From a virus: DNA of 64,000 bases. The position numbers and the translations under genes are program-made. Under the pieces are notes generated by a model that searched no databases, was not told where the DNA came from, and saw only the letters and a list, made by a program, of their open reading frames with translations. The DNA lies in IMG/VR virus record IMGVR_UViG_3300032897_000003, positions 14,930 through 78,929 of that record; one strand, given 5' to 3'. Shown here in pieces: positions 1-64,000 of this stretch (position 1 is the stretch's first letter; each line of letters opens with the position of its first letter).

Positions 1-318
1 GAGGGTTTCCTTGGCGAGGCGGCGAAGCGGCACCGCGAAATCTTCGATGAAGTCGACATGGCGTGGAACGTGCAGCCCGAGGGGGCCGAGATCTTCCGCA
101 TGCAGAATGCGATCTACACGCGGGCTCGGCAGGTCATCACCAACCTGCAGATCAACCTGTCGCTGCGGATCCAGTTCCCCAGCGGCACAACCATCAGGCT
201 CACGATTCCAGACCTGAAGTTCGGAACCAACGGCGACCTCAACGTGCCCGGGCGCGAGCAGTTCGGCACGATGGCGTGGGCCGCGAAGTCCAATCGCTAC
301 ATCCCCAATTTCACCTAA
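1..318 (+). CDS. tail tube protein (5'-truncated by window edge)
   Basis: Frame +1 is open from base 1 (EGFLGEAAKRHREIFDEVDMAW...). It lies directly upstream of the chaperone and tape measure genes. The call is positional. Confidence 0.55.
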   Translation, partial: EGFLGEAAKRHREIFDEVDMAWNVQPEGAEIFRMQNAIYTRARQVITNLQINLSLRIQFPSGTTIRLTIPDLKFGTNGDLNVPGREQFGTMAWAAKSNRYIPNFT

Positions 319-351
319 CCCCCACCCATTCACCACGACAAGGAGGCCACC

Positions 352-735
352 ATGTCGAATCTGTCGCACCTTGAAGGGCAAGCCGCCGCGGTCATCGCGT
401 CGCTGCCTCGCACCACGTACACCATTCCCGAGTCGGCCAGGACGGCGACCGACCCGAAGACCGTCACCATTCGCCAGCTCACCAGCGGAGAGGAGGAGGC
501 GGCCCTCGTCGCCTCCAATCGGAAGGGCACGAACTTCGAGTACGAGGGAGCGAAGCGCAGCATCTACGCGATCGACGACAGGGTGTTGACCGACACCAAC
601 AACGAAAGGGAGGAGGCCTACTACGCTCTCTCGAACAAGGTGCGCGACCTCGTGATCCGAGGATTCACGAGGGTGGCCATGCCGACGAATGGCGAGGCGT
701 CGGATTTTTTAACGAGTGGCAAGACCGAAGGGTAG
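352..735 (+). CDS. tail assembly chaperone (lambda gpG-like)
   Basis: AGGAGG RBS; sits between tube and tape measure; slippery heptamer near the 3' end. Confidence 0.75.
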   Translation: MSNLSHLEGQAAAVIASLPRTTYTIPESARTATDPKTVTIRQLTSGEEEAALVASNRKGTNFEYEGAKRSIYAIDDRVLTDTNNEREEAYYALSNKVRDLVIRGFTRVAMPTNGEASDFLTSGKTEG

Positions 736-905
736 TTGAGAAACAGCTGCTCGACGGCTTGTACGACACCATAGCCTACGCTGCCCGATACGGACACCAG
801 CCCCTCAGCGAGATATTCAGCCGACCAAGGTCACAGCTCAAACGGTTCGAGGATGCCCTCAGTCGGCTGGTAGAAAAAGAGAACGCCAAGCCACCGACGG
901 AATGA
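705..905 (+). other. programmed -1 frameshift site T TTT TTA (705-711) and extension ORF (gpGT-like)
   Basis: In-frame GAT TTT TTA. The -1 frame stays open (NEWQDRRVVEKQLLDGLYDTIAYAARYGHQPLSEIF...KPPTE) to TGA 903-905, 3 nt before the tape measure ATG. Confidence 0.85.
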
Positions 906-908
906 CCG

Positions 909-2729
909 ATGTCAGAGCACACGACACAGGTTGAAGGTCTAGACTTCACGGTCAAGGACCACTCGTCGGAGCCAGCCGAAAGGATGGCCCATGCGTTCGA
1001 ACGCGTGCATCACGCTGCCGAGCACAGCATGCACACGATGGAGCGCTGGGGCCATCACTCGGCCATGGCCGGGCTTGGCGCCCTTGGTATCGGCTGGGGC
1101 TTCCACGCGATGGGGGACCGGATCAAGGAGGTCAATGAGGAGCTCGAAGAGTCCGCCCAAAAGATCGCCGGCGTGCAGTACACGTTCGGGGGCTGGCAGA
1201 AGGGCACGACCGCACAACAGAAGTGGAACGAATCGCTCGAGCACGGAGAGGAGATCGTCAAAGATCTGGAGGCATCCGAGCGGAAGCTGAAGATGGGGAG
1301 GATGGAGCTGGCCGACGTCTACAAGTCGGCGTACGCAATTGGGCAACGGCACAACCTCAACCAAGAAGAGTTGATGGAGTTGACCGAGAAGCTCGGCGCT
1401 GCTCAGCGGGTGCTCGGGGTGAACGCGGACTTTGCCGGGATGCAGATCACCCGCATGGTGATGAGCGGGAAGGTGCGAGGGTTCGACGACTTTTCGAAGC
1501 AGATGCGGTTCGCTATCGGCGACATGAAGCACTTTGCCGCTCTCAGCGAGGCGAGGAGATTCGAGAAGGTGAAGACAGCCATGGGCGATCTGCTGCCAGC
1601 CGCCATCGGGATGGGGAAGACGCTGCACGGAGCCTTTTTCGACATGCGACAGTCGATCGAAGAGGCCACACGCGATCTGTCCAAGCCGGTGTTCGAGGAG
1701 GTGACGAAGACGGTAGGGGAGTGGGCCGCCAAGCTGAACGAGGTACGGGAGAACGGGAAGTCGGTATCGGCGATCTACGGCGACAGGCTGGTGAGCGCGT
1801 TCCACTTCCTCAAAGATGCGACGGTGTTCATCGCTGACCACTGGCAGGCTATCGCCGCTGTGCTCGTCAGCAGCAAGATGGGCGCCTGGATGGAGGCCCT
1901 GTCAGGCGCGAAGCACGGTGCCGCTGCCGCAGGTGGAGCAGCGGGGGGGCTCGGCGGAGCCGTCGGCGCCATGACCATAAAGGCGGGCGTAGTGAATCTG
2001 TCGTCCGGACCAGCGTCGGCTCTATCAGAGATGACCGCGTCCCAGATCCGATCGAAGCTGCAGCCTGGCCTGGACCACACGATGTCCAAGCTGTTCGGCA
2101 TGGCCGGCAAAACCATGATGGTGACGGAAGCCCTGGGAGTTTTCTACGTCGGGCTGCAGGGGGTGGCCAAGGTCATCGACGAGCTGCAGACCAAGAGCAT
2201 CGCCACGCAAGCGGCAGCACCGAGAACGCTGGACGCCCTCACGTCTGGCGCCAAGGCAATGTCGTCGGCCATGCACGAACGGTCGGTCAAAGAGACCTTC
2301 AGCCATTTGCAGTCGGCATTCTCGGCCTATGGCCTGAAGCCAGGTCAGATGCTATCTGCGAAGACGATCGCCGATGAGCTTCGCACGCTCGAGCCCGGCC
2401 TGGCTGCAAAGCAGATCGGCATGTACGGGATCCGAGGGGCATCGGCGAAAAGCGTGCAGGGGTCGGGATTCATCGACGAAGCCGCAGGACGCATCGCAGG
2501 ACTGTTGAACAACTTTGCGTCGCAGATGCTGGCCGCCTATCCAGAGCTGGCCAAGTCTGAGTCTCACACGGCGAAGAAAGCGGACCACATCGTCAACATC
2601 GAGCACCAGTACATCACGCCGGAGTTTCGCGATCCGAACCCAGACCGCCTCTTCCACCGGATCGTCAATGAAGCTGTGCAGATGGCCAACTCGCCGTTGG
2701 GCAGCAACGCCAGAAGGGTGCCAGGCTGA
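909..2729 (+). CDS. tape measure protein
   Basis: 606 aa, Ala/Gly-rich and helical, follows the frameshifted chaperone. Confidence 0.8.
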   Translation: MSEHTTQVEGLDFTVKDHSSEPAERMAHAFERVHHAAEHSMHTMERWGHHSAMAGLGALGIGWGFHAMGDRIKEVNEELEESAQKIAGVQYTFGGWQKGTTAQQKWNESLEHGEEIVKDLEASERKLKMGRMELADVYKSAYAIGQRHNLNQEELMELTEKLGAAQRVLGVNADFAGMQITRMVMSGKVRGFDDFSKQMRFAIGDMKHFAALSEARRFEKVKTAMGDLLPAAIGMGKTLHGAFFDMRQSIEEATRDLSKPVFEEVTKTVGEWAAKLNEVRENGKSVSAIYGDRLVSAFHFLKDATVFIADHWQAIAAVLVSSKMGAWMEALSGAKHGAAAAGGAAGGLGGAVGAMTIKAGVVNLSSGPASALSEMTASQIRSKLQPGLDHTMSKLFGMAGKTMMVTEALGVFYVGLQGVAKVIDELQTKSIATQAAAPRTLDALTSGAKAMSSAMHERSVKETFSHLQSAFSAYGLKPGQMLSAKTIADELRTLEPGLAAKQIGMYGIRGASAKSVQGSGFIDEAAGRIAGLLNNFASQMLAAYPELAKSESHTAKKADHIVNIEHQYITPEFRDPNPDRLFHRIVNEAVQMANSPLGSNARRVPG

Positions 2730-3961
2730 TGGCGGACGACGAACAGGGATTGGTCGAAATCATCCCGCTCGAGGGCGACTATCCAACGATTCGGTTGACC
2801 GGGGATGCGCTGCCATTCCGCCCAGTGGAGTACCCGGGCGAGCAGCGGATAGCGACGAAATACTACCCCGGCAACCCGGTGGCTACGCAGCTGGTGGTTG
2901 GGCCGACGAAGCCGCCATCGACCTGGTCAGGGCGATGGATGGACGTCACGCTTGGCGAAGGCGGAGCCCGATCGTTGGTCCTGCAGTTCGAGCTGTTGCG
3001 AGATCTGGCTATCCCGGTTGAGGTGAGGTGGGGGGGGCGGCAGCTCAGCACAGGCGTGGACCCGGCCATCGTGCGCCGCGGTCTGATCCGCAGATTCACG
3101 CCCAAGTATCACCTCGCCCAGCACGTCGAATGGACGTGCGAGTGGGAGTGGCGTGGCGAGAGCATCCAGACGAAGGCCCCGACGTTCTCGACAGCGGTGC
3201 GTCCGAGTGATGACTTCTCGGCACTGGCGGACCAACTGCAGGAGACAGGAGATCAGACCTCATCCTGGAAGGATGTCGTGTTCGGGGCGATGAGCTCGGC
3301 TACCGGGTTCATGGGGCTGGTATCCGATGCAATCGACGACATTGGCAACTCGATCATCGATGCCATAAATACCGTAGACGCGGCCACCTCGATGCTCGCC
3401 ACCGCGGCCGAGCTGCCAAGCGAGCTGTCGGACAGGGTGCGAGCAGTCTGCATTCACACGGTCGACGTGTGCGCGAATAGCCGTGCGGCACTGGCGGACT
3501 TCTGCGGGTTGTGGCCCGGTTTGCCAGCCGTATTCGCGCCGGGATGGCAGGACACGGCCAACCAGATCGCCACCGCAGCTTTGCAAGCGAAGCTCGCCAT
3601 GTTCCCGACCGATGATCCGATCGACCGTCTGGATGGACAGACCGGAAGGGATGACCTGATTCAGTCCTGGGACCTGCTGGCTGAGCAAGCAGCGGTGGCC
3701 GCTGCGACACTTGCCAGCCGGCAGGTCCCGGACGTTATCGCGATCGTGCGACTGCCGGCGGGCTCAGACCTGCGAGACGCGGCCGTGAAATACTACGGCG
3801 ACCCCGATCTGTGGGTGCTGATCGCGGACTACAACGATCTCCCGAGCTCGGAGGTCCCTGCAACTCCCGTTGGCTTGAGCGACGATGGGGCCCCGCCGAT
3901 CTACATCCCGAGGAAGACCGACTACACCACGGCGTTGACTCAGGTTTGGGGGGACTCGTGA
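2729..3961 (+). CDS. tail tube initiator / baseplate protein with C-terminal LysM/gpX-like motif
   Basis: C-terminal DLRDAAVKYYGDPDLWVLIADYNDL; position after tape measure. Confidence 0.65.
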   Translation: MADDEQGLVEIIPLEGDYPTIRLTGDALPFRPVEYPGEQRIATKYYPGNPVATQLVVGPTKPPSTWSGRWMDVTLGEGGARSLVLQFELLRDLAIPVEVRWGGRQLSTGVDPAIVRRGLIRRFTPKYHLAQHVEWTCEWEWRGESIQTKAPTFSTAVRPSDDFSALADQLQETGDQTSSWKDVVFGAMSSATGFMGLVSDAIDDIGNSIIDAINTVDAATSMLATAAELPSELSDRVRAVCIHTVDVCANSRAALADFCGLWPGLPAVFAPGWQDTANQIATAALQAKLAMFPTDDPIDRLDGQTGRDDLIQSWDLLAEQAAVAAATLASRQVPDVIAIVRLPAGSDLRDAAVKYYGDPDLWVLIADYNDLPSSEVPATPVGLSDDGAPPIYIPRKTDYTTALTQVWGDS

Positions 3962-6114
3962 ACCAGCCACAGCCGAGGATGTATCGCCCAGCGTGGTTCG
4001 TGCGGTTGTACGTACGCCTGGAGGACTTCGGCCAGGCAGACGACTCGGACGCCCAGGACGAAGCCGTGCCGTACAAGCAAGCAGCTGTGCAGAAAGTCGT
4101 GCAGGCTGCGGTGGTAGAAGGGCAGATCGCGCAGGCAGCTGCCGGAGGCGACCGGTCGCGGGCTGCGATGATTGGGCTGCAGACCACGGCAAAGGCGCTC
4201 TGGCGCGATGCCGGCAAGGTAGCGAAGATGTCGTCTGCCGGGCCCGCCGGGAAAGGAGACGAATTCTCGATCGAGTTCGTGACGGCGCCGATGGTGCTCG
4301 ACATCGAAGACAAGGGATTCCGCGAGGCCGAGACCATGGACGTGACGGTGCCGTTTCAGGACGTGCCTCTGCATCCACTCATTGTGCGCGAGATCAGGAT
4401 CGAGGGTTGGGTGGGGACGGTCAAGCGGGAGGATTTCGCGACGCCGGAGCGATGGCATCTCGAACCGAAGATGTCGAAGACGAGCGTGTTGCGGTTCAAC
4501 GGCTACGTCGACTTGGCAGAGATGGAGTACGACGACTCGGCTGGGATGGTGCACCTCAAGTGCCGGTCCTACATAGCCGTGCTGATCGACGGCAAGATCA
4601 ACCCCCTGGCGAAGGCATACCGGATCGAGGGAGGGGAGGAGTACCTCACCAGCTACATCAACCGCATCCTGACACAGTACCCGCCGACCTCGGGAGACAC
4701 CGGCGGCTCTCCATTTCGCTGCTACTGGTACGCCAGCCCGTCAGATAAGGAGCCGAAGATCAGCAGGAAGCAGCTGTTGAGGTCGCTCCAGACGGCCAAG
4801 TCGCGGAACGCATCCGCCAACCAGTCGACCTCGAGCAATGTCAACGCGCAGCCAGATCCGACAGGGGAAGCTTCGGATGCGGCAGGCATGGGGGACGCGG
4901 CCCTAGCCGGAAACCCGATGATGCCCACCAAGGGAGTCACCGAGGACGGCATGTCGATCTGGGATCTCATCACGCAGGCCTGCGAGCTTTGCGGCGTGAT
5001 GCCCATGTACCGGCCGAGCTTGCCACCGTTCACCGGGAGCATTGGAGGCAAGGAGACGCAGATCGACCCGGCCAACTGCCTGCTCATCACGGCGCCAGAA
5101 GCGTTTCTGGACACCGTTTCGAACGCGACGCAGATCGCGGGAGGGGCCCGCGACGGTTTTCAGCGCGAGTTCTCGAACGGGTCGGCTGGCACCTTCCGCT
5201 CGGATGTTCGTTTCATGGTGTGGGGCCACCATGTCGGCAAGATGAAGCTGTCCCGTAAGATGGGGAAGCTTCGCCCCACCGGGGTAGAAGTGAGGGCGTA
5301 CAACCCCGACGCGGACGATGCCCTGCGAGTGCTCTCATCGCGGTACCCTCGCCACGTGGCCAAGAAGAAGCACGGCAAGTTCGGCCGGGCGGCCAAGAAG
5401 ATGCACGAGAAGGGGGGCGGAAAGGTCGACACCATCAAGGTGTTCGTGCTGAAGGGCATCCGCGACCAGCACGCGTTGGACATGGCCGCTGTGTCCCTCT
5501 ACCATCAGCTGACCCGTCCCGAGATCAGCATGCAGATCGAGACGGACGACCTGTCGAGCTACATCGACCCGGTGGCCAGCCAGCAGGCCGGTGTGTTGGT
5601 CGAGAATCACAACGATAACCCAGACATCCTGAGGCTGTGCGCGGGGACGCCCGTCCACGTGACGGTAGCTCGCAAGTCAACCCAGGAAGGGAATCTCGTC
5701 ATCTCGAGCCTGTCGGACTTCTACGATCTGGCCGGGAACAACATCGTCGACATCTTGCTGAAGCAAAACGATCGCTGGGGAGCCTTTCGCTCGGACGGCT
5801 CCATGGACCAGACGCGCATCGAGGAAACGGCCAGAAAGATCCAGGCGGCGTACCGGGCGGCCAAGCTGCCGTCGGTCTACTACTGCAGGCTGGTGCGATT
5901 GCACTTCGCCGCGGAGGACGAGAGCTTCCACGCTAGCATGGAGTTGACCAACTACATGCCGAGCAATGATCCGAGCCAGTTCGACGACGAGACGGAGAAA
6001 CTTAACGACGAGAGGAAGCGCCATCCGACAAGTGCGTCAGCAAAGAACGCCGCTGCAGAGAAGAAGCACACCGACGAGATCGTCACCCGTGGCGCGAAAG
6101 CGGGGATTCAATGA
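3958..6114 (+). CDS. baseplate hub protein (gpD/gp27-like)
   Basis: Probable GTG start overlapping the upstream stop; motif SIWDLITQACELCG; position before the spike. Confidence 0.6.
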   Translation: MNQPQPRMYRPAWFVRLYVRLEDFGQADDSDAQDEAVPYKQAAVQKVVQAAVVEGQIAQAAAGGDRSRAAMIGLQTTAKALWRDAGKVAKMSSAGPAGKGDEFSIEFVTAPMVLDIEDKGFREAETMDVTVPFQDVPLHPLIVREIRIEGWVGTVKREDFATPERWHLEPKMSKTSVLRFNGYVDLAEMEYDDSAGMVHLKCRSYIAVLIDGKINPLAKAYRIEGGEEYLTSYINRILTQYPPTSGDTGGSPFRCYWYASPSDKEPKISRKQLLRSLQTAKSRNASANQSTSSNVNAQPDPTGEASDAAGMGDAALAGNPMMPTKGVTEDGMSIWDLITQACELCGVMPMYRPSLPPFTGSIGGKETQIDPANCLLITAPEAFLDTVSNATQIAGGARDGFQREFSNGSAGTFRSDVRFMVWGHHVGKMKLSRKMGKLRPTGVEVRAYNPDADDALRVLSSRYPRHVAKKKHGKFGRAAKKMHEKGGGKVDTIKVFVLKGIRDQHALDMAAVSLYHQLTRPEISMQIETDDLSSYIDPVASQQAGVLVENHNDNPDILRLCAGTPVHVTVARKSTQEGNLVISSLSDFYDLAGNNIVDILLKQNDRWGAFRSDGSMDQTRIEETARKIQAAYRAAKLPSVYYCRLVRLHFAAEDESFHASMELTNYMPSNDPSQFDDETEKLNDERKRHPTSASAKNAAAEKKHTDEIVTRGAKAGIQ

Positions 6115-6884
6115 AATCGTCGCACGTGTTTGGCACGGACATCCGCACGAGCTTCGATGCCAAAACGCTTGGCAGCGCTCTGGCGGCCCCAGGGAATGAC
6201 ACCAGGTACTGGTGCAGCTTTGCGACGGTGTGCACGGTGGACCCAGAGTCGGGGAAGCCAAACTACGCCGACAAGCACGCGATCTACAACGACTCTGCCG
6301 GGGTCGATGTCGATGTCCTCCTTGAACCGCTGAAGCAGCCCTGTACCTGCAAGTACGCAGGAGAATCGGCCGGCGAGGTCACGATCTGCACGCCGATTCG
6401 GCCGGGCGATATCGTGCTCGTCGAGTGCCCAGATGGCGACCTCACGACGCCTGTCATCACCCACATCCTGCACACCCGCTCGAAGCGCCAGCCCACCGAT
6501 GGCGGAAAACCGATCTTCGATAACAACCGCCTACTCATCTTCGCCAAGTCGGTGCCCATCGACATCCGCACAGCGGGAAGCGATGGAAGTCCAGTCCAGA
6601 TCCTTGTCGAGCAGGATGGGACTGCGACCATTACCGCGAAGCGGATCAATGAGGGCGATCACTCGGTCACCGAGCAAGCCGTTCTCGGTACGAGCTACCG
6701 CAATCGAGAAAACGCGATGCTGGATGCGCTCGAGGACGGCTTGTCTGCAATGGAATCAGCCGCGCAGGGATCGAACGCTGGCTTCTTCCCTGGCCTGACG
6801 ATGTGCGAACAGGCCATTGCGACGTTCCGGAAGGCATCGACCGCGAACAATGAGGATCTCTCGAACACGGTGTATCTGAAGTGA
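6111..6884 (+). CDS. baseplate spike (gpV-like)
   Basis: OB-fold-like PIRPGDIVLVECPDGDLTTPVI, beta-rich middle, ends LSNTVYLK. Confidence 0.65.
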   Translation: MKSSHVFGTDIRTSFDAKTLGSALAAPGNDTRYWCSFATVCTVDPESGKPNYADKHAIYNDSAGVDVDVLLEPLKQPCTCKYAGESAGEVTICTPIRPGDIVLVECPDGDLTTPVITHILHTRSKRQPTDGGKPIFDNNRLLIFAKSVPIDIRTAGSDGSPVQILVEQDGTATITAKRINEGDHSVTEQAVLGTSYRNRENAMLDALEDGLSAMESAAQGSNAGFFPGLTMCEQAIATFRKASTANNEDLSNTVYLK

Positions 6885-8398
6885 ACGACTCGGTCACAGG
6901 GCGAGCGATAGGAGACGATTGCTACTCTGCCCAGCAGGCGCGGGCGGCCACGTTCAAGGCTACCGACGCCCTGACTTTCCCCGGCCTCAATAAGAGTCAG
7001 CGAGATGCGCTGATCGCACAGCTCGAACAGGACATGGATCGCTTGTTCGGCAACGCGATCATCACCCATTGTCCAGGCTGGGACACCATCACGTATGCGC
7101 CTAATGTCTCTCCCGGGTTGGACCGACCGATTCCAGCCCTGGCAATGCAGTTGACCGCGGGTGGTGTTTTCGTAGGTCTATGGGTCAAGTTTGGACCGGC
7201 GGTGACCGATTGGACGATGCTGGGTGCAGGGGGGGCGGTATCTGGAGGCATCGAACTGGTGGCCACCGCCCCCGGCGTCCCGACCTGGACCGCAAACCTT
7301 GTTACGAATCCGAGTGCCGAGGACGGCAGTAGGACAGGCCCTACTGGATGGACCGGCACAGGCGGTGACGCATACCGATTAGATGCAGCGACGGCTGCTA
7401 CAATCGGGATTGGCGGAGATCCATTGCAATACCTCAGCAGTGAATTCTCCGTTCCGCGAGGAGGCGGCTCGTGGGTCTATTGTGGCGGTCCAGGTCCAGA
7501 GGCGTATACCTGGGATTTTTGGAGCACGACGAATGTTTCGAGCTACGCTACGGCCATCGATGGCGGCTCGGTGCAGGCCGCCATCGCGGCGTGGCTGTCG
7601 TCGAGTCTTGGTCCCGGTGGAGACATTCCGTCGTGGGATGACACCGTGGCATTCATCGTGCAATTCATCGCTGCCAACCAGAGCATGGTATTGGGCTCTA
7701 CGCAGCTGGGACCCGCCGGTATGGCGCGGTCGGGAACGGGCGCCGCTGGCACTCACCAAACCACTGTCTCTGTGCCAGCGTCGACGCGATACCTAAAATT
7801 CATCCAACGCTATCTGATCAGCTCGCAAGATCAGGCTCACGGCGGTTTTTGTTTTGCCTATGCGGATCTATTGAGCTGCAAACTACAGATCCCTTCGGCC
7901 GGGCTCGACCGCAAGGTTGGCACGATCGTCACCCAGGTGGACAACGTCTCGAATCCTACGACGCTCGTGCAGAATTGGCAGAAGTACGGCACCGATCCAT
8001 CGGACTGGGAGCCGCTCAATCAGGTTGGCACCACGTCTCCAGACCTCGCGACGCCGGCCACGATTGCCGTGGACGCATACGGGCAGCTCACCCGCGGGAG
8101 CGCCAGGATCGTCATTGTTACCGGCTCCCCGCTGGTAGCAATCTCGACCGACGGGCTCAATGTCGGCGATTCAGTCGTCATCATCGCAGGCAACCCGATC
8201 CAGCTGCAGCGAAACAACGGCGCTACTCCGGGTTACGGTGATCTTCGCTTCGCACCTCTTGAGCCTGACGCCGGATTCGTCGATAGCCATTACAACGCCG
8301 ATACGACGATCGTACTCAACCAGTACGACTCGAACACGTTCCGCTATTTCGTCGATTCGTGCGGCGCCGGATTTTTTGTGCGCGTAGGAGGTCCGTGA
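6881..8398 (+). CDS. putative tail fibre/adsorption protein with carbohydrate-binding-like domain
   Basis: NLVTNPSAEDG...GWTG and VPASTRYLKF jelly-roll-like motifs; within the tail module. Confidence 0.45.
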   Translation: MNDSVTGRAIGDDCYSAQQARAATFKATDALTFPGLNKSQRDALIAQLEQDMDRLFGNAIITHCPGWDTITYAPNVSPGLDRPIPALAMQLTAGGVFVGLWVKFGPAVTDWTMLGAGGAVSGGIELVATAPGVPTWTANLVTNPSAEDGSRTGPTGWTGTGGDAYRLDAATAATIGIGGDPLQYLSSEFSVPRGGGSWVYCGGPGPEAYTWDFWSTTNVSSYATAIDGGSVQAAIAAWLSSSLGPGGDIPSWDDTVAFIVQFIAANQSMVLGSTQLGPAGMARSGTGAAGTHQTTVSVPASTRYLKFIQRYLISSQDQAHGGFCFAYADLLSCKLQIPSAGLDRKVGTIVTQVDNVSNPTTLVQNWQKYGTDPSDWEPLNQVGTTSPDLATPATIAVDAYGQLTRGSARIVIVTGSPLVAISTDGLNVGDSVVIIAGNPIQLQRNNGATPGYGDLRFAPLEPDAGFVDSHYNADTTIVLNQYDSNTFRYFVDSCGAGFFVRVGGP

Positions 8399-9987
8399 TG
8401 AGCAGGATTTCGCCCATTGCATTCTCGGTGGCATTCTTGGCGGCGACGCTGGTCCCCTTTCAGGCAGTGCAAGCCGACGACATCATAGGGACCGCGTACA
8501 TCTATCAGCAGCAGGGTTGGATTCGCTCGCCCATTGTGCCACCGCTGGAGCTGCGATTTTTTCCCAATTCTACCAGCACCAGTGTTCAAGAGGCCTGGTC
8601 AACCGCGACCTACACTGAGACGTACACCGGAACGCTCGTCTCGATATCGAGCGACGGAGTCAGGTCAACATCTACCAGTACGACGACGATCACTCTGCGC
8701 GGGCTGGACATCCGCCCGAGCTTTCTGTGTAGCGTGACGCCAGCGGCGGGGGGGTGTCCGCTGACGGACTCCAACGGAAAAATAAGCACAACCATCCTGC
8801 CCAATTTTGCCAGCGCAACGCACACGCATACTGTGACGGATGTTTCGGGCGCCGTGAGCATAAATGCCATTGAAGGCACCGGCACGGCTACAAGCACGGC
8901 AACAGACAAATTGGTGCAAGCCAATGACGATCGCATGTCAAACGCTCGTGCTCCGATAGGCAATATCGTTTGTGGTTCCGGGTTGCAATGCACGAGCGGA
9001 ACTAATACGTCTACGTCCACTTCGGTGGCTCTTTCTTCAACTCCCCAATTGACCGTCAATGGTGTGGTTGAATCCATGATGTCGTTTTCGAACAACACGA
9101 CCGGGGATTCGTCGGCGAGTAACCACGGCTTCTATCCGAAGTTGAGTGGCTCTGTGAATGACTGCGCTCGTGGCGATGGGACGTTTCGTGCCTGTACGGA
9201 CATTGGGATGCCAACAGGTTGGACCACTCTCTACCAAGAAGACTTCGTTTCGCTAAACAATCAGACCATTTCGGCCAACGGGGCAGTTACAATTGGATCT
9301 GGCAGCTATTATGTAGTCAATTACGCCAATGCCACTACATTTGCTGTGCAGCAGAACGGCAATGGGTTATATATTCGGTGGAAGGCTGCCAGCGGGAACA
9401 CTAGCACGGCCGCCGGATGGTACCTCTTACTCGGGCAGTTTTCGACTGCTATTGACAAATACAATTGGACGCGCATTCGAGCGTACTTCAATTTTCGGCC
9501 TGTACTAGAAGACAGTGGTTCATCAGAGCAAGCGTTTTTCGGTCTTGGTTTGTCAAAGGCGTCAGGTATGGCGTACAATGTTAATCGCTTGGCCGGAGGT
9601 CTCAATACTTCTCAGGCATCCCCGTCAACCCTGTTCACATTCGGTGGAGCCGGGATGCAATACGACGGTAGCACGTCGTGGTCTAGCAGTTACGGTATAG
9701 GCTATTTGTCGTACACAGTTATGCCGTCGCCGGCTTCGTTTTGCATTATGGTCCAGTTAGAGAAAGGCGGTTTGACTGCTGTGGTCTACAGGATCCCAAT
9801 GACTTGGGATGGCTCGTGGCCAGCGGATTCTGATTTGGTAGTTGCCGGGAAAGCCTACTTGGCCAATGCTCTATATGTTGACAATGCTGATACAGTCGTG
9901 CCCGCTATAGGCAGTTGGATCTACTCAGGAGGTTCGTCAGGCACTGCTGATATAGGACTCGCAAAGCTACTCGTACAGTACCAATAA
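8398..9987 (+). CDS. Ser/Thr-rich fibre-like or secreted protein
   Basis: N-terminal signal-peptide-like segment (IAFSVAFLAATLVPFQAVQA), HTHTVTDV fibre-type motif, lower-GC 3' half. Confidence 0.45.
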   Translation: MSRISPIAFSVAFLAATLVPFQAVQADDIIGTAYIYQQQGWIRSPIVPPLELRFFPNSTSTSVQEAWSTATYTETYTGTLVSISSDGVRSTSTSTTTITLRGLDIRPSFLCSVTPAAGGCPLTDSNGKISTTILPNFASATHTHTVTDVSGAVSINAIEGTGTATSTATDKLVQANDDRMSNARAPIGNIVCGSGLQCTSGTNTSTSTSVALSSTPQLTVNGVVESMMSFSNNTTGDSSASNHGFYPKLSGSVNDCARGDGTFRACTDIGMPTGWTTLYQEDFVSLNNQTISANGAVTIGSGSYYVVNYANATTFAVQQNGNGLYIRWKAASGNTSTAAGWYLLLGQFSTAIDKYNWTRIRAYFNFRPVLEDSGSSEQAFFGLGLSKASGMAYNVNRLAGGLNTSQASPSTLFTFGGAGMQYDGSTSWSSSYGIGYLSYTVMPSPASFCIMVQLEKGGLTAVVYRIPMTWDGSWPADSDLVVAGKAYLANALYVDNADTVVPAIGSWIYSGGSSGTADIGLAKLLVQYQ

Positions 9988-10007
9988 CAACAAACGAAAG
10001 GAAAATC

Positions 10008-10346
10008 ATGGTAACTCGAACCGATATCGAAAATGCACGCGCTCAGCTCGATCTATTGTACGCGGCCGTGAAGGCCGCCGTCGCCGGCAAGCCAACAGGC
10101 GCGCAGGTGGCTACTGCGCGCGCGGATTGGGGGCAGGCGAAGACCGACCTGCAAAACGCGATGAACACCCAACAGCCTGACAGCACGATCCAGACTATGG
10201 AAGCGACGATGGTCACGAAACAGAACGCATACCTCGATCTGGTGGACGCTCAGGCTGGGAGTCAGGTGAACCAGGCGCTCGCCGCTCTCACGACGGGATT
10301 CACGACCTATTACAACACGGTAGGGGCCTACACGCCTCCGACGTAA
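10008..10346 (+). CDS. hypothetical helical protein
   Basis: AAAGGA RBS, clean ORF. Confidence 0.6.
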   Translation: MVTRTDIENARAQLDLLYAAVKAAVAGKPTGAQVATARADWGQAKTDLQNAMNTQQPDSTIQTMEATMVTKQNAYLDLVDAQAGSQVNQALAALTTGFTTYYNTVGAYTPPT

Positions 10347-10495
10347 GCCACCGACCTGCAGTACCAGCAACACCTGACAACTTAGACGAGGGACACCATG
10401 AGCAATGGCCGCCAATCTGACTCTGAAGTTTCGAGCGAGATGCGGCCTGCCCATGGTGTCTGCTGCCCGGACTCTAGACTCAAGGAAGCCCTGGC

Positions 10496-10909
10496 GTGCA
10501 GATAACTTTCCAACGAAGGATGAATCGGTCGGGAATTGCGACGATCATCTTCGATGGGGACTTGAGCACGTTTCGTCGATCCAAATGGATAGACAATGGG
10601 TATTCCCTCGTCGGACTTGGTATCGGCTGGCCGACCGGCATAGTCGGGACCATCGCGATCGAGCTGTCGAATCATGGGATCGACGGTGTCCCGGGCGCTG
10701 TCTACGACGTCAACGGATCGCTCGCCATCGACCCCACGAAGCAACCCAACGGCACGGCTGGCGTGCTCATCATCAATGGCATCACGACATCGTTGGCTGC
10801 GATCTGCGTGACTTTCACGCTGGGCTCTGGCAATGATGGCGCTGGGAAGTATTTTACCGACGACTCGCACATCGATGGCCATCCTCCCACGCTGAGCATG
10901 AAGCTTTGA
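10496..10909 (+). CDS. hypothetical beta-rich protein
   Basis: ORF coupled to the downstream gene. Confidence 0.5.
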   Translation: MQITFQRRMNRSGIATIIFDGDLSTFRRSKWIDNGYSLVGLGIGWPTGIVGTIAIELSNHGIDGVPGAVYDVNGSLAIDPTKQPNGTAGVLIINGITTSLAAICVTFTLGSGNDGAGKYFTDDSHIDGHPPTLSMKL

Positions 10910-11316
10910 AGACGCTGGCCATTCTCCTAATTCTCGCAGCCGGTAGCTCCGGCGGATCAATGGGCGCTGGCGGGGCCGGCACGGGCGGCGTGAAGAACAC
11001 GGGCGGAAGCGTGACCGGAGGGACGCGCGGGACGGGCGGTAGGACAGGAAGCGGCGGTGGAACTGGTGGGTTTAGTACAGGCGGCCATGGAGTGTCGATT
11101 GACGCTGGAAGTGGTGGCAGCCCTGGAACCGGTGGTCGAACGGGAACAGGCGGCAGCCCAGGCGCGGGCGGGCGACCCGGCACCGGAGGGAGTGCAGGCA
11201 CGGGCGGCACTCCAGGCACGGGTGGCATCCCTGGAACCGGTGGTCGACCAGGGACCGGCGGGGCCGGAGGGTATGGTATTTACTACCAGGACGCGAGACT
11301 GCGGAGGACGCAGTGA
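10906..11316 (+). CDS. Gly/Thr-rich (GTGG-repeat) protein with hydrophobic N-terminus
   Basis: MKTLAILLILAAG followed by ~100 aa of GTGG/GSGG repeats. Confidence 0.55.
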   Translation: MKTLAILLILAAGSSGGSMGAGGAGTGGVKNTGGSVTGGTRGTGGRTGSGGGTGGFSTGGHGVSIDAGSGGSPGTGGRTGTGGSPGAGGRPGTGGSAGTGGTPGTGGIPGTGGRPGTGGAGGYGIYYQDARLRRTQ

Positions 11317-11386
11317 TGTGTGATGATTTCGTCGTTTCGAGTTTCAAAATTGCGGGCACCACTGTCTACGGTGGTAGGATCTCTCC

Positions 11387-12166
11387 ATGTCCATCCTAGT
11401 TCGTCGAGCTATAGCGGTTGGCGGTCAACTGGTCCGTGTGGTCTTTTCATCCGAGCCCCGACACAGGAGCAGTGCTGGGCTGGACGACGCGAGAAATGCG
11501 GCCAACTATACCGTGACGATTCTATCCGGTACCGGCCAACCCTTGCGGTGCGTTGGCGTGCAGGCAGATGTCGTGCCCTTTCCGGCATTTGGGGTCACGA
11601 CAAGTGGGGAAGTTGGTGTTGATGTCCAACTCGATCGCCAGATGGTAGTCGGGATGTCATACCGAGTGACCGTCAGCTCGTCGCTCAAGTCGGCGGCTGG
11701 CGAGCTGATCAGTACGACGTTCGCCGCTGACTTTGCCGGGGCAGCCAGGCCCAAGCGAAGTGGGCAACTGCGCAGAAACATTGGCCTCGTGGATCTGGCA
11801 AGCAGTCCGTTCGCCGGAGGGATCCTCGTGGATAGCGCAGGGGACTGGGCTCACCACGAAGGGATCGATGGCACGCACAAGCGCGTGTGGAGAATCGCCC
11901 TGACGGGCAAGGGGGCATTCGCTTGGATGCCCAACTTTGGCATAAGCCATAGGCTGAAGACCCCAGCGACCCTAAGCATGCTCGCGAACCTGCGCACCGA
12001 TTTGAGAGAGCAGATCATTCGCCAGCCTGACGTGGTAGACTCATCGACGCGGGTGATGATGGACCAACGAGGTTTGCTGGAAATCACCATTACGGTGAAG
12101 ACGAGCGGGGGTGAGCAACTCTCGACGTCGGCCCATGCTACGCAAGACGGAGATTTTGTCCCATGA
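11387..12166 (+). CDS. baseplate wedge protein (gp25/gpW-like C-terminal domain)
   Basis: ALTGKGAFAWMPNFGI...LREQIIRQPDV; immediately precedes baseplate J. Confidence 0.65.
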   Translation: MSILVRRAIAVGGQLVRVVFSSEPRHRSSAGLDDARNAANYTVTILSGTGQPLRCVGVQADVVPFPAFGVTTSGEVGVDVQLDRQMVVGMSYRVTVSSSLKSAAGELISTTFAADFAGAARPKRSGQLRRNIGLVDLASSPFAGGILVDSAGDWAHHEGIDGTHKRVWRIALTGKGAFAWMPNFGISHRLKTPATLSMLANLRTDLREQIIRQPDVVDSSTRVMMDQRGLLEITITVKTSGGEQLSTSAHATQDGDFVP

Positions 12167-13299
12167 CGATGTTCGTGAGCCGACAGGATCTATTCGCAGT
12201 AGGTAGGCGGGCCCTGGCTGCGACGCCGGGGATCCGGCTGAACCCAGCTGTGGCCGACATTCCAGGGAGCGACCTGAACGTGGTCCTAGGTATGATGGCG
12301 GTGATTGGAGAGACGATTTCTGCAAGGGGAGCACGAGGGATGCGCGGCTGTTTCGCCGAGCTGGCCCGGGGCTCTCAGCAGGACAGGCTGTTCTACGACC
12401 GGGCGGGTCTGACGAGGTTCGGCACGAACCAAGCCACGGTCGACCTCGAGCTGTTCCGGTCCACGCCGAGCGTGGCGACTCCTGGAACGGTCCACGCCGG
12501 AGACGTCGTGCAGACCCCCAGCGGGGTCCAGTTCGGGTTGAGCAGGGACGCTGTGTTCGGAGACTACGACACCCTCGTTGCTGTCCCAGCCCAGGCATTG
12601 GTGGCAGGCCCAGACGGCAACGTGCCACCGACAGATCTTTCTACTGGCATGGGCGTCAGCTCATTTTCCTCGACACCATTCGATCCCACGCTCCAGGTGC
12701 GAAACACCAGCAGTGCGGCCGGCGGTACCGATGTCGAGGACGATATTCCGTATCTCGGCAGGTACAGGTCCTTTTTCCCGACTCTGAGCAAGGGCGTGAT
12801 GGGGGCCATCGAGTACGGAGCGCTGCAAGTCCCAGGGGTTGCGGTGGCCACGGCGACAGAGATTGCCAATCCCGTGGGTGGTTATCCGGTGGCATTCATC
12901 CAGCTGGTGATCGGTGATCGCAATGGGAACGCGACCAGCACGATGGTGCAGAAGGTGTCCGATATTCTCCTCGACTATCGAGCCTTCGGCATGCCGGTGG
13001 AGGTGCTCATCGGGAGCGTTGTCTACCAGACGGTGCAGTGGAAGCTTGCTTTCCAGGTAGGGGTGGACGAACAGCTTGCGATAGAACGAGTTCGAGCCGT
13101 GACCGTAGCGGTGTCGCAATTCTTGCCCCCGGGCCCCGACCGCGGTGTGCTCTATCGAGCTAACCTGATGGCGGCTGCCAAGCAGGTCCCTGGCGTCGTG
13201 ATCAGGGATGACAGTTTGGTCGACCCGGCGGGAGACATAATCCCGGTGACGACGCAGCAGATGATCCGTGTGTTGCCCACGCAGGTGACTTTTGTCTGA
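12163..13299 (+). CDS. baseplate J-like protein
   Basis: AAGGTDVEDD..Y..R and AIEYGALQVPGVAVATA are characteristic Baseplate_J motifs. Confidence 0.85.
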   Translation: MTMFVSRQDLFAVGRRALAATPGIRLNPAVADIPGSDLNVVLGMMAVIGETISARGARGMRGCFAELARGSQQDRLFYDRAGLTRFGTNQATVDLELFRSTPSVATPGTVHAGDVVQTPSGVQFGLSRDAVFGDYDTLVAVPAQALVAGPDGNVPPTDLSTGMGVSSFSSTPFDPTLQVRNTSSAAGGTDVEDDIPYLGRYRSFFPTLSKGVMGAIEYGALQVPGVAVATATEIANPVGGYPVAFIQLVIGDRNGNATSTMVQKVSDILLDYRAFGMPVEVLIGSVVYQTVQWKLAFQVGVDEQLAIERVRAVTVAVSQFLPPGPDRGVLYRANLMAAAKQVPGVVIRDDSLVDPAGDIIPVTTQQMIRVLPTQVTFV

Positions 13300-14779
13300 T
13301 CGAGATCCTGACATCGCCCTGACGTCTGACGAGGTGCTCGACGTCATCAAGCGCACGTGCGATACCGATTGGGTGGCAGGGATGCTCGCCAGCCCGGACG
13401 GTCAGGCCATCCTAGCTGCTGCTCAAGCGATTGGGGCCAAGGTGAGCGAGGCTCTAGATGAGCAGGTAGGGGCCTGCCAGATCGGGCGGGCTCCAACGGG
13501 ATCGCCCGGGACCTGCAATCTGGTGATCTCGCGGTCGAGCACCACTCCCACAGGGACGATCCCCAATGGATTCAAGTTCGTCACCAAGCTCGGTGTCGAG
13601 CTGTTGGTAAGCGGCGACGTCGCGGTTGCGAATGGACAGGCGAACGTGACGCTGCCACTGCAAAGCCTCCGACAGATCGACCTCGTGAACACGGTAATTG
13701 GCGCCTTCGACGACCAGCTGAAGGCGGGTGACCTCCTGGACAGCATCATCTCCTACGATAGCCCAGCGGTGGTGGACGACAGCGGGAACCCTCTGCTAGG
13801 TTTCGGGGCGGACGTCTTTGGCTACGTGTCCAGCACTCCGATTGACGGCGCGACGATGAATTGGCTCGCCGAGCACGGGAAGGAGCGTGGCTGCCTGCAG
13901 CAACCCGGAGAGGATGGTGAGGCCTACCGGGCGCGAGTGCGCCAGATTCCGGACGCGGTGACTCCGATCGCGGTGCAGACAGCTGTGCTCGGTGCGAAGT
14001 CGCAGGGACAGCTCCGGGAGCTATACGCAGTCGAGCCGATGCCTGACCAATCGAGTGTCACCGCTAGGTCGGTCATCAATTTGGTTTTCGCCGATGCTCC
14101 CTACTGTGACGACTCCTACTGCGACGATCCATTCGGAGCCGACCTGGCAGCGAAAGGTCCCTTCCGCACGATTGAGATGCCGGATATGCGGGGCAGTCGG
14201 GCATACTTTCGCGAATCGGTCTACGGCAACCCCATCGAGACCGATGGCCTCGTGTTTTATGCCGACGAGTCCTACTGCGACGATCCGATGTGGGGCTATG
14301 CGGATGTTGGCCAGCATCCCAGTATCACGGCTGCCTTGCGCGCGATCCAGGAGGAGGCGCGATCCAAGCGAGCCGGCGGGGTGCAATTCGACCTCACGAT
14401 CGAAAATGCAACGATCGCCCATGGGCAGACAGCCGCAGCCAACCCCCCCGGCTCGGCCGCCGTGATCTGGTCGCTAGAGGCTCCCAGTGGAAAGGCATGG
14501 TACATCCGCGAGGGTCTGGTCAGCTGCAACATCGACGGGGCAGGGGCCATTGACCCGGCCACCGACGAATTCCGCATTGTGATTACGCAGGTTGGCGGAG
14601 GCGTTCTCCAGTCCGACTGGTGGCACTCCATTTCTAGTCTGCCTATTCGCCGCAGCCAGCTTGAGAAAATGGGGTACTACGGGACGATCGTGGCGAAGAT
14701 CGAAGGGTTGATTTACAGCTCGGTTCCCAATACCCTCAACCTCGTCGGGACATTTTGGGTTACAGAAGTGACCCTCTGA
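13292..14779 (+). CDS. baseplate wedge protein (gpI-like)
   Basis: WLAEHGKERG...PGEDGEAYRARV motif; follows J. Confidence 0.6.
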   Translation: MSDRDPDIALTSDEVLDVIKRTCDTDWVAGMLASPDGQAILAAAQAIGAKVSEALDEQVGACQIGRAPTGSPGTCNLVISRSSTTPTGTIPNGFKFVTKLGVELLVSGDVAVANGQANVTLPLQSLRQIDLVNTVIGAFDDQLKAGDLLDSIISYDSPAVVDDSGNPLLGFGADVFGYVSSTPIDGATMNWLAEHGKERGCLQQPGEDGEAYRARVRQIPDAVTPIAVQTAVLGAKSQGQLRELYAVEPMPDQSSVTARSVINLVFADAPYCDDSYCDDPFGADLAAKGPFRTIEMPDMRGSRAYFRESVYGNPIETDGLVFYADESYCDDPMWGYADVGQHPSITAALRAIQEEARSKRAGGVQFDLTIENATIAHGQTAAANPPGSAAVIWSLEAPSGKAWYIREGLVSCNIDGAGAIDPATDEFRIVITQVGGGVLQSDWWHSISSLPIRRSQLEKMGYYGTIVAKIEGLIYSSVPNTLNLVGTFWVTEVTL

Positions 14780-14788
14780 AAGGAACAC

Positions 14789-16258
14789 ATGCCAGGTCAA
14801 AGAACGCGAGAACAGTGGGTCAGTCGAGAGCTCGTAGTCTCAAGTGACCTGGTCCGCATCGGCCAACTCTCAGCCATGGAAGCACAGAATGCCGACGCGC
14901 TGAAGTCGATACGAAACGATGGCTACAACCCAGAGACCAACACGTTCGACGATCTCAGCGCTGCTGCTAAGGCCGCGAATTCTGGCGATCCGATGTTCGG
15001 TTTGAACCTTGCTCCGTCGCTGGACGGGATAGTCGGATCATTCGATATGACGATCGGTACCGGCGAAGGGTATGTCGTCGGCTCCGGGACGATTCCAGGG
15101 GACGAGTCGGCGTACCAGATATGTCGTTGGGATGGACAGCGAATAGCCTGGCCAGCCGATGGCGTCCCGGATCCGAGCCATCGCAGAATCTGTACGATCT
15201 ATGCGACGCCGGGAGACGGAGCGGCGGATCCGCAGAGCCGCAATATCCTCGTCAACCCGTCGACTCGCGAGGTTGCTCCTGTTACATCGTACAAGACCAG
15301 CAAGCCCGTCGCTACGATCGCGGTAGTCGTAGGGTCGCCATCGTCGGCGCCAGTGCCTCCGACCGTGCCTGATGGCTCGCTGCCACTTTTTGACGTCAGC
15401 GTGGAGGCTGGAGCCACAGATTCGACGGGGTTCGTCGCTGTCAGGCGTGCGTGGCGTCGGATTGAATTCCCAGGCTCCGCCATGCACGGGATCGTAGATG
15501 GCTGCGTGCCAGACCTGACGTCAGTGATGACACCGCATCTCAAGCTGAGCGCCCATCGTTTGGTCATCGATGGCGAGATGCTCGCCTTTGCTACGGCAAT
15601 CTCCGTCTTTTTCAGCACGGACACGGCGAATAATCCCGGCGCCGCGCCGGCTGGGAATGACCTACCGACGTATCTCTACCTTTGCGGTGGCAGGCATCAG
15701 CCGGTCACAGTGATGGGTATTCCGGTGGCGATCATCGAAAGCGCGACGCCTCCAGACCAGTTCGGCTATCCCACGGCAGATCTCGGTATGGCTGGAAACC
15801 TGTACTTCCACGCAGTGACCTTCCCGCGGGCTGCCTGTTGTTTCATCGGGGTGAAGTTCCGCGGAGCTGGCAGCTCCAACGGAGTTCCCTGTTATTACTC
15901 AGGAGATTGGATCTATCCGACCCGCTTGAGCTCATTTGTACAGCCAGTGGTCAGCACTGACTCGTCGTCTGGATACCAGGCTGTTACGATGCCGACCATA
16001 CCGGCATGCTCGACAGATATGCTGTTGCGATTGTTTTTCACAGGAACGGCGAGCCCGTACGTATCGGTGGCGACCGCCACGTCCGACACAGACATTGTGC
16101 TGCTGGCTGTGAAGTATGGCGGAGCCACGGTGGGGGTAAGTACGATCACGGGTCACTGCCTTGCGCTGGGCACGCTTTACCACAAGGGACTCACGAGTCC
16201 TGACAGTATCTACATCAAGGCCGCCGGCTTCAACATGAATGTGCCCAGACTGAAGTAG
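14789..16258 (+). CDS. tail fibre / baseplate-attached protein
   Basis: PVPPTVPDGSLPLFDVSV type N-terminal fibre anchor; last gene of the tail module. Confidence 0.5.
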   Translation: MPGQRTREQWVSRELVVSSDLVRIGQLSAMEAQNADALKSIRNDGYNPETNTFDDLSAAAKAANSGDPMFGLNLAPSLDGIVGSFDMTIGTGEGYVVGSGTIPGDESAYQICRWDGQRIAWPADGVPDPSHRRICTIYATPGDGAADPQSRNILVNPSTREVAPVTSYKTSKPVATIAVVVGSPSSAPVPPTVPDGSLPLFDVSVEAGATDSTGFVAVRRAWRRIEFPGSAMHGIVDGCVPDLTSVMTPHLKLSAHRLVIDGEMLAFATAISVFFSTDTANNPGAAPAGNDLPTYLYLCGGRHQPVTVMGIPVAIIESATPPDQFGYPTADLGMAGNLYFHAVTFPRAACCFIGVKFRGAGSSNGVPCYYSGDWIYPTRLSSFVQPVVSTDSSSGYQAVTMPTIPACSTDMLLRLFFTGTASPYVSVATATSDTDIVLLAVKYGGATVGVSTITGHCLALGTLYHKGLTSPDSIYIKAAGFNMNVPRLK

Positions 16259-16313
16259 TTCCCAGCGCTTGAAGCGCAGTAGTTGCAGTAGTCCCTGAAA
16301 ATTGAGGTTGTTG

Positions 16314-16679
16314 ATGTCCCACAAGAAATTGAGCGATACCGACGAGAATGAAGCGGTACCAGAATCCGTTGGTGCGGTGGCGCAGGTGCCAGTTGGGATT
16401 GAAGACCTCATTGACATGAGATCGGGGGCGAAGGTGTCCAGGCACGCCTCGACCTGTCCGGCGGCTAAGGCCTACCAGAAGATGCTTGGGGTGGCCGCCG
16501 TTGCAGTGCTCGTCATCGGCATGATCGTGTGGCTTGGGCAGAGCGCAACCGAGAAGAAGATCGACGACGCCGTCGAATCCGCATTTCAGAAGAGGATGCC
16601 GTACATCCAATTGCTGATCAAGCAGGAGCGGGCCGGTATGTCGCTCGTGCCGAGCGCTGCTGCCGCCACATCAAAATAG
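16314..16679 (+). CDS. single-TM membrane protein, possible holin/lysis accessory
   Basis: One hydrophobic helix (LGVAAVAVLVIGMIVWLG), directly upstream of the amidase. Confidence 0.4.
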   Translation: MSHKKLSDTDENEAVPESVGAVAQVPVGIEDLIDMRSGAKVSRHASTCPAAKAYQKMLGVAAVAVLVIGMIVWLGQSATEKKIDDAVESAFQKRMPYIQLLIKQERAGMSLVPSAAAATSK

Positions 16680-16687
16680 GAGGGACC

Positions 16688-17266
16688 ATGCTGGACCAGA
16701 TTCCGTTTGTGCAGGCTCGTTATTGGAAGGCAGCTGACCGTGCCGACGTGAAGTACGTCGTGATCCACACGATGGAGTTGCCCTGCCAGGTTGGCATCGC
16801 CGAGCGGCTCGCCGATCGCATGGCTGCGCTTCCGGCGGGGCTGCCAAAAGAAAAACAGAAGTCGGCTCACTACTACATCGACCCGGACGAGATCTACCAG
16901 GGCGTGATCGAGAAGCATGTCGCCTTCCACTGCCGCAAGGCCAATCGCGAAGGTATCGGGATCGAGCACTCGGCTTACGCGTACGACGTGTTCGCAGAGG
17001 GCAAGATGATTGCGCGCGCGACCGACTTTGCCAGTCCGGAGGCGCTAGCCATGCTCGAGCGCTCCGCCGAGCTCGTGGCGAGTATTTGCAAGCGGTGGAG
17101 CATTCCGGTCGTGCGGTTGATGCCGGGCCAGATTGCCAGCGGACGAGGCATCGTTGGCCACGTCGACGTGATGACCGAGTTCCCCGGGTCTGGCACCCAT
17201 CGCGATCCGGGCCCGCGGTGGCCATGGTCCATGTACCTGCAGTTGGTGAAGCAGGCGATGGCGTAA
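16688..17266 (+). CDS. endolysin, N-acetylmuramoyl-L-alanine amidase (Amidase_2)
   Basis: VVIHTME, SAHYYID, AFHC, IGIEH, IVGHVDV, HRDPGPRWPW zinc-amidase motifs; AGGAGG RBS. Confidence 0.9.
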   Translation: MLDQIPFVQARYWKAADRADVKYVVIHTMELPCQVGIAERLADRMAALPAGLPKEKQKSAHYYIDPDEIYQGVIEKHVAFHCRKANREGIGIEHSAYAYDVFAEGKMIARATDFASPEALAMLERSAELVASICKRWSIPVVRLMPGQIASGRGIVGHVDVMTEFPGSGTHRDPGPRWPWSMYLQLVKQAMA

Positions 17267-17279
17267 GCCGCAAGCTCAT

Positions 17280-17290
17280 CGACAATAATC
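17280..17290 (+). promoter_or_regulatory. CGACAATAATC motif (first of about 9 dispersed copies)
   Basis: Copies or variants at 17280, 21042, 23139, 25476, 27416, 36943, 51787, 63037, 63504; all on + and just upstream of starts. Confidence 0.7.
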
Positions 17291-17297
17291 ACGATGC

Positions 17298-17684
17298 ATG
17301 GAAGCTCCAGTGCGTGAGAGACTGCCCTCAGAGCGAAGTGGGGTGACGAAGAAGATCCACCTGCACTACACCGTCGAACAGCAGCTACGCGAACTGAAGC
17401 TGTATATCACGATCGGTGAGTACCCAGATGGCCGGCCGGGCGAGGTGTTCCTCAAGGTCGACAAGATGGGCTCGACGATCAGCGGCTTGATGGATGCTCT
17501 GTCGATCACGCTGTCGATCGGGCTGCAGCACGGGGTGCCGCTCGCCGAGTACCTCGACAAGCTCGTGAATATGCGGTTTGAACCGATGGGGACGACCGAG
17601 GACGCGGACCTGCCCAGGGTGACCTCAATCGTCGATGCGGTGGCGCGGTACCTCTCCAGACGCTACCCTAAGCCTGGGGCGTGA
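17298..17684 (+). CDS. stand-alone TSCPD-like domain (C-terminal part of class II ribonucleotide reductase, NrdJb-like)
   Basis: RERLPSERSGVTKK, YITIGEYPDGRPGEVF, SIGLQHGVPL, MRFEPMG, TSIVDAVAR. Confidence 0.85.
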   Translation: MEAPVRERLPSERSGVTKKIHLHYTVEQQLRELKLYITIGEYPDGRPGEVFLKVDKMGSTISGLMDALSITLSIGLQHGVPLAEYLDKLVNMRFEPMGTTEDADLPRVTSIVDAVARYLSRRYPKPGA

Positions 17685-17754
17685 TTCCTGACGTCCTCGC
17701 ACAGAGGCGTAACTATTCACGAATTGGTTCGTGCGTTTTCTTGTCGAATTTTAC

Positions 17755-17783
17755 TTGCGAACCTAACGAATCTAGCGTATCTT
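17755..17783 (+). promoter_or_regulatory. sigma70-like promoter (TTGCGA-17-TATCTT), probably leaderless transcript
   Basis: In-frame ATG at 17790, 6 nt after the -10; AT-rich upstream. Confidence 0.55.
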
Positions 17784-17789
17784 ATGATC

Positions 17790-18065
17790 ATGATGATCAA
17801 CACACGGACACAGGAGACGACGGCGACCCTCTCCTTCTTCCGCACCTTCGGCGCGACGGGACGGATTGATACCATCGAGTTTGCTACCGGAGACGAGCTG
17901 GCGCGTTATATCGAATCCGAGCAGGGAATGGGCGAGTGGATCTACGTCACAATGGCGCGTGCTGATGCTGAGCGCCTGGGCCTGTTCCAGCATGAACTCG
18001 GGTTTTTGGCCATCCCGGCACCAGCGGCGGTCTGGGGTTGCGTGTCCATTCAGCATCTCAACTAG
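17790..18065 (+). CDS. hypothetical early protein
   Basis: ORF behind the promoter. Confidence 0.55.
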   Translation: MMINTRTQETTATLSFFRTFGATGRIDTIEFATGDELARYIESEQGMGEWIYVTMARADAERLGLFQHELGFLAIPAPAAVWGCVSIQHLN

Positions 18066-18167
18066 TAGGCTCCCGCGTCCCTGCCCCTCTCCGAGCCACC
18101 TCGGAGACGGACAGAGGCGAGGAGCCCCGAGCCGGCCGGTTGCCGGCGAATCCACGGAGAAAATCAC

Positions 18168-18551
18168 ATGACCACTACCACCACTACCATCACCCACGAA
18201 GGCACCCAAATCACTGCGTCCGAGGCATCCTGGCGCGCTCTCGGATTCCAGCTGTTGCTCGATGGCAATAGCGATAGATTGATGCTAGGCGCTGGCCCGC
18301 ATGGAATCGAGGCTCTGCTGTATTTTGGCATCCAACAGGCGGGCACTCGCGACGAGCGCGCCGTAATCGCCGCCATCGTCGAGCGTGATCGACGAGCCGA
18401 AGAGCGCACGAAAGCAACGGCCCAAGCCCGTCTCGCGGAATCTCTCGGAGCCCTAGCACGAGAATTCCACGCCGAGACGGCCGAACAGCTCGTAGCGCGA
18501 CTGCCCGACAAGATCAGGCCGTACGTCGCAAAGATCATGCAGCAGCGATAG
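18168..18551 (+). CDS. hypothetical early protein
   Basis: GGAGA RBS. Confidence 0.6.
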   Translation: MTTTTTTITHEGTQITASEASWRALGFQLLLDGNSDRLMLGAGPHGIEALLYFGIQQAGTRDERAVIAAIVERDRRAEERTKATAQARLAESLGALAREFHAETAEQLVARLPDKIRPYVAKIMQQR

Positions 18552-18554
18552 CTT

Positions 18555-18620
18555 CCCGCGCGCTTCGGCGCGCTCTGCTCACGATCGTCGCGGGCAGAGC
18601 GGACTGAAGAACGGAGGGGG
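18555..18620 (+). repeat. structured intergenic repeat, copy 1
   Basis: CCCGCGCGCTTCGGCGCGCTCTGC...GAGCGGA, ending in a GGAGGGG RBS. Confidence 0.85.
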
Positions 18621-18626
18621 GTGGCC

Positions 18627-18938
18627 ATGACGACGCAAACGACGGAGACGAAGAAGATGGATTGGAACGCCACGCGCAATTATGTCAAGAAATACTGGAT
18701 TGTCGCCGAGTTGGCAGACAAGAACCTCCTGCCTAAAGACGCCGAGGCGATCGTCGCGGAATACGCGGGAAAGCTCTCGGTCAAGCAAATTGGCATCGTG
18801 TGCGGCTCGCTCGGCACCATCTGGATCGAAATCTATGTGTCAGCGTCTGACAAGGACGCTCTCTTCGTAGCGTTCGAGGCCGACGACCGGATCGCGGAGT
18901 ATCACCAGAGCGGACCCGGATCCGTGTCGCCTCTGTAG
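18627..18938 (+). CDS. hypothetical early protein
   Basis: Flanked by the two repeat copies. Confidence 0.6.
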   Translation: MTTQTTETKKMDWNATRNYVKKYWIVAELADKNLLPKDAEAIVAEYAGKLSVKQIGIVCGSLGTIWIEIYVSASDKDALFVAFEADDRIAEYHQSGPGSVSPL

Positions 18939-18941
18939 CAC

Positions 18942-19007
18942 CCCGCGCGCTTCGGCGCGCTCTGCCCACGAGCCTCGCGGGTGGAGCGGACCGAAACACA
19001 GGAGGGG
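18942..19007 (+). repeat. structured intergenic repeat, copy 2
   Basis: First 24 nt identical to copy 1; stem changes preserve pairing through G-U. Confidence 0.85.
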
Positions 19008-19011
19008 ACCA

Positions 19012-19402
19012 GTGGACCAGGTACACCACACGAACGGCTCGAGAGCGCTTGCGCGGCAGCCACAGGAGCACCTAATCGCGATGATCAGAGCGATACCGGC
19101 GAAGTACCGCCGGGCCTCCCTACGCAGGCTGCTCCGGCTGGGGAACATCAGCGAGGCTACCTACCACTCCCGAATGCGGGAGATCATGACCATCGGACTC
19201 TAGGAGGACCACCATGTTGCAGTTGCGCGTTGTGAAAGTGGAACGGCCAATCGGATCCATGGCATGTGCTGTCGGCGTGGACAAGAAGGGGCGCAAGGTG
19301 CGCTTCCTTGGCGACGCCCGGATGATGGTGGACGTCTCCGAGGCCCTGCGCTCCAGACGTCGGCCACGGGTGACAGTCGAGTTTTGGCAGGTCGTAGCCT
19401 AG
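19012..19402 (+). CDS. two small hypothetical proteins (19012-19203, 19214-19402)
   Basis: Both have strong GGAGG RBSs. Confidence 0.55.
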
Positions 19403-19408
19403 AAGGGC

Positions 19409-19437
19409 TTGCAAGAAGACATCACGTAACTTACACT
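19409..19437 (+). promoter_or_regulatory. sigma70-like promoter TTGCAA-17-TACACT
   Basis: Intergenic, canonical spacing. Confidence 0.6.
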
Positions 19438-19464
19438 ACTGAAACATCTGACGGAGGTAGGACC

Positions 19465-19865
19465 ATGCACGAGGGACCAAGTGCACTCCAGCATCGGCAT
19501 CATTGCCCGCATTGCCACAGGGTGACCATCGATTCTAACCGCGACGTCGTCACTTGCAGCAACCCAGCTTGCGGCAAGCTGATCGAAACGCCACCGCAGG
19601 CGACCATGCTGCTCAGTAAGGCAGCGTTTGGGTCTCTGGTGGAGGAGTCTCAGCGATGACCGGGCGCCATTTGACAGTGAAGCTCCACGGCGGTGGAGAG
19701 GCCGAGTCGATCGATTTGGCTTACACCGGCGGTCCGGAGGGGAAGCTGCAGCTCGACATCTGGGCCCGCGGTGGCCGGCAGGATGGCGTACCTGCGATCC
19801 AGATCCTTGCGACGGGGCAGGATGTCTCCAACGTGCTGAAGGCCATCAAGTCGGTGATGCCGTGA
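19465..19865 (+). CDS. zinc-ribbon protein (19465-19659) and small hypothetical protein (19656-19865)
   Basis: CPHC...CSNPAC; ATGA coupling. Confidence 0.55.
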
Positions 19866-20404
19866 GATCTGCCTACCTCACAATGCCCACGGCAGTCCGA
19901 GCTGTGGTGAACAACTACAGCGCGCGGGCCCCGTGGCTGCGAGACGACCTCGAACAGGAGGCCATCATTGCGATGATGGTCGCGAAGAAGGCGTGGAAAC
20001 CCGGTCTCGCGCCGCTCGACCTGTTCCAGGCCAAGATCGTGGCGCGCGAGCTGCGCTTCTTCATCGCCCGATCGTCGAGCCCTGTGTCGGCGACCAGGGA
20101 GGTGTTCCTCAAGCGGCAGTTTCAGACAGAGACGCTCGACCCGAGCAATGAGCTTGGGCGGGCTGTCCATCCAGCGATGGAATTCGAGATGGACCTGAAG
20201 CGGGCTGTGGCCGAGGTCGTGCGAATCCTCGACGGGGTCGACTCCGGGACTGCCGACGTCATCCTTGGCGAGTCCCCGTCCCGCGAGGTGGCGAAGTCGG
20301 CGCGACTGCCCATTCGCACGGTCTACAAGCGCGTCTGGAAGGCTCGTCAACAGCTGCACCGAAACCCGCGCCTCAAGGCGTATCTGGAAGGAGAATCCTC
20401 GTGA
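19862..20404 (+). CDS. phage sigma-70/ECF-like sigma factor
   Basis: Region 2-like RDDLEQEAIIAM and region 4-like HTH SREVAKSARLPIRTVYKRVWKARQQL. Confidence 0.7.
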   Translation: MRSAYLTMPTAVRAVVNNYSARAPWLRDDLEQEAIIAMMVAKKAWKPGLAPLDLFQAKIVARELRFFIARSSSPVSATREVFLKRQFQTETLDPSNELGRAVHPAMEFEMDLKRAVAEVVRILDGVDSGTADVILGESPSREVAKSARLPIRTVYKRVWKARQQLHRNPRLKAYLEGESS

Positions 20405-20784
20405 GCACACCGATCAACGACGTCTCGATATTTGGCCAGTTTCCAGCGCCGGGGCCGCAGCCGCCCGACCCAGGATCTCCCCCACAGGTCGACACCGGCA
20501 ACGGCGAAAAGGAAGCGTGGATGCGAGCCTTCCACGAGCTGGAGGAATGGCGGAGAAAGGCACGGGCACATCTGCTCGCGGCCGAGTTGGCGCGTCTGCA
20601 GGAAGCGCGATTGCGCGAGCTCGACGGGGCCAAGGATGGTCATGTGCTCGGGCAGACCTTCGACATCGTGACCACGCTGCTGCTCATCGGCAGCATGCTG
20701 CTCGAGAAGGAGCTCAGCCGGTCGCACGCCGCGGAAGCCTTCCAAGGCACCGAGATCGGCAAAATCCTGCAGGCGTTGGCGTAG
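20401..20784 (+). CDS. hypothetical protein
   Basis: Translationally coupled ORF. Confidence 0.55.
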   Translation: MSTPINDVSIFGQFPAPGPQPPDPGSPPQVDTGNGEKEAWMRAFHELEEWRRKARAHLLAAELARLQEARLRELDGAKDGHVLGQTFDIVTTLLLIGSMLLEKELSRSHAAEAFQGTEIGKILQALA

Positions 20785-20786
20785 CC

Positions 20787-21035
20787 ATGAAGACGCGCGA
20801 ACGACAGCGCACGCTGATGGCAGAGAAAGGCTACCTCACGATGGATGAGGCGGCGGAGTTGGTCGGTCTCACCCGGACTGCCATCAGTCTGTGGTGCTCG
20901 GATGGCAAGATCGAATCCACGAAGTTGGGGAAGCACCGCTACATCAAGCGGGACAGCCTCATGAGGCACTTGGGAGCCGATGCCACGCAGGCGCTCGGCC
21001 TCGTGGAAGCGAAGCCCGCCCGGGGAAAATCCTAG
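20787..21035 (+). CDS. excisionase-like HTH (HTH_17) DNA-binding protein
   Basis: YLTMDEAAELVGLTRTAISLWCSDGKI...GKHRYI. Confidence 0.8.
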   Translation: MKTRERQRTLMAEKGYLTMDEAAELVGLTRTAISLWCSDGKIESTKLGKHRYIKRDSLMRHLGADATQALGLVEAKPARGKS

Positions 21036-21069
21036 CGACTCCGACAATGATACTGGCCAGGAGGGATCG

Positions 21070-22056
21070 ATGAGCGACAAGACACTTGCGACCACCGCGA
21101 CCCAAGAGGTGGCGAAACCAGCAGCATTCTCGTTCGATGTCGATGTCCAACGCGTGATCGCTATTCGTCGAGCCGTCGAGGAGATCATCGAGAAGGTGCT
21201 CGTGGAGGGCGAGCATTATGGGGTGATCCCAGGAACGAGCCAGCCCGACAAGAAGCCCAAGAAGGCTCTGTTGCAGCCGGGCGCAGAGGTGCTGTGCCAG
21301 GTGTTCCGCTTTCGTCCGAAGTACGTTGTCGAGACGAAGGAGGAGCGCCCGGACTTCATCCTGCGCGAGTACCGGTGCGAGCTATACAACGTGGTGACTG
21401 GCGAGCTGGTCGGAGAGGCAATCGGCTCCGCCAATTCCCGCGAGGAGAAGTACCTCGTGCAGACGGCGGCGCGCCTCTGCCCGGTGTGTAACAAGCCGAC
21501 GATCATCAAGGGCAAGGACGAGTTCGGGGGCGGGTGGCTCTGTTTCGCGAAGAAGGGCGGGTGCGGGGCCAAGTTTGTCGACGAAGACAAGAAGATCCTC
21601 GACCAGACCGGCGCCGTCAGCTCGGACAAGGTGCAGAACCTGCACAACACCATCATCTCGATTGCGCAGAAGCGCGCGTTCGTGAAGGCCACCAGGACCG
21701 CGACGGCGACGTCGAACATCTTCACCGACGAGCCAGATGATGTTCACGGAGATGACAAGGACGCTGGCGGCAAGGGGTCCGGCCAACCGCAATCAGGGAA
21801 GCCTGCCACGTCGATCAAGGCTGACGCGACGAAGATCCGCGACCTGAACTTCGCCCTGCGAGACGCCGGGATCGGTCTCGCCGGCACGGAGAACATGGCC
21901 AAGGGGGAGAGGGATCCGGCCATCCTCAAGAACCGCCTGGAATGGATCAACGCCCGCCTGGAAGAGGCAGGCCAGACCAAGGTGTCCAGCCTGATGGACC
22001 TCACGCCAGACCAGGCCGACATGCTCATGGGCGAAGTGAAGAAGGGCGGCAAGTAG
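21070..22056 (+). CDS. putative single-strand annealing / recombination protein with Zn-finger insert
   Basis: HYGVIPGT..K.LLQPGAE.L and NTIISIAQKRAFV.A motifs; next to an exonuclease. Confidence 0.55.
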   Translation: MSDKTLATTATQEVAKPAAFSFDVDVQRVIAIRRAVEEIIEKVLVEGEHYGVIPGTSQPDKKPKKALLQPGAEVLCQVFRFRPKYVVETKEERPDFILREYRCELYNVVTGELVGEAIGSANSREEKYLVQTAARLCPVCNKPTIIKGKDEFGGGWLCFAKKGGCGAKFVDEDKKILDQTGAVSSDKVQNLHNTIISIAQKRAFVKATRTATATSNIFTDEPDDVHGDDKDAGGKGSGQPQSGKPATSIKADATKIRDLNFALRDAGIGLAGTENMAKGERDPAILKNRLEWINARLEEAGQTKVSSLMDLTPDQADMLMGEVKKGGK

Positions 22057-22059
22057 TCC

Positions 22060-23115
22060 ATGGCGAAGAAACGAACGCGCCCGAGCAGCCTGCAAATGGC
22101 CGAGAGCTGCGCCCGAGCTCCGTACCTCTCGGCGAAGTACAACCAGTCGATGGAGAACACACGGTTCGGGGGCGACGTCGACCGTCAGGTGAGCACCCTG
22201 CTGAAGGGGAATCTGGACGACCTGCCGGAGGACCAGCCGATCCACCCGGAGACTCAGATCATCCTCAACTGGCTGGCGGAGAACTATCCTGCCTCCGACT
22301 GGGAGTACCACGTGCAGGAGAAGGTCACGCTGTTAGACCCGATGTCCAGCGCTGACCCGCCGGACGAGCTTACCAACGGCACGCCAGACCTGATCTGCGT
22401 GCACCGGACGGAGCCGATCTTCGTCGATATCGACTGGAAGTCGATCGGTCAGATGTGGGCCGCCCACCTGGCACCGCCAGACGAGAACCTGCAGCAGCTC
22501 TCCTATGTCGCCGGTTTCTGGCTAGCGTCGAGTCGCAAGTTCGAGTCGGCGAGGATCGTGCTCGCGTGCTGGGATGCCCGCGGTGTGAAGCCGCTTGAGT
22601 CGCAGCCGATCTTGGCCGACCAGCTCGGCGACATCGTGAGGAGAATCGCCGCAGTCCCCGGCATCGACCTGGAGGAAGTCCAGCCGGAGGCATCCGTGGG
22701 GGATCACTGCGACCACTGCTACCAGCGCATGCATTGCGATGCCCACCTGCTGCCGGCCGGCGCACTGGTGAAGGCTGGGCTGACGAGCGGAGAGGCTGCC
22801 GTCGCAGGATTCGAGGAAGCTTCTGGCCAACTCGACGCTGAGAGCGCTGTGCGTGCCCTGGCCTGGATGGAACAGGCGAAGCGCGTGCTCAAATCGGCCC
22901 AGGGGATGGTCGATATCGTCGAGGCGAACGTCAACGCCTATTCCGTGCGTGAGGGACCAATCGTTGCCGGGGAGATGGCTTATGGACCATGCCTGTCAGC
23001 TGGGAAACGCATGGGGGCTACCGTGGCCACGCTCGAGAAGGAGGGTCTGCAGCGGCTTATCCGGCCGGGCAAGCCTGGCGTGCGGTACAAATGGTTCCGG
23101 AAGTCCGATCTGTGA
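22060..23115 (+). CDS. PD-(D/E)XK exonuclease (Cas4/RecB-like)
   Basis: GTPDLI, DIDWKS, QQLSY, GDHCDHC..C. Confidence 0.75.
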   Translation: MAKKRTRPSSLQMAESCARAPYLSAKYNQSMENTRFGGDVDRQVSTLLKGNLDDLPEDQPIHPETQIILNWLAENYPASDWEYHVQEKVTLLDPMSSADPPDELTNGTPDLICVHRTEPIFVDIDWKSIGQMWAAHLAPPDENLQQLSYVAGFWLASSRKFESARIVLACWDARGVKPLESQPILADQLGDIVRRIAAVPGIDLEEVQPEASVGDHCDHCYQRMHCDAHLLPAGALVKAGLTSGEAAVAGFEEASGQLDAESAVRALAWMEQAKRVLKSAQGMVDIVEANVNAYSVREGPIVAGEMAYGPCLSAGKRMGATVATLEKEGLQRLIRPGKPGVRYKWFRKSDL

Positions 23116-23165
23116 CGTCGGGCAAACCTGACCGCAGACGACAATAATCCAGATCGAGGACACAC

Positions 23166-23456
23166 ATGCCACAGCAAGGTTCACTTTTCGAAGCTGAGTT
23201 CGTCAGTCAGAACCCAGCTCGCAACGAACAGACCAGGTCGGCGATTGTCGAAGTGCAGAACTACATCGTCGAGAAGGTTGCGGAGCGACATGGGGGGTAC
23301 GCGCCGGTGCCGAACGATCCGGTGTTCACGGCCGTCGAGTGCCTGACCCATCTGGTTGGTGGGCTGATCGCCGAGAACCGCTCGCTCCACGAGAAGATCG
23401 CCAACATGGACTTGCGTCTGCGCGGGCTCGATAACAAGCGACCAGCGACATCGTAG
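23166..23456 (+). CDS. hypothetical protein
   Basis: GAGGA RBS, downstream of a motif copy. Confidence 0.55.
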   Translation: MPQQGSLFEAEFVSQNPARNEQTRSAIVEVQNYIVEKVAERHGGYAPVPNDPVFTAVECLTHLVGGLIAENRSLHEKIANMDLRLRGLDNKRPATS

Positions 23457-23458
23457 CA

Positions 23459-25066
23459 ATGAAGATCATCTACAACGACCGCCAAATCACCCTTGCCGAG
23501 TTTTCTAACCTGCCGCCCGAACCGATGGAGACCACCATGCCCAACGACCCCGATATCAAAGTGACCCACCTGCGCTTCCGCGACTTTCGCGGCATCAGCG
23601 CTCTTGACCTGGACATCCCTCCGAGCGGCGTGGTGTTCAGCGGCACAAATGCCGCCGGGAAGACCAGCGCCCTCATGGGGCTGCGAGCCGCGTTCGAAGC
23701 GATTGGCATTGGCCCGGACGCAATCCGGTTCGACGCTGACAAGTTCGAGCTGGTCGTCGACACGAACCGATTCCAGGTGCGGCGGGTGACGACTCGCAAG
23801 AGCACGAGCAGCGAGATGCTCGGCTCGGACGGCGTGCCCATCCCGCGGGCGAAAGAGCAGATGCGCCAGATGCTCGGAGAGGACAGCCTCGACCCTCTGA
23901 AGCTGTACCTGTCAGACGCCAAGGATCGGCGGAAGCTGATTCTATCCGCGTGTCCAGTGCAGATCACGGTCGAAGATCTGAACGGCTGGTGCGAAACACA
24001 GCAGGAGTGGAACACCGATGGCCACGGGCAAGAGGTGTTGTCCCGCGTGCGGCAGATGTTCTTCGACAAGCGCACGAACGCCGGGCGAACGGTGGACCAG
24101 GCGAAGGCCGTGATGGAAGTAAAGCAGCGTGATGCAGACGCGATCCGCGTGACCGAGAAGGTCGACCCTCCGGAAGTGGTTCGCACGCACGTCGCCGCGA
24201 TCGAGCGTGATCTGGCGGTGCTCAGCGAGCGCAAGCGGGCGGCGCTCGAGCAGGAGGAGGCCCTCGCATCTACCAAGGTCAGGATTACCGAGATTCGAAC
24301 GGCGATCGAAACGCGGATCCTCTCTCAAGAGAGGAAGCCAACCAGTGACGAGGTGGCCGAGGTCGATGCCAGGGTTAATGCGGCGGCCAAGCGTTTCGAG
24401 GAGGCGACCAGGGAGCTCGAGGAGGCAAGGAAGGCGCAAGCTTCGCTAGACGACCGACTGAAGATCGCAGAGGATCAGCAGAAGGACATCGACAGCCTCA
24501 TGTCGCAGGCCAAGGATCTCGAAGCATCAGTCGTCAACGTGCAGTCGGAGTGGAACCCGGAGTTTCACGCTCACGTCGTCGCGGACAAGGAAAAGGATCT
24601 GGAGCAGGCGAAGGCCAACGTCCAGATGGCAGAGAAAGCTCAGCGCCACAAAGCAGCGCAGGCAGAGGTAGAGGAAGCCGAGCGCACATACCGGGAAGCT
24701 GAGTCGGCCTGGGCGAAGCTCGACCGCATCGTCAAACGCCTGACCGAGGAAGCGCCTGCCGTGCTGGCCAAACGGTCGAACCAGATTCCAGGCCTGGAGG
24801 TCACGCCTACCGCCATCTTGCTCGACGGCAAGAACATCGACCTGCTCAGCGGGGCAGAACGCATGCGGCTGGCCGTGGAGGTGGCCAAGCGAGCAGCACG
24901 CAAGGCGAAGATTCTCACCATCGACGGTCTCGAGCAGCTCGCCCCGTCGAACCAACCCGAGTTTGTGCGGATGTGCCTCGAAGGTGGGTACCAGCTGTTC
25001 GCGACTCGGGTCGCTGACGGAGCCCTCGACATCGTCGATTGCTACCAGCTGGCGCACAAGGAGTAG
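23459..25066 (+). CDS. Rad50/SbcC-like SMC-type ATPase
   Basis: Walker A GTNAAGKTS, coiled coil, signature LSGAE, Walker B ILTIDGLE. Confidence 0.85.
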   Translation: MKIIYNDRQITLAEFSNLPPEPMETTMPNDPDIKVTHLRFRDFRGISALDLDIPPSGVVFSGTNAAGKTSALMGLRAAFEAIGIGPDAIRFDADKFELVVDTNRFQVRRVTTRKSTSSEMLGSDGVPIPRAKEQMRQMLGEDSLDPLKLYLSDAKDRRKLILSACPVQITVEDLNGWCETQQEWNTDGHGQEVLSRVRQMFFDKRTNAGRTVDQAKAVMEVKQRDADAIRVTEKVDPPEVVRTHVAAIERDLAVLSERKRAALEQEEALASTKVRITEIRTAIETRILSQERKPTSDEVAEVDARVNAAAKRFEEATRELEEARKAQASLDDRLKIAEDQQKDIDSLMSQAKDLEASVVNVQSEWNPEFHAHVVADKEKDLEQAKANVQMAEKAQRHKAAQAEVEEAERTYREAESAWAKLDRIVKRLTEEAPAVLAKRSNQIPGLEVTPTAILLDGKNIDLLSGAERMRLAVEVAKRAARKAKILTIDGLEQLAPSNQPEFVRMCLEGGYQLFATRVADGALDIVDCYQLAHKE

Positions 25067-25083
25067 GAGACCAACACGGGCTG

Positions 25084-25495
25084 ATGCTCAGCCGTCGCAG
25101 CACCCTCAAACGGTACACCACACTTAGGCGAGCTCGCCCCATCAAGCGAGTCTCGCCTAAGCCTCGTTCTGGTGGAGAGCCCGAGCGCCGCGCCTGGATT
25201 CGGTCCCTCCCATGCTGCGCCCCTGGCGCCCCTTGTGGCTGCTACGGGGCATCCGACCCGCACCATGCCGGCAGGAAGCCAGGCATGCGCCTGAAGGCCC
25301 CAGACGATACGGTAATCCCGCTGTGCCGGCAGCCTGTGCCGGCAGCACCACACCGACGTTGATGCCTTCTCGGGTCCCTTCCGCGGCTGGACCGGGGAGC
25401 AGTTGCGGGCCTGGCAGGACGAAAGGATAGCGGAGTACCAAGAGCGATTTCAGCGTAGGAAAACCGTGACGTTCCCGACAATAATCCCGGTATGA
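25084..25495 (+). pseudogene. DUF968/Ref-like HNH-fold gene frameshifted by a 13-bp tandem duplication
   Basis: WIRSLPCC...DPHH...IPLCRQ; CTGTGCCGGCAGC occurs twice (25321-25346). Removing one copy restores PLCRQHH and an ORF ending at an ATGA overlap at 25492-25495. Confidence 0.75.
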
Positions 25496-25719
25496 AACGC
25501 ACGCGACACTTCGAACCTCCAGTCCGCCACATCTACACGCCACCCAAGACGGTAAGCCAGCGCCAACTGCTACTCGATAGGAAGGCAGGGCTCGAGCTGG
25601 GTATTCGAGCAGCAAAGAAAGCCGCCAAGACCGCCGGTACGGTGGCCGACGTGCGTGTGATGAATGACACACTTCGGTCAGTGAAGGAAAAGCTCGCCAA
25701 GCTCGGCCCAGTCTCTTGA
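25492..25719 (+). CDS. small basic hypothetical protein
   Basis: ATG 6 nt after a CGACAATAAT motif. Confidence 0.5.
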   Translation: MKRTRHFEPPVRHIYTPPKTVSQRQLLLDRKAGLELGIRAAKKAAKTAGTVADVRVMNDTLRSVKEKLAKLGPVS

Positions 25720-25854
25720 CCGTCGTCAACCAATAGAAGTATCCGTAGCCATTGACAATTTGCGAACCGTGGATCCCGGGTATTGACTGCCTACGTGCAG
25801 TTACAGTACCGTAACGAATGCTCTCACGTGATGAACCAGGACCAGATAGTTTTT

Positions 25855-26112
25855 GCTCGTGCCCTCAGTGCTGCGCCTCCGCCGCTTGTCCTGGTACGTG
25901 TGAGCAGCGATCGTTCAGGCGTCGACGGCGTGGCCTTGAGGGCACGAGCTAGCGGCGGCTCGTCACCCGCCGGTCGGGCCGCCGCTGGCACGGAGGGGCG
26001 CCGAAATCGTAAAGTGGTACCGAGGGCGTGTCCGCTACGGTACAGGAAAATACAGGCCCGACGGCACCGAATGGAAGGCCTCGGGTTTCTTCCCGTCGGT
26101 CTCGGTCCTGTG
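25855..26112 (+). ncRNA. candidate structured RNA / leader upstream of the replication initiator
   Basis: Four consecutive long stems, several with G-U pairs. Confidence 0.45.
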
Positions 26113-26159
26113 GAAAGTGAGCGACTATAAGTGACCTCGCTCTGTTGGAGGTACACACA

Positions 26160-27146
26160 ATGACTGGCGAGCGACCACACGCCCCAGACGTGTCGATCAG
26201 CATGTCTCTGCACCTCGGGGACAGCATGCGCGAGACAGCGCATCTCTCGCCCGCCGAGATGGGGGCCCACATGCGCCTGACCATGGCGTCGTGGTCGCAC
26301 GGAGGATACCTACCGGCGGAGCCCGACCGCCTGAGGAGGCTGGCAGGAGTCGATGTCGATGATTGGCCCTCGATTTGGTCCGTGGTGCAGGAGCTGTGGA
26401 CAGTATCCGATGACGCAAGAATCTACCACCAGAGGACCCTGGAGGAGATTGAACGCGCTAGGGCAAAGAAAGCTAGCCACCAAGCTAGGGGAAAGCTGGG
26501 AGGACGGCCAGCTAAAGCTCAGCTTAAGTTGGAGGAAAGCTCAGCTTTAGCTGAAGGTAAAGCTAACAGCAAACCTAACGGTAACCTGTCGGCTAGCAGA
26601 TCAGCTCGTCCTGATGTGTCTCAGGATCGCGGCAATCCGGTAAGTAGTGAATATTCCACAGCCGAGGAAAGCTCAGCTTTAGCTGAAGGTAAAGCTGGAG
26701 GAAAGACGCCTCCGCCTCCGCCTCCGCCTCCGCCAGATCTTCAGAAAAGGGGATCCGGATCCCCTACGGTAGTGGTAGGTGATGGCAGTAGTACACAGCA
26801 CGTAGTACCAGCTGGGAAGTTGCGTCCATCGAACGCAGCCGATTTGCTTTGGTGTCTCCGGATCGCAATGGAGCAGCATAGGCCTGAGCTCGGGATGTGG
26901 TCTGGAGGCAAGTTCGCGCAGAAGGATGCCCGCGAGTTTCTCGAAGGCTTTGGAGGCAAGCTGGATCTCGACGAAATCGAACGGAGGATCGAGCTGTTCG
27001 CGAAAAACGACGACATGAAGCCGTGGACGATGGACAAATTTGTCAGGTGCTACAATGCCTTGGGGTCGACGGGAGGGACAGGCTGGTCATCGCGATCCAA
27101 GCCCGGCGTGAGCGACGCCATGAAACGGGAGTTTGGCCTTGAGTGA
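26160..27146 (+). CDS. replication initiator (DUF1376/YdaU-like N-terminus)
   Basis: TAHLSPAEMGAHMRL..SW..GG.LP....RL motif; poly-Pro linker; GGAGG RBS. Confidence 0.8.
   Translation: MTGERPHAPDVSISMSLHLGDSMRETAHLSPAEMGAHMRLTMASWSHGGYLPAEPDRLRRLAGVDVDDWPSIWSVVQELWTVSDDARIYHQRTLEEIERARAKKASHQARGKLGGRPAKAQLKLEESSALAEGKANSKPNGNLSASRSARPDVSQDRGNPVSSEYSTAEESSALAEGKAGGKTPPPPPPPPPDLQKRGSGSPTVVVGDGSSTQHVVPAGKLRPSNAADLLWCLRIAMEQHRPELGMWSGGKFAQKDAREFLEGFGGKLDLDEIERRIELFAKNDDMKPWTMDKFVRCYNALGSTGGTGWSSRSKPGVSDAMKREFGLE
26468..26696 (+). repeat. probable replication origin: AAGCT-rich iterons and a 33-bp exact direct repeat
   Basis: GAGGAAAGCTCAGCTTTAGCTGAAGGTAAAGCT at 26532-26564 and 26664-26696, inside the initiator gene. 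Confidence 0.7.
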
Positions 27147-27402
27147 CTTGGTTGAGCGGAAGAGGCTGTTCATCGCTGGCATGGCAGCCTTGGCCGATGC
27201 ATTCGATATCTCGCTGAGGGATGCGCGGGTCGCCGTCTACTGGTCAGTCCTTGGCCGATACGAGACCAGTGCGCTGAAGAAAGCCCTGCAGGAAGCGCTT
27301 GAGAACGAAAGCAGGTTCCCTTCTGTCGCCGACATCCGGAAGTACATCGAGCCGCTGCTCGACCCTCGGCATCCTCCGACCTCGTACAAAGTCCTCGGGT
27401 AA
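27139..27402 (+). CDS. helicase loader/inhibitor-like small protein (G39P-like)
   Basis: YWSVLGRY...RFPSVADIR; located between the initiator and DnaB. Confidence 0.55.
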   Translation: MSDLVERKRLFIAGMAALADAFDISLRDARVAVYWSVLGRYETSALKKALQEALENESRFPSVADIRKYIEPLLDPRHPPTSYKVLG

Positions 27403-27442
27403 ACAGGAGAGTATTCGCCAATAATCGCAATTCAGGACCGCC

Positions 27443-30121
27443 GTGCAGTACCAAGCAGATCTTGACAAGACCCCACCGCATGACCGAGCCGCAGAGCTCG
27501 CCGTGATCGGGTGCGCTCTGGTCACGCCAGAGGCTATCGTAGAGGTCGGAGAGCTGTACCCGACCGACTTTTTCTCGCAGGAATGTCAGGAGGCTTGGGG
27601 GGCGATCCAAGGCCTCGTCGGTGAAAGCTTGGCAGTAGATATCGTGACCGTTGGACAGCGGCTGAAGGACTCCGGGTGCGCGGATCGGTTTGAGGGCGGT
27701 TGGGCAACCTGGGCGGTTTCGGCGAGCTCGAATGTTCCAACCGTGCACAACGTGAAGCATTACGCAGACATCGTCCGTAACAAGGCTATCTTGCGCAAGC
27801 TGATCGCAGTGGCCATCGAGACGATGTCGAGAAGCTATTCAGGGGCGAAGGCCGAGGACGTGTTGCTCGACCTCACTTCAGCCGTGTCGGAGCTTCAAAC
27901 CAGGGCCACGAGCAAAGAGCCTGCGCTGCTGAAAGACGCCATTCCAGTCGCCATCGAAACCATCAGCATGAAGTGCGACCCGAGAAATCACAACGTGCTG
28001 GTGCGGACAGGAATAGCCCCCTTGGACGCACACATCGGAGGGTTGGCACCGGAGGAAATGGTTGTTGTCGCGGCCAGGCCTGGAGTCGGGAAAACGAGCT
28101 GGGCGAATGGAGTGGCTGAGTACGCGGCTGGAGTTTGCGGGATACCGACTCTGTACATCTCCGTCGAGATGTCCCAGCAGCAGCAAATCGAGAGGTTCAT
28201 TTCGATGGAGAGCGGGATCCCTGCGACGGCATTCCGCTCGGGAAGAATCGACGGGAAGACGCTGACCCTGGACCATCACAAGAAGGTCCTGCAAGTAGGC
28301 GAGCGGCTGATGAAGATGCCGCTCTGGATAGACGCCGAGTCGATGACCCTCGGGCGTATCTTGAGCACCTCTCGACGGTGGCACGCAAAGCACGCGGTTG
28401 CCTCCGGCATGAAGATTTGTCTCATCGTCATCGACTACCTGCAGCTCATAGCAATGCAGGCGCAGGAGAAGCCTATCCCACGCGAGCAGCAGGTAGCGAT
28501 GATTTCGAAGTCCTGCAAGTGGCTGGCGAAGACTCTGAAGTGCCCGGTGCTCGTGTGCAGCCAGCTCAATCGCAAGGTGGAGGAGCGAGGTGGGGAGCCA
28601 GTGTTGTCGGACTTGAGGGAGTGCCTTACCGGCGAAACGCGCATCTGGGACGCAGCTACGGGAGGGACGGTCTCCGTGCGCGATTTGTCAGCCGGCGGAA
28701 ATGCTCTCGTGTGGGGTATTCGCGACCGGTACCAGATCGGATCCGCAATGGTGAGTAAGGCCTGGTCGACAGGCGTAAAGCCGGTGTACCGAGTGCAAAC
28801 CGCCAGTGGCCGGGTGATACGAGCAACCGGGAATCATCCGTTCCTGACGGTTAGTGGATGGACGAAACTTGCCGAGGTGGCGCTCGGAGAGCGTATCGCT
28901 GTACCACGCTTCATCCCGCAGCATGCGTGTAAGTATAACCCGCACACCGTCGACCAGCTTCGTCTGCTCGGGTTCCTGATTTCCGACGGACACTATGGAA
29001 AGAACAGGTCGGTCGGATACGTGAAGGGAGACCACGTCCTTGTCGACGAGGTCCGGAGGATAGCGAAGTCCTCCTTTGGTATCGACGCCAAAGATCATCC
29101 CTGCCATGGAATCGCACAGCAGATCGAGCTCACCACGAAGCAAGCTGGCCCGGGGTGCAATCCGGTGATCAACTGGCTGAAGGCGCTTGGCGTTCACGGT
29201 CAGTTGGGTCCGAAAAAGCGGATACCAGAATCGGTGTTTACCTGCGACAATGACCATGTTGCGGAATTTCTGGGTGCACTTTGGTCAGGCGATGGCTCTG
29301 TGGTTCAGAGGAAGACGGGGGGATGGGTACTCAAGTTCGCATCGACCAGCAGAGGACTCCTGCAAGACATCCAGCGCATGCTGTTGCGCTTCGGAATCGT
29401 GAGCGTGTTGGGTAATCCAAGACGCAACAGCAAGTCGACGATGGACATAGCCACTGTCACGATCGGAGATGGGGATGCAATTGCCGCATTTGCAAGGCAG
29501 ATTAGGCTCCATGGTGAGAAGCAGCGAAAACTGGAGATTGCTGCCCAATGGGTTGCCAGCGAGCGCGAGCATGAAAATGCCAGGGCAGATCGCATGCCAA
29601 TCGAAATCACTGCTCATGTTTCGGCATTGAAAGAGAAGCGTGGATGGTCATGGGAAGAACTAGGATATCGCTGTCAGAAAAAGGAGATGAGCCGCGCTTC
29701 TCTGGGCAAAGTCGCTCGTAAGCTCGACGACGACAAACTGCTTGCCCTTTCCGATAGCGACATCCTGTGGGATCAGGTCGTGGCAATTTCCCCGGACGGC
29801 AACGAAGAAGTGTTCGATGTCTCAGTGCCAGCCATGGGGAACTTTGTCGCCGATGGCTTTTTTGTCCATAACAGCGGCGCCATAGAGCAAGATGCAGACA
29901 TCGTGTTCTTTCTGCACCGGTCGGAGGATGAACAGAGCACCGTCGAAGGCGAAGTCATCTCGTGGCTCATCGCCGGAAAGAACCGCAACGGCCCGGTCGG
30001 AAAGTACAAGATGAAATTCGTTGGCGGGCGGACGAAGTTCTTCGGTGCCGAGCAGGATGACGACGGGGCCCGGGACGCCATGGGCGATCCTGCCGATGAT
30101 CCACATTGGAGCGACAGATGA
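27443..30121 (+). CDS. dnaB: replicative DNA helicase DnaB, intein-containing
   Basis: PPHD.AAELAVIG, AARPGVGKT, VIDYLQLI, SQLNR, LSDLRE|...|SGAIEQDADIV. Confidence 0.95.
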   Translation: MQYQADLDKTPPHDRAAELAVIGCALVTPEAIVEVGELYPTDFFSQECQEAWGAIQGLVGESLAVDIVTVGQRLKDSGCADRFEGGWATWAVSASSNVPTVHNVKHYADIVRNKAILRKLIAVAIETMSRSYSGAKAEDVLLDLTSAVSELQTRATSKEPALLKDAIPVAIETISMKCDPRNHNVLVRTGIAPLDAHIGGLAPEEMVVVAARPGVGKTSWANGVAEYAAGVCGIPTLYISVEMSQQQQIERFISMESGIPATAFRSGRIDGKTLTLDHHKKVLQVGERLMKMPLWIDAESMTLGRILSTSRRWHAKHAVASGMKICLIVIDYLQLIAMQAQEKPIPREQQVAMISKSCKWLAKTLKCPVLVCSQLNRKVEERGGEPVLSDLRECLTGETRIWDAATGGTVSVRDLSAGGNALVWGIRDRYQIGSAMVSKAWSTGVKPVYRVQTASGRVIRATGNHPFLTVSGWTKLAEVALGERIAVPRFIPQHACKYNPHTVDQLRLLGFLISDGHYGKNRSVGYVKGDHVLVDEVRRIAKSSFGIDAKDHPCHGIAQQIELTTKQAGPGCNPVINWLKALGVHGQLGPKKRIPESVFTCDNDHVAEFLGALWSGDGSVVQRKTGGWVLKFASTSRGLLQDIQRMLLRFGIVSVLGNPRRNSKSTMDIATVTIGDGDAIAAFARQIRLHGEKQRKLEIAAQWVASEREHENARADRMPIEITAHVSALKEKRGWSWEELGYRCQKKEMSRASLGKVARKLDDDKLLALSDSDILWDQVVAISPDGNEEVFDVSVPAMGNFVADGFFVHNSGAIEQDADIVFFLHRSEDEQSTVEGEVISWLIAGKNRNGPVGKYKMKFVGGRTKFFGAEQDDDGARDAMGDPADDPHWSDR
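28622..29872 (+). mobile_element. intein with LAGLIDADG homing endonuclease in DnaB (417 aa)
   Basis: Starts CLTGET, block B ATGNHPF, LGFLISDG and FLGALWSGDG, ends FVHN before Ser. Confidence 0.95.
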
Positions 30122-30308
30122 CGCCACAAAGCCGCAAGCTCTGGAGGATCCACGACAAGGCCTTCCGCCAAGCCAAGGCAGATGGGGCATGCTTCGACTG
30201 CGCAACTGACGCCGGGTTCGCTGCGACGGATACCGTCGCCGGACAAACGAGGGTGGCCAAGCTTTGCCCGAAGTGCACACGCAACACGAAGGAAAGGACG
30301 ACACCATC

Positions 30309-30728
30309 ATGGCCATGCTGAGACGACTGCCCGTAAAGCTCACCAACGAGGAGTTGCTTGACCGGAGCAAGTCCCTAACCACGGAGCTCGACAAGAAGGA
30401 CGCCCTAACTGCCAAGAAGAAAAGCGAGGCGGAGAAGATCGCGGGCGACATCGCCCTAGTCGAGGAAGGAATCCAAGCCCTGCGAAAAGCGCTCCGTGAC
30501 GGAGAAGAAGAGCGCGATGTCGAGTGCCACGTGCACAGGGACTTCGACAACCACACGGTGGTGACGATCCGTAACGACACCGGCGAAATCATCGAGGAGC
30601 GGCCCATGACCCAAGCCGAGCTGCAGACGTCACTGCTCGACCGTGGCGCCGAGCAACACGGGAAGCTTCTCGCAATCAACGGCGACAAGCCGAAGGGAGA
30701 CGAAGAGAAGGACAAGCCGAAGAACTGA
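30309..30728 (+). CDS. hypothetical coiled-coil phage protein
   Basis: RRLPVKLT.EE...RNDTGEIIEERPMT.AELQ. Confidence 0.65.
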   Translation: MAMLRRLPVKLTNEELLDRSKSLTTELDKKDALTAKKKSEAEKIAGDIALVEEGIQALRKALRDGEEERDVECHVHRDFDNHTVVTIRNDTGEIIEERPMTQAELQTSLLDRGAEQHGKLLAINGDKPKGDEEKDKPKN

Positions 30729-30769
30729 ACCGACACACGAGGCTGGACCACCATTCGAAAGGAGACCAT

Positions 30770-31432
30770 ATGCGACGACCGAAACCACCTACGAGCATCA
30801 ACAACGTCAACGTCAGCCCGACAGCACCAGCGGACAAGCCCGGCGGAGAAAACCCGATCGAGGTTACGATCCGTCCGCTGAACCTGCAGCGCACGACCAT
30901 CAAGATCCGCGGCATCAGCACGCTGATCATGCACGCCTGGAGTCAGAAGGCCATCAAGATGATCGAGGACAAGCAGCAGAAGAAAGCCACGGGGCCGCGG
31001 AAGGCGAAGGACCCGCAGGCCGACTTCGAGAGCGCGCGATATCGCATCGACAAGAACACGGACGGGATCCCGGCCATCGCGCTGAAAGCGTGCGCTGTCG
31101 AGGCCGGCGTGTTGCTCGGGCTGAAGAAGACGAACTTGCGTAAGTCCTTCTTCGTTGGGCCCGACGGCGAGGAGCTCATCCCCATCATCGTGGCCGAAGA
31201 GCCAGCGATGAGGCGGGACATGGTGCGAGTCGGGATGGGCACCAGCGACGTGCGGTACCGACCGGAGTACAAGGACTGGAGCTGCGAGATTCCGATCGAG
31301 TTCAACGCCGACGCGATCTCGGCCGACCAGCTCGTCAACCTGTTCGACCAGGGCGGGTACTCCGTCGGGGTCGGCGAGTGGCGGCCCGAAAAGGACGGGA
31401 CGCACGGAAGATTCAGGGTGGTAAGCGAATAG
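30770..31432 (+). CDS. stand-alone Cas7/RAMP-like RNA-binding protein (candidate effector of the adjacent repeat array)
   Basis: RRM-like beta1 IKIRGISTLIMH, GIPAIALKA (compare RAMP IPGSSLKG), C-terminal Gly-rich loop GVGEWRPEKDGTHGRFRV; AAGGAG RBS. Confidence 0.7.
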   Translation: MRRPKPPTSINNVNVSPTAPADKPGGENPIEVTIRPLNLQRTTIKIRGISTLIMHAWSQKAIKMIEDKQQKKATGPRKAKDPQADFESARYRIDKNTDGIPAIALKACAVEAGVLLGLKKTNLRKSFFVGPDGEELIPIIVAEEPAMRRDMVRVGMGTSDVRYRPEYKDWSCEIPIEFNADAISADQLVNLFDQGGYSVGVGEWRPEKDGTHGRFRVVSE

Positions 31433-31438
31433 CTGCCC

Positions 31439-32053
31439 ATGCTGAACCACCTGGCACAGTTGCCGCGCCCTTCCCTCGACCTGACAGAAGGAGACTGTGA
31501 GATCGTCCGCAAGACGCTCGAGCAGTTGAAGTCGGAAGGGCGTGCGACACCAGATGCATTCCTCACCGCAGCGGAGCCGGAGGACAGTCCGCTCCATAAG
31601 TTTTTCGAGTGGGACAACGACCGGGCTGCGCACGAGCACCGCCTACTGCAGGCGCGCCAGCTCGTTCGCACGGTTGTTCTTCGTCCCGTCCGCGTGGAGA
31701 CGACCAGGAAAACCATCAGCGTTCGCATAAATCCAAGCGTGCGAGAGGAGGATGAGGACGACGAGCGACCGGAGCCAAGACTGCCTCTTCCGACCCCGAT
31801 ACCAGAAACGCAGGTGACAAGAGGGAAAATCAAGGAGCTGGCGGATCGAATCGAGGATGCGCTCAAAGATGCCCGTGGAACCATGGACATCTTCGACGAG
31901 ATGAGAACGCTGCGCGAGATCTTGGCAGACCTACGGCAAAAAGCACCCTGGGAGGGAAAGCGTTGCCCGAAGTGCAGCTTGCTCGGGCATGCTCCAGGCT
32001 CACGCTTCTGCACCCCGGTGAACCAGTGTCTAGGAAGAAAGGCGATCGACTGA
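31439..32053 (+). CDS. conserved partner protein of the RAMP-like gene
   Basis: SPLHKFFEWDNDRAAHEHRLLQARQLVR motif; C-terminal CPKC...GH zinc knuckle; stop codon abuts the array. Confidence 0.65.
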   Translation: MLNHLAQLPRPSLDLTEGDCEIVRKTLEQLKSEGRATPDAFLTAAEPEDSPLHKFFEWDNDRAAHEHRLLQARQLVRTVVLRPVRVETTRKTISVRINPSVREEDEDDERPEPRLPLPTPIPETQVTRGKIKELADRIEDALKDARGTMDIFDEMRTLREILADLRQKAPWEGKRCPKCSLLGHAPGSRFCTPVNQCLGRKAID

Positions 32054-32056
32054 CAT

Positions 32057-32574
32057 GGCAGTAAGGGTTGGCTGGGCTTGTCTTGGATCGGCCGTCAGGT
32101 ACTGGCTAGTCTGGTCGTGGCTGCGCAGGCAGTCATGGCTGGTCGGGGCGTCGATTGGCGTGGCCGTCGGGTTTGGGAGCGGCCAGGAAAGGCGGGTCCA
32201 GGCCAGGCAGTATGGGCTGGTCATGGTCGGGACATGAAGGCTTGGCTAGGCAGGCAAGGCGAGGTACGTCGGATCATGGGTAGGAACGGCAGGCGTCGAA
32301 TGGCAAGGATGGGCCTCGGTGGCAAGGCCTGGCAGTCAGGGCTTGTCTGCGCCAGGAAGGGAATGGTTTGGACAGGCAGGGCATGGATCGGCAGGAGCGG
32401 CCAGGATTTGTTGGGACAGGCGGGTCAAGTCGTGGAGTGGCAGGCATGGCTAGTCTCGGCGACGACAGGAGGGGATGGGCAGGAAGTGCTAGGCTTGGTT
32501 TGTACCGGATCGGAGGGGCAGGCGGGGCTAGTTGTGGCCCGGAACGAAGCGGAAAGGCAGGGCAGGCATGGACG
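32057..32574 (+). repeat. 5-nt-periodic G(G/T)H-NN array in about 12 blocks delimited by GGCA/GGCC (candidate guide-RNA array)
   Basis: Delimiters at 32057, 32090, 32128, 32162, 32206, 32249, 32288, 32331, 32390, 32439, 32478, 32517, 32561, with pentamers between them. Confidence 0.85.
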
Positions 32575-32975
32575 TAGAGCAAATTGACTTGAACCACATC
32601 AAGAGAGCGGTGTTCGAGCTCGTCTGGAAGGAAGATGGGCGAGTCACGCTGTTCATCAACAAACACGACAGCCGCGTGTTCCCTCAACCGGGACCGGGGA
32701 TTCTTTCTTCAGGCAGCAAGAATGATCGGCATCTCAAGGCCGAAAGAGATGGGATTTCAGGAACGATATCCGTCCGTTGGAGAAGTGAGAGTGGTGGAAT
32801 CTCAAGCACGGCCAGCGAAGGGATCCCGCCAGTCGAGGTATTTCTTCCGTGGGAGTGCTTGGCCGGCATCTCGCTGGGCAATCCGAATGCTCCAGTGTTC
32901 GCTGGCGTTTGGGCTCTGTGGGAGGGCTTCACCTCGGACAATGACGTCGAGGTCCCGACGAAACAGATGTGCTGA
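32568..32975 (+). CDS. hypothetical protein, possible divergent SspB-like fold
   Basis: GRVTLFI...DGISGTIS...VFLPWECL resembles the 54196 SspB. Confidence 0.4.
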   Translation: MDVEQIDLNHIKRAVFELVWKEDGRVTLFINKHDSRVFPQPGPGILSSGSKNDRHLKAERDGISGTISVRWRSESGGISSTASEGIPPVEVFLPWECLAGISLGNPNAPVFAGVWALWEGFTSDNDVEVPTKQMC

Positions 32976-33155
32976 CGACTATGATGTTCACGGCGAAGAT
33001 AGGCGACATCCTCCGCTGGGACGCACAGTCGTGCTCGGTTCTTCTCGTGCATGCAGGCGACAATGCGGAGGCGGTGGCATTTCTGCGCAAGAACCGAGAC
33101 GCCATTGTGCAGGTGACCGTCGAACTGGCCAAAACGAAGGAGGTGAAATAGCCAG

Positions 33156-33659
33156 ATGCCACAGGCGCAGCTCTTTGCCGAGGAGCCCAGAGCGGTGTTC
33201 AGTGACGACCGTCGCTACCGGTATCGACTTTGGCGAACCGTCGAGGACGTTGCGATCCTGAAGCGCAAGGCGGTGATGATCGGGCTCAACCCGAGCATTG
33301 CCGACGAACACGTGTTGGACCCGACTCTGAAGAGGTTCTTGTCCTTCTGCCGACTCTGGGGCTGCTCGCGTATGGAGGTGGTCAACCTGTTCGCGCTCGT
33401 CAGCACTGATCCGTCCGGGCTGTACACGTGCGCTGATCCGGTCGGACCTGGGAACGACTTGGCCATCGACGTAGCTGTGGTCGATGCAGACGTCATTGTC
33501 GCATGCTGGGGAGCCCATCCAATGGCTGCGAAGCGGGCATCCGACGTGCTCAGTATGCTCGGTACCAGGCAGCTGATGTGCTTCGGGCGCAACCACGACG
33601 GCTCTCCCAAGCATCCGCTCTACCTGCCGAAGACGGCCGAGCTGTCGGTGTATGCATGA
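33156..33659 (+). CDS. DUF1643 family protein
   Basis: AVFSDDRRYRYRLWR, IGLNPSIAD..DPT, VNLFA, GSPKHPLY. Confidence 0.9.
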   Translation: MPQAQLFAEEPRAVFSDDRRYRYRLWRTVEDVAILKRKAVMIGLNPSIADEHVLDPTLKRFLSFCRLWGCSRMEVVNLFALVSTDPSGLYTCADPVGPGNDLAIDVAVVDADVIVACWGAHPMAAKRASDVLSMLGTRQLMCFGRNHDGSPKHPLYLPKTAELSVYA

Positions 33660-34015
33660 CCACGCTAGATTCGGTACTGGAAGTGCTGCGCGGGATGCGC
33701 ATCATGTTCTCGGACGAGAAGGAGCTACAGGACGCGGTCGAGAAGGCGATGACGACCGCGAGTATCCCTCACCAGCGAGAGGCTATCCTCGGGCCTCGCG
33801 ACCGGATCGACTTCATGGCGGACGGGGGGATCGGAATCGAGTGCAAGATCGACCACAGCCGGGCGGACTTGCTGAGACAGCTGTTCCGCTACAGCAAACA
33901 GCCACAGGTGCGCGTCTTGGTTGTGGTGCTAGGGAAGCTGCGACTGTCCGCGCTCCCTACCGAGATGAACAACATCCCCATCCACGTGGTCAACCTCGTG
34001 AGGGCCTTCGTTTGA
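33656..34015 (+). CDS. small PD-(D/E)XK nuclease-like protein
   Basis: E.ELQ...RE...RIDF...IGIECK...QL.RY. Confidence 0.6.
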   Translation: MTTLDSVLEVLRGMRIMFSDEKELQDAVEKAMTTASIPHQREAILGPRDRIDFMADGGIGIECKIDHSRADLLRQLFRYSKQPQVRVLVVVLGKLRLSALPTEMNNIPIHVVNLVRAFV

Positions 34016-36951
34016 GCGGGCAAGTCTCTCTATTCTCGAAAGTAGCCGAACCTGCGGCTAAGTCTGCACATGCTGGGGTGGTCAGAGCGGTACGAATCTA
34101 CGGGAAGGTGATCTACAACGTGGCCAAGCGGGCCTGGGAGATCGACTGCGAGCCGCAGGTAAGGCAGCGTCTGAAACGGGTGTTTCCGCGGATCAAGGCG
34201 GGAGCGGTCGACCTTTGCCTCGAGGACAACATCGACGCCGGGCGGGACCTGGCGTGGTTTCTCGATCGCTATCCAATGGAGATCTCACCGGCAGACATGC
34301 GGCTCTTGCGCGAGCGAGAGACCGAGCACCGCGTGCTGGTTGAGGACATCGGACGGATCATGCAGTCGGACTATGTGCCGACGGACATCACGTTGGCAAT
34401 ACCGCTGCGCAACTACCAGGCGCAGGCAGTCGATCTGACGAAGCGGGTGTTCGGGCTGCTCGATGCGGATGATCTCGGAGTCGGGAAGACAGCCATTGGA
34501 ATCGGATTGCTGGCCGATCCAAGGGCGCGTCCGGCGCTGGTCGTTACGTTGACCCACCTACCCGGGCAGTGGAAGCGCGAGATCGAACGGTTCGCCCCCG
34601 GACTCAACGTGCACATCCTGAAGAAGGGAACACCGTACAAGTTCGAGATCCGCGGCGGGCAGGAGTATTTCCCCGACGTCATCGTGACCAACTACCACAA
34701 GCTGGTCGGGTGGGCCGAAGAGCTACACGGCAAAGTCCAGACGGTGATCTTCGACGAGGCGCACGAGCTGAGGCGCAGCACGAGTGAGAAATACAGCGCT
34801 GCCAAGCGGGTCGCAGCAAAGTCGCGGTATAGGCTTGGGCTCACGGCAACCCCGATCTTCAACTTCGGTGGCGAGTTCTTCAATATCGCGGACGTGCTCC
34901 GCCCAGGAGATCTCGGAACGTGGGAGGAATTCTGCACGGAGTGGTGCAGTGGCTTCGCCGACAAGACGAAGGCCACCATTACGAAGCCGAAGGAGTTCGG
35001 GGCATACGTGCGCGAAGCTGGTTTGATGATCCGGCGTACGCGCAAAGAGGTTGGGCGCGAGCTGCCGCCGCTTACCATCTGCCCGCAGCTCGTCGATGCC
35101 GACCTGTTCTACTTGGACGAGATCGAGACCGAGGCCACCGCGCTGGCCAAGATCGTCTTGTCGGGAGGGGCTAACCCGTTCGAACAGCTGCGAGCAAGCC
35201 AGGAGCTGTCATGGAAGCTGCGCCAGGCCACTGGCGTCGCGAAGGCTCCTGCAGTAGCCGAGTTCACCCGCATGCTTGTGGAGGGGGAAGAATCGGTCGT
35301 GCTGTTCGGATGGCACCGTGAGGTGTACCGCATCTGGGCGGAGCGGCTGGCCGACCTCGAACCGGTGTTTTTCACGGGAGAGGAGACTCCAGGGCAGAAG
35401 GAGGCAGCCGCGCAGGCCTTCATCGGTAAGAAAACCAAGTTGCTCATCATGAGCCTGCGGGCCGGGGCAGGCATCGATGGCCTGCAGAAAGCCTGCAGGA
35501 CAGCCGTGTACGGTGAGATGGACTGGTCCCCGGCCGTGCACGAGCAGTGCCTCTCGAGCGATACCGAGATATTGACGCCAGCCGGATTTCTCGGGGTTGA
35601 CGCCGTAAAAGAGGGTGATGAGGTGGCTGCGTTCGACGCTGCGACCGGAGAGATTCGATGGGTTGCCGCGACGAGCAAGGTGGATCGAACTCTCGGCGAC
35701 GACGAACGGATGTACAGGTGCTACTCGAAGAAGGTCGATTTCCTGGTGACCGGGGATCACCGAATGGTCGTGAGGCGAAAAACCAGAACGACGGCAGGGG
35801 TTGGCAGGTCCCAGTGGGAGTTCGACATCGCTAGAAACATCGCGGGGTCGGCAAGACGCTTCATCCCTACGAGCGGGGTTCAGTCATCCGACGGTGTTCC
35901 TCTGAGTGACTATGAGCTAAGGCTGCTGGGATGGTTTGTGACCGACGGACATTTCAGTGGGCATCAATTGATCTTCTATCAGGCTGAACAACAGCCGTGG
36001 AATGAAGACCTCGTCGAGGTGCTCAACGGATGCGGCATCGGGTGGACGCTCTTTAAGCGACGAGTCGTGCGGCCAAGCGGGGTCACAGTGATGAACTGGT
36101 ACCACGTACCAAAGGGTAATTGCCCTCGGTGGTCAGAAGAGGAGCTAGACCAACTTCTGGCGGTGACAGGACTCCCCGAGAGACTGGCTCTGGCGAAGAA
36201 GATGGGCAGAACAGAGTATGCGCTATACAAAAAACAGAGAAAGTGGGCACAAGGAGAACGCCCGGTCCCGGTCAAAAAGCGAGCTGGGCGTGGATATGAA
36301 ACCTTGGAAAAATACCTCGATAAGAACCTCAGTCCACACCTCGACTCGATGACGAGAGAGCAATTGCGGGCTTTCCTTCGCGGAGTCAATATGGGCGATG
36401 GTGCGAAAGCGATGAAACTCAGCTACAAGATAACGAGCACGAACCGCTTGTTCTTCGACCGCCTCCAATCGCTCTGTGTGCGCCGTGGATTCTCTGCCAA
36501 TTTGTCGACGCGCAACGCAGTCACCAAAGCAGGGAAGCCGATTTATGATCTGTGGATTGCCGACAAGGCAGAGGCGTCAGTCGCGCGATCAGGTAAACCC
36601 GGAGGTTTCGCGGAATGTGCGACCGAGTCTAAAGTTAGGGTGTGGTGCCTCAGCAATGAGCTCGGCACTCTAGTCACGCGCAGGAATGGGAAGGTCGCGA
36701 TCGTCGGCAATTGCACTGGTCGTCTGTTGCGTGACGGACAACCGGATCCGGTGTTTGCCTATTACCTGCTGGCAGACTGTGGGAGCGACCCGGTCATCTC
36801 GGACGTGCTCGGGGTGAAGAGGGCGCAGCTGGAGGGGATTCGCGACCCGAGCGGAAATCTCATCGAGATGGCCCAAACTGATCCGGAACGGGTGAAGCGC
36901 TTGGCGGAGGCCTACTTAAGGCAGAGAAAAACGGCACCAGAGCGACAATAA
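34012..36951 (+). CDS. SNF2-family helicase, intein-containing
   Basis: LRNYQ, ADDLGVGKT, IFDEAH, LTATP, WSPAVHEQ|...|CTGRLLRDGQ. Confidence 0.9.
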   Translation: MSGQVSLFSKVAEPAAKSAHAGVVRAVRIYGKVIYNVAKRAWEIDCEPQVRQRLKRVFPRIKAGAVDLCLEDNIDAGRDLAWFLDRYPMEISPADMRLLRERETEHRVLVEDIGRIMQSDYVPTDITLAIPLRNYQAQAVDLTKRVFGLLDADDLGVGKTAIGIGLLADPRARPALVVTLTHLPGQWKREIERFAPGLNVHILKKGTPYKFEIRGGQEYFPDVIVTNYHKLVGWAEELHGKVQTVIFDEAHELRRSTSEKYSAAKRVAAKSRYRLGLTATPIFNFGGEFFNIADVLRPGDLGTWEEFCTEWCSGFADKTKATITKPKEFGAYVREAGLMIRRTRKEVGRELPPLTICPQLVDADLFYLDEIETEATALAKIVLSGGANPFEQLRASQELSWKLRQATGVAKAPAVAEFTRMLVEGEESVVLFGWHREVYRIWAERLADLEPVFFTGEETPGQKEAAAQAFIGKKTKLLIMSLRAGAGIDGLQKACRTAVYGEMDWSPAVHEQCLSSDTEILTPAGFLGVDAVKEGDEVAAFDAATGEIRWVAATSKVDRTLGDDERMYRCYSKKVDFLVTGDHRMVVRRKTRTTAGVGRSQWEFDIARNIAGSARRFIPTSGVQSSDGVPLSDYELRLLGWFVTDGHFSGHQLIFYQAEQQPWNEDLVEVLNGCGIGWTLFKRRVVRPSGVTVMNWYHVPKGNCPRWSEEELDQLLAVTGLPERLALAKKMGRTEYALYKKQRKWAQGERPVPVKKRAGRGYETLEKYLDKNLSPHLDSMTREQLRAFLRGVNMGDGAKAMKLSYKITSTNRLFFDRLQSLCVRRGFSANLSTRNAVTKAGKPIYDLWIADKAEASVARSGKPGGFAECATESKVRVWCLSNELGTLVTRRNGKVAIVGNCTGRLLRDGQPDPVFAYYLLADCGSDPVISDVLGVKRAQLEGIRDPSGNLIEMAQTDPERVKRLAEAYLRQRKTAPERQ
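35548..36711 (+). mobile_element. intein with LAGLIDADG endonuclease in the SNF2 helicase (388 aa)
   Basis: Starts CLSSDTEIL, block B VTGDHRM, LGWFVTDG and FLRGVNMGDG, ends RRNGKVAIVGN before Cys. Confidence 0.9.
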
Positions 36952-36956
36952 TACCG

Positions 36957-37988
36957 GTGAGCGATGAGCAAGCCTTTTCGCGGGAGACGCGTATGAACAA
37001 GACTTCGATCTCGTGGTGCATGAACCCCGACGGAACGCCGGGATTCACGTGGAATCCAGCAGTGGGCTGCTCTCCTGTGTCCAGCGGTTGCGCGAACTGC
37101 TGGGCAGCCGCGCTTGCTTCCACCCGGCTCGAACATCTCGCGGCGTACTCTGGTCTCACGAAGAACGGCCGCTGGACCGGATCCGTCCGCTTCTTCCCCG
37201 AGAAGCTGGCCGAGCCGCTGCGCCGTCGCAAGCCGGCCGGAATCTTCGTGATAGACATGGGCGACATCGCAATGCTGCCACGCGAGCAGATAGCGGCCAT
37301 CTTCGGCGTGATGGCGGCGACGCCGCAGCATTGCTATTTCATGCTGACGAAGCGGCCGGGCCTGCTGCGCGAGTGGTTCCGGTGGTGCGGAGATCCCGCG
37401 AGCTGGTATCCGTTCGCGGTCGAGCTGGCGAAGCATGGGATCGGATGCAACGAAGAGCTGAGGCAGACCGTCGCGAGTCATCCGTTGCATTTGCCACGTG
37501 AAAAGCGCTGGCCGCTACCGAACGTCGTGATCGGCGCCTCGGTCTGCACAAAGGCCGACCTATCCAAGCTCGACGAGCTTCACGAGATTCCGGCGGCCAT
37601 TCGATTCGTGAGCTTCGAGCCGCTGCTGGAGGACCTGGGCAAGTTGGACCTGCGGGGAATAGGGTGGGCAATACCTGGAGGCGAATCCGGCCCCCACGCC
37701 CGCCCATGCCATGTCGGGTGGATTCGCTCCATCGTCGAGCAATGCAAGCAGGCCGGCACGCGGGTGCACGTCAAGCAGCTGGGGACGAATGCGCGCGCTG
37801 TCTACAGCAAAGAATCGTTTCGCGAATGGGAGCCGATCGTCGGCCGTAAACGCATTCTGGTCTGGTCCGAGCGCGGACAGGACGACGAGTTCGAAATCCA
37901 ATTCCGTGACCGTGCCGGCTCCGACCCGTCCGAATGGCCCGAGGACCTGCGAATCAGGCAACCGATTTTCGAGAGGAGCGCGCGATGA
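36957..37988 (+). CDS. phage Gp37/Gp68 (DUF5131) family protein
   Basis: TWNPAVGCSPVSSGCANCWA, LTKRP, FVSFEPLL, GGESG. Confidence 0.9.
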   Translation: MSDEQAFSRETRMNKTSISWCMNPDGTPGFTWNPAVGCSPVSSGCANCWAAALASTRLEHLAAYSGLTKNGRWTGSVRFFPEKLAEPLRRRKPAGIFVIDMGDIAMLPREQIAAIFGVMAATPQHCYFMLTKRPGLLREWFRWCGDPASWYPFAVELAKHGIGCNEELRQTVASHPLHLPREKRWPLPNVVIGASVCTKADLSKLDELHEIPAAIRFVSFEPLLEDLGKLDLRGIGWAIPGGESGPHARPCHVGWIRSIVEQCKQAGTRVHVKQLGTNARAVYSKESFREWEPIVGRKRILVWSERGQDDEFEIQFRDRAGSDPSEWPEDLRIRQPIFERSAR

Positions 37989-38799
37989 AGACCAAACAGC
38001 AACCCGCCGAGTGGGTGAGACCGACGAAGGCGGAGAGACGCGATTGGGTTTGCAACCTTCGGTCATGTGGCCGCCGACCAGTCGTGGCGGTCAGAAACGC
38101 GACGGGAGGCGCCCGCTGCTCCTACTGTGCGAAACTCGACGGCATCAGGCTGCCGCCCGTGCGCAAGGCGAAGAAGCGCAAGCCCGCGGCGAAGGTCACG
38201 ACGTGGAGCGGGTGGGGGATTCGCTGCCACTTTGAATTGACCTCATACGCGTCTGAAGAGACGGCTAGAGCTGCGCTTCGGTTGGCCGCGCCAGGGTGCA
38301 AGCTCGTCGCCCACGCCCCGAACCAGGTTTGGATCCGCGTGCGTCTGCTCGTCGGCGCCGGCTGCGACCTCGTGCTGGGCCGCGTGTCGTGTGCTCGGCT
38401 GGGGTTCGCGCTCGTCAAGTACAAGGGGATTTTGGTGTAGCCATGACCACTCTGTCCTGCGACTGCTCGTGCGGCGATTACGATAGTTACCGCTGCTACT
38501 CCGAGATCATCCGCAAGGCCCGCAAGCCGCACACGTGCTGTGAGTGTGGAGAGGTCATCCAGACGGGAAAGTGCTACCAAGAAGCCACCGGCATCGACTG
38601 CGAGGGGACAGCATTTCGCTATCGCACATGTATCGGCTGCGCGAACATCCGCGCGAAGTATTGTCCAGGGGGCTTCCTCTTCGGCGATCTGGCCGAGCAA
38701 ATCATGGACTGCCTCGGATGGGACTACCGCGACTCGCCCGAGGAAATCGTGTGCGACGAAGATGACGGGCCGTCACTGTATGGAGAACAGCAATCATGA
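37985..38799 (+). CDS. two Cys-rich hypothetical proteins (37985-38440, 38443-38799)
   Basis: CxxC pairs; RKARKPHTCCECG. Confidence 0.55.
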
Positions 38800-39506
38800 A
38801 CACTGCAACCCCCGACCTTATCGCTACCTGTGGCGGTGGCATCATCTTCACCGCCGACAGCATCCGCGGCATTCGCGAGGGGAGGAAGACGCGGACGACG
38901 CGGCTGATGAAGCCGCAGCCGCCCGAATGGTGCGATCGATGTGGACACACCTATTTTACTCCGAAGGGGAAAATCAGTTTTCGCGGAATCCACCAGGAAC
39001 ACGGTCCAGCTGAGAAGTTCATGCCGGGACCACGCTACCTTCCCGGCAAGCGCTACTACTGCAAGGAGACATGGGGAGACGCCGATCATTACTACCAGGG
39101 CCACGTGAACGATTGTCCAAGCGTAGTTGCCTACGGCACACGCGAAGCCATTCGCTTCAATGCTGAGGAGCCTCACGAGATAGAAGCTCGCGATATCGAG
39201 AGTTGGAATTGGAACAAGATGAAGTGGCGCTCGTCAATGTCCATGCCCCGCTGGGCCGCCCGCTACGTAATCGAGATCGACGACGTCAAGCCAATCCGCC
39301 TGCAGGAGATGACGGAGGAGATGGCATTCGAAGAGGGCTGCGATGGACCGCACGCAACCGTCATCGCTGGAGACATCAGCGAGGTGGGTCCAGATTCTCC
39401 TGTCCACGATTTGATGGATCGATGGGACGCGCTGAACGGCAAGAAAGCACCTTGGGCGAGCAATCCATGGTGTTTCAGCTATCGATTCCACTTGGTGCAG
39501 CCATGA
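38796..39506 (+). CDS. ASCH/PUA-like phage protein
   Basis: GRKTRTTR, KETW, KWRSSMSMPRWAAR, RLQEMTEE.A..EG, WASNPW. Confidence 0.7.
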   Translation: MNTATPDLIATCGGGIIFTADSIRGIREGRKTRTTRLMKPQPPEWCDRCGHTYFTPKGKISFRGIHQEHGPAEKFMPGPRYLPGKRYYCKETWGDADHYYQGHVNDCPSVVAYGTREAIRFNAEEPHEIEARDIESWNWNKMKWRSSMSMPRWAARYVIEIDDVKPIRLQEMTEEMAFEEGCDGPHATVIAGDISEVGPDSPVHDLMDRWDALNGKKAPWASNPWCFSYRFHLVQP

Positions 39507-39973
39507 CCCGCTACCTCATCCCCCTCGCTCTCGCCTGGGCCATCCTGCTGTCCGGCGTGTGCCGAGCCGACGCTGCCCGCGCAGTCTCGCTCCTCTGCCC
39601 GCCCGGCAGCGCCTACCTCGCGCCGTTGGTCGATTCGGCCGCTCGGCTGTACTTGCTCCATCCCCACTTGCTGGTAGCCGTGGTCGCGCACGAGAGCCGA
39701 TGCGACCCCTGGGCGGCGAGTGGCCGCGGAGACTTCGGCCTCGGCCAGATTCGCATCGGCGGGTCGGCGGCCCTGGGCGCGGCCGCGCTTGAGCTGCAGG
39801 GCCCCGCCCTCAACCTCGCCCTGACCGCTCGCCACCTTGCCCGATGCCTCGTGCTCTGCGGGGCGCTCGGGCCGGCGCTGTCGGTGTACTCGGGACATCG
39901 GCGGTGCCGAGCAAGCAGGTACAGTCGCGCGGTGGTCGCGCTGCTGAGGATGACGTTTCGGGAAAGGAGCTGA
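39503..39973 (+). CDS. secreted lytic transglycosylase (SLT domain)
   Basis: Signal-like N-terminus; LLVAVVAHES..DP.A.S...FGLGQI. Confidence 0.75.
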   Translation: MTRYLIPLALAWAILLSGVCRADAARAVSLLCPPGSAYLAPLVDSAARLYLLHPHLLVAVVAHESRCDPWAASGRGDFGLGQIRIGGSAALGAAALELQGPALNLALTARHLARCLVLCGALGPALSVYSGHRRCRASRYSRAVVALLRMTFRERS

Positions 39974-39976
39974 CCC

Positions 39977-41479
39977 ATGTTGACCAGGAAACGAATCGCG
40001 GAGCTGGGATCCGAGGTAGAAGAGGGCCTGGGAGGCAGGATATCCGACGACGACCTTTTTGACCTGCTGGCCATGGCCGACCCGGCCGAGCGAGAGAAGG
40101 ACCGCGAGAGATGCCGCCGAAAGGCCGAGGCCGAGAGACGATTCAAGCAGACGTTGCCATTTGCAAGGGAGAGGTGACCATGGAAGCGCAGAAGATGATG
40201 ACCGAAGAAGAGATGGCGCTGGAGATTGCGAACGCGTGGCGAAAAGGAAAAGCTGCTCCGCCGATTCCAAGATCGGAATGGGGAATGGACAGCTGGCCTG
40301 GCAGCTGGGAATGTGCTCACGTAGCCCTCGCCAAAGCACGCGAGATGCTCTGCCCTCCGCTGGAGGCGCGGATCAAAGAGCTGGAGGAGATGCTACAGGC
40401 GCAGGGCCGGGCGGTGCAACCGGCAGCGCCCCAATCAGCGCCGACGGTGGTCTCAAACACCGCAACAAGGACGGTGAATTTTGGACCCCAGCCCACGCCG
40501 TTCCGCTGGTCGCCGGAGACGGTTGAGGCGTGCAGGGCAGCTCAAGAAAATGGTCAACGAGGGCTGGCTACCATGCTGATGATCGCCGACATCGCCAGGG
40601 GAGGTGCAGAGTGACCCAAGACGCAAGCGTGCTACAACAGGAATTCAACGCAGCGGTGGTACTCACCGAGGCTAGGTTGCAGGAATTGGACAACGCTCGT
40701 GATGCGGCCAGGCCATCTATGCGATTGCGTCCTCAACTAAGCATCGACGGCAATCAATGGTGCGCGCTGTTCGGGCAGTCTTTGCAAGACGGCGTGGCTG
40801 GATTCGGGGAATCTCCAGACGCTGCCTACAAGGATTTCGACCGAGCGTGGATGGAATCTCTGAAGGACAGAGGTGCAAAGTGAGCTTCCCGACGATCGGC
40901 GAGCATGTCTTGATTTACTCGGAGCTGGACGGATGGGTGGACGACGTGGTGATCACAGAAGTTGACCGGCGCGGTCCAGGTTTTCGTGTTCGACGTCGAT
41001 GGCGTGGTGACGTATTGGCACAACGGAGGCCGGTCACTCTCGGTGCGAGAGGTGATCGTCGAGGCTGCCAGGTGTCAGCGCGCGAAGATGAAGCTCGCGG
41101 AGCTGGAGCGCTTCGCCGAGCGGGTGATTCCGAGGAATGGGTGAGGGCAGCGTAGTCCTGGAGCTCGGTGGCTTGATGTAGCAACAATGAGGTGATGACC
41201 ATGGACCGACCACGCTCAGAATGGGACAAAATCGCCTTGAGTGCTGGGCAAGTGTGGAAACTGGACAACAGCGGAGATGTGTTCAGGTTGGAAGAAATCG
41301 ACGGGCAGAGTGACCGAGGCGATACCTGGAGGGTGAGCTTCTTGAACCGGCAAACTCGGCTACCGGATGGAGAGGTGAGCTTTCTGTTCGCCGAGACCAT
41401 CAAGCGTAGGTGCAACTACCTAGGAATGGACAGCGTCATTGTCGGCGATGGGGTGGCTCATGCCAGCGCAGCAGGGTGA
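39977..41479 (+). CDS. run of small hypothetical genes (39977-40177, ~40180-40614, 40611-40883, ~40960-41144, 41192-41479)
   Basis: Closely packed + strand ORFs with RBSs; no family recognised. Confidence 0.45.
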
Positions 41480-41524
41480 GGATTTGAGAAAACTTTTTTA
41501 CACAGACGTGGTAGACTCTTCCGC

Positions 41525-42364
41525 ATGAAGACCAGGCTCATGCATATTGGACTCGTGTTTCTCGGTCTGGGATTGGTTGGAGTTCCGGTTGGGCAGGCGT
41601 GGTTTGGAGGAGCGAACATTGGGGCGTCGGTCAGCGTCGGCCTTGTGTTGGCGGTGTTGTACGCCGCGATCGTGAGGGTTGCGAACGTCTGGGCTGATGG
41701 CATTTCCAACATGCGGAGGACATTTGCTGTCGTTGGGACTGTCGCTGGAATTGCCGGACCCGTGATCACTGCTTTGTCCACCAATCTACCGGCAGGGTCG
41801 AAGGGAGCAATCGCAGCAGGATTCGCCACAGCGCTACTGGCTTCGTGGAAAGCAGCATTCGGTAGTGGAGGGACGGTAGCGATTCCGTCGAGCGAATCTG
41901 TGACTGTCCCACTCGACCAGAAGAAGGGAGCGGGAGCCGCGGTCGTGTTGGTGCTAGCTGGTCTGCTGTCAGGAAGCGCCCAGGCGGCCGGTCCGCAGCT
42001 CGGCACGTGTGTGGATGCCGGAAACACCTGGTGCGTTCAGCCAGCCACGGCGCTGGGTTGGCAGCTCAACCTAAAGACCGGCGACGTCCGCAACGCGGCT
42101 GTGATGGTTGGCTACTCGCTCGTGCACCAGACCGGCTTCGCGATCGGCGCCGGGCTGTATGGAGGAATGGGACTCGCGGCGAGCGGGCCGAATGCGCCCC
42201 AGCTGAGTCTCGGGGTGAGCCTGACCAACTTCGGCGCGATTCTGATCGGAGCCCAGAGGGCGAAATTCGCTGACGGGACATCGGCCTACCAGGGCGTGGT
42301 CACGCTGGCCGGGACGCTGCAATTTGGCGGGACGCCGGCCTACGCGGGAAAGGCGGTGCAGTGA
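41525..42364 (+). CDS. multi-pass membrane protein
   Basis: Four hydrophobic helices, then an internal signal-like segment and a beta-strand-rich C-terminus. Confidence 0.6.
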   Translation: MKTRLMHIGLVFLGLGLVGVPVGQAWFGGANIGASVSVGLVLAVLYAAIVRVANVWADGISNMRRTFAVVGTVAGIAGPVITALSTNLPAGSKGAIAAGFATALLASWKAAFGSGGTVAIPSSESVTVPLDQKKGAGAAVVLVLAGLLSGSAQAAGPQLGTCVDAGNTWCVQPATALGWQLNLKTGDVRNAAVMVGYSLVHQTGFAIGAGLYGGMGLAASGPNAPQLSLGVSLTNFGAILIGAQRAKFADGTSAYQGVVTLAGTLQFGGTPAYAGKAVQ

Positions 42365-42759
42365 TGCGTTTGTCTCTGTTTTTCTGCGCGGCCGCGCTTT
42401 TCCTCGCGTGCGCCACTCCTCAGCCGACGCCCATCCCCGCGCCGACGCCTGCCCCCGCCCCAGACGCCGCCCCGGATCCGTTCTCGGGCGCCCTGTCCGA
42501 CTGCCACAGCCTGGCAGTCACGTCCGTGCGCTCTTTGGCGGTGGCCGCTACGCGAGCATGCTTGGCGGGCCCGCTCTTTGATAGCTGCCTGGTCGGGCTC
42601 TTCCCGAGCTACACGATCGACAGCGTGGTCTGCGGTGTCGTGGAAAACGGCGAAATCACCAATGTGGCGAGGCTCAAGGGGACGGCCACGCCAGAAGATG
42701 TGCAGGTCAGCGATGCTGCCGGCACATGGTTGACAGCAAGAAAGGTAGGACTCCGATGA
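42361..42759 (+). CDS. lipoprotein
   Basis: Lipobox LFLAC followed by a Pro-rich linker. Confidence 0.65.
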   Translation: MMRLSLFFCAAALFLACATPQPTPIPAPTPAPAPDAAPDPFSGALSDCHSLAVTSVRSLAVAATRACLAGPLFDSCLVGLFPSYTIDSVVCGVVENGEITNVARLKGTATPEDVQVSDAAGTWLTARKVGLR

Positions 42760-43460
42760 GAATGCTTGGCAAGCTGCCCGCGCGGCGTGACCCACGCACG
42801 CTCAAGCTCGAGAAGTACCTTACGGGTGAAGCCCCACACATCCCAGCGGCGCGCGACTGGACTCGCGACACCACGCCGGACACGGATCCGCTTGGCAACA
42901 CGACCTACGGAGATTGCGCCTATGCGGACATCGGGCACCTCATCACTCTGCTCTTCGCGCTCCAGGGTAAGCCGAGCCCGGTGACCACCGCCGGCATCCT
43001 GTCCGCCTACTCTGCGGGCACCGGATTCGACCCGGCGAAGCCGGACACGGACAACGGCGCGAGCATGCTCGACGTGGCCAACCAGTTCCGGCAGGATGGC
43101 ATCTGCGGCGTGAAGTGCGAGGCTTTCGTCAAGGTGGAGCCCCAGAATCTTGCCTTGGCCATCGAGCTATTCGGCGCGGTGACGATTGGCTTCCGCTTGC
43201 CCAACTCGGCCATGAGCCAGGACATCTGGGACGTGGTCCCGAACGACGGCGGCGAGGCGGGCGGCCACGCGGTCTGCGTGGCGGCGCAATCTCCGCTGCT
43301 CTTGCCCTGCATCTCGTGGGGCGAGCGGCACCCGATCACTTACCCGTTCCTCGGTCGCTATTACGACGAGATCTACGCCTACCTGGTGCCCGACCTGCTG
43401 GTTCCGAACGGGCTCGACCTGGCAGCGTTGCGGGCGGATCTGGCGCTGGTCACAGGGTGA
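42756..43460 (+). CDS. papain-like (C1-type) cysteine protease
   Basis: GDCAYA, GGHAV, ISWG. Confidence 0.7.
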   Translation: MRMLGKLPARRDPRTLKLEKYLTGEAPHIPAARDWTRDTTPDTDPLGNTTYGDCAYADIGHLITLLFALQGKPSPVTTAGILSAYSAGTGFDPAKPDTDNGASMLDVANQFRQDGICGVKCEAFVKVEPQNLALAIELFGAVTIGFRLPNSAMSQDIWDVVPNDGGEAGGHAVCVAAQSPLLLPCISWGERHPITYPFLGRYYDEIYAYLVPDLLVPNGLDLAALRADLALVTG

Positions 43461-44029
43461 AGTACGTCGGCATCGACGCCGGCAAGCACGGAGCTATCGC
43501 CAAGATCGACGATGCGCATGCCGTGCTTGCTATGTGCGACTGTCCCTTGGATGCGCATGGGGAGATAGACAGGTTTGGCATCCTGAAGATGGTAGGTGAG
43601 TTGATCGGGCGCGAGCAGGACATGTGCCGGGTTGTGATTGAGCGGGTGCGCGCTATGCCTTACGCGGGGAAGGTGGCGTATGTGCCAGGGAAGCGCCGGG
43701 CCTGCCAAGGGACTGAGGCGGCATTCGAGCTCGGCCGGTCGTACGAAGACTGGATGATGGCCTTGGCAGCTTACGGGGTGGCACCGCTCGAGGTGCCCCC
43801 TCAGAGCTGGCAGAGCATGATGATCGGGCGCGAGCTGATGCGTCTGCAGAAGGGGAAGGCACCGTCTGCCACGGTGGCATGCAACCGGTTCCCGTCGGCA
43901 AGACCGCTACTGTATGGCCCACGCGGAGGAATCATCGACGGCAGGGCGGACGCATTGCTGATAGCCGCCTATGGGGCTGCAACCCTGAAGTCTGGTCATC
44001 GGTCCATGTCAGCTAATCCTAGTGCTTGA
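43457..44029 (+). CDS. RuvC-like Holliday junction resolvase
   Basis: YVGIDAGKHGAIA, VVIERV, PQSWQ, DGRADALLIAAY. Confidence 0.85.
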   Translation: MKYVGIDAGKHGAIAKIDDAHAVLAMCDCPLDAHGEIDRFGILKMVGELIGREQDMCRVVIERVRAMPYAGKVAYVPGKRRACQGTEAAFELGRSYEDWMMALAAYGVAPLEVPPQSWQSMMIGRELMRLQKGKAPSATVACNRFPSARPLLYGPRGGIIDGRADALLIAAYGAATLKSGHRSMSANPSA

Positions 44030-44291
44030 CATCTGTCCAGTAGTGGTTATGCTTCCGGTCATGAGGTCGCAAGATGGGAACCGCGAGGAACATAACGAGC
44101 TGGAGTCTGGTACTGGATAGGCGTTGTGCCTGCGGGCACTCCGCCTGCATTGCTGCACAGAAAGCGGCAACCGAGCGTCGCCTGGCAATCCTGCGAGCCC
44201 AAGAGCATCTGTTCGACGATTCGAGCAGGCCATCGACAGCGCCGAACCGTCGGCTTGCTCTACCAGCGTTGGCAGCCTAACCAGTTTGCGC

Positions 44292-44405
44292 TTGACGACA
44301 GTGTGTCTGTCGTCGCACAGTAGTGCTTTGAGAGCCGAGGTGGTCCAACCTCCTGCAGAGCATCTAGGCCCCTTCCAGTTGGTCCCTGGGAGGGGCCACT
44401 TTTTT
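44292..44405 (+). ncRNA. candidate ~80-nt small RNA with its own promoter and intrinsic terminator
   Basis: TTGACG-18-CACAGT, a hairpin, then a 12-bp GC stem followed by a T-tract. Confidence 0.45.
44367..44405 (+). terminator. rho-independent terminator
   Basis: GGCCCCTTCCAG-loop-CTGGGAGGGGCC followed by ACTTTTTT. Confidence 0.75.
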
Positions 44406-44442
44406 GTGCTGGACAGCTTCCGTCGGTGTTACCATGCCATGC

Positions 44443-45159
44443 ATGGCTAAGCGTAAGGACCAAGCCGACGGCCACTCGGCTGTAGCCATCGGCAAGATCA
44501 GAGATCGAATCAAAGAGTTTCGTCGGGTGCCAGCGGAGTTACTGCGACCGAGCAGGTTGAACTTCCGTCGACATCCGGAAGAGCAGCGGGCGGCGATGCG
44601 GGCTATCCTGACAGAGATTGGATACGCCGGAGCAGCCTTGGCCAGGGAACTGCCAGACGGCTCACTGGAGCTCATCGACGGGCATCTGCGAAGCGAAGAG
44701 AGCAGCGGGCAGATGGTGCCGACGTTGATCCTTGATGTGACAGCGGAGGAAGCGGCAACCCTCGTGGCCTTGTACGATCCGATCGGCGATCTAGCGAAGA
44801 TCGACCAGGCCGCGGTCAATATCGCTCTCGAAAACGTGCAGGTGGACGCGGATCCACTGCAGGTCGTCCTGCTCGAGTTGAGCGGATCAGGGCAACTGGT
44901 TCCGAAGGATGACGGTGGCACGAAGGGCGGTAAGGAATCGGTGCCAGAAATGGACCTGCGTCCGTACGAGCACTACGATTACGTGCTGGTCCTGGCCCGG
45001 ACGACCATGGACTGGCAGGCCTTGGCAACGCTGTTAGGACTGGAGAAGATCGACGCGAGTCCGACGGCGAAGGTGAAGAAGATCGGGCTTGGCCACTGCA
45101 TCGACGCCAAGGTGTTGTTGCAGAAGCTGCAGGGAATCGCCAATGCTCCAGCGCAGTGA
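44443..45159 (+). CDS. ParB/Srx-like N-terminal domain protein
   Basis: LRPSRLNFRRHPEEQ...I..IGY...LIDGHLR. Confidence 0.75.
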   Translation: MAKRKDQADGHSAVAIGKIRDRIKEFRRVPAELLRPSRLNFRRHPEEQRAAMRAILTEIGYAGAALARELPDGSLELIDGHLRSEESSGQMVPTLILDVTAEEAATLVALYDPIGDLAKIDQAAVNIALENVQVDADPLQVVLLELSGSGQLVPKDDGGTKGGKESVPEMDLRPYEHYDYVLVLARTTMDWQALATLLGLEKIDASPTAKVKKIGLGHCIDAKVLLQKLQGIANAPAQ

Positions 45160-45895
45160 CCTCGAAGTGGCCATCCCATCAAGCGGAAGGGCCAAGAGAT
45201 GCTGGCAGACCATGCGCACTCTCTTGCCGATGGCCAATGTCTACGTTGCCGAACGAGAGGTGGACGACTATCGATCTGCCGGGATCCCTGCCGAGCGCAT
45301 TCGGACGCATCCGAACCTTGAAGGGATGGGAGCCATCCGGAACCACCTCGTGCAAGACGCGCGCAAGTCTGCCCTGGTCTGTATCGATGACGATCTGCGC
45401 TTCATCCTTTGCCGTGTGGGGCGCAAGCCGAGGAAGATAGCGGAGCCGGAGCGGATCTTCGACATCATGTACGGGTCCGCTCTAGTTGCATCCGAGATTC
45501 CCGTAGCGATGTTCGGATGGGGCGTGCAAGCCATGCCCTGGTTCTACCGAGATAGCGATCCGATGACGTTGTGTGGGGCGTTCGGAGGAGCGGTTGGATT
45601 CATCGGGAAGACGGCACGATACGACGACCGGTTGAAGGTTGGCGAAGACGTCGACGTCATCTTGCGGGAATTGCGAGAGCGGAGGATCGTGTTCTCGGAC
45701 AAGCGCTACTACTGGAATTTCGGCAAGGTGATGGGTGGAGCTGGCGGGCTCCAAGCCGTGCGAAGTGAGGAGCGATGCCGATTGGACCGAGAGCTGCTGA
45801 AAGCAAAGTGGGGAGAGTCACTCCATTTGCTCGAAGATCGGCCGGGGGTCCACTGCCGACTGAGGGTCAAGCGCCGACAAGCGTGGACCGAGTGA
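45143..45895 (+). CDS. GT-A glycosyltransferase (GREB1/TET-associated type)
   Basis: VAIPSSGRA, G.GAIRN, CIDDD, GEDVD, GGAGG. Confidence 0.7.
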   Translation: MLQRSDLEVAIPSSGRAKRCWQTMRTLLPMANVYVAEREVDDYRSAGIPAERIRTHPNLEGMGAIRNHLVQDARKSALVCIDDDLRFILCRVGRKPRKIAEPERIFDIMYGSALVASEIPVAMFGWGVQAMPWFYRDSDPMTLCGAFGGAVGFIGKTARYDDRLKVGEDVDVILRELRERRIVFSDKRYYWNFGKVMGGAGGLQAVRSEERCRLDRELLKAKWGESLHLLEDRPGVHCRLRVKRRQAWTE

Positions 45896-45920
45896 GATTA
45901 TAGCGTCAGACGAATTGTTA

Positions 45921-45949
45921 TTGCGGATGGCGCTACTGTCTGGTAGCAT
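45921..45949 (+). promoter_or_regulatory. sigma70-like promoter TTGCGG-17-TAGCAT (extended -10)
   Basis: Intergenic, canonical spacing, TG present. Confidence 0.55.
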
Positions 45950-45976
45950 GTTGGTACCACTCACAGGAGGACCACC

Positions 45977-46582
45977 ATGCTACTGTTCACGAAGAAGCAT
46001 TATCCGCTCCCGTCCGTTGTCTCGGCACTGCAAAAGTCCATCCGGCGCGGCGACGTCAAGATGGCTGGCTATTGGGCATGCGAGATGTGGCAATCTGGAT
46101 TTGACGCCTACTTTTGGCGACGGATCCTCATCATCTCGGCCGAGGATGTCGCCGGGATCGTCACGCTCGAGGTGCTGGCGCTCCACGATGCCTATTGCAT
46201 CATCAACAAGCACCGCAAGGGGGACGGGGGCGGCCAGCTGTTTGTCTGCAAGGCAGCGTACTTGCTCGCCAAGGCTCAGAAATCGCGCGACGTCGACAAT
46301 CTGATCAACCTGGTCTGCATGGACGGGCTCGGCATCTCGAACGAGGAGATCCAGCATGACCTGGAGGCGGCCGGCCAGGCAACGATGGACGACTTCCCGA
46401 TCCCGCAGGAGGCGTGGGACTACCATACGCCCAAGGGGAAGAAGAACGGCGAAACCCGGGAAACGTTCATCGTGCGCGAGCACGAGGCCTTGCGTCCGCG
46501 GGTGCCGGGCATTTACGACGATCTCGTCGAGCAGGTGAAAGACAAGCTCGCGCCGGCAAAGAAAGAGCTCGTGCTCAAGTAG
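45977..46582 (+). CDS. MgsA/RarA C-terminal helical domain protein (no ATPase domain)
   Basis: VVSALQKSIRRGD, WRRILIISAEDV, LAKAQKSR. Confidence 0.75.
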   Translation: MLLFTKKHYPLPSVVSALQKSIRRGDVKMAGYWACEMWQSGFDAYFWRRILIISAEDVAGIVTLEVLALHDAYCIINKHRKGDGGGQLFVCKAAYLLAKAQKSRDVDNLINLVCMDGLGISNEEIQHDLEAAGQATMDDFPIPQEAWDYHTPKGKKNGETRETFIVREHEALRPRVPGIYDDLVEQVKDKLAPAKKELVLK

Positions 46583-46604
46583 ACGTCACGCGGCAAACAT
46601 GAAG

Positions 46605-46637
46605 AAACGCCGGTCCCAGCGACCGGCGTTTATTTTA
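46605..46637 (+). terminator. intrinsic terminator
   Basis: AAACGCCGGTC-CCAGC-GACCGGCGTTT followed by ATTTT. Confidence 0.7.
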
Positions 46638-46729
46638 TCGTGGTATGCTGTTTTTTCTTGTCTGCACCGCCATGGTATGTCACTATTAATTGGTACGATA
46701 CGACGGACCACAACAAGGAGCATTGGACC

Positions 46730-47797
46730 ATGGCACACGAGCTTGAGATGAAGAACGGCAAGGCAGCAATGATCTACGTCGGCGAGACGCCCTGGCACGG
46801 CCTGGGAAAGAAGCTCGAGGTTGCTCCGGCGACCACCGAGGAAGCGATCAAGCTCGCCGGGCTCGACTGGCAGATCGCGCTGGAAGAGATGAAGCTTGAC
46901 GATGGTACGGTGGTCGACTGCTCGAAAGCGGTCGTCCGCCAGAGCGACCGATCGATCCTCGGCGTCGTGGGGAACGGGTGGGAGCCGGTGCAGAACGCGA
47001 AGGCATTCCAGCCGTTCGAGCCGTTTTTGAAGGCCGGCGTCGCGACCATCGAAACTGCGGGCAGCCTGCGGGATGGCAAGCGGGTGTGGATGCTCGCCAA
47101 GGTGAACCGACCGGACAGCGTGATCGTCCCGAGCGCAGACGATCGGGTCGCCAAGTACCTGATGGCGGCAGTCGGCCACGATGGGACGTTGGCTTTCCGG
47201 ATCGGCTACACTCCGATCCGGGTCGTCTGCCAGAACACGCTCTCTGTTGCTATCGACCGAGGTCAGTCGACGCACGTGCGCCTGTCGCACGTGTCGGGCG
47301 TCAACAAGGCCATCGACGAAATCACGCGGATGATCGAGGGCATCGATGCGCGCTTCGAGGAAAGTGCCAAGGTGTTTCGCGAGCTGGCTGCCCGCAAGGT
47401 GCGCAACGACGCTCAGCTGCGCGAGTACGTGGACGCGGTCTACAGCGTGAAGAAGCCCGAGTCCTCCGCCACTGGAGCTGCCATCCTGAACGAGCTTCTC
47501 GCGAAGCCGCACAAGTCGAGCCAGCCGTCCCCATTCTCCCCCGAAGGCGGCAACATGCTTGCCGAGACCAAGTCGAAGGTGTTCGAGGAGATTGCGCGCC
47601 TGTTCGAGTTCGGCAAGGGGAACACGAACCCGGCGGTAGCGGGTACCGCGTGGGCGGCCTACAACGCCGTGACCGAGCACCTGACCTGGCACCGCGGTCG
47701 CAGCCAGGACGCTCGTCTCGAGAACCTGTGGATGAAGGTCGAAGGGCCGAGCTCGAAGGCGTTGCCGGCAGCGGTCGACACGTTCCTTCGCAACTAG
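46730..47797 (+). CDS. DUF932/DUF945 (TIGR03299-like) phage/plasmid protein
   Basis: ETPWHGLG, VQN..AF, ETAGSL..GKRVW, TPIRVVCQNTL, GTAWAAYNAVTE. Confidence 0.9.
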   Translation: MAHELEMKNGKAAMIYVGETPWHGLGKKLEVAPATTEEAIKLAGLDWQIALEEMKLDDGTVVDCSKAVVRQSDRSILGVVGNGWEPVQNAKAFQPFEPFLKAGVATIETAGSLRDGKRVWMLAKVNRPDSVIVPSADDRVAKYLMAAVGHDGTLAFRIGYTPIRVVCQNTLSVAIDRGQSTHVRLSHVSGVNKAIDEITRMIEGIDARFEESAKVFRELAARKVRNDAQLREYVDAVYSVKKPESSATGAAILNELLAKPHKSSQPSPFSPEGGNMLAETKSKVFEEIARLFEFGKGNTNPAVAGTAWAAYNAVTEHLTWHRGRSQDARLENLWMKVEGPSSKALPAAVDTFLRN

Positions 47798-47875
47798 AAG
47801 CGAGTCGACGGTGCGGGCGGAGAGCGCTCCGCCCAATCCGCCGGGCCGTTTCCCGGGAATGCAAAGGAGTCTCGC

Positions 47876-48469
47876 ATGCGCCTAAACCGAAGGTTCTCGC
47901 CTTGGAAAGTCGCCAGCAAGGACATAACCCGCCAGCACCTGACCCACTGCTATCTCGACGTGGAGAAGCAGAAGCTGGTCGCGACCAACGGCAACGCCAT
48001 GGCGGTGGTGCCGGTCGATGAGCTGTCGCAATCTCCGGGCCCCTGCCCCAACGATGAGAGCGGGTTCGTTTCGGTCGCGGCGCTCGAGCAAGCGAAGAAG
48101 CTGACGCCGAAGTCGCTAGACGGCGTGATCCTGTCGGCCAACGGACAGCACGTGTTCCTTGGTGGAGCGACCATGCCAAGGGCCAAGGCCGAGCCGCTGG
48201 AGTTTCCACCCTGGGAGCGAGTTGTGCCGTCCTACCGGCGCGGTTCGGCTGGAACAGTGACCATCGGGGTAGACCCGACCATGCTCGCCACGCTGGCGAA
48301 GGCCATCGGCGAGGAAAGGGCGGTGTCGTTGACATTCCCCAGCCCGAGCTCGTGCCCGAATTGCGACCACTACTCAGAGCAGCTCGGACACGTCGAGATG
48401 CTGGATCCGATTCGTGTTGAAGGTTCGAGCGGGGAGGCATTCGGACTGCTGATGCCGGTGCGGCTATGA
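47876..48469 (+). CDS. truncated DNA polymerase III beta-clamp-like protein
   Basis: LVATNGNAMAV, FPPWERVVP, C-terminal GLLMPVRL. Confidence 0.65.
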   Translation: MRLNRRFSPWKVASKDITRQHLTHCYLDVEKQKLVATNGNAMAVVPVDELSQSPGPCPNDESGFVSVAALEQAKKLTPKSLDGVILSANGQHVFLGGATMPRAKAEPLEFPPWERVVPSYRRGSAGTVTIGVDPTMLATLAKAIGEERAVSLTFPSPSSCPNCDHYSEQLGHVEMLDPIRVEGSSGEAFGLLMPVRL

Positions 48470-48557
48470 CGTTGGATCGAGACTTCTTCCGCACCCCACC
48501 TCGCCACAACCCGAGGAAGGCGTCGGCGATCCGGGATGCCCTTCAGGTAACGCAGAT

Positions 48558-49340
48558 ATGAGCATCCCAGAGTACGAAGCCCTGACCGAACACACGACGA
48601 TCGCCGACATGGTGCGCGTCTATCAGGAGGCAGAGGCGGATATCCGGGCTGGATTCGGTTTGGTCAAGCGAGGGATGGAGCGAGTGAACGAGAGTACCAG
48701 GCTGCGCGACGTCGATGTTGACAACCCGGACGAAACCGCATCCGAGCTTAGACGAGCTTTTTGGAGATCCATGGTGACAAAGCTCCAAATGGAGCGAGCC
48801 ATGTCGGTCAAGCAATGGAACGAATTCGACCAGAAGCTTAGGCACGATGCCCCGCCGCCGGTCACGGTTGAGATCGTTGAAGGCATGGTGAGGCAGTTCC
48901 GTGCCGACCTGCCTGAGATGCTGCAGAGATCGGTCAAAGAGATGTTCGAGTGGCTGCGCCCGAGGGACTCAGAGTACAAGACGAACAGCGAGTACGAGAT
49001 CGGGAAGCGGGTGGTATTGAACGGAGTGATCAGGCGTGGCTACCTCGATCATTGGGACGTGAACTACCACTACGAGCAAGATCTGCGGGCCCTCGAGAAC
49101 GTGTTCTTGCTCTGCGATTGTCGAGTGGTCCGAGAGAAGGCTTCGCACTACTCCGACCTGTCGCTGTCGATCAAGGCGTGTCCAGTTAGCGGACCATGCA
49201 GGGGGGAGACGGAGTATTTCCGGTTCTCCGGGTACAAGAAGGGGACGATCCATCTCGAGTTCAAGCGACCTGAGCTGGTGGCGAAGCTGAACGCCATCGC
49301 GGGAGGAATGCGACTCAAACCCAGCGCAGAAGGAGTGTAG
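48558..49340 (+). CDS. DUF4942 domain protein
   Basis: VKEMFEWLRP...YKTN...IGKRVVL, EYF....YKKGTIHLEFKRPELV.KLN. Confidence 0.8.
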   Translation: MSIPEYEALTEHTTIADMVRVYQEAEADIRAGFGLVKRGMERVNESTRLRDVDVDNPDETASELRRAFWRSMVTKLQMERAMSVKQWNEFDQKLRHDAPPPVTVEIVEGMVRQFRADLPEMLQRSVKEMFEWLRPRDSEYKTNSEYEIGKRVVLNGVIRRGYLDHWDVNYHYEQDLRALENVFLLCDCRVVREKASHYSDLSLSIKACPVSGPCRGETEYFRFSGYKKGTIHLEFKRPELVAKLNAIAGGMRLKPSAEGV

Positions 49341-49342
49341 CA

Positions 49343-49744
49343 ATGTCACGAGCACATAAGAGACCACCGCACCGGATAGAGCGTGACGACGCGATGAAAG
49401 CGCAGGGGTGCCTCTCCATCCCGGTGGCAGCGAAAGCCCTCGGGGTGAGCGCGGCGAGGGCCTACGCGCTGGCGTCTGCTGGGGCTCTCGCCGTGCAGAA
49501 GCTCGGCGGATCGGTCTACGTCTCGGCGGCATCGCTCAAGGCCTACCAAGATGCCCAAAAGGCTCCCCCGGGCTGGATACAGCTCTCCACGGCCTGCCAC
49601 CTCTACCACTACCACAAAGCCACGCTCAACAAGCGGGCGGCAGTCGGGCAGCTGCGCCGGCAACGATTCGGGGGACGCACCTATTTTGCCGTTGCCGACC
49701 TTGAGGCGATGGTCCGCGTTTCCACCGCGTTAGACGCACCATAA
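49343..49744 (+). CDS. tandem HTH (excisionase-like) protein
   Basis: Two winged-HTH-like repeats. Confidence 0.6.
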   Translation: MSRAHKRPPHRIERDDAMKAQGCLSIPVAAKALGVSAARAYALASAGALAVQKLGGSVYVSAASLKAYQDAQKAPPGWIQLSTACHLYHYHKATLNKRAAVGQLRRQRFGGRTYFAVADLEAMVRVSTALDAP

Positions 49745-49773
49745 ATTATTTTCGACCGGCTGGTTGTTTTTTC

Positions 49774-49802
49774 TTGCGGGTGACGTTGCAAGATGGTACT
49801 CT
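49774..49802 (+). promoter_or_regulatory. sigma70-like promoter TTGCGG-17-TACTCT, leaderless ATG at 49809
   Basis: Extended -10 TG; ATG 6 nt downstream; T-rich upstream element. Confidence 0.6.
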
Positions 49803-49808
49803 AGAATC

Positions 49809-51584
49809 ATGAAGACGATGACGAATGCGCAACGACAGAATCTGAGCCGAACGCAGGAACTGCCGATCATCGGCGCCGACGGCTCGCTCTCAGCCGAAAC
49901 CCAGGCGTGGCTGACCGCTCTCGCGCAGAGCCGCCATCCATGCGAGCGCACCATCCGCGAGCCCAGCGACCGCGGCGCCAGCATCGCGGAAATGCGCCGT
50001 GGCCTGCGCCGGACGCGCATCGACATGCCTTGCGTGGCGGTGGCGTCGTGAAGCGCGCAGTGGTCGTCGAGGATTTCTGGCGCGGACTCGTCAGCGTCGA
50101 GGTGCACCAGGTCCACTCGGACGGCAGCGAGTCGTATTGCTACTGCTACCGACAGATGACCCTGCTCCTGCGCGCGGAAGCGCATCGGATTGCGCGATTA
50201 CTAAACCGCGCATGGCAAATTGAGGTGGTGTCGTGAAGTCCGACCTGCAGGCCGCCATACTGGCCGAGCTGCTGCGCCGCCAGCGCGCCTCGGCCCTCCG
50301 GACCACGCGCGAGTGCCCGGTCGTGACCACCGCCCTGGCCGAGTCGATTCGCTCGGACCTGGCGACGACGCGCGAGCTGCCGGCGGTGCAGTCGTGAGTC
50401 TCACCATCCGTCAGTCCGGCCTGTATCAAGCTGGTGTACGCATCGGCGGTCGTTGCGATTGCGATGGCGAGCCTGGCTACGTGACTCTGGCGGTCTTGCT
50501 CGAAGATGGCACCGATGTGCGAATCTCGGTCAAGCTCACGCCAGGCAACGCCCGCCGTATCGGCCAGGCGCTCATTCGCTACGCCGCCCGAGCGGCCCAA
50601 GAAAAACGGAGGAAGCCGTAATGCTCACCCGCGATCCCGACATCCGTGCCGCCGAAGTCGCGGCCTACAACGAGCGACTGCTCATCAATTTCGCTCGCAT
50701 GCTCGAACAACGGACGCGCGACCTCATCGGCGCCACGCCGGTGTGGGGAGACTACTGCGTCTGGCTGTCGCAACGAAACCCCGACACAAGGAGCAACTGA
50801 CCATGCGCGAGTTGATTTGTATTGGCCTGATTCCCGTCGGTCTATCCTACGGAGTCGTCCGCCTCGTGGTCTGGTGGACCGACCGATTGGAGCGCCAGGA
50901 CGACGAACTGCTCGACGAGATTCGGCGCAAGTATGCCGACAAGGAGCGCAACTGATGCGCGCACTCAAGGACTGCATCCGCCTCGGCTCGCCGATGCCCA
51001 TCGTTGCCTGGCTGCTCACGCCGGTGACTTGGTGGCTGTGGCAACGCTCCAGGAGGGCTCGGTGATGCGCGTCCTCGGCACTGCGGTCGTTGTCCTGACT
51101 CTGCTCGCCTGCGCTTACGTCGGGTGGGCCAGCCTGGCGGAGGTGTTTCGATGATCGTCGGCGGAGGCAAGGTGAATTGGGTTCCGCTGCAACTCCACGG
51201 CGGGAAGCGCATCCGCGACGGACGTCTGGGCCTGCTGCGGTTCTTCTCCGATGATCGACGATGCGTGGCGTGCGGCTCGATCTGCCTGCTGTTTCCGCTG
51301 TCGCGCGGCCGCGCTGAGAACGACTTTTGCCCGCGCTGCGAGCGTGAGCGGCTGGAGGTCAGAGCGTGAGCAACTCGGTCGCCATCATCTCGGCCAGCGG
51401 CCCGGCGCATGTCGGCGACCTGTACGTGATTCTGTCCGCGGTTGGCGAGTTGGAGAGCGGCTACCTCTCTCGCCTGATTGACCGCGGAAACATCGCATCT
51501 CGGCGGCATTCAGTACACCTCGCCGAAGAAACCGGTGGATTCGGTTTATGCGCGAGGGCTACGGTCCTGACGGTCCCGAGCTAG
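49809..51584 (+). CDS. chain of about 10 translationally coupled mini-ORFs (29-80 aa)
   Basis: Successive GTGA/ATGA/TGATG/TAATG overlaps (50048, 50233, 50394, 50621, 50955, 51065, 51151, 51366); several are single-TM peptides. Confidence 0.55.
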
Positions 51585-51653
51585 CCACGAGGCGACCAAG
51601 GAAACAAACTCGTCTTTTGTGTGTGGATCGAAAAACTGAATAGCAGTCGAGAC

Positions 51654-51755
51654 TCCGCGCAGCCACGAATCCCAGCGGTGGGTGTCGCTCCGAAATCGAG
51701 CCCGAGGGCTCACGCCGAGCGGCGGCAAGCCGGTTCGAACCCGGCGCGCGGACCA
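51654..51755 (+). ncRNA. tRNA-like RNA lacking a canonical anticodon arm
   Basis: Acceptor TCCGCGC/GCGCGGA, T-arm GCCGG-TTCGAAC-CCGGC, terminal CCA. Confidence 0.6.
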
Positions 51756-51811
51756 GATCACGGAGATGGATAAAACTCAGGACCGCCGACAATAACTACA
51801 GGGAGACCATC

Positions 51812-53371
51812 ATGGGGACCATCACAGCAACGCTGACCATATTGCCTCGACCTCCTCTCAAGACCGCGGAGGTCCAACTGCCAGATCGATGCCCGAACTG
51901 CGAAAGCGACCTGCGGAAGAGCGGCGCCGTCATCGAGCACGCATGGACGAAGACGGTGCAGGCCTGCCACTTGGATGGGGACCAGCTGGAGTACAAGGGG
52001 CGCCAGGCGTGCGAAGATGCCGTCCTGGTCATCGGCTACGAATGCGCCGCATGCGAGGTGAGCATCATCAGCGCTGACGATGTGGCCGCGCAACAGGATG
52101 CCAAGGTGGAGCAGGCGGAGTCCTACCTAGGTGAGGCGGCGAAGCTGTACCGGGCTACGGTCCTGGATCCGCAAAGCGGTACCCTCAACGAGGTCATGGT
52201 CCCGGTCGGCCAGGTGGTTCCAGGGCAGCAGGTGCGGGAGGTGGTCTGCAAGAACAAGGTGTTGGAGGAGTTTCTGCGCTCCGTCTCGCCGGATCTGCTC
52301 CGCGACGTTACGCTCATCGCCGGAATGCCCAAGGAGGCACAGCCGGCCGCCATTGAGAAACTGCTGGCCCAGTGGAGAAGAAAGGCGGAGCAAGGGACTG
52401 CTCAGATCGGGCTGACGGGCGAGATTGGCGCCGTCGATTTCCTCACGGTCGAGGTGTGGGTCGAGCAGTTCGAGCCGGTGACGTCGTGAGCACGAATGAA
52501 TGTCTGGTCGCCATCATCATGATGGCGGTGTTTGGCTTCGCATGGTTAGAAGGATCGGTACAACTGCGCCGAACGCAGAAGCGTCTGTACAAGGCGACGT
52601 CGGACCTCGAGGTGGAGGTTGATGCTCAGATCGCCGATATGCGCTGTCCACACTGCGGGAAGCGCGTCTTTGTATCACACACCTCGGTGAAGGCGTGAGG
52701 GGACGTCCACACCTGCCGTACGAGGAGCCGGCGCGCTGCAAGTGCGGCGCCGAGCCCCTGGTCCTAGACAGACCTAAGCTCTGGCGCCGGTACAAGGTGA
52801 TCTGCCCGAACCGGGTGGAGCACACGGGTCGACCGTCCAAGCGTCTGGACAAGAAACCGAGCGGGTGCTTACTATCCACGCCCATGGCGGCAGTGCAGCG
52901 GGATCAGGCGATCCGCAACTGGAACCGCCAGTTCTTGCCCAAGACGAAACCGGTCCCGGTGGACCTGCCAAGGTGCAAGTGCGGGTTGCTTCTGCCGTGC
53001 GACCGGTGCATCCCCGACATCGCGGAGTTTGCTCGAGCCGTACCGGCGCAACGTCCAGTTGACGATCTAGGCTCCGCTACTCTACACCAGCGGGAAGAAT
53101 ACGAGAGTCGCCGCGACCGCAAGAAGGCTCTTGTTTGCCACGTGGTGAACCACCCGAGGGGGAGCAAAGCGGCGTGATGCTGAAGCTTGCCATGGAGTAC
53201 GTCCAAGCCGTGGGGCACGTGGCTCGGATCGAGATGGCCGTGCGCCTCAACCAAGCAAGTCGGAGCGACCTGGAAGCAGCGAAGAGGCGCGAGGAAGAGC
53301 TCAAGCTGGCCTACGCCCGTGCCAGCCGGAAACCGGCCAATTTTGACAAGACAAGGAAGGAAGCCCGGTGA
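51812..53371 (+). CDS. four hypothetical genes (51812-52489, 52486-52698, 52695-53177, 53177-53371), several with zinc ribbons
   Basis: Coupled ORFs with CxxC pairs. Confidence 0.55.
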
Positions 53372-54171
53372 CCAAAGCAACGCCACTTGTCAAATGGGTC
53401 GGAGGAAAACGGCAACTCATGCCCGAGCTTCTGGCCCGGGTGCCGTCCAGCTTCGCCACCTACCACGAGCCATTCCTCGGGGGAGGGGCTCTGTTCTTCG
53501 CTCTCCGACCCCAGCGGGCTGTCTTGAGCGACATCAACCAGGAGATCGTCACCACCTACCAAGCGGTGCGAGACAATCCGCAGGTGGTGATCGATCTGCT
53601 GCAGGAGCTCGTGCTCGGCCACTGCGAGGTGCAGTTCTACAGCGTGCGCGACCGGCGGTACACGGATCCGGCGGAGGTGGCGGCCCGCATGATCTACCTG
53701 AACAAGACGTGCTTCAACGGGCTCTATCGCGTGAACGCCAGTGGGAAGTTCAACGTGCCGATCGGCAAGTTCAAGACGCCCCCGACCATCTGCGACGTCG
53801 CGAATCTGCGTGCCTGCTCGGAGGCGCTCCAGGGGGCAGAGCTCATCCAGGCCGACTTCCGCACGGCACTGCTCAGGCCTAACCGGGGAGACTTTGTCTA
53901 CTGCGACCCTCCATACATTCCGCTATCTGCTACCTCGTCATTCACGAGCTACTCGGCGGGCGGGTTCGGGCCCGAGGACCAGCGGTGCCTAGCCAGCATG
54001 GCGCGCGAGCTTGCCACCTGCGGGGTGCACGTGCTGCTGTCCAATAGCTCCGCCCCGGCCGTGTTCGAGCTCTATCAGGGCATGAAGGTAGAGAAGGTGG
54101 CAGCCCGGAGGAACGTCAACTGCAAGGGGGAGTCCCGCGGGGAAATCAGCGAGGTTCTCATCTCGGCGTGA
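53368..54171 (+). CDS. dam: Dam-family DNA adenine methyltransferase
   Basis: KWVGGKRQL, EPFLGGGA, YLNKTCFNGLYRVN, FVYCDPPY. Confidence 0.92.
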   Translation: MTKATPLVKWVGGKRQLMPELLARVPSSFATYHEPFLGGGALFFALRPQRAVLSDINQEIVTTYQAVRDNPQVVIDLLQELVLGHCEVQFYSVRDRRYTDPAEVAARMIYLNKTCFNGLYRVNASGKFNVPIGKFKTPPTICDVANLRACSEALQGAELIQADFRTALLRPNRGDFVYCDPPYIPLSATSSFTSYSAGGFGPEDQRCLASMARELATCGVHVLLSNSSAPAVFELYQGMKVEKVAARRNVNCKGESRGEISEVLISA

Positions 54172-54195
54172 TGGCCAGAAAGGCGAAGGGAAAGC

Positions 54196-54594
54196 ATGGA
54201 GACGGTGACGACAACCGCACGAGATAAGGAAGCGCAGTTCCTCCAGTTTCTGAAGGAAGGCTGGGTTACGGTTTACCTCGACCCCCGCCGGGACGGGGTG
54301 CGGGTGCCAGAGGATCTGAAAGGGCAACCCTGTCTCGCCTTGCAGTACGGCTACAACATGCCGGTGCCCATCCCTGACCTCACCATTACGGACGACGGGG
54401 TGTGGGCCACCCTATCGTTTCAGCAGCACCCACACGACACGTTCGTCCCGTGGGAGGCCGTCTTCAGCATGAGGGTTCCAGTCACCGACTCCTACGCGGT
54501 GTTCGAAGACAGCATACCGAAGGAGGTCAAAGTTTACGTTCCTCAGGGAGAGCGTACCCGTAAGAATCGACCACACCTCAGATTGGTGGATTAG
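54196..54594 (+). CDS. sspB: ClpXP adaptor SspB (myxobacterial type)
   Basis: YLDPRRDGVRVP, YNMPVPIPDL, ATLSF, VPWEAVF, C-terminal ClpX-binding-like RPHLRLVD. Confidence 0.85.
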   Translation: METVTTTARDKEAQFLQFLKEGWVTVYLDPRRDGVRVPEDLKGQPCLALQYGYNMPVPIPDLTITDDGVWATLSFQQHPHDTFVPWEAVFSMRVPVTDSYAVFEDSIPKEVKVYVPQGERTRKNRPHLRLVD

Positions 54595-54827
54595 AGAGCG
54601 ATGATTGTGGTCATCACCCAGGTAGGTCATCCACTGTGCGGCCGAGCGGCTGTATTGCGCAGGAGGAGAATGCAGGACGACGGCGTATGGTTCGAGATCA
54701 TAGAGAGTCTGACGCCCGATGAGCGAGAGGCGGCATCCAAGGTGCTGCCTTTCCCACCGGAGGACGAGAGGGGCCAGAACGTGCTGCTCTACCCGGAGCA
54801 GTACCGGAAGGTTGACGACGGTCTAAA

Positions 54828-55496
54828 GTGACACTCGACCTGTACCTACTGCCAGAGCGTGACCGTCTGCTGTTGGTAGGCTACCTCACTGCCAAGGAAT
54901 TCGTTGTCCGAGCTGGCTTTGCGAGTGACATCGATTGGGCCGAAAATCTGCGCTTCGTGCAGCTGACCCCAGGCTACGTGATGCGAGAAACGGCATGGGT
55001 CATCGTGAACAGCGGTTTTCGTTTCCAGGTGGCGCGCAAGCTGTGGCCAGCGCTCGAAGACGCGTTCAACGGTTTCGATCCGGAGCGCATAGACGAGAGG
55101 TGCCGCCCTGGAGCTTTGCGAGTTCTGAACTATCCAAGGAAGATTGACGCCATCATCCAGATGGCCTGCCTGGTGCGCGACTGTTTCGACATCATCGTCG
55201 AGCATCGTGCGGACGTCGATTATCTCCGCTCTCTACCGTTCATTGGACCGGTGACCTGTTACCATCTGGCAAAACTCCTAGGGGCAGACGTGGTCAAACC
55301 GGATGTCCACCTAGTCAGAGCGAGCACGGCAGCAGAGATGGAGCCGCAAGCTCTCTGCAACCTGCTCGGCTCCCTCACAGGTGACAGAGCCACGACCGTC
55401 GACTCGGTGCTGTGGCGCTGGGCGGAGCAGAAGCAAGCAAAGCTCGAAGACTGGATGTTGCTGTTCTCGAGCGCAACCAAACAGGAACTCTCATGA
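54828..55496 (+). CDS. HhH-GPD-like DNA glycosylase-fold protein
   Basis: LRSLPFIGPVTCYHLAKLLG.DVVKPDVHL. Confidence 0.65.
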   Translation: MTLDLYLLPERDRLLLVGYLTAKEFVVRAGFASDIDWAENLRFVQLTPGYVMRETAWVIVNSGFRFQVARKLWPALEDAFNGFDPERIDERCRPGALRVLNYPRKIDAIIQMACLVRDCFDIIVEHRADVDYLRSLPFIGPVTCYHLAKLLGADVVKPDVHLVRASTAAEMEPQALCNLLGSLTGDRATTVDSVLWRWAEQKQAKLEDWMLLFSSATKQELS

Positions 55497-56071
55497 CCGA
55501 CCTTGTGGTTACCGTCCCGAAGGGCATGTGGCTGGACTGGATTCGTGAGGGCGACGTTGCTGGCGATCCAGCAAGCTCCCTGGAATGGGGATTCCACCTC
55601 GGAGGTGGTCGTCCCCCCATTTCCCCGGGTGAGCGTCTGTACATCGTCGCCTGGGGCAGACTGCGCGGCTATGCTCCGGTGACAAGGGTGGAGCGCACCG
55701 GCCGCGGGTGGTGCATAGTCCGCAAGGGAGGTGCGGTGGCGTGCACGCTCGACCAGGAGATCGTTGGATTCCGCGGCTGGCGTAAGCGCTGGTGGGAGAA
55801 CGAAGACGAGAGGAGCTTCGAGGGCTGGGAGGTCGCAGGCCTGCCAGACACGGTGCGAGCCCAGGTAGAGGCGCACAGGAGGGAGCGGAGGCTCGTCCCT
55901 TGCAAGTGCGGGAAACAGCCGAAAGTATACGACAAGTCAGGTGAGGCGGTTCTCCTGTGCAAGGATTGCATGGAATTCGTCGGCCCCGACCTTCCAGGCC
56001 TACTACCAATGCTCTGGAACCATTTCCAGCACAGGGCTGCAAGCCAGGCGTTTGTCGACAGCGTGCGGTGA
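55493..56071 (+). CDS. hypothetical protein (PUA-like N-terminus, Zn-ribbon C-terminus)
   Basis: PGERLYIVAWGRLRGY, GFRGWR. Confidence 0.5.
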   Translation: MTDLVVTVPKGMWLDWIREGDVAGDPASSLEWGFHLGGGRPPISPGERLYIVAWGRLRGYAPVTRVERTGRGWCIVRKGGAVACTLDQEIVGFRGWRKRWWENEDERSFEGWEVAGLPDTVRAQVEAHRRERRLVPCKCGKQPKVYDKSGEAVLLCKDCMEFVGPDLPGLLPMLWNHFQHRAASQAFVDSVR

Positions 56072-56327
56072 CCAACCGACCATCCGGCACCACGGTGTGG
56101 CCGGTGCGAGTGGCTCACGATGGAGCTTCGCAACGGCATGCCTCGCGGGGCCAAGGGCACTTACATGCTTCACCACGTGCTGGACTGAAGGTGGCTACAA
56201 TCACTCGCCAGAAATAGTTAGTCTACTGACCAAGTCGCGATTGTAAGTGTATGATTCTGCTGTACAATTAAAATCGTCATTCGAGCTTGACTGTGAACCT
56301 GTTGTGTTGTACTACTGACTAGAATCA

Positions 56328-56642
56328 ATGCTCAGCGTCAGGCTCTTGCGAGTGATGCTTGGTATCAACCAACAGACCCTTTGCGAGGCTAGCGGAGTCT
56401 CGCGACAGGCCCTCTCACTGTACGAGACAGGCGCGCAGTTTCCGAGCCGCCGGGCTGCCGCCTTGTTGGACCGGGCCATCGTGGACATTATCGACAAGCG
56501 GGTGATGAAGGCGGTGCAGGAGATGCACCATCCGCCTGCAGGGGTGGAAGCGACCGCCACGCCTACGCCGATGCCGTCCAACGTGGTGCCACTGGGGAGT
56601 GCGACGGCCGCTCTGACGCCTGACAAGCAAGGTGGTCGATGA
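56328..56642 (+). CDS. XRE-family HTH regulator
   Basis: LRVMLGINQQTLCEASGVSRQALSLYETG; AT-rich promoter region upstream (TTGACT at 56287). Confidence 0.85.
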   Translation: MLSVRLLRVMLGINQQTLCEASGVSRQALSLYETGAQFPSRRAAALLDRAIVDIIDKRVMKAVQEMHHPPAGVEATATPTPMPSNVVPLGSATAALTPDKQGGR

Positions 56643-56844
56643 TGTGGCCGCGGTTGCAGAAGGCATTGCAGTACGACCTCACTCGGGCGCTGTTCCCGAA
56701 GCTGCAGTGCGGGAAGTACAGCAGCGGGTTCTGGGCGAGGCTCACCTACGGCAATGGGGACGAGATCCATGTGTCGAGACAGGAGACGCTGATCTCGTGC
56801 TTTGACCTGATTGATTCCCTCCTCGAAGCTACGGAGTAGGACCG

Positions 56845-57672
56845 ATGGCGTTGATCGGTCACATCCGGCGCAAGAAGGGGGGGCGCAAGGGTGGCGGCTT
56901 TAGCGGCCTGCCTCCTGACGACCCTCCGGTTGCGCACGCCCCACCGATCATGAGCAAAGAGGATGTGAGGGTCGAGGCCGAGCTGGTGGCGAAGGGCGTG
57001 AAGCTGGAGGAGACCCAGCGTAAGTGGCGCAGCAAGGGCCCGAGCGCTGGGAGGACGCTGCAGGCGATCGAGGATGAGATCTCGGCGGACCCTGGCTTGG
57101 TCGGGCGTCCGCAGGTTCGGTGGGCGCGAATGCTGATGGCGACCGCGCATCTGCGCAACCTCGACGGGTCGCCAGTCGTGGACAAGAACGGGAAGCGGCT
57201 CGACCAGATGACCATTCGGGAGCTGCTGATCCATGTCGGGATGATCTCGGCGATCAACCAGTCCAATCCGCACCAGTACGAATTCTGGAGAGACCTTGTA
57301 TGGCTGCTGTGCGATAAGCCGCGGGAGGCGGTGGAGCTCAGCGGGCCCGGGGGAGGACCCATCAGGTCGGAGTCGCGCCGCCTGGAATCTCTGTCTGACG
57401 AGGAGGTGGCGGCGAAGATGGTGCGAGCTACTCGGATCGCTCAGGCGGTGCTCGAGGGGAAGGAGCGCCCCCCCAGCCTTGCGGACGCCATCGAGGTCAC
57501 TGGCACGCCGGTTATTCCGGCCGAGGTGCCCAAGGGAAACGCAACATTCGAAGCGGTGCCGGCGCCTGAACCAGGGCAGCCGAATGGGCCACCGCCGGCT
57601 GCCACAGCGCCGGCACCGCAGAGATCATTACCGGCACTGCCTACGGGGATGATCCCAACGAACAGGCGGTGA
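56845..57672 (+). CDS. probable terminase small subunit
   Basis: VELSGPGGGPI...LSDEE motif; upstream of the large subunit. Confidence 0.5.
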   Translation: MALIGHIRRKKGGRKGGGFSGLPPDDPPVAHAPPIMSKEDVRVEAELVAKGVKLEETQRKWRSKGPSAGRTLQAIEDEISADPGLVGRPQVRWARMLMATAHLRNLDGSPVVDKNGKRLDQMTIRELLIHVGMISAINQSNPHQYEFWRDLVWLLCDKPREAVELSGPGGGPIRSESRRLESLSDEEVAAKMVRATRIAQAVLEGKERPPSLADAIEVTGTPVIPAEVPKGNATFEAVPAPEPGQPNGPPPAATAPAPQRSLPALPTGMIPTNRR

Positions 57673-57679
57673 GGAAAGG

Positions 57680-58177
57680 ATGGACCCAATGCCTAGCTCT
57701 CGAATAAGGAAGACAGGACCAGCTCAGGTGTCTTTGATACAGGCGGAGCGTGACAGGCTCGAGAACATGTTGTTCGACGTCGCCTGCCCACATGTTCCGA
57801 TGGCGGCAGTCCTTGGTTTTGACCAGATGCTGGCAAAAGAGATCTCCGACCGGGAATGGGACCAGGTGAGGTTTGCGGAATACATGAGCAAGCTAGCCAA
57901 TGCGGCTCTGGCGTTGGGGTTGAAGGTTCCTCAGCTAGGCGATCTGGTGATGGTGTCGATCCCGAGGGTCATAGAACCAACGCTGATCAGGGTGCAGGCT
58001 AAGCCGGATGATTCCCACGCGTGTATCCTGTGGGATGAATTGCCAGAGCAGATCTGCTTCTATGTGCGTTGTGGCAGCCCAGCGATCAGCCATCGCCTGT
58101 CGGCACTGTCCGAATCTTGGAGATGGCCGACCGCGGATGAGCTGGCTGGTCTGTCCGAAGCGATTAAGGAGGCATAG
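57680..58177 (+). CDS. hypothetical protein
   Basis: AAGGA RBS. Confidence 0.5.
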   Translation: MDPMPSSRIRKTGPAQVSLIQAERDRLENMLFDVACPHVPMAAVLGFDQMLAKEISDREWDQVRFAEYMSKLANAALALGLKVPQLGDLVMVSIPRVIEPTLIRVQAKPDDSHACILWDELPEQICFYVRCGSPAISHRLSALSESWRWPTADELAGLSEAIKEA

Positions 58178-58181
58178 CTGG

Positions 58182-58724
58182 ATGACCTGCATCGTCGGCA
58201 TTGAGGACCACGGCCGGGTGCTGATCGGCGGCGACAGCGCGGTGACCGACAGCTTTGCCGGCCTGATCATCATGCGAGATCCCAAGGTCTTCCGGCTTGG
58301 GCCGCTGGTAATCGGCGTATCTGGCTCGCTCCGCATGACCCAGCTGTTGCAGCACGCGGTGAAGGTGCCCAAGCGCAGGGCTGGCGTGTCCGATGGAGCC
58401 TTCATCCGCCTGCACCTGATGACGGCCATTCGGAAGGCCTTCTGCGAGCATGGGTGGGTGAGGAGACACCAGGATGGGAACGAGCTCGCTGAATGCTTCC
58501 TCATCGGATACGGCAGCCAGCTGTACACGGTCGAGGACGACTTCAACGCTATGACCACGGTTGATGGATGCGACGCCGTGGGATGCGGTTGCCGCTACGC
58601 CATGGGCTCGCTGTATTCGACCAGGAGCTGGGATGACAATCGCGGGAGATTGATGGAGGCGCTGGAGGCAGCGTGCGCCTGCAACGCCCATTGCCGGCCA
58701 CCCTTCACGGTTCTGTCGACCTAG
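58182..58724 (+). CDS. HslV/proteasome-beta-like Ntn protease
   Basis: M-TCIVG...IGGDS, KVF, IGVSGS, AVGCGCRYAMGSL. Confidence 0.8.
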   Translation: MTCIVGIEDHGRVLIGGDSAVTDSFAGLIIMRDPKVFRLGPLVIGVSGSLRMTQLLQHAVKVPKRRAGVSDGAFIRLHLMTAIRKAFCEHGWVRRHQDGNELAECFLIGYGSQLYTVEDDFNAMTTVDGCDAVGCGCRYAMGSLYSTRSWDDNRGRLMEALEAACACNAHCRPPFTVLST

Positions 58725-58727
58725 TCC

Positions 58728-60218
58728 ATGCTGTCATCAGCGCAACGCCACGACCTGGAGGACGCGTACGAGATCGCGGAGGAGCGCCACATTGCCCTGG
58801 CCAGGACGAACATCCGAGCCTTCGTCTCGTACGTAATGCGGGATGAACAGACAGGGTCCGAAGTCGACCTGTCCGAGATGCACTACGCCTGGCACTACCT
58901 CGCAGACCAGTACGACCGGCTGATTGTGTGGTCGTTCCCCGAAAGCGGTAAGACCATCAATCTGTCGATCGCCCGCACGCTGTTCCGGCTTGGGCAGAAC
59001 CCGCAGCTGCTGTTTGGGATCTGCTCCGCGAGCGACGAGATGGCGATCAAGATCGCCGGTCTGATCGGACGCTACATCGAAAGCTCAGAAGAGCTGCACC
59101 GGGTGTTTCCGAAGCTGGTTCCGGACCCAGAGTCCTCGTGGAACACCAGCAGCATGACAGTGCTCCGACCGCACAAGGCGAAAGATCCGTCGATCAACGT
59201 CATCAGTGTGGGCTCGAACTTCCAGGGCAGCCGGTTGAACGAGATCATCATGGACGACATCCTGAACTTCGACAACACGCGGACCGCCCACATGCGCGAG
59301 CAGATGGAGGAGTGGTACCTGACCTCGGTGCCAGGTCGGCTCAACCCGGTGAACGGTCGTGCGATCTTCCTGGTGAACGCCTTCCACCCGGATGACTTGG
59401 CCCACCGGTTGGCGAAGAATCCACGCTGGAAGGCCTTCAAGTTCCCGATCGTGAAGAGGGACGGCCGGACCCCGCAGTGGCCGGAGCGCTGGGGCGAATC
59501 CGCCATTCAGGCGCGAATTGCCGAGCTCACGCCGGCAGAAGCGAACCGGCAGCTGATGCTGCAGGTGCGGAGCGACGAAACCTCGCGGTTCAAGGAAGCG
59601 TGGATCGAGGCCGCCAAACGGCGCGGGGAAGGGAAGGATCCTGCCTATGCCCTGCGCGCGGTTCCCGCTGGATGTCGGGTCGACATAGGAATAGACCTCG
59701 GCGTGAAGAAGGAAGAGAAGAACGCCAAGACGGTGTTCTTCGTTCTGCTCACCCATCCGAATGGGGACGAGGAGCTGTTGTGGGTCGAGGGGGCGAGGAT
59801 GCTGTCGCCGCAGATCCTTGAGAAGATCGAGGAGATGGAGCGACGATTTTCCGGCGCGCTTTTCGTTTGCGAGAACAACCAAGCCCAGGACTACATCGTG
59901 CAGTTGGTCCAGCATGGAACGTCTATCCAGATCGTGGGCTTCACGACCGGCAAGCAGAAGGTCGACCCGGTGTTTGGCATCGAGGGGATGACGGCCGGGT
60001 TGGCGGCCAACCCCTGCAAGTGGATCATCCCGAGCAGGGGTGGAAGATGCCACCCGGAGGTGCAGGCCTGGATCGATGGGTTGCTGGCCTACACGCCCGA
60101 GGCCCACACCTCGGACTATGTGATGGCGGGCTACTTCGCGCACGCCGCGAAGCTGCTGAAGCTTGAGAAACCCAAGCCCAAGACGGGCGTGGTCAACCTG
60201 AACCTCAGAAAGTGGTGA
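58728..60218 (+). CDS. terL: terminase large subunit
   Basis: Walker A-like PESGKT, Walker B IIMDD, WPERW, nuclease IGIDLG, ENNQAQ, SDYVMA. Confidence 0.9.
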   Translation: MLSSAQRHDLEDAYEIAEERHIALARTNIRAFVSYVMRDEQTGSEVDLSEMHYAWHYLADQYDRLIVWSFPESGKTINLSIARTLFRLGQNPQLLFGICSASDEMAIKIAGLIGRYIESSEELHRVFPKLVPDPESSWNTSSMTVLRPHKAKDPSINVISVGSNFQGSRLNEIIMDDILNFDNTRTAHMREQMEEWYLTSVPGRLNPVNGRAIFLVNAFHPDDLAHRLAKNPRWKAFKFPIVKRDGRTPQWPERWGESAIQARIAELTPAEANRQLMLQVRSDETSRFKEAWIEAAKRRGEGKDPAYALRAVPAGCRVDIGIDLGVKKEEKNAKTVFFVLLTHPNGDEELLWVEGARMLSPQILEKIEEMERRFSGALFVCENNQAQDYIVQLVQHGTSIQIVGFTTGKQKVDPVFGIEGMTAGLAANPCKWIIPSRGGRCHPEVQAWIDGLLAYTPEAHTSDYVMAGYFAHAAKLLKLEKPKPKTGVVNLNLRKW

Positions 60219-60230
60219 TAGGATAGCGAC

Positions 60231-61877
60231 ATGGCAAGCGGAATCACACGCGACATCGGGGCACCAAATCGAATCATCGACACCGTGGCCGATAAGGAGC
60301 TGGTCATGGAGCGAGACCGACGTCTCGGCTTGACCGAACGGCAGGTGGAGCTCAATCGGCGGTATGCCTATTACCGCACCCAGCAGTACGATACGTGCAT
60401 GGTGGACTGGGACGGAAGCCAGCACGCAGACACGCTGACGAGGGAGTCGATTGCCTCTCAGGCCGTGTTGCCTCCCGGCTATCAGGATCCGGGCGGGGGG
60501 CTGGCCAACCTGCCGCTGCGGTATCGCCGCCCGAGCGCTCCCGCCCAATTGGGCAAGGTCGTGGTGGATCGGTTCAGCGATCTGCTGTTCAGCGAGCAGC
60601 AGAACCCACTGTGGAAGGTGCCTGGCGATGCCGACACCGAAGCATGGTGCCAGGAGGTCACCAAGCGATACATGCTCATGTCCACGGCCGCTCTGTGCAG
60701 GAGCATGGGCGGAGCAATGGGCACGGCGGTGATAGGCTTCAAGCTCATCAATGGGCGGGTGGTGTTCGAGGAATTCGATGCTCGGTGGTGCTTCCCAAGC
60801 TTCGACGCCAAGGATCCGACCGAGCTCGTGGAGCTTGAGATTAGGTACATGTATCCCAAGGAGGAGCGCGATCCCGAAACGGGAGCTTGGAAGGAGGAGA
60901 GATATTGGTACCGGCGGATCATCGATCGCGAAGTGGACTGTCTCTGGAAAGCGATGCCAGTGGGGGACGGAAGCGAGGAGCCTAATTGGACCGATCCGGC
61001 CACGGTGGACTCGATGGTGAAGCATGACCTTGGCTTCGTGCCAGTGGAGTGGATCCAGAATCTGCGTGTCTCGGGCGACATCGACGGCGACCCCGACGTG
61101 CTCGGCTGCTACGACAATATCGACCGCATCAGCGAGCTGAGGTCGGGCGCCCACAAAGCCGCGCTAAGGAATGCCGACCCGACTCCGCACATCGCGTCCG
61201 ACGGGAGCTTCCAAACTGTGACCCTCGGTAGTGACTCGGCAATCCAGACGGAGAAAGGTGGCCAAGTCGGCTATCTCGAAAGCCAGGGTAGTGGCGCTAA
61301 GACCGCGCTCGAAGTGGCGGCCGAATTCCGCCGTGAGGTGCTCGAGACCTGCGCGTGCGTCCTTCCAGAAGAAGAGAAAGAGGTCGGCTCAGGCAGCCCC
61401 ACGGCGACCGAGATCGTGAAGCGCGTAGCCGCCATGCACGCCAAGGCGAGCAAGCTGCGTGAGCAATATGGAGCCGGCCTGGTGAAGCTCATGCGCAAGC
61501 TCATCACTTCCGTGGTTAAGCTCGGTATGGCGAAGGCGGACGGAGGTCAGATCGTGCGGCGGACGATCGACCTGCCCCAACGCCTAGTCGATGGCAACTG
61601 GCAGGACCACAAGATCGGGGCCACCGCGGGGAAGCACCTGGAATTGGTGTGGCCGCCTTTCTCGGCGCCCACGCCGCAGGACACGGCGACGAAGGTCACG
61701 GCCACGGTGGCAGCGAGAAACGGCCGGGTCATCACGCTTGGCACGGCCGTGCGGCATGTCTCCCCCGACTTCAACATCGAGGACCCGAATCGAGAGGTGG
61801 AGCAGCTGCAGAAGGAGCCCCCGCCCGGTGGTGACCTTGCAGCCCAATCCCTGAAAGAGCTGAACGAGGGGCGTTAG
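60231..61877 (+). CDS. portal protein
   Basis: Follows terL; VVDRFSDLLF, HDLGFVPV motifs; 548 aa. Confidence 0.85.
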   Translation: MASGITRDIGAPNRIIDTVADKELVMERDRRLGLTERQVELNRRYAYYRTQQYDTCMVDWDGSQHADTLTRESIASQAVLPPGYQDPGGGLANLPLRYRRPSAPAQLGKVVVDRFSDLLFSEQQNPLWKVPGDADTEAWCQEVTKRYMLMSTAALCRSMGGAMGTAVIGFKLINGRVVFEEFDARWCFPSFDAKDPTELVELEIRYMYPKEERDPETGAWKEERYWYRRIIDREVDCLWKAMPVGDGSEEPNWTDPATVDSMVKHDLGFVPVEWIQNLRVSGDIDGDPDVLGCYDNIDRISELRSGAHKAALRNADPTPHIASDGSFQTVTLGSDSAIQTEKGGQVGYLESQGSGAKTALEVAAEFRREVLETCACVLPEEEKEVGSGSPTATEIVKRVAAMHAKASKLREQYGAGLVKLMRKLITSVVKLGMAKADGGQIVRRTIDLPQRLVDGNWQDHKIGATAGKHLELVWPPFSAPTPQDTATKVTATVAARNGRVITLGTAVRHVSPDFNIEDPNREVEQLQKEPPPGGDLAAQSLKELNEGR

Positions 61878-61878
61878 C

Positions 61879-63045
61879 GTGATCGGAGCCATCGACTTCG
61901 ACGGCACGGTAGTCAAGCAGGACCGCCCGTATGCTGACGTGACAACGCCGCTCGAATTCATGGAGGGAGCGCGCGAGGCGCTGCTGTCCCTGAAGCGCGC
62001 CGGCCACATCCTGTTGCTGTGGTCTGGCCGGGCAAGCCGAGCGTTGTTGTACGATCCGAACCTCAACCCTCTGGTGCGCGTCGGGGCCGTGCACGTCGAC
62101 CGCCGGGCATGGCTCGAGTCCAAGCCGCTGTACTGGGCGCGCTACCACCAGATGGTGGACTTCGTCAACCGGGAGCTACCCGGCGTGTTCGACGCAATCG
62201 ACGATGGCATTGGCGGAAAGCCGCTCGTGGACTTCATCGTTGACGACAAGGCCTTCGTGATGCGCGGGGCGGCGACCTGGGCGAGGATTGCTCGTCTGTA
62301 CGGCGAGGCGGAGCCGCTCTTCGATGATGGGCCCATGGCTGCTCTGCTCGACCGACCGGTGGAGTCGCTGCAGCTCGTTCCGACCGGAACCCTTGCGGGC
62401 ATCCTGGAGCAGATCCACGGAGAAATGCGCGCCGCCCGTATCACCCACTACCAGCCGAACTATCAGATGGGGCAGGCTGGGTTCTGGGCAGCAGACCGGG
62501 GCACCGTGGTCAACCTGCCGTGGTTTCTCGCGACCGACGAACTGCGAGACCTGGCATTCCAGCGCTACCCCTGGACATGGGAGAACGTCACCAGGGCGAT
62601 TCGGCACGAGGTAGGTCACTCGGTCAACTACGCGTTCGAGCTGTGGCGCCGTCCCGATTGGACTCAGCACTTCGGCGATTTCTTGCTGCCGTACCCGACG
62701 CACCAGCCAGATGGTCCCATCGACGAGAACAACCCTGACTTCGTCCGATACATGACGGATGTCGAGCCGGGCTATGCCCAGCGCCATCCCGACGAGGCAT
62801 GGGCGGAGGCGTTCGCGTGCTGGCTCGACCCGAACAGCAACTGGTGCGAACGATATGAAGCAGGGACCGGCGCGCGAGCCAAGCTCGAGTACATCGACCG
62901 CCTATCCCGAGAGGCGCTGTCGAGTCTGCCGACCAACTTAGATATCGGGCGGCCGAAAACGGATAGGGAGGCCTATGCGGGGCAGACCGTGCGCCAGGCG
63001 CTCGGGATTCTCGACGAGGGCAAATCGCAGGCGGAGCGACAATAA
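61879..63045 (+). CDS. HAD-like domain fused to a zinc metallopeptidase (Peptidase_Mx-like)
   Basis: IDFDGT...FIVDDK, then RHEVGHSVNYAF and YAQRHPDEAWAEAFACWL. Confidence 0.75.
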   Translation: MIGAIDFDGTVVKQDRPYADVTTPLEFMEGAREALLSLKRAGHILLLWSGRASRALLYDPNLNPLVRVGAVHVDRRAWLESKPLYWARYHQMVDFVNRELPGVFDAIDDGIGGKPLVDFIVDDKAFVMRGAATWARIARLYGEAEPLFDDGPMAALLDRPVESLQLVPTGTLAGILEQIHGEMRAARITHYQPNYQMGQAGFWAADRGTVVNLPWFLATDELRDLAFQRYPWTWENVTRAIRHEVGHSVNYAFELWRRPDWTQHFGDFLLPYPTHQPDGPIDENNPDFVRYMTDVEPGYAQRHPDEAWAEAFACWLDPNSNWCERYEAGTGARAKLEYIDRLSREALSSLPTNLDIGRPKTDREAYAGQTVRQALGILDEGKSQAERQ

Positions 63046-63074
63046 TCAATAACCGACGAAAGGATAAGGCCACC

Positions 63075-63512
63075 ATGGGGGAAGCATCCCGACGCAAGCA
63101 CGAGGTACTCCACAGAAAGAAGCTGTTCGACGGGCGCACCGACGCTGTCTCTTTGTGGCGGGCCACGGTCATCGGTAACACGAGGTGCGGCCGGTGCAAG
63201 ACGGCTCGGGCCATCGGTACCATCAACATGTTCTGCCCTGCGTCTGACTTCGAGCGCGCGTTTCCTGCTATCGCTCTGCAGTACGCCACCGAGTGCAAGG
63301 GTAAGATCCCCATCGCCAAGTTCAAGGTCTACGGAGAGATCAAGGACTACGTGGCGATGCCGATACGGTTTTTCTGCGGCGCCTGCCGGAGGGAAATGGA
63401 GGCCTGGTCCGCCCATGCCCCGAGCTACATCGTCACGGAGATCCGGACCGGTCCCGAGCGGGACAAGATCATCGGGCAGGTGCCGAAAAAAATCGAGGTC
63501 GTTCGACAATAA
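63075..63512 (+). CDS. hypothetical zinc-binding protein
   Basis: CGRC...CGAC. Confidence 0.55.
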   Translation: MGEASRRKHEVLHRKKLFDGRTDAVSLWRATVIGNTRCGRCKTARAIGTINMFCPASDFERAFPAIALQYATECKGKIPIAKFKVYGEIKDYVAMPIRFFCGACRREMEAWSAHAPSYIVTEIRTGPERDKIIGQVPKKIEVVRQ

Positions 63513-63519
63513 TCACCAC

Positions 63520-64000
63520 ATGAAAATAGAGCAACTGACGCCAGAACAGACAGAGATCTTGCCGAGCTATCGCAGCGAATGGTTTCGCTGGGGTACTTGC
63601 ACTGATCGCGCGGATCGATCCAAAGCGGAGGCAGCGATCCTTGCGATGCGGGACGAGATCGGCGTAACCAATCGCCCGATTGTCTTGTGGGGACGATCAC
63701 CGCTGGAATGCTTGCTGATCTTGGCGGTCATCAAAAGCAAAGCCTGGCAGGATGTGTGCGGCCAGCTCGGGGGCCAGCTCGGGGGCCAGCTCGGGGACCA
63801 GCTCAGGGACCAGCTCTGGGACCAGCTCAGGGGCCAGCTCGGGGGCCAGCTCAGGGGCCAGCTCGGGGGCCAGCTCAGGGGCCAGCTCGGGGGCCAGCTC
63901 AGGGGCCAGCTCGGGGACCAGCTCAGGGGCCAGCTCTGGGACCAGCTCTGGGACCAGCTCAGGGGCCAGCTCAGGGGCCAGCTCAGGGGCCAGCTCAGGG
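63520..64000 (+). CDS. DUF6745-like protein with tetrapeptide repeats (3'-truncated; not in the supplied ORF track)
   Basis: MKIEQLTPEQ...TDRADRSKAEAAI...W.RSP, then (G/D)QL(G/R/W) repeats. Confidence 0.75.
   Translation, partial: MKIEQLTPEQTEILPSYRSEWFRWGTCTDRADRSKAEAAILAMRDEIGVTNRPIVLWGRSPLECLLILAVIKSKAWQDVCGQLGGQLGGQLGDQLRDQLWDQLRGQLGGQLRGQLGGQLRGQLGGQLRGQLGDQLRGQLWDQLWDQLRGQLRGQLRGQLR
63760..64000 (+). repeat. 12-bp coding tandem repeat G(G/A)CCAGCTC(G/A/T)GG, about 20 copies to the window edge
   Basis: Directly visible in the sequence. Confidence 0.95.

Follow-up and report, generated by a model that had tools for sequence, protein, structure and literature searches.

A phage locus made of a vipr gene, a vap-like accessory gene and an array of short repeats is very probably a VIPR system. 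Its array is tail-less and delimited by GGCA, and two of its guides would read motifs of a transposase and of a dCTP deaminase in order to silence these genes. VIPR (Viral Interference Programmable Repeat) systems were described from April to October 2026 (bioRxiv 10.64898/2026.04.26.720920,.720927 and 2026.10.15.759431). According to these preprints, the RAMP protein Vipr polymerises with one protomer per GGY-NN repeat of an RNA called vrRNA; the NN dinucleotides pair with DNA, each third target base being skipped, and binding silences transcription. The loci are mostly viral and usually consist of vipr and one accessory vap gene, and seven types, differing in their pentamers and array forms, are distinguished (same preprints).

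The locus lies in a 64-kb stretch of DNA, hereafter the window, which was analysed as a whole and belongs to a 78,929-bp virus record estimated to be 99% complete. Among the genes found in it are those of a large terminase and of a tail protein. Positions are counted from the first letter of the window.

30770..31432, + strand, vipr gene, 220 aa, Vipr-family RAMP protein
31439..32053, + strand, vap-like accessory gene, 204 aa
32057..32567, + strand, vrRNA array, ~88 pentamer units G-[G/T]-[C/A]-N-N in 12-14 blocks

The two genes are separated by 6 nt, the array begins 3 nt past the stop codon of the accessory gene, and the ATG of the next gene is found at 32568, after a final GGCA delimiter (32561-32564). 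This is a minimal, non-CRISPR locus of vipr and an accessory gene, flanked by replication genes (DUF1376, a DnaB helicase with an intein, DUF1643 and an SNF2 helicase). No Rfam family, CRISPR repeats included, and no CRISPR-like tandem repeat-spacer array was found in the window, and no cas gene appeared in Pfam, PHROG and NCBIfam scans of its larger ORFs. An earlier, sequence-only reading had given these ORF positions, both spacings and several peptide motifs, all of them correctly. It had seen neither a CRISPR array nor a recognisable cas gene, which the searches bear out, and had likened the locus to a VIPR architecture; that system is real, being the one of the preprints, and the locus has its defining features. 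No sigma-70-like promoter and no + strand intrinsic terminator was found in 30000-33200. An over-represented motif of this phage, CGACAATAAT, occurs at 27416 and 36943, on both sides of the region, and is absent inside it. These observations are compatible with co-transcription, and vipr, vap and the array are probably transcribed as one message.

The protein encoded at 30770-31432 consists of a disordered N-terminal segment of ~38 aa, an RRM core, a thumb and a G-loop, GVGEWRPEKDG. It had no match in Pfam or NCBIfam, and matched the uncharacterised phage family phrog_4652 (1e-29). One search returned 1306 homologues at E <= 0.001, and a profile of 36 homologues matched PDB 36pp_D, "SUSP1 Vipr protein" (E 1.3e-12), the sole relevant solved structure. 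The hhalign probability against SUSP1 Vipr was 98.3%, and tblastn against the phiSUSP1 CDS ALH47069 gave 3e-6. Identity between the two proteins is ~35% over 79 residues, the likeness being limited to the C-terminal ~75 residues; homology to established Vipr proteins is thus found by an alignment of the C-terminal third.

In the cryo-EM preprint, the guanines are held in SUSP1 Vipr by H17, R138, D177 and W178, and R179 stacks on the third base. Residues R164, E203, W204 and R205 of the window Vipr align with R138, D177, W178 and R179, the aspartate D177 being replaced by a glutamate, and all four are invariant or nearly so across the 36 homologues. The GG-binding set is completed by H55, paired with H17 by manual alignment of the first strands, IKIRGISTLIMH versus IKITGTRPFLSH (IKIxGxxxLxxH). 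The residues of the SUSP1 pyrimidine pocket, E71 and M72, appear to correspond to I103 and A104, by a manual alignment of low confidence. The profile match and the guanine-contacting residues agree with what had been read from the sequence as a lone Cas7/RAMP-like gene.

In the 204-aa accessory protein, a conserved N-terminal helical domain (SPLHxFFEWDxxxAAxxHRLxQARxL) is joined by a disordered linker to a helical hairpin, and the C-terminus is rich in Cys. The protein matches phrog_15946 (6e-14) and its family counts 5570 representatives. An AF2 model was obtained (pLDDT 77.5), and none of its fold matches was informative on function. We collected 80 viral loci encoding Vipr homologues of 39-55% identity. 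In at least 48 of them, the accessory N-terminal domain is encoded directly 3' of vipr, on the same strand; in the homologous locus closest to the window, the order is vipr-array-vap, not vipr-vap-array. The sequence-only reading was right that a partner gene is present, but wrong to see in it a departure from VIPR, as vap genes are standard in VIPR loci.

Autocorrelation of G along the array peaks at lags 5, 10, 15 and 20 (0.33, 0.29, 0.21 and 0.19), is negative at lags 2-3, and has no 3-nt signal. The period-5 power spectrum, computed over 200 nt at a time, underestimates this periodicity, because the register slips within the array. We used instead a count of GG-GG pairs, those at lags 5 and 10 less those at off-lags, which tolerates phase slips. 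The excess reached 47 in 300-nt segments, to be compared with a window-wide mean of 0.5 (sd 3.2) and with a next-best score of 9 outside the array neighbourhood in the 64 kb. None of 1000 dinucleotide shuffles of the array attained the observed value (z 9.9).

A curated segmentation divided the array into 14 blocks comprising 88 units. At position 1, 92% of the units have G; position 2 is occupied by G (75%) or T (24%) and position 3 by C (58%), A (32%), T (8%) or G (2%), while positions 4-5 are near uniform. The array is therefore a same-strand array of pentamers, if such arrays are defined by at least 4 units of GGY-NN or a related consensus, and its own consensus, G[G/T][C/A]NN, is looser than GGY by the T at position 2 and the A at position 3. 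Further pentamer variants, NNNGG, YNNNG and NNNNG, are described in a VIPR preprint. Three claims made from the sequence alone are upheld by these figures: a strong 5-nt periodicity, by the lag peaks and shuffles; units of "GGH/GTH + NN", by the base composition; and a copy more degenerate than strict GGY-NN, by the frequencies at positions 2 and 3.

A feature beyond the text of that reading is the division of the array into separate guides by 4-nt GGCA steps. The register drops by exactly 1 nt each 39-59 nt, nearly always at a GGCA followed by G. In the second half (32253-32564), blocks of 7-11 units are regularly followed by GGCA, the one exception being block G8, into which a CGGT step intrudes. 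The initial ~200 nt (32057-32250) are irregular, their delimiters being GGCC, CGCA and TGAA, and several blocks of the array are short (2-6 units). A structured RNA or a ribozyme-interspersed array was rejected: the fold z of the array transcript is only -1.7, the array has no Rfam match, ribozymes included, even at E <= 1, and no SUSP1-type 3' tail or ribozyme was found in it.

Could the periodic tract be something other than guide RNA, namely a coding sequence, or else a G-quadruplex, an origin, a packaging signal or some other G-rich DNA element? An open frame of 169 aa (32078-32587) does span it, and GG runs each 5 nt could in principle form G-quadruplexes. The coding reading was rejected, as 3-nt periodicity is lacking and the 169-aa ORF has no family match, PHROG included. 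Moreover, it is the grammar, not the translation, that is conserved beside vipr. On the vipr strand, 75 of the 80 homologous loci contain an array with GG at period 5 that is 150 nt or longer (two also score on the other strand), while control loci without vipr (1.35 Mb) gave three marginal calls, none of which was a real array on inspection. A 5-nt GG signal in the DNA next to homologues was the check that the sequence-only reading had proposed. Finally, the NN strings match conserved genes far above chance, as detailed below for guide G9 (21 matches versus ~0.1 expected). We give a tract without guide function hardly any credence.

The arrays of the family share the grammar of the window array. 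They contain 629 4-nt steps versus 106 6-nt steps, GGCA accounts for 405 of the former, and the spacing between successive steps has its mode at 44-64 nt. Following GG, C is present in 62% and T in 24%. Both the G[G/T][C/A] degeneracy and the GGCA steps recur across the clade.

The SUSP1 VIPR (type II; Escherichia phage phiSUSP1, KT454805; PDB 36pp/36pk) has the same order of vipr, accessory gene and ~0.5-kb downstream array on the same strand. Thumb and G-loop are homologous, the residues holding G1 and G2 are kept in the window Vipr, and pentamer guides with wobble-aligned targets in catalytic motifs of competing elements' genes are common to both. In contrast, the accessory proteins are unrelated by BLAST, and the SUSP1 vrRNAs are separate units of ~100 nt built of strict GGT/GGC pentamers, every one preceded by an upstream sequence of its own and closed by a 3' pseudoknot tail, whereas the window array is continuous and tail-less, with 4-nt GGCA delimiters and G[G/T][C/A] units. 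The discrete, tailed ~100-nt vrRNAs that define type II (SUSP1 / P. fulva clade) are therefore not those of the window. A probable counterpart is the staggered vrRNA array, in which vrRNAs arise from positions overlapping by 1 nt, the end of one being the start of the next (10.64898/2026.04.26.720920, legend of fig. S18). In the window array, likewise, the register drops by exactly 1 nt per GGCA|G junction, and its grammar fits this published form as the legend describes it. As for class 1 CRISPR effectors, which come with a repeat-spacer array and companion cas genes, the locus lacks such an array, further cas genes and a second RRM. Cas7/Csm3 advance by 6 nt and read 5 bases per step, whereas the phage-encoded window system has a 5-nt step with 2 read bases.

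Targets were sought with patterns in which the NN dinucleotides of a guide are joined with one wildcard base between them, following the published 1-nt-skip rule. Four guides were scanned against public collections, and two have identifiable targets.

32166..32205, + strand, guide G4, 8 units, target not found by exact IMG/VR scan
32335..32389, + strand, guide G9, 11 units, NN AG TT TG CA AG AT TT CA AG AT TC
32394..32438, + strand, guide G10, 9 units, NN GC CA TT TG CA GG AA GT GT
32521..32560, + strand, guide G13, 8 units, target not found by exact scan

Guide G9 stands between GGCA delimiters at 32331-32334 and 32390-32393. Its pattern of 22 read bases had 21 exact matches in JGI metagenome contigs, where chance would give ~0.1 by a rough estimate made beforehand. 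All 21 fall in one family of ~400-aa SWIM + DDE_Tnp_1 transposases, at the peptide NEILCKILCHNL, a footprint situated just after the YREK catalytic signature. The target gene is on the opposite strand, the skipped bases are codon third positions, and 15 footprints are distinct. Homology between the target contigs ends ~100-250 nt beyond the transposase gene, which is the behaviour of an insertion sequence. The peptide NEILCKILCHNL is exact in 12 of the best 120 closest protein clusters, so that G9 fits a subfamily of the transposases. With its inner 20 read bases, G9 had no match in IMG/VR. Judged on sequence matching, the case for this transposase as the predicted target of G9 is overwhelming.

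Guide G10 is flanked by GGCA at 32390-32393 and 32439-32442. Its pattern (18 read bases) had 13 exact matches in IMG/VR, every one of them in a single family of ~500-aa proteins that PADLOC calls "dCTPase" (E 1e-140 to 1e-175) and that carries a dCMP/cytidine deaminase zinc-binding domain. We take this family to be the AvcD-type dCTP deaminase family of anti-phage defence. The footprint is the zinc motif TTFPCHNCA, in a gene carried by the opposite strand, and the skips of the guide all coincide with third positions of codons. The guide would thus read nine codons in a row by their first two bases, and it matches exactly more than 130 diverged sequences despite their synonymous differences. 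In the species-representative genomes of GTDB, at least 120 exact matches were obtained; among the genomic matches listed, 119 of 120 were in ORFs fitting the dCTPase family profile, with 111 distinct footprint sequences, from MAGs as well as isolates, in many phyla. When loci of the dCTPase family were collected from IMG/VR, 76 of 80 matched G10 at 15 or more of the 18 positions, a proportion biased by retrieval with a peptide pattern that includes the motif. The case for the dCTP deaminase as the predicted target of G10 is strong, with this one guide as its basis.

In both guides, the 1-nt-skip rule with skips placed on wobble positions leads to natural targets, and all NN match, including those of the "degenerate" units TGTTG, CGCCA and GTCAA. 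This fixes the register, and indicates that non-GGY units are read: G[G/T][C/A] units read like GGY units. The NN of the GGCA(G) flanking G10 fails to match the target, which indicates that GGCA marks a boundary. These results bear on whether the locus could be a decaying remnant of a VIPR, with a degenerate array and target matches that are relics of past function. The departure of the units from GGY, the irregular delimiters in 32057-32250, the several blocks of 2-6 units and the two scanned guides out of four that are without target would all be in line with decay. However, both ORFs are intact and all family-invariant residues are present, guides match at 22 of 22 (G9) and 18 of 18 (G10) read positions through their seemingly degenerate units, and the looser consensus and the GGCA steps are properties of the whole clade. 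A remnant is therefore improbable, and we favour a working VIPR system.

For the two guides without target, exact matches were to unrelated sequences or to identical copies. Guide G4 had 13, of which four were identical; the others were unrelated and often contained stops in the aligned frame. Guide G13 had one, unrelated. Of two NN-permuted versions of G10, one gave 4 matches, three of them near-identical copies, and the other gave 2, which were unrelated. Background is thus about two independent, unrelated matches per 18-base pattern, and from one to about ten per 16-base pattern; deeply diverged homologues agreeing at every read position were seen for G9 and G10 only. Self-targeting was rejected, since no guide scored better than NN-shuffled controls against the 78.9-kb genome of the phage, which encodes no dCTP deaminase-like or SWIM-DDE gene of its own. 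Other VIPRs are likewise without self-targets, according to the VIPR preprints. Convergence of several guides on one target was also rejected, as the other guides of the window never match the dCTP deaminase or IS loci above shuffled controls; among 525 guides from the 80 homologous arrays, none did so. We also searched for a host carrying both targets. The G9 pattern was absent, allowing up to 2 mismatches, from 50 genomes that carry the G10 footprint; with at most 1 mismatch, it was also absent from the 401 sampled genomes of the phylum to which an Archangium MAG belongs. This MAG has the G10 footprint, and its phylum was chosen because some relatives of the transposase are labelled Polyangia.

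By analogy with the SUSP1 work, the system could operate as follows. The vipr-vap-array region would be transcribed as one message, and the array part processed at GGCA into about a dozen short vrRNAs of 5-11 pentamer units each, bounded by GGCA. Vipr protomers would polymerise along them, one per pentamer, with H55, R164, E203, W204 and R205 sequestering the G-[G/T]-[C/A] triplet and the NN dinucleotides being presented. The assembled filament would bind double-stranded DNA matching NN-x-NN-x and block transcription. With each skip placed on the third base of a codon, a guide would read a protein motif rather than one allele: for G9, NEILCKILCHNL near the YREK of an SWIM-DDE insertion-sequence transposase, and for G10, the zinc-binding TTFPCHNCA of an AvcD-type dCTP deaminase. 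We infer that the phage would gain from this, a resident mobile element and a defence gene both being silenced.

What the dCTP deaminase match means for the phage can be seen in two ways. Guide G10 may silence a bacterial immune gene throughout its family and so serve as RNA-guided counter-defence against nucleotide-depletion immunity, with the second guide protecting the phage or lysogen from transposition of the IS; we put this forward tentatively, as a little under an even chance. Alternatively, the VIPR may well be functional, but the deaminase gene be hit as cargo of rival prophages or mobile elements, in a competition between elements only. We hold this to be possible, if rather doubtful. 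All 13 IMG/VR matches of G10 are on contigs classed as viral or proviral, the other decoded guide, G9, aims at a mobile element, and the targets published so far are satellites, prophage regulators and other VIPRs (VIPR preprints). On the other hand, the exact G10 footprint is found in at least 119 species-representative genomes from many phyla, with 111 wobble variants, and this spread suggests that G10 reads the catalytic motif wherever the gene sits. Silencing the gene would, besides, remove the defence function whichever element carries it.

If counter-defence by G10 is correct, gapped guides may hit invariant catalytic motifs of host immunity in addition to those of rival mobile elements. 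Phage-encoded CRISPR-Cas and anti-CRISPR RNAs are other RNA-based routes of counter-defence, and a guide that neutralises host defence would be common to them and to G10, provided that G10 acts as predicted. Compared with these routes, G10 would bring about transcriptional silencing of a nucleotide-depletion defence gene, by means of a gapped guide reading a protein motif, with no cleavage and no decoy. The family being already described in 2026, with thousands of members visible, another VIPR locus alone adds little. Here, a phage VIPR guide is linked to a named anti-phage defence gene, which suggests counter-defence, a use absent from the VIPR preprints as far as their available text goes. 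Within the same text, the pair of decoded natural targets goes beyond what is given, and VIPR targets outside E. coli and Pseudomonas become testable at the bench.

The locus further provides a clear-cut natural case of the tail-less "staggered" array, as that form is described in the figure legend, with a GGCA delimiter common to a large clade that includes well-studied mycobacteriophages. Gp45 of Mycobacterium phage Brocalys is 35% identical to the window Vipr over 97% of its length, and gp45-gp46, like their counterparts in related Mycobacterium and Gordonia phages, are annotated as "hypothetical protein". The Brocalys gene is directly preceded by an array of GGCNN units with GGCA steps, whereas the window array is downstream of vipr. 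Brocalys is a temperate phage, and gp45-gp46 belong to its immunity/excision region.

In both decoded targets, the SWIM-DDE transposase of guide G9 (32335-32389) and the AvcD-type dCTP deaminase of guide G10 (32394-32438), the sequence identical to the string of read bases (NN) of the guide lies on the template strand, so that both the coding strand and the mRNA would be complementary to the vrRNA of these guides. With two cases, this common placement may be due to chance. By manual alignment, residues E71 and M72 of the Vipr protein of Escherichia phage phiSUSP1, said to bar purines from repeat position 3, correspond to I103 and A104 of the window Vipr (30770-31432). An A is present at position 3 in 32% of the window array units, and it might be, speculatively, that a roomier pocket at I103/A104 explains it.

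The motif CGACAATAAT, searched with at most 1 mismatch, was over-represented (10 occurrences versus 1.45 expected) and lay on the + strand in nine cases out of ten. The motif probably serves as a promoter or regulatory site specific to the phage. No copy, at the same tolerance, was found between those at 27416 and 36943, the interval holding the VIPR locus, which would consequently fall within one long unit. The genes of two helicases flank the locus, one on each side.

Motif copies and flanking helicases in the window
17280, 21042, 23139, 25476, 27416, 36943, 51787, 63037 and 63504, + strand: motif CGACAATAAT, at most 1 mismatch
27443-30121: DnaB-type helicase, intein with LAGLIDADG domain (Intein_splicing, 1e-22)
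33652-36951: SNF2-family helicase, Hint and LAGLIDADG matches, weaker than in the DnaB-type helicase

These weaker matches suggest a second intein, in the SNF2-family helicase.

Homologues were found in phage records of Mycobacterium (approximately 27) and Gordonia (6). Among mycobacteriophages, the temperate, cluster-A-type Brocalys (NC_031262) carries a VIPR locus without annotation, at 2170-2395 and gp45-gp46. Its Vipr homologue is gp45, immediately upstream of which lies an array of GGCNN units with GGCA steps, and the locus has an immunity repressor, an antirepressor and an excisionase as neighbours.

In the nearest IMG/VR relative (IMGVR_UViG_3300032770_000003, 55% identity; locus coordinates 2021-2840, 3551-4440 and 4418-4969), vipr is flanked on both sides by arrays, approximately 1.7 kb altogether. 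There, the downstream array precedes the vap-like gene, and this placement of the gene beyond the array indicates a flexible gene order in that clade.

At the end of the window, positions 63760-64000 consist of a tandem repeat of the 12 nt unit GGCCAGCTCAGG (20 copies, 91% matches). Possible explanations for this repeat are that it is terminal to the genome, arose as an artefact of assembly or belongs to a coding region of repetitive sequence. Its last base is also the last base of the window and the end of the virus record.

What the first reader, a model, noticed from the sequence alone, without database searches (positions are those of the whole stretch)
32057..32574. Two-level grammar of the array: constant triplet plus variable dinucleotide, punctuated by 4-nt delimiters
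Manual parse examples: GGCA|GGCAT GGCTA GTCTC GGCGA CGACA GGAGG GGATG|GGCA|GGAAG TGCTA GGCTT GGTTT GTACC GGATC GGAGG|GGCA|GGCGG GGCTA GTTGT GGCCC GGAAC GAAGC GGAAA GGCAG|GGCA (32439-32564). Delimiter spacings are 33, 38, 34, 44, 43, 39, 43, 59, 49, 39, 39, 44 nt, i.e. mostly 4+5n. Four blocks contain one 4-nt unit instead of a pentamer. No two blocks share the same NN series, so this is not slippage of a simple microsatellite. Example NN strings: 32162 GG-TG-GC-CA-AA-GG-CA-CA; 32390 GC-CA-TT-TG-CA-GG-AA-GT-GT; 32439 AT-TA-TC-GA-CA-GG-TG; 32478 AG-TA-TT-TT-CC-TC-GG; 32517 GG-TA-GT-CC-AC-GC-AA-AG. Inference: each block is one guide of about 12-22 informative nt, and GGCA/GGCC marks processing or register-reset points.
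Basis: partly seen in the sequence, partly recalled or inferred. Interest (0 to 1): 0.9.

Follow-up and report, generated by a model that had tools for sequence, protein, structure and literature searches.

The report
Phage VIPR guide-RNA array (staggered type)
The odd G-rich five-base repeat is the guide-RNA array of a VIPR system, a phage RNA-guided DNA-silencing system first described in 2026. Two of its guides match, by the published gapped code, a bacterial anti-phage dCTP deaminase gene and a transposase gene.

Summary
Window 32057-32574 holds a non-coding, 45% G array with a mean period of 4.87 nt, unique in the 64 kb. It consists of 88 pentamers (G-G/T-C/A/T-N-N) cut into 12 blocks by GGCA or GGCC tetramers at exactly the reported positions.

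The element is a VIPR vrRNA array of the published "staggered" architecture (bioRxiv 10.64898/2026.04.26.720920).
- The gene at 30770-31432 is a Vipr homologue. It matches SUSP1 Vipr (PDB 36pp) at E 7e-12, keeps the GGY-binding residues and has a Cas7/Csm3-like fold.
- The same gene, a partner gene and the same kind of array recur in most of 84 related phage loci, including cultured Gordonia, Mycobacterium and cyanobacterial phages.

Under the published 1-nt-skip rule, two whole blocks match conserved coding motifs, with the skipped base at the codon wobble position.
- Block 32394-32438 matches 18/18 to the TTFPCHNCA zinc motif of anti-phage dCTP deaminase genes (13/13 viral hits, 119/120 genome hits).
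- Block 32335-32389 matches 22/22 to an IS5-like SWIM-DDE transposase (21 metagenome hits).
- Reversed-order and 2-nt-gap controls gave 0 hits.

RNA processing at the delimiters is untested. This is a new member of a known kind; the defence-gene target is the new lead.

The parts
30770..31432 (+). vipr gene: a minimal RAMP (Cas7-like) protein of 220 aa, the vrRNA-binding effector.
   Evidence: phmmer against PDB gives 36pp_D 'SUSP1 Vipr protein' at E 2.3e-7. A profile of 33 homologues gives E 7.2e-12 over chain residues 2-187. Invariant H55, R164 and E203-W204-R205 align with SUSP1 H17, R138 and D177-W178-R179. The AlphaFold model has pLDDT 82, and its top PDB folds are Csm3/Cas7 of type III and VII complexes at probability 1.0. 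It belongs to phrog_4652.
31439..32053 (+). Candidate vipr-accessory (vap-like) gene, 204 aa. It has an N-terminal helical domain with the motif SPLHxxFEWDDxxAAxxHRLxQAR.
   Evidence: tblastn finds the N-terminal domain directly next to vipr in 63 of 84 related loci; no other neighbour is conserved. It matches phrog_15946. The model has pLDDT 71 (83-96 for residues 10-83) and no PDB fold match. Whether it equals one of the published vap1-6 could not be checked.
32057..32569 (+). vrRNA array, staggered type: 12 guide blocks of 6-11 pentamers separated by GGCA/GGCC tetramers.
   Evidence: The same kind of array is found in at least 57 of 80 IMG/VR loci and in 4 cultured phages, always on the vipr strand. 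Stop codons occur in all six frames of the related arrays.
32335..32389 (+). Guide block 8: 11 pentamers, NN = AG-TT-TG-CA-AG-AT-TT-CA-AG-AT-TC. The predicted target is an IS5-like SWIM-DDE transposase gene.
   Evidence: There are 21 exact 22/22 matches with 1-nt gaps in metagenome contigs and 0 in IMG/VR. All are antisense to the codons NEILCKILCHNL, about 32 aa from the C-terminus of proteins of roughly 400 aa. These carry Pfam SWIM + DDE_Tnp_1 and match the NCBIfam IS5 family.
32394..32438 (+). Guide block 9: 9 pentamers, NN = GC-CA-TT-TG-CA-GG-AA-GT-GT. The predicted target is the anti-phage dCTP deaminase gene (PADLOC dCTPase).
   Evidence: All 13 exact IMG/VR hits, and 119 of 120 exact hits in species-representative genomes, lie antisense to the codons TTFPCHNCA. 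The proteins match PADLOC PDLC02373 at E 1e-146 to 1e-169. In Myxococcota dCTPase genes picked by profile alone, the guide matches 15-18 of 18 positions in all full-length genes.
32078..32587 (+). Chance open frame of 169 aa across the array; not a gene.
   Evidence: It shows no period-3 signal and has no family hit. The related arrays carry stops in every frame.
32568..32975 (+). Downstream ORF of 135 aa with no family. It is not part of the conserved module.
   Evidence: It has no tblastn match in any of the 84 related loci and no Pfam, PHROG, NCBIfam or PADLOC hit.

Best explanation
Window 30770-32574 is a complete VIPR (Viral Interference Programmable Repeat) locus of a roughly 79-kb wetland phage. 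It holds a vipr gene, a vap-like partner gene and a staggered array of 12 vrRNA guides.

Inferred from the published mechanism: the array is transcribed with the operon, and Vipr protomers bind one per pentamer. They sequester the first three bases and present the two N bases. These pair with double-stranded DNA while skipping every third target base, and the bound filament blocks transcription.

Each stretch between two GGCA tetramers is one guide. The tetramer is a pentamer that shares its last G with the next unit, so it shifts the register by one base.

Shown here in silico: guide 9 is aimed at the zinc-binding catalytic motif of anti-phage dCTP deaminase genes, and guide 8 at an IS5-like transposase. 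In both cases the skipped base falls on the codon wobble position. One guide therefore covers many diverged copies of its target gene.
For: 1. Effector. The adjacent gene is homologous to the solved SUSP1 Vipr over nearly its full length and conserves the residues that hold G1, G2 and Y3 (residues). Its predicted fold is RAMP/Cas7.

2. Array. The pentamer logo in relatives is G .93, G .82, Y .93, N, N. Of 489 tetramers, 337 are GGCA. The modal block is 9-10 pentamers, and 372 of 391 guides are distinct. This fits vrRNAs of 9-16 GGY/NN repeats and the 1-nt-overlap 'staggered' arrays.

3. Linkage. vipr, the partner gene and the array co-occur in permuted order across phages of Gordonia, Mycobacterium, a cyanobacterium and many uncultured phages.

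4. Not coding.

5. Targets under the 1-nt skip rule. Two full blocks match perfectly, delimiter to delimiter, at conserved motifs with wobble skipping. The same dinucleotides in reversed order, or with 2-nt gaps, give 0 hits. Guides of relatives hit the DPPY motif of ParB-methyltransferase genes and a prohead protease gene in other phages, in frame.

6. No self-target in the 78.9-kb phage and no dCTPase gene in it.
Against: - No RNA evidence exists. Transcription, processing at GGCA and binding by Vipr are all inferred.
- The scaffold is unusually loose. Only 42% of the window's pentamers are GGY, and a third have A at position 3, which the SUSP1 Y3 pocket is reported to exclude.
- Four blocks carry an internal 4-nt unit that would break the register.
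- Ten of the twelve blocks have no identified target. The scanned ones (32166, 32521, and the first eight units of 32335) gave only noise-level hits.
- The collection scans found exact matches only.
- The VIPR type (I-VII) and the identity of the partner gene with a published vap could not be established.
Confidence: 0.93

Rival explanations
1. The array is a decaying or decoy VIPR array. It descends from vrRNAs, but most blocks no longer load Vipr or no longer have targets.
For: Only 37 of 88 pentamers are canonical GGY. Four blocks have register-breaking internal tetramers. Most blocks have no detectable target.
Against: The vipr gene is intact, with all invariant residues. The two blocks with perfect 22/22 and 18/18 target matches are themselves poor in GGY (4/11 and 2/9). 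NN information is therefore kept where the scaffold deviates, which points to a relaxed scaffold rather than decay.
Confidence: 0.07
2. The region encodes the 169-aa Gly/Arg/Trp-rich protein of ORF 32078-32587.
For: One frame is open across 510 nt.
Against: There is no 3-nt periodicity and no family hit. Homologous arrays in relatives have several stops in all six frames. The annotated 'gene 40' of Gordonia phage UmaThurman is the same kind of array.
Confidence: 0.01
3. The region is a DNA-level element: a replication origin, an R-loop or G-quadruplex-forming tract, or an RNA sponge for a ring-shaped RNA-binding protein (TRAP or CsrA style).
For: It lies in the replication module (DUF1376 primosomal protein, DnaB, SNF2). 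It has strong G/C strand asymmetry. The triplet-plus-spacer period recalls TRAP sites (own knowledge).
Against: In other phages the module moves with vipr to unrelated places, for example between the tail chaperone and tape measure genes in phage ODay or beside the immunity region in Brocalys. The variable dinucleotides match foreign genes. The adjacent protein is a Vipr homologue.
Confidence: 0.02

Closest known systems
VIPR systems, staggered-array architecture (bioRxiv 10.64898/2026.04.26.720920, fig. S18)
   Same: It shares the Vipr RAMP effector next to an intergenic array of GGY/NN pentamers. Successive guides share one nucleotide, seen here as the GGCA tetramer. It is phage-encoded, has a two-gene operon with an accessory gene, and has no self-targets.
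   Different: Per the paper, the staggered architecture was not confirmed by small-RNA sequencing. Here the boundaries are supported by two targets that span exactly one block each. The scaffold in this phage is looser (G-G/T-C/A/T). I read the figure legend only, not the figure, and could not assign a type I-VII.
Type II VIPR of Escherichia phage SUSP1 (PDB 36pp; bioRxiv 10.64898/2026.04.26.720927 and 10.64898/2026.10.15.759431)
   Same: The Vipr proteins are homologous (E 7e-12), with conserved H17, R138, W178 and R179 equivalents. The pentamer code and the wobble-aligned 1-nt-skip targets in coding sequences are the same.
   Different: SUSP1 vrRNAs are separate transcripts of about 100 nt, each capped by an invariant 3' tail with a pseudoknot; here there is no tail between guides. 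D177 is E here. SUSP1 guides aim at a phage satellite, whereas here the identified targets are a defence gene and a transposase.
Class 1 CRISPR-Cas Cas7/Csm3 backbone filaments
   Same: Both have the RAMP fold (Foldseek probability 1.0 to Csm3 and type VII Cas7). One protomer binds per repeat unit of the guide, with periodic base flipping.
   Different: This locus has no repeat-spacer array, no other cas genes and no adaptation genes. The period is 5 nt rather than 6, and three of five guide bases are sequestered.
Phage-encoded CRISPR-Cas of Vibrio phage ICP1 aimed at the host PLE island (own knowledge, not checked here)
   Same: A phage carries an RNA-guided system whose guides are aimed at a host-borne anti-phage element.
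   Different: ICP1 uses a type I-F CRISPR-Cas system that degrades DNA and acquires spacers. Here the predicted action is silencing by a minimal Vipr filament, and the guide reads a conserved protein motif rather than one element's sequence.

Membership tests
VIPR system | A Vipr protein (a minimal RAMP with RRM core, G-loop and thumb) is encoded next to the array. | tested here: met
   A profile of 33 homologues hits SUSP1 Vipr 36pp_D at E 7.2e-12 over chain residues 2-187 of 202. The model has pLDDT 82, and its top PDB folds are Csm3, Cas7 and Cmr6 at probability 1.0.
VIPR system | The residues that hold the GGY bases in SUSP1 (H17, R138, D177, W178, R179) are conserved. | tested here: met
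   In the HMM alignment, H55, R164 and E203-W204-R205 of the window protein align with these residues. All are invariant in 33 homologues. D177 is replaced by E.
VIPR system | The vrRNA consists of tandem pentamers with a conserved GGY and hypervariable NN, 9-16 units per guide. | tested here: met
   The logo in relatives is G .93, G .82, Y .93, N, N. The modal block is 9-10 units, and 372 of 391 guides are distinct. The window has blocks of 6-11 units, with GGY in only 42% of units (counted by hand).
VIPR system | The NN dinucleotides match DNA targets with a 1-nt skip, on either strand, with the skip typically at the codon wobble position. | tested here: met
   Guide 9 matches 18/18 in 13 viral and 119 genome loci. 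Guide 8 matches 22/22 in 21 metagenome contigs. All matches are in frame with wobble skipping. The 2-nt-gap and reversed-order controls gave 0 hits. This was shown for 2 of 12 guides only.
VIPR system | The array is transcribed, and the RNA co-purifies with Vipr. | not testable with these tools
   The only run holding the sequence is one wetland metagenome DNA run.
VIPR system | An accessory vap gene sits in the operon. | tested here: inconclusive
   A partner gene is adjacent to vipr in 63 of 84 loci. Its identity with the published vap1-6 could not be compared, and it has no PDB fold match.
VIPR system | The system does not target its own genome. | tested here: met
   The best own-genome scores do not exceed those of shuffled guides.
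VIPR staggered array (fig. S18 of the discovery preprint) | Adjacent vrRNAs overlap by 1 nt, so the end of one marks the start of the next. | tested here: met
   A 4-nt GGCA unit followed by GG makes a pentamer that shares its last G with the next unit. The junction logo is GGCA|GGC in 489 junctions. Two target matches start at the first pentamer after one GGCA and end at the last pentamer before the next. Actual RNA ends were not tested.
CRISPR-Cas | An array of direct repeats of about 25-40 nt separated by unique spacers, plus cas genes for processing and adaptation. | tested here: not met
   No tandem or direct repeat of that kind was found. The neighbouring genes are replication genes and unknowns. 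Only the RAMP fold is shared.
Type III toxin-antitoxin (ToxIN-like) RNA repeats | Tandem near-identical repeats of about 36 nt next to an endoribonuclease toxin. | tested here: not met
   The blocks differ in length and sequence. There is no PADLOC or Pfam hit to such toxins.

The most novel reading that the evidence does not exclude
A phage uses VIPR as a counter-defence weapon. Guide 9 is aimed at the catalytic PCxxC zinc motif of the anti-phage dCTP deaminase gene. Because the code skips wobble bases, one 9-unit guide matches this defence family across many phyla, at 15-18 of 18 positions in every full-length Myxococcota member sampled. The three VIPR preprints report rival phages, satellites, prophage regulators and other VIPRs as targets and never use the word 'deaminase'; defence genes do not appear among the targets in the passages I read. 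A second point is that this Vipr clade appears to tolerate a relaxed scaffold with A at position 3.
Probability: 0.45. Interest if true: 0.75.

Novelty: new member of a known kind. Interest (0 to 1): 0.5.

Why it matters
VIPR was described only in 2026, and its staggered arrays had not been validated by RNA sequencing. This locus gives independent sequence-level support that the GGCA tetramers bound individual guides. It shows the code working on conserved protein motifs. It also points to cultured Gordonia and Mycobacterium phages in which the system can be tested. If the dCTP deaminase match is functional, RNA-guided silencing joins the known phage counter-defence strategies. Wobble skipping would then be a way to hit a whole gene family with one guide.

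Tried and rejected
- Tandem Repeats Finder and Rfam found nothing.
- Nucleotide search of the locus against cultured phages found nothing.
- Before the identification I considered a TRAP/CsrA-type sponge, an R-loop or G4 origin, a type III TA RNA and a coding ORF. All were dropped on the evidence above.
- A local 1-nt-skip scan of all window guides against the phage's own genome and 84 related loci found nothing above shuffled guides. No other window guide hits the 133 dCTPase loci.
- Guides 32166 and 32521 (16 informative positions) gave 13 unrelated hits and 1 hit in IMG/VR. The first eight units of guide 8 gave 77 hits that are near-identical copies in AT-rich marine phages. I treat all of these as noise.
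- Blocks with 14 or fewer informative positions were not scanned in the collections.
- The transposase pattern (up to 2 mismatches) occurs in 1 of 401 Myxococcota genomes searched, so it does not support a Myxococcota host.
- No guide in the 391 from relatives resembles guide 9.
- The partner protein has no PDB sequence or fold match and no NCBIfam or PADLOC hit.
- No RNA holder is listed for the region.
I stopped that step and counted the triplets by hand from the output.

Full report
The stretch 32057-32574 is 45% G and 20% C. The G autocorrelation peaks at lags 5, 10, 15, 19-20, 24, 29, 34 and 39 and is negative at lag 3. The mean period is therefore about 4.87 nt, and there is no codon periodicity. 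Fourier power at 4.85-4.9 nt reaches 9.3, against a 99th percentile of 2.2 for 200-nt windows across the 64 kb. All the top windows lie here. Tandem Repeats Finder and Rfam report nothing.

A Viterbi parse into units of 3-7 nt was trained on related arrays. It gives 88 pentamers and 17 tetramers in the array proper, 32057-32564. GGCA or GGCC tetramers lie at 32057, 32090, 32128, 32162, 32206, 32249, 32288, 32331, 32390, 32439, 32478, 32517 and 32561. Four blocks each hold one further 4-nt unit (32066, 32124, 32235, 32317).

One correction is needed. Counting by hand, only 37 of 88 pentamers begin with GGY. Another 21 begin with GGA, 21 with GTN and 9 with something else. The 'constant triplet' in this phage is closer to G-(G/T)-(C/A/T).

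**Setting.**
The array fills a 514-nt gap between ORF 31439-32053 (204 aa, phrog_15946) and ORF 32568-32975 (135 aa, no family). All genes in the region run on the + strand.
- Upstream lie a DUF1376 primosomal protein, a DnaB helicase with an intein, phrog_12688, and a 220-aa protein of phrog_4652 (30770-31432).
- Downstream lie DUF1643, phrog_5928 and an SNF2 helicase with an intein.

The record is an IMG/VR virus contig of 78,929 bp, rated 99% complete by CheckV. Its only sequencing run on record is a wetland metagenome.

**The array is conserved, linked to one gene, and not coding.**
A search of IMG/VR with the 220-aa protein returned 80 loci at 39-51% identity.
- At least 57 of the 80 loci carry a G-rich array (39-56% G) of period 4.9 and 200-1010 nt, on the same strand as the homologue and mostly 0.5-1.5 kb downstream of it; a few lie just upstream. 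Most of the rest carry a shorter one or are cut off.
- In these relatives every one of the six frames carries several stops across the array. The window's 169-aa ORF 32078-32587 is therefore a chance open frame.
- The pooled logo is G .93, G .82 (else T), C .58/T .35, N, N. Of 489 tetramers, 337 are GGCA, and the junction logo reads GGCA|GGC. The number of pentamers between tetramers peaks at 9-10. Of 391 parsed guides, 372 are distinct.

Cultured phages carry the same module:
- Gordonia phage ODay has it between the tail chaperone and tape measure genes.
- Gordonia phage UmaThurman has it; the array there is annotated as CDS 'gene 40'.
- Mycobacterium phage Brocalys has the array upstream of the gene.
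- Cyanophage Cy-LDV1 has two arrays.

The N-terminal domain of the 204-aa protein lies next to the homologue in 63 of 84 loci. No other neighbour is conserved. The unit is therefore gene A + gene B + array, in permuted order.

**Identification.**
phmmer of gene A against PDB sequences hits 36pp_D, 'SUSP1 Vipr protein' (E 2.3e-7). A profile of 33 homologues raises this to E 7.2e-12 over residues 2-187 of the 202-residue chain.

The literature search then found the VIPR preprints:
- **Discovery paper** (10.64898/2026.04.26.720920). It describes phage-encoded systems made of a minimal RAMP (Vipr, about 20 kDa), usually one accessory gene (vap), and vrRNAs of 9-16 pentamers in which GGY alternates with hypervariable NN. 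The NN bases pair with double-stranded DNA while skipping one target base per unit. There is no PAM, either strand can be targeted, and the skip usually falls on codon wobble positions. The result is transcriptional silencing of rival mobile elements. Seven types are defined. The array architectures include 'staggered arrays with overlapping vrRNAs', derived from positions that overlap by 1 nt, and the paper's wording implies these were not confirmed by sRNA-seq.
- **Structure paper** (10.64898/2026.04.26.720927). It shows one protomer per repeat. G1 is held by H17 and D177, G2 by R138 and W178, and Y3 by a pocket that includes R179.

In my alignment these residues correspond to H55, E203, R164, W204 and R205 of the window protein. 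All are invariant in the 33 homologues. The AlphaFold model (pLDDT 82) finds Csm3, type VII Cas7, Cmr6 and Cas7-11 as best PDB folds at probability 1.0. The GGCA tetramer followed by GG is a pentamer that shares its last G with the next unit. That is the 1-nt overlap of the staggered architecture.

**Testing the code on this array.**
No window guide matches the phage's own genome or the 84 related loci better than shuffled guides do.

*Guide block 32394-32438.* The 1-nt-gap pattern (9 units, 18 informative bases) was scanned in three ways.
- In IMG/VR it gave 13 exact hits. All lie at one homologous site, antisense to the codons T-T-F-P-C-H-N-C-A, and the N positions vary between hits.
- The proteins are 460-650 aa. 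They match PADLOC dCTPase (PDLC02373) at E 1e-146 to 1e-169 and Pfam dCMP_cyt_deam_1.
Of these, 119 are the same motif in the same family, across many phyla; 1 is unrelated.
- As an unbiased sample I searched 401 Myxococcota genomes with the protein profile. In the genes found, the guide matches 18/18 in 11, 17/18 in 11, 16/18 in 5 and 15/18 in 2. This is at or above the 80% threshold the authors use.
- Controls in IMG/VR gave 0 hits each: the same dinucleotides in reversed order with 1-nt gaps, and the same order with 2-nt gaps.
- The phage itself has no dCTPase gene.

*Guide block 32335-32389.* This block has 11 units and 22 informative bases.
- It has no exact hit in IMG/VR but 21 in JGI metagenome contigs.
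- All are antisense to the codons N-E-I-L-C-K-I-L-C-H-N-L, about 32 residues from the C-terminus of proteins of roughly 400 aa. These carry a SWIM zinc finger and a DDE_Tnp_1 domain and belong to the IS5 family by NCBIfam.

In both cases the match starts at the first pentamer after one GGCA and ends at the last pentamer before the next. The flanking delimiter units do not match. This is direct sequence evidence that blocks equal guides.

Both blocks are poor in canonical GGY (4/11 and 2/9), yet their NN bases are perfect. This argues for a relaxed scaffold rather than decay.

Other scanned guides gave only scattered or near-duplicate hits, which also serve as a noise baseline. No other window guide hits the dCTPase loci.

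**The rule in relatives.**
The 391 guides of related arrays were scanned against about 1.1 Mb of fetched loci.
- With a 1-nt skip they give 2 perfect hits and 8 one-mismatch hits.
- Shuffled guides give 0 and 3; a 0-nt skip gives 0 and 6; a 2-nt skip gives 1 and 3.

Among the seven best (the two perfect hits and the one-mismatch hits of guides with 8 or more units), three are in frame with wobble skipping:
- a 10-unit guide at 19/20 on the DPPYNVAYEG motif of a ParB_N-N6_N4_Mtase gene;
- an 8-unit guide at 15/16 on the NKLALNAG motif of the same family in another phage;
- an 8-unit guide at 16/16 in a prohead protease fusion gene.

**What is shown and what is inferred.**
- Shown: the array's structure, its non-coding nature, its linkage to a Vipr homologue with conserved RNA-binding residues, and two statistically clear gapped matches bounded by the delimiters.
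- Inferred from the published system: transcription, Vipr filament assembly, DNA binding and silencing.
- Unknown: how or whether the RNA is cut at GGCA, the role of the partner protein (model pLDDT 71, no fold match), the VIPR type, the host, and the targets of the other ten guides.

It is not excluded by the dCTPase target, which is present in 34 of 401.

**Novelty.**
The kind of system is known, so this is a new member. The preprints report rival phages, satellites, prophage regulators and other VIPR systems as targets. A term search of two of them found no mention of a deaminase or of defence genes as targets. A VIPR guide aimed at the catalytic motif of an anti-phage defence gene is therefore a new and testable lead.

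Noticed in passing
L082 4619-4942 (Gordonia phage UmaThurman NC_031249, 33362-33685): The annotated CDS 'gene 40, hypothetical protein' coincides with a GGY/NN array between the Vipr homologue (gene 39) and the partner gene (gene 41). It is probably a vrRNA array, not a gene.
   Followed up: partly
L084 (Gordonia phage ODay MW534375, 9948-12060): The VIPR module (gene 19, array at 10973-11185, gene 20) sits with two HTH genes between the tail assembly chaperone and the tape measure genes. This looks like a moron-type insertion in a cultured, tractable phage.
   Followed up: partly
L083 4604-4827 and about 5430-5580 (Cyanophage Cy-LDV1 BK059895): Two separate period-4.9 arrays flank the gene after the Vipr homologue.
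   Followed up: no
L004 9638-9666, L076 6682-6704, L017 4254-4276: Guides of related phages (L048, L021, L026) match other phages with a 1-nt skip, in frame. The sites are the DPPY and NKLALNAG motifs of ParB_N-N6_N4 methyltransferase genes and a site in a prohead protease fusion gene.
   Followed up: partly
window 27443-30121 and 33652-36951: Both the DnaB helicase and the SNF2 helicase carry inteins (Intein_splicing, Hint_2 and LAGLIDADG_3 hits).
   Followed up: no
window 32057-32560: A third of the pentamers have A at the third position, and a quarter have T at the second. This is far more than in related arrays (6% and 13%). The two guides with perfect targets share this loose scaffold.
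   Followed up: partly
L339-L359 (JGI soil, peat and wetland metagenome contigs): The SWIM + DDE_Tnp_1 transposase targeted by guide 8 is common in soil and wetland contigs of 52-69% GC. It occurs in only 1 of 401 Myxococcota genomes sampled, so it may help to find the host.
   Followed up: partly
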